Made by a program: the position numbers and the translations under genes
From: an uncultured bacterium
GTDB lineage: Bacteria > CSSED10-310 > CAZUFC01
Assembly: GCA_964619725.1 (NCBI GenBank)
Contig: CAZUFC010000198.1
Span: 1-11,344 of the forward strand
Length of the DNA: 11,344 bases
Direction: 5' to 3'
Shown: piece after piece, positions 1 through 11,344 of the stretch
How positions within the stretch are numbered: position 1 is the stretch's first letter
How the letters are laid out: every line of letters starts with the position of its first letter
Notes under the pieces: model-generated
Database searches by the model: none
The model's input: only the letters and a program-made list of their open reading frames with translations
What the model was told of the DNA's origin: nothing

Positions 1-20
1 CTCTTATTGAACTCATCGGG

Positions 21-102
21 AAAGCGGCAGGATGCCGCTTCTACTTTCTTGCCTTCTCTGTTGTTGGTTTTTTAAAGTAGACGCGGCATCCTGCCGCGTT
101 CC
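21..102. repeat. Pair of GTAG-type REP palindromes (21-44 on minus, 77-102 on plus)
   Basis: GTAG-AAGCGGCA-TCC-TGCCGCTT (reverse, 21-44) and GTAG-ACGCGGCA-TCC-TGCCGCGT (77-102). The same two REP variants flank the RAYT gene (8938, 9141, 10169, 10249). 19-49 is identical to 10167-10197. Confidence 0.85.
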
Positions 103-484
103 GAAAGCGCTTAAGAACCCCGCAACATGCAGCGGCAAAATAAAGGCAAATAAAATGCCGAATATATGCACACCCGACGGACGGCCTTTCAAATAAGCCA
201 ATAAGACCAAAAGCAAAATCAAAACGACCTTACCTCAATCCAGCGCCGACTTCGATGCGCTTAACGGCCCTTGCCGGAAAAACCTATAACGGCAGTCCGG
301 TGCATAACAATACGATGCCATGCCTCGAAAGCCTGGGGGAAGCATATGAGAAAAGTAACCATAGTTTGGATAAAAGAAAAAGACACGACGTGCTTATCGG
401 ATTATACGCAGCTATTAAAAATAAGACGGTGAAGCATGCATACGATTCGATTCAGAAAACTTCACTTGTTATTAAAAAACTATA

Positions 485-535
485 TAGCGCCTGTCCATAA
501 ACTCGAATCTCGATTCAAAATTTAATGCTGGACAG
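485..535 (+). repeat. ~50 bp mini element with an IS-end-like terminus, copy 1
   Basis: TAGCGCCTGTCCATAAACTC (485-504) is the exact reverse complement of 9995-10014. Similarity continues through AAATTTAATG..GGACAG. There is an internal inverted repeat CTGTCCA...TGGACAG. Confidence 0.65.
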
Positions 536-543
536 TTACTTGG

Positions 544-686
544 GTTTTTGATCCATAAAGGAGCGAATTTTTCTCAAGGCAAGGAAGGCAAGGATTTACG
601 AAGAAGGCGTATTTATTATACGTTGACTGAGCAAATCCGAAGCCTGACGCAGCATTAGGGAAAATTCGCCGTTTATGAACAAAAAC
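544..686. mobile_element. MITE-like palindromic element
   Basis: Imperfect ~33 bp terminal inverted repeats: GTTTTTGATCCATAAAGGAGCGAATTTTTCTCAA versus revcomp GTTTTTGTTCATAAACGGCGAATTTTCCCTAA. They enclose nested stems GGATTT/AAATCC and GGCGTA/TACGTT. No coding capacity. A related fragment lies at 10376-10398. Confidence 0.65.
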
Positions 687-798
687 TAACCAGCAACGAT
701 GGAAAGATAAATCGTCAGACGGCAACGAGATGAATTATGGTTTTCCGGTGTAAGACCCTAAAAATATTGGGACTGATCGGACTGGGGTTACACTCCTT

Positions 799-916
799 TC
801 AAAGCTTTTTACAGTTTTTTACAGTAATCGGGATCGGGCTCGCAATCGCAATCGAAACAAAATGATGAGATATTATTCGAATTGTAACCTCAAAAAAGCT
901 TTTTTGACCAATGCCA
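799..916 (+). repeat. ~100-120 bp dispersed repeat 'R', copy 1
   Basis: CAGTAATCGGGATCGG..CGCAATCGCAATCGAAACAAAATGATG.GATATTATT.CGAATTGTAACCTCAAAA...TTTTTGACCA recurs at 1946-2070 (direct) and 8723-8824 (inverted). Confidence 0.9.
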
Positions 917-920
917 GAAT

Positions 921-1122
921 ATTCCACCCATCCAATCATCCAAACCTCCAACCCAACAATCTCACACTCTTCCAACCACCATTTCTCCCATCCAGTCAAC
1001 CACCAGATCGTCCAGTATTCCAACCGCCCAATCTGCCCCTCTTCCAACCAATCAGTCCTCCAACCACCCACTCTTCCACTCTTCCATCCAATCTTCCAAT
1101 CTCCCCCCAATCTTCCCTCCCC
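921..1122. repeat. Degenerate 8-bp tandem array (consensus ~TCCAATCT/TCCACTCT), roughly 25 units
   Basis: TCCA recurs at about 8 bp spacing. Only 7 G in ~202 nt on the + strand. Confidence 0.85.
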
Positions 1123-1242
1123 AAAACCAAGAATGAAATATTTCCAGATTTTTGAATCTATGATAATAAATAAGACTGCACCGGAGAAAATTCTGCCTCT
1201 CCGGTCATTGAGCGATAAAACACAAAGTTAAGGCAAGGAACC

Positions 1243-1869
1243 ATGAACGGAGCGGAAAAAAACGAAAAACATGATAGAGCCGGCGTTGAAAGAACGTCGG
1301 TTGCTTCTTACGCGCTGATCAGCCGGGATAAGCGCGATAATTCCGGCGGTTCGACCAGGGAGTGGCTTCTGCAGTGGAACTCGAAATGGAAAGCCATGAA
1401 CCTTATTGCGGGTCATCAGGAGGAGATGGATTCAAACGAACTGGCCTGCATCATAAGGGAAGTCCATGAAGAACTTTTCGATGACCTGTCGGAGGATGAA
1501 CGAGCGAAAATGAACAGAGCGGTTAGCGGCGACAATCGGAAATATAAACGGAAAATTTCGCATTGGGAGGACCCGTACATAGAAGAAGTCACGCTGATTA
1601 CCGGTGATCCCATAGAATATGTCGCCTTTTCCAAATCGAAGAACTGCCTGACGAAGTATCGTTTCCATGTTTATGATGTTAAACTCAGGAAAGACAAAAA
1701 GACAGCTCTATGTAACAAAGGTCAGGGCAAAAAAACTCTCAATGAATGGGCAAACCGGCAGGAGATTGCAAACGGCAGGACGGCCGTCGGCACGGCCATC
1801 AGCGATACGGTCAGAAAAATCATGGATATTCTAAAACTGCAGCAGGACGACAAAATTCAAAACTCCTGA
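1243..1869 (+). CDS. Nudix-fold hydrolase, 208 aa
   Basis: Nudix-box-like GHQEEMDSNELACIIREVHEEL preceded by WLLQWNSKWKAMNLI. RBS-like AAGGA lies just before the ATG. Substrate cannot be determined from sequence. Confidence 0.8.
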   Translation: MNGAEKNEKHDRAGVERTSVASYALISRDKRDNSGGSTREWLLQWNSKWKAMNLIAGHQEEMDSNELACIIREVHEELFDDLSEDERAKMNRAVSGDNRKYKRKISHWEDPYIEEVTLITGDPIEYVAFSKSKNCLTKYRFHVYDVKLRKDKKTALCNKGQGKKTLNEWANRQEIANGRTAVGTAISDTVRKIMDILKLQQDDKIQNS

Positions 1870-1945
1870 CAAAGACAACCTAACCTATTGAAATAATATG
1901 TTTTTTTGCACTGAGTCTCGGCATAAAAATTGAGCAGCTTTTTCG

Positions 1946-2070
1946 TCAAACATTTTACATTTTGTTTCAGTAATCGGGATCGGTGTCGGGGTCGCAATCG
2001 CAATCGAAACAAAATGATGGGATATTATTTCGAATTGTAACCTCAAAAGACGCATTTTTGACCAGCGCCA
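1946..2070 (+). repeat. Dispersed repeat 'R', copy 2
   Basis: Direct repeat of 799-916 with one extra hexamer unit. 55/63 identical (hand count) to the reverse complement of copy 3 over the CGCAATCGA...TTTTTGA core. Confidence 0.9.
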
Positions 2071-2181
2071 CATTTTTATATTTATCTATGCTTGATAGAA
2101 CCGACTTAATTCATTGTATTCGTTTCGATTTTTTGGTTGCGCATCCAGTGTGTTCCAGGGTTCTTAAATTCATACCTCCTA

Positions 2182-2218
2182 CCCAGGGTTGCGCTCGCAA
2201 GCTCGCTTAAACCCTGGG
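2182..2218. repeat. REP-like hairpin of a second family
   Basis: CCCAGGGTT-GCGCTCGCAAGCTCGCTTA-AACCCTGGG has a perfect 9 bp outer stem. Single copy in the window. Confidence 0.5.
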
Positions 2219-2248
2219 CTATGCTGTGGGCCCCCTACGTGATCAAGC

Positions 2249-2371
2249 TTATTGTGTCAAGCGTGTCTAATAGTCATACCAGCAAACAGGAGCGATACTC
2301 TTATGTCGGTGCAAGCCGCGTGGGGCGAAGCATGGATATAAGCGTATCGGGGTTTGTTTTTTTTCAGCCTG
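2249..2371 (+). repeat. Dispersed structured repeat 'S', left copy
   Basis: 2300-2361 aligns ungapped to the reverse complement of 8577-8638 at 49/62 identity (hand count). Weaker similarity extends to ~2249/8689. Hairpin CTTATGTC...GATATAAG. Confidence 0.85.
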
Positions 2372-2429
2372 GCGTCCAGTATCTATGGTCTTTGTGCGAT
2401 CTTCAATGATCATTAAGCATCATTAAACA

Positions 2430-2468
2430 GACAAAAACTGACTAACGGTTCACTCCATTCCGTCAGTC
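2430..2468 (-). terminator. Probable intrinsic terminator of the PFK-like gene
   Basis: Minus strand GACTGACGG-N11-CCGTTAGTC (9 bp stem, one G-U) followed by AGTTTTTGT, ~20 nt after the stop at 2488. Confidence 0.55.
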
Positions 2469-2487
2469 CCGAAACTCATATCATAAC

Positions 2488-3921
2488 CTACCCGGGGTTT
2501 ACCCAGGTCATCGTCGGCCTGTCGTTTCTGATGCCGATGAAGGGTATCTCGTCGGGATGCGCTTTCTCAGCCCAATCCCAGTCCATGGTGCAAAGGGTCT
2601 CCACGGCATGGCATCCCAGGCGGCTTGCCAGGATGATGTCTTCGGGAACGGGCATTCCCCCTCGCTGGGCATGACCCAGGTCCATGACGCGGATGTCGAG
2701 CTTGATTGATTTTCGTTGGGGGGCGAGGCTGTTCCATAATTTTCTTGTCTTGCTTTTTGGTTTATACTTTTTTCCCAATTTTTTATGTAAATGCGTCAAA
2801 GCGGTTTTAAGGCATTCGATAGGCGGTTTTTTCCAATCTTTCAAGTTTTTAGGAAATTCAACGCCCTCCGCCACAGCAACCACTGCGCTGCCGAAAGGAT
2901 TGGTTTCAATTTCTTTATAGATAAGCTTCAACAATCGCAGGATTTTGTAATAGTTCCAGGGTTCCCTGCTGCGTTCTGCCGTAAGGACAAGCCTGCAGTT
3001 ACCCGCAATGCTTGCGAATATCGGGAGGTCGCCCCGTTTTCGTCCCATGAGCTGAACCAGGAAAAGCCGTGCGGTGGCTGCACCGGTCGAACGAACCGCA
3101 TTAAGCATTATGTCGGCCATGCTTAGCGCGGAAGCGAATCCAATGGAACGATCCGACCAGGGATGAGTATCATTATCGATCGTGCCGGGCAGAGCGACCA
3201 CCGGCATTCTTATTGTTTGCCAAAGCTCTCTCGCTCCTCTAGCCGTACCGTCGCCGCCGATGACGATTAGACCTTGTTTGGAATTTTTGTTGATCTTACC
3301 GGCATTCGCATTAAGCTCATCCTTAAACTTCGGATATCGCATAGACCGCAGTATAGAACCAGCCTCCCCGGCAATATCGCAGACTCGATCCCTCGTCAGT
3401 TTTTCAGGCATTTCTCTTTTTAGCAACCAATCCATTAATCCGATATATCCGTCCTTGATCCCGTAAATAGCAGGATTCCAAATTTTTCCCTTTCCCGTGA
3501 ACCCATAATTTAATGCCGTCATGGTTACGGAGCGAATGGCTGCGTTCATTCCCGGAGCATCGCCGCCGCTTGTCAACACACCTATCTCGTTTATCCCGTT
3601 ATAGTTCTGCCGGAGCCATTCGTCCGTATTGCACGAACAGAATTCCATAAGCTCGCCGGCGTCGTTCGATATGCCGGTTTTTATCCCATAATGATTTATG
3701 AGCTGATGCAAATAATCATCATCCGGTATGTTCATGAGATGAGCAGGCTTAAAGTCTTCCCTAACCGTCGGAAACTCACCGTCCGGCAATACGGGCGGTA
3801 CTGTCGTCATGTCAATTACATAATCATCCTGAAATTCCCGCCTGGCAATCAGTTTCTGTAAACGATACATCTCAGCCTGTAAAACCCCCTTCTGCAGCAG
3901 TTGCTCGTTCGTAAACCCCAT
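2488..3921 (-). CDS. 6-phosphofructokinase (PfkA family, ATP-type signature) with N-terminal extension, 477 aa
   Basis: Motifs GVLTSGGDAPGMNAAIR, IGGDGT, PGTIDND, LMGR, VAEG and LGHAQRGG are all present in order. Gly in GGDG and in PGTIDND is the ATP-type rather than PPi-type signature. RBS AGGAGG precedes the ATG. The gene symbol is withheld because it is divergent and probably not the housekeeping copy. Confidence 0.92.
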   Translation of the reverse strand: MGFTNEQLLQKGVLQAEMYRLQKLIARREFQDDYVIDMTTVPPVLPDGEFPTVREDFKPAHLMNIPDDDYLHQLINHYGIKTGISNDAGELMEFCSCNTDEWLRQNYNGINEIGVLTSGGDAPGMNAAIRSVTMTALNYGFTGKGKIWNPAIYGIKDGYIGLMDWLLKREMPEKLTRDRVCDIAGEAGSILRSMRYPKFKDELNANAGKINKNSKQGLIVIGGDGTARGARELWQTIRMPVVALPGTIDNDTHPWSDRSIGFASALSMADIMLNAVRSTGAATARLFLVQLMGRKRGDLPIFASIAGNCRLVLTAERSREPWNYYKILRLLKLIYKEIETNPFGSAVVAVAEGVEFPKNLKDWKKPPIECLKTALTHLHKKLGKKYKPKSKTRKLWNSLAPQRKSIKLDIRVMDLGHAQRGGMPVPEDIILASRLGCHAVETLCTMDWDWAEKAHPDEIPFIGIRNDRPTMTWVNPG

Positions 3922-3972
3922 AACGATATCCTCCTGTTAACGAGGTGAAATTGATTCATATTTATCGAGAAA

Positions 3973-4002
3973 ATTGTAAACGACGCTGATGAGATATGTC
4001 AA
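3973..4002 (-). promoter_or_regulatory. Sigma70-type promoter for the PFK-like gene
   Basis: Minus strand TTGACA (4002-3997)-N18-TACAAT (3978-3973), ~50 nt upstream of the ATG. Confidence 0.7.
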
Positions 4003-4041
4003 CAGCGTTTCTTAAGCATTATAAATCAATCAATGTAAAAA

Positions 4042-4067
4042 CTGGGACCGCAGGCGTCCCGCCTGCA
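4042..4067. repeat. REP-like palindrome of a third family
   Basis: CTGGGACC-GCAGGCG-TCC-CGCCTGC: 7 bp stem with the same TCC loop as the GTAG REPs but a different foot. Single copy. Confidence 0.5.
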
Positions 4068-4187
4068 GAAGACAGGTCGCGCTTTGAACCTGCATTATGC
4101 CTTTTAAAGCCCGGAACGGATATTGGCGCCGAATAAACGATTCATATTGTTCTCCTGTCGTCAGTATGGAATGATCAGGCCCGAAAC

Positions 4188-4499
4188 TTCCGAATCCGGT
4201 TCCGAAAAGCGCCGTATATTTCCGCAAAGTTCCGCAAAATTCCGTTTCAGCATGCCCAAACCGGTCAAATCAGCCACCTAAACCTGCAAAAAGGTTCCGA
4301 ACGCTTCCGCAAAGTTCCCGAAATTTCCCCAAATTTCCGTTTCCCATTTCCGCAAAACGCGACAAATGCCGCAAAGTTCCGCATATTTCCGCTTTTGCGG
4401 AACAGGTTCCGCAAATTTTTCGATTTTTTTGCCCCAAACCATGTACGAGCCTCCCAATTTTTATTCCGAATAATTCCGCATTGTTCCGTTTAAACGGAA
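4188..4499. repeat. Degenerate 10-bp-period array (consensus ~TTCCGCAAAN)
   Basis: 15 TTCCG on +: 4188, 4200, 4220, 4230, 4240, 4295, 4305, 4335, 4348, 4377, 4387, 4407, 4464, 4474, 4484, plus in-phase variants. Ends in the perfect palindrome TTCCGTTTAAACGGAA (4484-4499). Confidence 0.85.
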
Positions 4500-4520
4500 T
4501 AAAACTCTAAACCCAATTCC

Positions 4521-4660
4521 CTAAGAAGGGCGGCGGACGACACGGAACCCGTCGCCCCTGCTCCAGGCCCCGTCAGCCGGACCGCCCCCTTCGCGACAGC
4601 CCGAGCGGCAGTCCACCGCCCCGTTGCCCCAGCAGCAGCCGAGCAAAACGCGATCGGAGC
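4521..4660 (-). other. Candidate DGR variable region (VR) at the 3' end of the FGE domain
   Basis: Coding strand 4524-4660 has 10 A in 137 nt (7%) and 73% GC, versus 35 A in 120 nt (29%) at 4681-4800. It sits at the usual VR position (RV..G..W...CRS..R....P...GFR). A hairpin follows 22 nt after the stop. Confidence 0.55.
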
Positions 4661-5423
4661 CGCTTTCAGGACCTTTTGGATCATCTACAGGCGAATTTCC
4701 GTAATAATCCGAATCAAACCGATCCCAGCACCATTCCCAGAGGTTTCCGTGCATGTCGTAAAGTTTCCAATCGTTTGGACGAAAACTTTTAACTGTTGTG
4801 GTTCGGTTTCTGTATTCTCCCATTTTGCCTTTGCCGTATGGAATTCTCCCTTCAAAATTGGCCATAGTCGAATCCAGGCTGTTGCCGTAATGAAAGTGAG
4901 TCGTGGTTCCCGCCCGGCACGCGTATTCCCATTCCGCTTCCGTGGGCAGCCTGTATCCGTCGGCCAACTGGTCACAATATACTTCGCCTTCTCCTCCTTC
5001 GTATAGGATTCTGAATTCAGGATCGGAGTAATAGCATGGTCGGAGATTTTTCTCACGTAAGGTCAACTTGTTGCAGAACTCCGCGCATTTGAACCAATTG
5101 AAATTTTCGAGGGGCAGGTCGTCCCCTTGGAAATGACTCGGATTGTCGCCCATGACATCCTTCCACATCTTTTGCGTAACCGGCGTCTGGAGCATCAGGA
5201 ACGACCTCGTCATACTCACCCGGTGCGGCGGTTCTTCACGATCAAATTCATAACCGCCCATGAGGAAACTTCCCGGGGGAATAACGACCCAGCCTTCGGG
5301 TACCGCGCCGTGCCTTGTTGCGTAAGTCTCCTTATATATTTCCTGAAGCCGCCTGACGGCATCGGTTTTTTTATTGAATTTTTCGTCGAATAACGCCTTA
5401 CCGCGCTGTTTCTCTCCATCAGT
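4521..5423 (-). CDS. FGE-sulfatase (SUMF1/CLec-fold) domain; probably the out-of-frame C-terminus of the upstream NACHT protein
   Basis: Motifs TPVTQ, YRLPTEAEWEYACRAGT, PNDWKLYDMHGNLWEWCWD and GFRVV. The frame is open from 5423, and the listed ATG at 5261 lies inside the conserved N-terminal motif WVVIPPGSFLMG, so it is unlikely to be a real start. Confidence 0.9.
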   Translation of the reverse strand, partial: TDGEKQRGKALFDEKFNKKTDAVRRLQEIYKETYATRHGAVPEGWVVIPPGSFLMGGYEFDREEPPHRVSMTRSFLMLQTPVTQKMWKDVMGDNPSHFQGDDLPLENFNWFKCAEFCNKLTLREKNLRPCYYSDPEFRILYEGGEGEVYCDQLADGYRLPTEAEWEYACRAGTTTHFHYGNSLDSTMANFEGRIPYGKGKMGEYRNRTTTVKSFRPNDWKLYDMHGNLWEWCWDRFDSDYYGNSPVDDPKGPESGSDRVLLGCCWGNGAVDCRSGCREGGGPADGAWSRGDGFRVVRRPS

Positions 5424-8341
5424 TCATCTCTTATCATTAAAGCCGCCCGCAGCAGGTTCGGATCGCCCTGGTTTTTATCTTCGATTATATTATGCAGGTT
5501 GTCTGATATTGTTTCCGCTTTTGAATTTCCTTCTTTTATCTCTTTTGCCGTGATTTCGGCCGCGAAAATTGCTGTATCTTTTGAGATATGGACTTTTTTC
5601 GCCTTTTCTGTTTTATTCTCTTTCAGGTCTGCGGCCAGGCGCTTTCCTACGAAGTATTCCCAGAAGGAACGGTGCATGAAATAAAAATTTGAATCCGGAT
5701 CGCATGTCATGTAGGCGCATCGCCGGATGTCGCTAGGATACTCTTGCTGAGCCCTGGACGTCTGAATATCCCCATGAGCTTCTACAATTTCAGGGAATTC
5801 TCTATAATTGACTTTTGCATCAGGATTGTTCTGTATAATGAAGGCGACTCCTTCAATAATCGCCAGTATCTCTTTCCGCGTGGTCAATAAAGTGCCGTAT
5901 TTTTCATCTCTTTCCAGCCATCTATCCGTAATCCATTTGTACAATGATCCAGGATCATCCACTTCTATGCTTTCATCGGTTATTTGTATTATGCCGCCTG
6001 ATTTGTCGATTTCATTGCATATCAAATCTATCAGGACCGGTCTTCGCGCCAGGTCGGCCAGGTCGTATGAACCGTGTATTATATTTCTGGCGCCGCTCAA
6101 CTTTTTTCTGTCCTGGAACCTTTTTTCCAGGTATTCCGCCACATCCTTTTCATCGAATCCCGTGAGGACCATAATATTTGACGGTTCTTCCCTCATCATG
6201 GCCGGAGCGTTTTCTATCCCTAAATTTTTGCAGGTTCTGTCGAATTCCGCCAGTCCTTTGAAATCATGAGTTCGGCTTGTCAGCATAAAATTTACATGAG
6301 TTTTCACAGATTCTCTTATCCAGTCGCCCCTGGCGCTTTTTTCCAGCATAGCGCCCGTCAGCTCGTCGAATCCGTCGAATATCAGCAGTATCGGGACCAG
6401 TTCCTTCAACAAGTCCCAGAATCCCGGCAATTCAAACCAGTCTATGCCCTTCAGTTTCAATGTCCTGGCTATGCAGACCTCGCAAGTTTTGAACCATCCA
6501 TCCCTCTCTGAATAGCCTAATCCTCGCGGACTAAAAGGAATCAGCAGCGGCAGGGGGACGTTTTCACCATCTAGGAACCGCTCCGCCAAATTTTTCGCCA
6601 GGAATTTGCATAAAAGGGTTTTACCAGTTCCATATTCGCCCAGGATGAAGATTCTGTTGGTACCGGGATTCGTTTTTATTTCATCGATCCATCGGCCGGT
6701 CAGGTAATCTTTGATGTTCCGCCGCATTTCAGCTATTTCCTTGTTGCTTTTTGTGATCTTTTCTTTATCGCAATAGCGGTATTTTCTTTCCTTTTCCCGT
6801 TCCTTTTTCTTTTCCTCTTCAAATTTTTCAATCCGCTGCCAGTCGTCCCAACCCTTGCAGCAAAACGGATCGATGTAGTATTTTTCTTTGACCGGAGGCA
6901 GCTTATTGAAATCAACGATCAACGATCGCAGGTAACCGTCCCAGCGTCCGAATCTCCGGCTTGCGTGTTCGGCTTCCTGGACGACATCATCAGGCAGCGG
7001 CTTCGGGTTATTCTGGCCGGCTACGGCAGCGATGATGCGAGCGACAGCATAATAGCGCGGCGATTTATCAGGGAAGTGCAATGCAGCAAGCGCACTGAAG
7101 TATAAGGACATACGGTATTCTTCGGGTATTTCGCATGGTTCCATCCTGGGATTCAAATGAGGTTCCAGGCGACCCAGAGCGCTCAAACGGAAGGCTGCTA
7201 TGACCTGGGTCAACCTTGCCGACGGATCATCCGGAGAAACCCCTTCTTCAATATCTTTCACAACTTCATCCGGCGCCCGGATGCTCAGCGCTCTAAACAC
7301 ATTATACAAATCTACCAGGTTCACCTTTCCGATGAACCGGTTTTCGGATAACGCCAGCGCTGCTGTCTGCACTTCCAGGTTTGCAAAATCCGCCGACAGG
7401 GGCAGTTCTCTTTCCGGCAGCTTCCAGTCTATGATAAGCGGTTTATCGCCGGCGATGAGCACGTTCATGGGTTGCAGGTCGTTGTGAGTCCTGTTTACTG
7501 TTTTTGCTTTAGTAACGGATTTACTTTCAAGATGATCGTCCAGAACTTCGTCAGGATTTTTAGTTTTTTCCCTCAGCCATTTGCATAAACGGGGATTCTC
7601 CATGAAAACGCCCCGGTCAGCCAATTGGAGGTTGTTCCTGAACCAGGCTCTTCTATCTCTTTTTTCCTGTTCGTCCTCACCTTCGAAACAGTAACGGAAC
7701 GCTTCTCCTATGCGATAATGCATCTGTTCTTTCCGTTCGCATTGAGAATATATCGCATGGTTCAGGATGGAATATGTCGCACTGATTGTTTTTCTGAATC
7801 GGTACCCGTTTATTCCGCCAGAAGACTCCAGAAACGCCGTGACGTATTCTTTCAAATTGTAATTATTCATTACGGACCCGGCAAAATCGATCTCGATTTC
7901 GTCCGCATACGCCTGGAGAAATGATGAATATCCGTTGTATTCGGGAGGTTCTACGTCAGGCAATTTCATTTTAACAATGTAGGGATTATCGCAATCTCTC
8001 AGAAACTGTCCGTTTTCATGGATTTTTTTTATTTTTGCAGTTTTGTCGACTTTTAATATTCGGGACCTGCCGGCATCAGCTTGCTTGACGTACAGCAGAA
8101 GCACGTGCGCCTCCGTGAACCCTCCGCCAAGCCTGGCGACGATCCTTACCCTGCATTCATCCGCACGGGACTTTGCCTGACCGACGACTTTATGCGGACT
8201 GTTCGTTCTGTCTTTTTGAATAATGTCGGCCTGTTCACCCGGCTGTATCCATTCTGATTTTTCAGCCCAGAACTCTATGTGTTTCTTCAGGGATGGCGGT
8301 TTGTTTGAATTAATGATTTTGATCTCGTCTATAATTTTCAT
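5216..8341 (-). CDS. Kinase/phosphotransferase (APH-like) domain + charged linker + NACHT NTPase, 1041 aa
   Basis: Kinase motifs: LGGGFTEAHV (Gly loop), RILKVD, HNDLQPMNVL (7463-7486), LIIDW, DFANLE. NACHT motifs: GEYGTGKT (6617-6640), LLIFDGFDE, MLTSRT, RRPVL, FMHRSFWEYF. RBS GAGGA precedes the ATG. Confidence 0.9.
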   Translation of the reverse strand: MKIIDEIKIINSNKPPSLKKHIEFWAEKSEWIQPGEQADIIQKDRTNSPHKVVGQAKSRADECRVRIVARLGGGFTEAHVLLLYVKQADAGRSRILKVDKTAKIKKIHENGQFLRDCDNPYIVKMKLPDVEPPEYNGYSSFLQAYADEIEIDFAGSVMNNYNLKEYVTAFLESSGGINGYRFRKTISATYSILNHAIYSQCERKEQMHYRIGEAFRYCFEGEDEQEKRDRRAWFRNNLQLADRGVFMENPRLCKWLREKTKNPDEVLDDHLESKSVTKAKTVNRTHNDLQPMNVLIAGDKPLIIDWKLPERELPLSADFANLEVQTAALALSENRFIGKVNLVDLYNVFRALSIRAPDEVVKDIEEGVSPDDPSARLTQVIAAFRLSALGRLEPHLNPRMEPCEIPEEYRMSLYFSALAALHFPDKSPRYYAVARIIAAVAGQNNPKPLPDDVVQEAEHASRRFGRWDGYLRSLIVDFNKLPPVKEKYYIDPFCCKGWDDWQRIEKFEEEKKKEREKERKYRYCDKEKITKSNKEIAEMRRNIKDYLTGRWIDEIKTNPGTNRIFILGEYGTGKTLLCKFLAKNLAERFLDGENVPLPLLIPFSPRGLGYSERDGWFKTCEVCIARTLKLKGIDWFELPGFWDLLKELVPILLIFDGFDELTGAMLEKSARGDWIRESVKTHVNFMLTSRTHDFKGLAEFDRTCKNLGIENAPAMMREEPSNIMVLTGFDEKDVAEYLEKRFQDRKKLSGARNIIHGSYDLADLARRPVLIDLICNEIDKSGGIIQITDESIEVDDPGSLYKWITDRWLERDEKYGTLLTTRKEILAIIEGVAFIIQNNPDAKVNYREFPEIVEAHGDIQTSRAQQEYPSDIRRCAYMTCDPDSNFYFMHRSFWEYFVGKRLAADLKENKTEKAKKVHISKDTAIFAAEITAKEIKEGNSKAETISDNLHNIIEDKNQGDPNLLRAALMIRDELMERNSAVRRYSTKNSIKKPMPSGGFRKYIRRLTQQGTARYPKAGSLFPREVSSWAVMNLIVKNRRTG

Positions 8342-8402
8342 GGCGTATCCTCGTCAGTTATGATCTATTTCTTCTTTGCAGGCGGTTGCTTTTTCTCAGG
8401 GG

Positions 8403-8431
8403 ATTCTAGCATATGCGCCTTCTATCGGCAA
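8403..8431 (-). promoter_or_regulatory. Sigma70-type promoter with extended -10 for the kinase-NACHT gene
   Basis: Minus strand TTGCCG (8431-8426)-N17-TAGAAT (8408-8403), preceded by TGC (TGn motif). Confidence 0.65.
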
Positions 8432-8565
8432 GTCGGCTTACTGAAGTATTCGTTTTCATTTATGATACCGTCTGAATCGGTCATTGATTAAAATTGCATT
8501 TTGAAAGGTTCCAATTTTTGCAGTCTCGACGATATATGGGATGTCTGAGATATGATAAAAACAAA

Positions 8566-8689
8566 CGGGCAGGAAGAAAAACAACCCACGATACGCTAAT
8601 GTCCATGCTCCGCTGCGAGCGGGTCGCGTCGACATAAGTGCAGATGCTCTCTTTGGTAAGCTGACTGTTACAAACACGTGACGCAAGAA
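8566..8689 (-). repeat. Dispersed structured repeat 'S', right (inverted) copy
   Basis: Reverse complement CTTATGTCGACGCGACCCGCTCGCAGCGGAGCATGGACATTAGCGTATCGTGGGTTGTTTTT matches 2300-2361. Confidence 0.85.
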
Positions 8690-8722
8690 TTCAATTGGCT
8701 CCGGTTTGTATTTTGAATTTAC

Positions 8723-8824
8723 GGCATCGATCAAAAATGCATATTTTAAGGTTACAATTAGAAAGAATTTCCCATCTTTTTGTATCGATTGCGTTTTCGG
8801 TCCCCATACCGATTACTGAAACAA
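8723..8824 (-). repeat. Dispersed repeat 'R', copy 3 (inverted)
   Basis: Reverse complement TTGTTTCAGTAATCGG...CGCAATCGATACAAAAAGATGGGAAATTCTTTCTAATTGTAACCTTAAAATATGCATTTTTGA matches copies 1 and 2. Confidence 0.9.
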
Positions 8825-8830
8825 CTGTCT

Positions 8831-9166
8831 GCAACTTAAGCAAAGGTAAATCCTTAACGATCCCGGCAGTTTCAATACCCTTGAAAGCGCCGCCGATCGG
8901 GTGTTTGTTTTGAAAAAGTGTAGGAGAAAAACAGAATGTAGAAGCGGCATCCTGCCGCTTTCCGAAAAACGTTCGATATCAGTGAGCTCTACGATATATA
9001 CCCCAAACCGGAAAAAAACCCGACCGGGTCATTCAGAATCGTCCGGCAGCAACTTAAGAAAAGGTAAATCCTTTACGACACAGGCAGCTTCAATACCCCT
9101 GAAAGCGCCGCAGGTCGTGTGGCTTTTATTTACAGAAGCGGGAACGCGGCAGGATGCCGCGTCTAC
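8831..9166. repeat. Left REP module of the RAYT locus
   Basis: GTAG REPs at 8938-8961 (+) and 9141-9166 (-). 63 bp direct repeat at 8831-8893 and 9049-9111 (56/63 identical). Confidence 0.85.
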
Positions 9167-9211
9167 ATTCTATCTTTCTTGCTGCGCTCCTTTATTTAAT
9201 TAAACTCGTTA

Positions 9212-9240
9212 TTGACTCACCCGGTTTCTGTTCATATACT
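9212..9240 (+). promoter_or_regulatory. Sigma70-type promoter for RAYT
   Basis: TTGACT (9212-9217)-N17-TATACT (9235-9240), followed by a leader hairpin GATGCCTTTTG/CAAAAAGCATC (9259-9286). Confidence 0.65.
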
Positions 9241-9315
9241 ATTAAGCTATTAGTGTTTGATGCCTTTTGTTTGTTCAAAAAGCATCCTGACTGAATTACA
9301 AAATCGGAAAAAGTC

Positions 9316-9951
9316 ATGAAAAAAGACGATATAATGCCTTTTGATTCCTCTCGTTTTGATGAGCACGAAATCAGCTTTTTTGATCCTGAAACCGTTATTG
9401 AAAATATGTCGGGTAATTTACCTCATTGGCGACAGCAAAATGTTATTTATTTTGTTACGTTCAGAACGGCTTATTCTTTACCGCAACATAAGATGGAACA
9501 ATGGAAAAAAGAGAAAAAGCTTTGGCTTGAATTCCATCCTCCACCTCACAGCATTGAAGTTAAACGAGAATTTTATGAGCGTTTTCCGGCACGAATGCAT
9601 AAATGGTTAGATGCCGGGCACGGCGAATGCCTTCTTGCAAAACCAGTCTGTAAAAACATCGTTGAGAACGCTATGCGTTATTTTGATGGAGAACGTTATA
9701 ATTTGGATGTTTTCGTTATTATGCCGAATCATGTTCATGTTCTCGTTAAGCCTGTCAAAGACAACAAACTATCGGAAATCTTACATTCATGGAAATCTTT
9801 TACGGGTAATAAAATCAACGAACTGGAAGGAAAGACGGGTTCTTTCCGGCAGAAGGAATCCTTCGATCATATTGTGCGCGATGAATATCAGCTTGAGAGA
9901 TTCAGACAATATATAAGAGACAATCCAAAGATGATCAAACGTAAATTTTAA
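9316..9951 (+). CDS. REP-associated tyrosine transposase (RAYT / TnpA-REP, Y1 HUH family), 211 aa
   Basis: NLPHW, YFVTF, VIMPNHVH (HUH), WKSFT, QKESFDHIVR and YIRDNP (catalytic Tyr). Flanked on both sides by GTAG REPs. The start could alternatively be the ATG at 9334. Confidence 0.92.
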   Translation: MKKDDIMPFDSSRFDEHEISFFDPETVIENMSGNLPHWRQQNVIYFVTFRTAYSLPQHKMEQWKKEKKLWLEFHPPPHSIEVKREFYERFPARMHKWLDAGHGECLLAKPVCKNIVENAMRYFDGERYNLDVFVIMPNHVHVLVKPVKDNKLSEILHSWKSFTGNKINELEGKTGSFRQKESFDHIVRDEYQLERFRQYIRDNPKMIKRKF

Positions 9952-9962
9952 TTATGGACACT

Positions 9963-10014
9963 GCCTGTCCGTCATTAAATTTCGACTGTTGAATGAGTTT
10001 ATGGACAGGCGCTA
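9963..10014 (-). repeat. ~50 bp mini element, copy 2 (inverted relative to 485-535)
   Basis: GCCTGTCC...GAGTTTATGGACAGGCGCTA; 20/20 match to the reverse complement of 485-504. Confidence 0.65.
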
Positions 10015-10071
10015 GATACAGTTCCGGCAAAAAGACTGAAAAAGCGCTTACTGGGGCGTTCCATTTCGTTT

Positions 10072-10303
10072 AACCTTTTCGTAAGTCGTCGATTCTGAAC
10101 GACTCTGTCGGTTTTTTACCGGATTGGGTTGTTGGTCTTAGAGCTCACTGATATTGAAAGCTTTTCGGAAAGCGGCAGGATGCCGCTTCTACTTTCTATT
10201 TTTCTTCTACGGCTTTTCAATCCAAACATCGATGCTTTTTCTTCGATCTTAGACGCGGCATCCTGCCGCGTTCCGGCGGCGCTTTCATTGGGGTTGAATT
10301 GCC
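10072..10303. repeat. Right REP module of the RAYT locus
   Basis: REPs at 10169-10192 (-) and 10249-10274 (+, with TTAG foot). The block is an inverted copy of ~8864-9068; 10139-10192 versus 8938-8991 is 51/54 identical. Confidence 0.85.
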
Positions 10304-10576
10304 CGAGGTCGATTGAGACATCATGCGTATCGTGCGTTGTTTTTCTTGCATGTTCTTCCGGTAAGCATGCTCAACGCAAATTTTTTTCCAAGGCAAGGCA
10401 TGATGATTCGACAATCAGTTTCGCATACGGAGCGCAGTCGCCGGACAACGAGAATCCATTCAAAATAGGCAAGCTAATATGCCATTCATTGGAAATCATA
10501 GAAGGCTACCCGGCGTAAGAAAAACAAATGAAGGAAACATAAAGCGTTGCTGCATTTGTCCTTCAGAACTCCATTG

Positions 10577-10630
10577 TTAAACTTCCCCCTGGCAAAATGA
10601 AGCTTCGACACATCTTGCCGGGGAGTTTAA
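10577..10630. repeat. Imperfect ~20 bp inverted repeat / stem-loop
   Basis: TTAAACTTCCCCCTGGCAAAATG ... CATCTTGCCGGGGAGTTTAA. Confidence 0.55.
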
Positions 10631-10742
10631 ATTGCGATATGTGCGGCAGGATTTCAGATTGTGCAGAAGTAAAAGTTGTCGATCCTGAAAGGTAGCGGCG
10701 TATCAATTCACGGTCTGCGGATTCGATTCGCTTTTCGATGAA

Positions 10743-11344
10743 TCATTCCGTTTTATTCATGATACCGTCTCTAAAGTTCCACGGAATCCAGAGTTTGGGA
10801 TTCTTGCGAACATCCTCTCGATGAAACTGAAGCGCGGTTAGATAATCGAATGAATTCACTTCAGCAGAAACGCAGGTATGAATTATGCTCATGAATATAT
10901 CGCCGATTTCTGCTCCTCGCCAGGTTTTATAAAAAAGCGAATTTTTCCGGTGCAGAATCGTTCTTTCGAGGGCCTGCTCGCACAGATTATTGTAGATCGG
11001 CGCTCATTCGATTCTGAGAAACAGGATGAGCGGCTCCCAGTGTTTCTTCATGTAATTGAAAACCTTTCCAAGCCTGGAATTCGGTTCGACCTTCCTTTGA
11101 TCCAATTGATTCTGCATCCATATTTTCAGTTAATCCATCACAGGACCGCTCTCGTCCTGATGAAGCTTCAGGCATTCGTCCGTCGTGAGGTTTTCCCTTT
11201 TGGCCAGCTCTTCGACATGGAATACCCGGACGAGGGCTTCTGTCACATGGCGGCATTCATCCGGCCAAACGGGAGCAGCATCGATCTTTTTCATAAACCG
11301 TCGCCTGAACCGGCACGGATGCCGTGAAGCGCAAAAGAACCTCG
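10743..11344 (-). pseudogene. IS66-family transposase, decayed 3' part running off the window
   Basis: Hand translation: QDESGPVMD*LKIWMQNQLDQRKVEPNSRLGKVFNYMKKHWEPLILFLRIE*APIYNNLCEQALERTILHRKNSLFYKTWRGAEIGDIFMSIIHTC...NSFDYLTALQ...WIPWNF. In-frame stops at 11130-11132 and 11004-11006, and a frameshift near 11190. Confidence 0.88.

Follow-up and report, generated by a model that had tools for sequence, protein, structure and literature searches.

A NACHT-lectin-fold sensor gene split at an A7 run and located beside two rare accessory enzymes in a repeat-rich bacterial contig

Bacterial NACHT (bNACHT) and Avs proteins, which are NLR-like and anti-phage, are organized according to a tripartite effector-NTPase-sensor logic. 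Both are mentioned in excerpts of the study of Dore et al. 2024 (PMC10907252), in which DGR-associated STAND/NACHT-CLec proteins are designated “putative antigen sensors” and the effector-NACHT-lectin architecture is described with TIR, Pkinase, and Metallophos domains as heads. Conflict systems featuring rare active kinases of the APH type, as well as FGS domains, are covered in excerpts of Kaur et al. 2020 (PMC7159879), while excerpts of a review (PMC12203962) treat “decorated” phosphofructokinases (PFKs), which are PPi-dependent and whose N-terminal extensions and helical inserts represent a known theme in the family.

The window analyzed here, i.e., the entire 11,344-nucleotide stretch of DNA, belongs to a 9.2-Mb genome (344 contigs) of a small candidate phylum; the assembly is 90.9% complete, and absences from it are to be read within that value. 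The window is an accessory stretch riddled with repeats, in which a gene of the known effector-NACHT-CLec sensor class, now split, lies next to two rare accessory enzymes, a PfkA-family PFK and a Nudix-like protein. We consider it reasonably probable that these three genes are independent neighbors, their adjacency representing juxtaposition and not a system. The ORF coordinates agree with the gene positions given in a sequence-only reading of this DNA, including the placement of the PFK gene downstream of, and co-oriented with, the sensor gene and the convergent orientation of the Nudix-like gene. That three near-orphan genes share a single 11-kb contig is itself unusual and, like the position and orientation of the PFK gene, speaks against mere juxtaposition.

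Domain content of the sensor gene and its relatives

The sensor gene comprises the following features:

5216-8341, minus strand: kinase-NACHT ORF, 1041 aa, with a TCAD9/APH-type protein-kinase-like region (residues ~1-520) followed by a NACHT NTPase module (~540-935)
7367..7561, minus strand: kinase catalytic-loop region, residues 261-325, with HNDLQPMN at 286 and IIDW at 303
6110..6655, minus strand: NACHT domain core, with Walker A GEYGTGKT at residue 568 and Walker B-like LLIFDGFDE at 652
5366..5372, minus strand: A7 run in the X_XXY_YYZ phase of the NACHT frame, at which a -1 shift joins the NACHT and FGE frames
4521..5423, minus strand: FGE-sulfatase/C-type-lectin-fold domain, in the -1 frame relative to NACHT, open from 5423, first ATG at 5261
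4524..4634, minus strand: VR-like, adenine-poor tail at the C terminus of the lectin-fold domain, the last 120 nt having an A fraction of 0.07

The head of the sensor is a putative APH/TCAD9-type kinase-like domain which, as judged from its motifs, retains the catalytic loop and Mg binding. In Pfam searches with the whole ORF, TCAD9 (PF19974) narrowly cleared its cut-off of 40 with 41.9 bits, the match being confined to residues 261-325 and to 63 of the 429 model positions (278-340); the score rose to 44.6 bits when residues 1-500 were searched alone and was 37.7 bits, under the cut-off, in a six-frame search. A motif script located both the HxDxxxxN catalytic motif and the metal-binding Asp, and the nearest ESM Atlas clusters of residues 1-520 were TCAD9/APH, at 0.89. 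The structure model of the head has a pLDDT of 37.7, and no significant similarity was seen in a pairwise comparison with the full TCAD9 protein encoded by a relative in the phylum. The NACHT module was identified by a PF05729 score of 39.1 bits (cut-off, 26.7) across residues 563-744, with both Walker A and Walker B found, as in NACHT-type STAND NTPases, and in an exhaustive HMMER search it was matched by 802 library proteins at an E value of ≤1e-10. When the entire kinase-NACHT protein was searched in this manner, the best stretch of all 149 other proteins listed fell inside residues 515-972, such that no relative of the head was present among the matches listed and no full-length relatives were detectable. 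Screening of all three genes against the PADLOC defense models yielded nothing save a weak AAA match (PtuA, E value of 2e-4).

Scanning of 18 ORFs in the same genome revealed six intact single ORFs of 880-1250 aa with an [effector]-NACHT-FGE architecture, the heads being Metallophos (two), DUF4062 (two), TIR (one), and a region with no known domain (one). In proteins of this type, FGE therefore occupies the C terminus and the interchangeable module is the N-terminal one, which upholds the effector-NTPase-sensor layout proposed for the large gene in the sequence-only reading. If this sensor operates as bacterial NACHT/Avs proteins do, binding of a ligand to the lectin-fold tail would release oligomerization driven by NACHT, which in turn may activate the kinase head to act on a small molecule or protein.

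DGR reverse transcriptase (RT) genes and template repeats adjoin three of the six intact NACHT-FGE genes, with template repeat identities of 88.6% over 123 nt (C9) and 86-87% over 137 nt (C26). The sensor gene of the window combines two features of a DGR target, namely, a lectin-fold (FGE) domain of 141.6 bits and a VR-like tail, whose A fraction of 0.07 compares with 0.10-0.12 in the verified DGR targets of the genome and 0.24 in C23. No cognate template repeat or RT for this tail was found in the 90.9%-complete assembly, either by blastn or by an adenine-wildcard scan, the best non-self match of which had 19 non-A mismatches in 111 positions; as a control, the scan recovered the C9 template repeat. 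The tail is that of a lectin-fold domain, adenine poor and of the kind which DGRs rewrite elsewhere in this genome.

The frame change at the A7 run

The head and the NACHT module are encoded by one ORF, and the sensor domain is joined to them only via a shift at the A7 run. As a separate ORF, FGE extends across positions 4521-5261 on the minus strand in the -1 frame relative to NACHT, and its match begins 11 residues ahead of the ATG at 5261: PF03781 scores 141.6 bits (model positions 4-255) with the frame taken from 5423, and 126.7 bits, from model position 23 onward, with the ATG as its start. A -1 shift at the A7 run would produce a notional protein of ~1273 aa. The “kinase-NACHT(-FGE)” designation of the sequence-only reading therefore holds only for a frame-shifted fusion, the FGE frame being -1 and open to 5423. 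The assembled DNA has the sensor tail uncoupled from the remainder of the protein by the -1 change at A7, which most likely leaves the gene switched off, in decay, or else dependent on slippage.

The last of these options can be elaborated into a functional frame change, in which -1 ribosomal frameshifting, or transcriptional or replicative slippage, at A7 would set the ratio of a sensor-less 1041-aa protein to the ~1273-aa full-length protein and so act as a built-in regulator or phase switch of a dangerous gene. A-runs in Lys codons count among the classic slippery sites of dnaX and IS elements, the A7 run is positioned exactly in the X_XXY_YYZ phase, and a -1 slip there enters the FGE frame without encountering a stop; this frame is open and, at 141.6 bits, not visibly decayed. 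Furthermore, the letters are identical in contigs of three sequencing runs, since the site is covered with 0 differences and 0 gaps by X1 (5277-8962), X2 (5300-6134), and X3 (5321-5555). These runs, however, are from one study and probably one population, and at a depth of 2.7-8x minority length variants are hidden in the contigs. None of the six intact paralogous architectures requires a shift, no strong stimulatory structure was identified downstream of the run (the following 86 nt have an MFE of -24.5 kcal/mol, a single value without shuffle control), and a recent inactivating mutation accounts for the same facts. We regard a functional shift as unlikely.

A second alternative, which attributes the frame change to erroneous assembly or sequencing of a gene that is really one intact kinase-NACHT-FGE ORF, would be in keeping with the homopolymeric nature of the site, the low coverage of this organism (~8x in X1), and the intactness of all other genes of this architecture in the genome. 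The letter-for-letter agreement of X1, X2, and X3 over the site speaks against such an error, which is considered improbable. A gene that is off, decaying, or slippage dependent remains the preferred reading.

The neighboring enzymes, intervening spacer, and repeats

Beyond the sensor gene, the window harbors the following features:

1243..1869, plus strand: divergent Nudix-like ORF of 208 aa, a real gene having a single relative; REVHEE at residue 72
2488..3921, minus strand: 477-aa kinase of the PfkA family that keeps the catalytic and sugar-phosphate-binding motifs and bears an N-terminal extension of 112 aa plus an insert of ~50 aa
3973..4060, minus strand: terminator-like hairpin (4060-4044), then a sigma-70-like site (4002-3973), TTGACA-18-TACAAT, the best of the region
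4188..4488, no strand assigned: phased TTCCG array (CGGAA on the minus strand) of 15 motifs, repeat family D1, with spacings mostly multiples of 10 nt
~799-925, plus strand: copy of dispersed repeat R
~1946-2077, plus strand: copy of R between the Nudix-like gene and the PFK gene
~8723-8828, minus strand: inverted copy of R
9316..9951, plus strand: RAYT-like (REP-associated tyrosine transposase) gene between inverted REP-type repeats (8902-9020 and 10110-10228)

Based on its sequence, the PFK belongs to a fast-evolved and very rare subclade of PfkA which keeps ATP-type and fructose-6-phosphate-type residues. It possesses a PFK domain (PF00365, 208.2 bits against a cut-off of 30.9) with conserved catalytic and substrate residues: TIDND was located at residue 247 by the motif script, the invariant alignment columns include G119-N126, G222-G225, T247-D251, M292-R294, E352, and R411, and GGDAPGMN, GGDG, TIDND, MGR, and GHAQRGG are invariant across a five-member clade formed with its four relatives (49-51% identity; the next match falls from 383 to 164 bits). 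The protein scores under every NCBIfam cut-off (NF002872, the closest, 225.3 versus 253; TIGR02482, 187.2 versus 371.35; TIGR02483, 161.9 versus 430.55). In the phylogenetic tree, its clade (support of 100/100, with a stem of 2.97 substitutions per site) is set apart from the two further PFKs of the genome, encoded on C97 and C2. The sequence-only reading had proposed a check for a separate housekeeping pfkA; the C97 enzyme clears a curated cut-off (434.4 versus 430.55), and, given these two additional enzymes, the objection that the PFK of the window might be the sole pfkA fails. The extension matches no Pfam family even at an E value of 10 and is missing from all 13 other genomes of the phylum, and no clade member turned up when plasmids and contigs of genomes, metagenomes, and viruses were scanned. 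Most likely, this PFK is an isozyme of the sugar-phosphate kinase type to which an extension serving regulation or assembly has been added.

The product of the Nudix-like ORF is, at best, a very divergent Nudix protein. Its PF00293 score of 14.2 bits (E value of 0.046) is below the cut-off of 21.1, and its box is only partly canonical: relative to the consensus GX5EX7REUXEEXGU, the spacing ahead of it is off by one and another residue takes the place of the glycine following EE. The REVHEE core is conserved in the sole relative, and 23 of 30 ESM Atlas matches fall in the NUDIX set (0.96); resemblance to Dcp2 Nudix domains is weak (E value of 0.34), and the structure model has a pLDDT of 43.3. 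Of the Nudix gene named in the sequence-only reading, the ORF is real; its Nudix identity is below the Pfam cut-off, with the Atlas result and REVHEE constituting a lead only.

A spacer of 600 nt separates the sensor/FGE region from the PFK gene and contains the phased array, the one other TTCCG cluster of the genome being located inside a coding repeat. The promoter-like site, 52 nt ahead of the PFK start, matches the consensus at 11 of 12 positions; it and the terminator-like hairpin are consensus matches, the respective counts of which do not exceed those of shuffled sequences (14 versus 12.0 ± 3.6 and 10 versus 10.4 ± 3.4). The PFK gene is probably transcribed from this predicted promoter of its own.

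The three genes had been described as enclosed by copies of repeat R; since one copy falls between the Nudix-like and PFK genes, no single enclosed unit contains all three. R returned 501 HSPs on 211 of the 344 contigs and, at ~500 copies genome-wide, therefore marks no island, nor is its flanking position special. The window also contains a REP/RAYT element, as the RAYT-like gene encodes a Y1 transposase (its Y1_Tnp score of 27.8 bits exceeds the cut-off of 23, and its NF047646 score of 57.7 bits is under that of 80) and is flanked by inverted REP-type repeats (I1; arms of 119 nt, 84% complementary).

In the sequence-only reading, the sensor, extended PFK, and Nudix-like hydrolase were proposed to form one conflict system, in which a phosphorylated sugar or nucleotide might be made, drained, or reset by the two enzymes. 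This compound would be used by the kinase head or serve it for signaling. Such a module is compatible with the co-oriented PFK gene immediately downstream of the sensor, the unique phased motif array between them, the rarity of all three proteins (four relatives of the PFK, one of the Nudix-like protein, and none of the sensor head), and a PFK which is not the housekeeping enzyme and whose clade has a very long stem, consistent with a changed role. Against it, the six same-architecture sensors of the genome lack a PFK or Nudix partner, with no PFK match on their contigs, and the 14 other NACHT matches of this genome are all on contigs without any of the three PFK matches. Moreover, the spacer measures 600 nt and carries the promoter-like and terminator-like sites, the Nudix-like gene is convergent and separated from the PFK gene by R and another dispersed repeat, and a shared adaptor domain was not apparent, since the PFK extension aligned with the NACHT protein at a best E value of 0.64 over 11 residues and not at all with the Nudix-like protein. 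The PADLOC result for the three genes is limited to the weak AAA match, and every fructose-6-phosphate-type residue of the PFK is kept. The assignment of the PFK and Nudix-like proteins to the sensor's system is, as such, unsupported, and we hold the module to be quite improbable.

Less probable still is its most developed form, in which the extended PFK clade would be a dedicated partner of the NLR-like sensor and not a glycolytic isozyme, would be controlled by the phased, unique CGGAA array adjacent to the sensor gene, and would make or consume a phosphosugar employed by the APH-like kinase head as substrate or signal, with the Nudix-like enzyme resetting it, thus constituting an as yet undescribed, metabolite-based arm of bacterial NLR immunity. 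No phosphofructokinase-STAND pairing was found in excerpts of the literature on biological conflict systems, including PMC7159879 and PMC12203962. If true, the pairing would be new in that bacterial NLR-type immunity would gain a sugar-phosphate enzyme; the present evidence does not support it, and three independent neighbors remain the favored interpretation.

Comparison with described systems

Like bacterial ATP-dependent PfkA, the PFK of the window keeps the ATP-type GGDG, the catalytic TIDND, MGR, and H-x-Q-R-G-G; it differs in falling below all NCBIfam cut-offs, in forming its own five-member clade, and in its 112-aa extension without a Pfam match. It is extended and insert bearing, like the decorated PFKs treated in excerpts of PMC12203962, but carries an ATP-type motif, whereas the decorated enzymes are PPi-dependent. 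The window draws attention to a PfkA subclade that is very rare and has evolved fast. The Nudix-like protein shares the REVHEE core of Nudix hydrolases (PF00293), and its Atlas neighbors are Nudix clusters, yet its score is below the cut-off (14.2 versus 21.1) and its box is altered.

With bNACHT/Avs proteins, the sensor of the window shares Walker A and B and, once its frames are joined at A7, would share the tripartite logic; its sensor domain is a lectin fold and not TPR or other repeats, and its PADLOC match is just the weak AAA one (PtuA, E value of 2e-4). Its head resembles the TCAD9 (PF19974)/APH-like kinases of ternary conflict systems in its catalytic-loop match (41.9-44.6 bits versus 40) and in having TCAD9 and APH as nearest Atlas clusters, but matches only 63 of 429 positions, and the window holds no vWA-MoxR partners.

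The closest described counterparts are the DGR-associated NACHT-CLec sensors, which, according to excerpts of PMC10907252 and PMC7159879, have the same layout of an N-terminal effector or extension, a central NACHT, and a C-terminal FGE lectin fold with an adenine-poor tail. Three proteins of this architecture are accompanied in the host genome by bona fide DGR cassettes, whereas the copy in the window, for which neither template repeat nor RT was found in the assembly, has its lectin-fold domain out of frame and bears as its head a putative TCAD9/APH-like kinase without detectable full-length relatives. This copy provides a natural example of a NACHT-lectin sensor split at a slippery A-run and adds a putative APH/TCAD9-like kinase as a further head type on the effector-NACHT-lectin scaffold, in a genome running DGRs on such sensors.

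Gene content and the split sensor gene

The window represents the whole of C198, an 11,344-nt contig of a 9.17-Mb genome (344 contigs; completeness 90.9%, contamination 6.5%) whose phylum is represented by 14 species genomes only in the collection used, and the sequencing runs containing its DNA, among which no RNA run is listed, carry the label microbial mat metagenome. The sequence-only reading of its gene set was largely correct, as the ORF map and Pfam agree with the genes which it named, listed here; scans with Rfam and for tRNAs returned no match.

Main features of the window
1243-1869, plus strand: Nudix-like ORF, 208 aa (ORF map)
2488-3921, minus strand: PFK, 477 aa; Pfam PFK, 208 bits
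4521-5261, minus strand: FGE-sulfatase ORF, 246 aa; Pfam, 126.7 bits
5216-8341, minus strand: kinase-like/NACHT ORF, 1041 aa; Pfam TCAD9, 41.9 bits (residues 261-325), and NACHT, 39.1 bits (residues 563-744)
9316-9951, plus strand: Y1/RAYT-type transposase, flanked on both sides by 119-nt inverted repeats (REP-type palindromes)

The FGE ORF lies in the -1 frame relative to the NACHT ORF and shares 46 nt with it; when extended upstream, it remains free of stop codons to position 5423. Because the Pfam match of this extended read begins in the open frame 11 residues ahead of the ATG (from model position 4, with the score rising to 141.6 bits), the FGE domain is part of a longer polypeptide. Only one homopolymer within the overlap zone reaches 7 nt or more: an A7 run (5366-5372), which is phased as X_XXY_YYZ of the NACHT frame, such that a -1 shift at this position leads directly into the FGE frame. 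Assembled contigs from three sequencing runs of one study (X1, 5277-8962; X2, 5300-6134; X3, 5321-5555) span the A7 site with 0 differences and 0 gaps, at a depth of 2.7-8x and with minority length variants being invisible in contigs. This agreement indicates that the frame change is present in the DNA of that population, rather than being an isolated assembly error. The frame shift is a genuine and notable feature of the gene.

The genome harbors 15 NACHT matches, 11 of which are above cut-off, and among 18 ORFs scanned, six intact single ORFs of 880-1250 aa display an N-terminal domain-NACHT-FGE layout, the first position being occupied by Metallophos (two), DUF4062 (two), TIR (one), or no known domain (one). 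The proposed sensor/effector interpretation of the large gene is supported by these six genes of the same layout. Reverse transcriptase (RT) genes encoding 333-335 aa adjoin the gene on contig C9 in one case and lie between both genes on contig C26 in the other, and the lectin-fold tails on these contigs match nearby template repeats with 86-89% identity, thus identifying both as working-type diversity-generating retroelement (DGR) cassettes.

Complete DGR cassettes in the genome
C9:100822-106912 (L095 4823-10913): Metallophos-NACHT-FGE gene, HTH_17 protein, RT
C26:28101-36784 (L096 4102-12785): two DUF4062-NACHT-FGE genes around RT and HTH_17 protein

The FGE tail of the window has the lowest adenine content of the nine tails compared (A fraction of 0.07, versus 0.10-0.12 in verified DGR targets and 0.20-0.24 in two others). 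A template repeat for this tail was absent from the 90.9% complete assembly by blastn, and an adenine-wildcard scan, which did pick up the C9 repeat in its control, identified none either.

With the sensor protein as query, exhaustive HMMER searching across 1.84 billion representatives returned 2034 proteins at E ≤ 0.001. Because the best stretch among the matches listed (149 besides the query) always fell within residues 515-972, corresponding to the NACHT module, and the 5 non-self matches of a word-indexed search covered 34-42% of the query, the head (residues 1-520) is without a detectable full-length relative; the 13 plasmid records retrieved each matched the NACHT module alone. Four lines of evidence suggest that the head is kinase-like: a TCAD9 match, which on the first 500 residues scores 44.6 bits against a cut-off of 40 but covers only 63 of 429 model positions; weak RIO1 and APH matches at the same place; the motifs HNDLQPMN and IIDW; and nearest neighbors in Atlas annotated as TCAD9 and APH (0.89). 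The AlphaFold model of the head (pLDDT 37.7) was unusable. The phylum search for TCAD9 yielded one true protein, a TCAD9-phosphatase without NACHT in a phylum relative (G011:C193), and weaker matches, those scanned being mostly Pkinase-AAA_16-TPR proteins; pairwise comparison of this true TCAD9 protein with the head of the sensor detected no significant similarity. In the G011 protein (L132 8549-11395; 948 aa), a full TCAD9 domain of 195 bits is joined to a dual-specificity phosphatase domain, and the gene has neighbors encoding a Ser/Thr kinase and RecQ.

An extended member of the PFK family

The motifs GGDAPGMN, ATP-type GGDG, TIDND, MGR, E352, R411, and GHAQRGG, which make up the catalytic and substrate-binding signature as mapped in E. 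coli PfkA, are invariant in the window PFK, four relatives, and two ordinary PfkA proteins. The protein adds to this core an insert of ~50 aa and, at its N terminus, a 112-aa extension that bears a conserved helix-like motif, a build shared with only those four relatives among 8000 scored candidates (49-51% identity, 383-485 bits), the next match (164 bits) covering the core only. In a 26-row tree, comprising 24 rows picked from 120 listed matches and the two other PFKs of the genome, the clade receives 100/100 support and its stem measures 2.97 substitutions per site; the other two PFKs are placed elsewhere. The question of a separate housekeeping pfkA, raised by the sequence-only reading, was answered by these two further genes, which exceed NCBIfam curated cut-offs (C97, TIGR02483, 434.4 versus 430.55; C2, NF002872, 263.8 versus 253), whereas the window PFK reaches none; the window PFK is thus neither the sole nor the housekeeping pfkA.

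The extension was absent from all 13 other phylum genomes (completeness of 60% to 96%). Members of the extended clade numbered zero across genome contigs (80 loci kept, all at ≤36% identity and none spanning the extension, in a scan swamped by ordinary pfkA via the GGDAPGMN pattern), metagenome contigs (1 locus, 33% identity), viral contigs (25 loci, with matches limited to the core), and plasmids (68 records, none with at least 80% query coverage). Viral locus L127, whose match seemed to continue into the extension, was rejected as an extended PFK, being an ordinary pfkA at a contig end with its start <35 codons upstream. The window PFK is a truly unusual member of its family.

Dispersed repeats and proposed linkage of the three genes

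The single relative of the Nudix-like ORF (44% identity, E 6.6e-39) shows that the ORF is a real gene. Its putative Nudix identity is weak: the Pfam Nudix score is 14.2 bits, below the cut-off of 21.1; in the PDB, the Nudix domain of Dcp2 comes closest, at E 0.34; and the Nudix set makes up 23 of 30 Atlas matches (0.96). The REVHEE core is kept in the relative. The AlphaFold model (pLDDT 43.3) was unusable. Between this gene and a copy of the dispersed repeat R lies a degenerate CCAACC-rich direct-repeat tract (918-1090, family D2), which generates spurious Pro/Ser/Asn-rich ORFs on both strands.

Repeat R (~125 nt) produced 501 HSPs over 211 of 344 contigs, and a second dispersed element (window ~475-690, ~210 nt) produced 451 HSPs on 206 contigs; summed contig depth over the two reaches 341 and 3156, versus ~8 for unique sequence. 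Copies of R (799-925, 1946-2077, and 8723-8828) do lie around the genes, as had been described, but one splits the Nudix-like gene from PFK, and the presence of R on so many contigs means that enclosure by it says little. A joint of 2061 to 8573 in X1 and X2 contigs was rejected as an empty site and read as another repeat copy, as its 30-nt sides both fall in dispersed repeats and are separated by 39 other letters. At the right end of the window (10230-11344), stretches are 79-92% identical to contigs C326, C122, and C274; on C274, the common part is followed downstream by a reverse-transcriptase frame of 506 aa. A much more abundant variant covers this end in the sequencing runs (depth of 157, 38 differences). 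The region may belong to a retroelement or some other mobile repeat.

The sensor gene and PFK share the same orientation, yet PFK starts 600 nt past the FGE stop, and within the spacer a terminator-like hairpin (4060-4044) precedes the sigma-70-like site that ranks best in the region (4002-3973, 11/12), an argument which is weak because site counts are not above shuffles. A 13-codon ORF (4104-4145, minus strand), with a Shine-Dalgarno-like AGGAG 7 nt before its ATG, is located directly ahead of the hairpin and promoter-like site. The odd phased array in this spacer, located between the sensor gene and the PFK promoter-like site, would favor a joint function; it comprises 15 TTCCG motifs (CGGAA on the minus strand) in 297 nt (4188-4488), spaced by 10, 20, or 30 nt in 10 of 14 gaps, compared to a genome mean of 4.45 TTCCG/CGGAA per kb over both strands; it may represent a protein-binding array. 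The only other cluster in the genome with at least 9 such motifs in 330 nt lies within a Glu-rich coding repeat on contig C7 and was rejected as a counterpart for that reason.

The rarity of all three genes, the co-orientation of PFK and the sensor gene, and the long stem of the PFK clade speak for the single conflict module of sensor, PFK, and Nudix-like gene that had been proposed. Nevertheless, no contig of the genome carries both a PFK match and one of the other 14 NACHT matches, and tblastn across the genome with the sensor head, the PFK extension, and the Nudix-like protein as queries detected no paralogues. Moreover, the Nudix-like gene is convergent and separated from PFK by another dispersed repeat in addition to R, the PFK extension matches no Pfam family and has no domain in common with the sensor or Nudix-like protein, and PADLOC matched no defense model to PFK or the Nudix-like ORF. 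A three-gene system is, on this evidence, unsupported and judged unlikely.

Comparison with known systems

The effector-NACHT-lectin class is described as DGR-diversified putative antigen sensors (PMC10907252), and the assignment of the large gene as a predicted member of this known class is supported by its domain layout. Conflict systems are reported to include FGS domains and, rarely, active APH-type kinases as effectors (PMC7159879). Decorated PFKs, which bear helical inserts and extensions at the N terminus, have been described among PPi-dependent enzymes (PMC12203962); the window PFK has an extension and an insert in common with these proteins, whereas its GGDG motif is of the ATP type.

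Follow-up and report, generated by a model that had tools for sequence, protein, structure and literature searches.

In the DGRs of Bordetella phage BPP-1 (Mtd) and Treponema (TvpA), adenine-specific mutagenesis acts on the C-terminal part of a CLec/FGE-type fold. The VR of these systems has a GC-rich 3' end, often with a hairpin downstream, and both are cis cassettes with a known template repeat (TR), an IMH and a GC-rich hairpin. NACHT/STAND sensors diversified by DGRs have, to our knowledge, been described mainly in a few cyanobacteria and gammaproteobacteria; they are the closest thing that bacteria have to a somatically diversified receptor. Passages of Doré et al. (2024; PMC10907252) describe such targets, NACHT/STAND-CLec "antigen sensors", in multicellular bacteria (Thiohalocapsa PB-PSB1). 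According to these passages, several DGRs can coexist in a genome, diversification in trans occurs for part of the targets, and certain loci are either incomplete or interrupted by mobile elements; a perfect TR match in the reference genome is lacking for some VRs, and VRs lacking a genomic TR match were still diverse owing to intact variants in the population. Passages of Kaur et al. (2020; PMC7159879) associate FGS (FGE-sulfatase) effector/sensor domains and DGRs with NTP-dependent conflict systems; there, the FGS domain invariably sits on the C-terminal side of other signalling domains, NACHT being among its partners, and the TR is placed "in the same neighbourhood or elsewhere in the genome".

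The window, by which we mean the whole stretch of DNA that was analysed, is the complete contig C198 (11,344 nt) of a 9.17-Mb assembly in 344 contigs that is 90.9% complete with 6.5% contamination; the smallest contig of the bin measures at least 1.6 kb. The host phylum is small, with 14 genomes available in the collection searched. Three public runs (X1 to X3) contain the locus, all from one microbial-mat study and all in the form of low-depth contigs. The minus strand of the window codes for a NACHT protein and an FGE domain (Table 1), and the neighbours of this gene are a phosphofructokinase gene and a REP-associated transposase. The NACHT domain (PF05729) is matched at residues 563-744 of its ORF (E 8.5e-10, 39.1 bits against a cut-off of 26.7), and the translation contains GEYGTGKT and LLIFDGFDE, which we take to be the Walker A and Walker B motifs; the domain and both motifs that we looked for in a NACHT NTPase are thus in place. 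The TCAD9 match (residues 261-325; E 9.4e-11, 41.9 bits against a cut-off of 40) is partial and marginal. The name of this Pfam family points to ternary conflict systems; "TCAD9" does not occur in the main text of Kaur et al. (PMC7159879), and no MoxR ATPase, vWA or VMAP/iSTAND partner was found among the ORFs of the 11.3-kb contig. The FGE frame, which ends in a TAG stop at 4523-4521, matches PF03781 from position 4 to 255 of 255 (E 4.7e-41) and so encodes a complete FGE domain; NCBIfam gave only sub-threshold matches for this domain, to FGE-fold enzymes such as PvdO, GldK and EgtB.

Table 1. Coordinates of features in the window (C198) and of the intact DGR cassettes of the same genome
Feature	Contig	Position (nt)	Strand	Basis or remark
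ORF of 1041 aa: N-terminal region with partial TCAD9 match, then NACHT (STAND) NTPase	C198	5216..8341	-	Pfam
FGE-sulfatase (C-type-lectin-fold) frame, 300 codons + stop	C198	4521..5423	-	PF03781, ORF list, translation
A7 run, A_AAA_AAA in the NACHT frame	C198	5366..5372	-	Sequence and both frames
Adenine-depleted, GC-rich, VR-like segment (GSDRVLLGCCW ... GFRVVRRPS, stop)	C198	4521..4665 (upper limit approximate)	-	Composition, RGGxW-aligned A profile
15-motif TTCCG array, 10-nt-phased blocks, unit about TTCCGCAAAN	C198	4188-4499	+	Motif count, TRF
Perfect 16-nt palindrome TTCCGTTTAAACGGAA	C198	4484-4499		21 nt beyond the FGE stop; unique in the genome
Y1/IS200-like ORF	C198	9316-9951	+	Best match REP-associated tyrosine transposase, below cut-off
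DGR	C26	TR 32438-32574; VRs 30955-31091, 33770-33906		Mismatches at TR adenines 18/18, 19/19
DGR	C9	TR 105606-105733; VR 106999-107126		87% of 15 mismatches at adenines
DGR	C280	TR 363-491; VRs on C280, C25, C324		90%, 95%, 85% of 20-21 mismatches at adenines

As encoded, effector/adaptor, NTPase and sensor are not parts of one polypeptide. The NACHT and FGE frames overlap at 5216-5423, with the FGE frame in -1 relative to that of the NTPase, and a single tripartite protein would require slippage at the A7 run, where a -1 shift links ...NSIKK to TDAVRRLQ...GWVVIPPGSF. This run is the sole long homopolymer that we noticed on reading the overlap; past it, about 50 residues at the C-terminus of the 1041-aa ORF are out of frame. 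Since the first ATG, GTG or TTG of the FGE frame, at 5261, falls within the FGE domain, an intact sensor could be made only as a fusion. The A7 run shows neither differences nor gaps in the Logan contigs of two runs, which argues that the population itself carries the frameshift in its DNA and that the assembler did not introduce it. The tract could be phase-variable, could serve as a programmed frameshift site, or could reflect a recent inactivating mutation.

The most conspicuous property of the gene lies in the final 46 or so codons of the FGE domain, i.e. at the C-terminal end of the fold. The preliminary description had reported an abrupt switch to 7% A and 73% GC at this place, and our counts bear it out: the coding strand of 4521-4660 (140 nt) comprises 11 A, 27 T, 60 G and 42 C, or 7.9% A and 72.9% GC, as compared with 31.7% A, 21.2% T and 47.0% GC in the remaining gene (4661-8341). 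The translation of the segment, ...GSDRVLLGCCWGNGAVDCRSGCREGGGPADGAWSRGDGFRVVRRPS followed by the stop, likewise reads as claimed; the 3' end of the VR is GTCGTCCGCCGCCC. The binomial probability of finding 11 or fewer adenines in 4521-4660 is 1.1e-11, and stretches of 140 nt taken from the gene, its last 250 nt excluded, never hold fewer than 25 adenines (median 44). As the AT skew turns from positive to negative in the tail, the depletion is specific to adenines of the coding strand and goes beyond a mere high GC content. Genome-wide, 12 or fewer adenines per 140 nt are found in 0.1% of 18.25 million positions of such a stretch, which merge into 272 regions, many of them unrelated to FGE and some N-masked or of low complexity; the composition by itself is rare but not diagnostic.

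The genome that surrounds this segment contains three or more intact DGRs along with several decayed ones, and some dozen of its FGE tails are VR-like. Within 4 kb on either side of each of its 13 RVT_1 matches we looked for repeats in which a single base accounts for the mismatches, and recovered three intact cassettes (Table 1); the genome also has at least two broken ones. IGNLTSQ, the hallmark motif of DGR reverse transcriptases (RTs), is present in the intact RTs of C280, C9 and C26, and fragments of the IGNLTSQ type lie on C27 and C226, and C207 also has an RT fragment. The cassette of C280 is arranged in the order target, HRDC-like ORF, Avd-like ORF, RT and TR, and Avd-like and HRDC-like ORFs also adjoin the RT on C226. 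A single TR, that of C280, matches VRs on three different contigs. Confirmed targets have the architectures DUF4062-NACHT-FGE (twice), DUF4062-FGE and STAND-like-FGE; the NACHT-FGE arrangement is therefore one that intact DGRs of the same genome diversify. By contig, the DGR regions are located at 29-37 kb of C26, at 103.5-109 kb of C9, at 72-74.1 kb of C25, and on C280 and C324. A Metallophos-NACHT-FGE tail on C9 (103750-104418) gives a weak second match to the TR of that contig (86/110).

FGE was matched 33 times in the genome, and 29 tails were examined after two TRs themselves and two fragments had been dropped. Adenine makes up 12% or less of the last 135 nt in nine of the 29: six with a proven TR, a seventh (C226) with a DGR cassette, and those of C198 and C168. 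When the adenine profiles are aligned on RGGxW, the C198 tail matches all six confirmed VRs, the drop starting about 15 nt (one bin) ahead of the motif and leaving 0-2 adenines per 15-nt bin thereafter; three comparison tails, with ordinary adenine content and without a TR, have 1-8 per bin. The motif itself reads LGCCW in C198, RGG having become LGC. The R and the second G, here L and C, are conserved in 25 of the 26 other FGE domains of the genome, and over 36 conserved FGE columns the C198 domain deviates mildly at three outside the VR and radically at two inside it. Two confirmed VRs likewise have a Cys directly ahead of W/F (RGGCF), so that part of LGCCW can be taken as ordinary DGR output.

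Not all DGRs of this genome are whole. At 6427-8551, C226 carries a decayed cassette, in which an FGE target with an A-poor VR (8.1% A) is accompanied by HRDC-like and Avd-like ORFs and by an RT that ends at 235 aa, just past IGNLTSQ, where genome-wide repeat elements come next; the TR is nowhere in the assembly. The truncated RT and the A-poor VR without a TR tell us that decayed DGRs with surviving VRs exist here. A tandem pair on C155 (TIR-NACHT-FGE and NACHT-FGE, 431-3832 and 5398-8103) is 100% identical over some 500 nt upstream in FGE and 77-90% identical in the VR, with the VR differences at codon positions 1-2; some 100 nt further upstream the pair varies in a second patch. The TR of this pair is absent from the assembly, and the divergence of its VRs in such a situation implies that at least one recently active template is missing from the bin. 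The FGE tails of C153:3829-6570, C168:637-1044 and C141:13908-16112 (A 12-16%, 75-85% alike) have a common 3' flank, TAATTACCCTTTATACTTTTACCCTTTTAC..., resembling that of C280-type VRs; their partner domains are TIG and collagen repeats, and no TR for them was found in the assembly. Finally, a NACHT-FGE tail on C8 (48920-49029, 21.5% A) is template-like (RGGSYWNDADN..RNRNRN..NRNDNNGFR) and agrees at 80 of 110 positions with a stand-alone stretch near the start of C29 (about 487-600). Same-genome tblastn with TR and VR peptides likewise returned C29:~487-594 as a TR-like stretch similar to the C8 tail. The C8/C29 stretch may represent either an additional, fourth TR or a VR that has not been diversified.

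For the C198 VR, a non-coding near-copy elsewhere in the genome had been anticipated, and it did not materialize. BLAST of 4500-4720 against the own genome returned the query and chance matches of 15-38 nt only. Ungapped scans of the 344 contigs on both strands, which forgave a mismatch where the subject has an A (scan lengths 145, 140, 110, 100, 90, 70, 60 and 36 nt), also returned nothing but the query, and the 36-nt scan for TR pieces at contig ends gave 0 matches. All six positive controls found their own TR by this procedure, with 15/17, 17/18, 17/17, 13/15, 17/17 and 18/18 mismatches at TR adenines. A cognate TR is thus lacking in the assembly, which is 91% complete and does not speak for the organism as a whole. 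The best non-self match of the C198 VR is the C280 TR, with 63 of 90 positions matching or A and 16 of 43 mismatches at TR adenines over the 90 nt; we rejected it as template, regarding it as homologous and non-cognate. None of the three known TRs qualifies in any case, the distance from W to GFR being 26 residues in C198 and 23-25 in the TRs (hand counts on VR and TR sequences) and the 3' ends being unrelated. Nor does the 3' flank of the C198 VR have anything in common with the flanks of confirmed VRs. No stand-alone TR-like piece for the C198 VR came out of tblastn with TR and VR peptides (five valid queries, TR_C26 and VR_C226 excluded), and none of the DGR RT or Avd genes of the genome is linked to this VR. 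The preliminary description had named the absence of TR and RT from the genome as grounds for abandoning a DGR reading; RTs turned out to be present, whereas the cognate TR was not found.

Relatives of the gene are scarce in the material searched. The best foreign match of the FGE domain among 41 genomes has 51% identity, the NACHT ORF has no match at E <= 1e-10 in the 14 genomes of the phylum, and a search of 5.8 billion proteins yielded the protein itself and one other at 27% identity. No orthologue for comparison was found, the closest genomes searched belonging to the same phylum only. A 20-mer from the 3' end of the VR, used to scan a metagenome collection in which records of this genome or of near relatives may be missing, gave 10 loci, one of them an FGE tail, and the overlap with the C198 VR never exceeds about 26 nt in these loci. 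The FGE tail in question (L031, 2280-2425; 11% A) ends in GFRVVRRP and a stop, has 26 nt in common with the 3' end of the C198 VR and may be the VR of another organism. Two scans of viral contigs with VR seeds produced 0 matches and 1 unrelated match. The contigs of the three runs (about 7x, 3x and less than 3x at the locus; contig-only data with rare variants dropped) list no variant in 4521-4660; 4580-4900 is uncovered in X2 and 4100-4700 in X3, gaps that are uninformative at 2-5x depth. A contig from a second sample agrees fully with the 59 nt at the 3' end of the VR. No second contig resembles the C198 VR at 85% or more in these runs, a weak hint only against the presence of a TR in them, because TR and VR are 84-88% identical in this genome.

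Downstream of the FGE stop the preliminary description had noticed a palindrome and, placing it 22 nt past the stop, took 4481-4660 as one feature. The palindrome exists at a distance of 21 nt, but the span lumps the A-poor coding segment (4521 to about 4665) together with the palindrome. We do not count the latter as evidence for a DGR: TTCCGTTTAAACGGAA is the sole inverted repeat behind the VR, is AT-rich and loop-less, and is better explained as the last unit of a local TTCCG array, which includes a second inverted unit, TTCCGCTTTTGCGGAA, at 4387-4402. The array separates the FGE stop from the upstream region of the phosphofructokinase gene, with 15 copies of TTCCG as against 0.67 expected per 300 nt per strand, and is resolved by TRF into blocks of period 10. 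The genome has no other non-coding cluster of this type; downstream of 27 FGE genes, CGGAA occurs 13 times at C198 and 0-3 times at the other 26. The array may serve for protein binding, or it may be a stretch of curved DNA. Among the six confirmed VRs a clear GC-rich hairpin follows two, both on C26, and the remaining four have other flanks, so that a downstream hairpin is not diagnostic in this genome.

The window holds further repeats. Inverted repeats of 119 nt (8902-9020 and 10110-10228, 84%) flank the Y1/IS200-like ORF, as do REP-like hairpins with the core GCGGCAGGATGCCGC, the element as a whole covering 8902-10228; this core is present in 6 copies in the window and in 77 copies on 53 contigs of the genome. 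Direct repeats of low complexity, degenerate in sequence and with many CCAACC/CCAATC motifs (families D1 and D4), occupy 918-1130 and sit within overlapping ORFs on both strands (911-1231 on the plus strand, 799-1110 on the minus strand). Rfam detected no RNA family in the window, and the sole PADLOC match was a weak one to a PtuA-like P-loop.

How might the A-poor tail have arisen? The composition, the position, the domain context and the FGE-tail DGRs of the same genome speak for the DGR target that the preliminary description had seen in it; the missing TR match in the assembly does not. In such a scheme, an error-prone reverse transcriptase would have copied a template repeat, misreading its adenines, and the cDNA would then have replaced the last ~140 nt of the FGE domain, at the cost of coding-strand adenines. 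We infer this copying from the adenine scar. The host gene is a TCAD9-like/NACHT STAND NTPase with a C-terminal FGE sensor, and we class its tail, an orphan in the assembly, as a candidate that behaves like a DGR target. Given that no cognate TR or RT is found in the assembly, that a -1 frameshift splits the gene and that RGG has become LGC, we tentatively read the segment as an orphaned VR, most likely the relic of a decayed or lost DGR and not a currently diversified target (probability about 0.45). The failure of BLAST and of every adenine-tolerant scan to reveal a TR fits this reading, as do the decayed DGR with its surviving VR on C226, the RT fragments on C27 and C207, the recurrence of the frameshift in contigs from two samples and the R to L and G to C changes at conserved columns. 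On the other side, DGR loci of this genome lie on short contigs (2.5-11 kb) and the bin is incomplete with a floor of 1.6 kb, so that the TR could simply be missing; moreover, the FGE domain is well kept outside the VR, both long frames are otherwise intact, unlike those of an old pseudogene, and the adenine content is as low as in live VRs, with no sign of re-equilibration. These last points would equally suit a live remote target, which we consider a genuine, if doubtful, possibility: a DGR would go on rewriting the VR in trans, its TR and RT having escaped assembly or binning with the missing ~9% of the genome or being carried by a structural variant within the population, and NACHT and FGE would be fused through slippage at A7. 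Precedents are at hand in the C280 TR with its VRs on three contigs, in the C155 pair, whose divergence is confined to the VR and whose TR is missing, and in the C153/C168/C141 set with its common 3' flank, likewise without a TR; passages of Doré et al. (PMC10907252) report both trans-diversified targets and diverse VRs without a genomic TR match. Against continued activity stand the TR missing in every scan, a 3' flank unlike those of confirmed VRs, a W-to-GFR length that differs from the known TRs, the altered RGG scaffold, the frameshift and, weakly, the 59 nt that are identical in the second sample. A NACHT receptor diversified in trans, as originally envisaged, is thus conceivable and undemonstrated, with NACHT and FGE in separate frames, and a relic is at least as likely, by our estimate slightly more so. 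It is tempting to go further and imagine a live, trans-diversified NLR-like sensor in which FGE is joined to NACHT only by -1 slippage of ribosome or RNA polymerase at A_AAA_AAA, or by a phase switch in run length, and in which the TTCCG array and its two inverted units act as a cis element, either in target recognition by an unassembled DGR or for a DNA-binding regulator of the locus; we regard this extended scenario as a long shot.

The orphaned-relic reading must also be set against explanations that dispense with a retroelement at this site. Ordinary mutation, selection or recombination with a GC-rich homologue might have produced a local GC-rich patch encoding Gly, Cys and Arg. The other 272 A-poor regions of the genome, so often unrelated to FGE, would agree with this, and so would the failure to find a TR and the small share of mismatches at C280 TR adenines. 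Yet the onset of the depletion coincides with the domain position at which it begins in the six proven VRs, adenine is depleted and thymine is not, and seven of the nine FGE tails with 12% A or less have a proven TR or a DGR cassette; in addition, no paralogue or metagenome sequence was found that could have acted as donor. We therefore consider an origin outside DGR copying improbable. Least of all do we credit a mis-join of the assembly, in which the FGE body and the A-poor tail with the DNA downstream would belong to separate genes or strains and have been fused at a conserved motif. This notion draws on the Logan contigs of run X1, which break at 4632-4660, the start of the A-poor segment, with an overlap of 29 nt; a real VR boundary, however, would likewise give a branch in the graph. 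Word depths in X1 are alike on both sides (7.4 versus 7.1-8.35), the reading frame and the PF03781 alignment continue across the junction, inverted pairs of genome-specific repeats flank it (1979-2061/8731-8813 and 2249-2365/8573-8689), and the REP-like core of this genome recurs in the window.

The findings illustrate that an adenine-depletion scar can flag DGR targets by sequence alone. Adenine scars outlive their retroelement, and for this reason calls of "orphan VRs" in fragmented MAGs cannot separate live targets from relics unless reads or closed genomes are at hand. The value of C198 in this respect is modest: it adds one candidate target, from a large microbial-mat genome of a sparsely sampled phylum.

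The closest counterparts of the C198 VR are those served by the intact DGRs on C26, C9 and C280, which it resembles in being an FGE tail and in adenine profile, GC content and position; their targets, too, include NACHT proteins. It differs from them in its W-to-GFR length and its unrelated 3' flank, and in that they have a TR with adenine-specific mismatches and adjacent Avd and RT genes, which it lacks. In contrast to the GC-rich hairpin of the BPP-1 Mtd and TvpA cassettes, the palindrome of C198 is AT-rich, has no loop and forms part of a repeat array. The locus is also unlike the MoxR-vWA ternary systems outlined in passages of Kaur et al. (PMC7159879), there being no MoxR, vWA or VMAP gene within the 11.3-kb contig. 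Measured against the Thiohalocapsa PB-PSB1 targets as they are described in passages of Doré et al. (PMC10907252), the C198 candidate is without a TR match or observed population diversity, the gene is split by a frameshift, its N-terminal region is TCAD9-like and its host belongs to a sparsely sampled phylum. What it shares with them, in the same passages, is a STAND NTPase followed by a C-terminal CLec/FGE domain with the VR at the very end, and a genome in which several DGRs coexist with a VR that has no TR match (PMC10907252). Judged by its sequence, the C198 locus is a further candidate member of the known class of DGR-diversified NACHT-FGE proteins.
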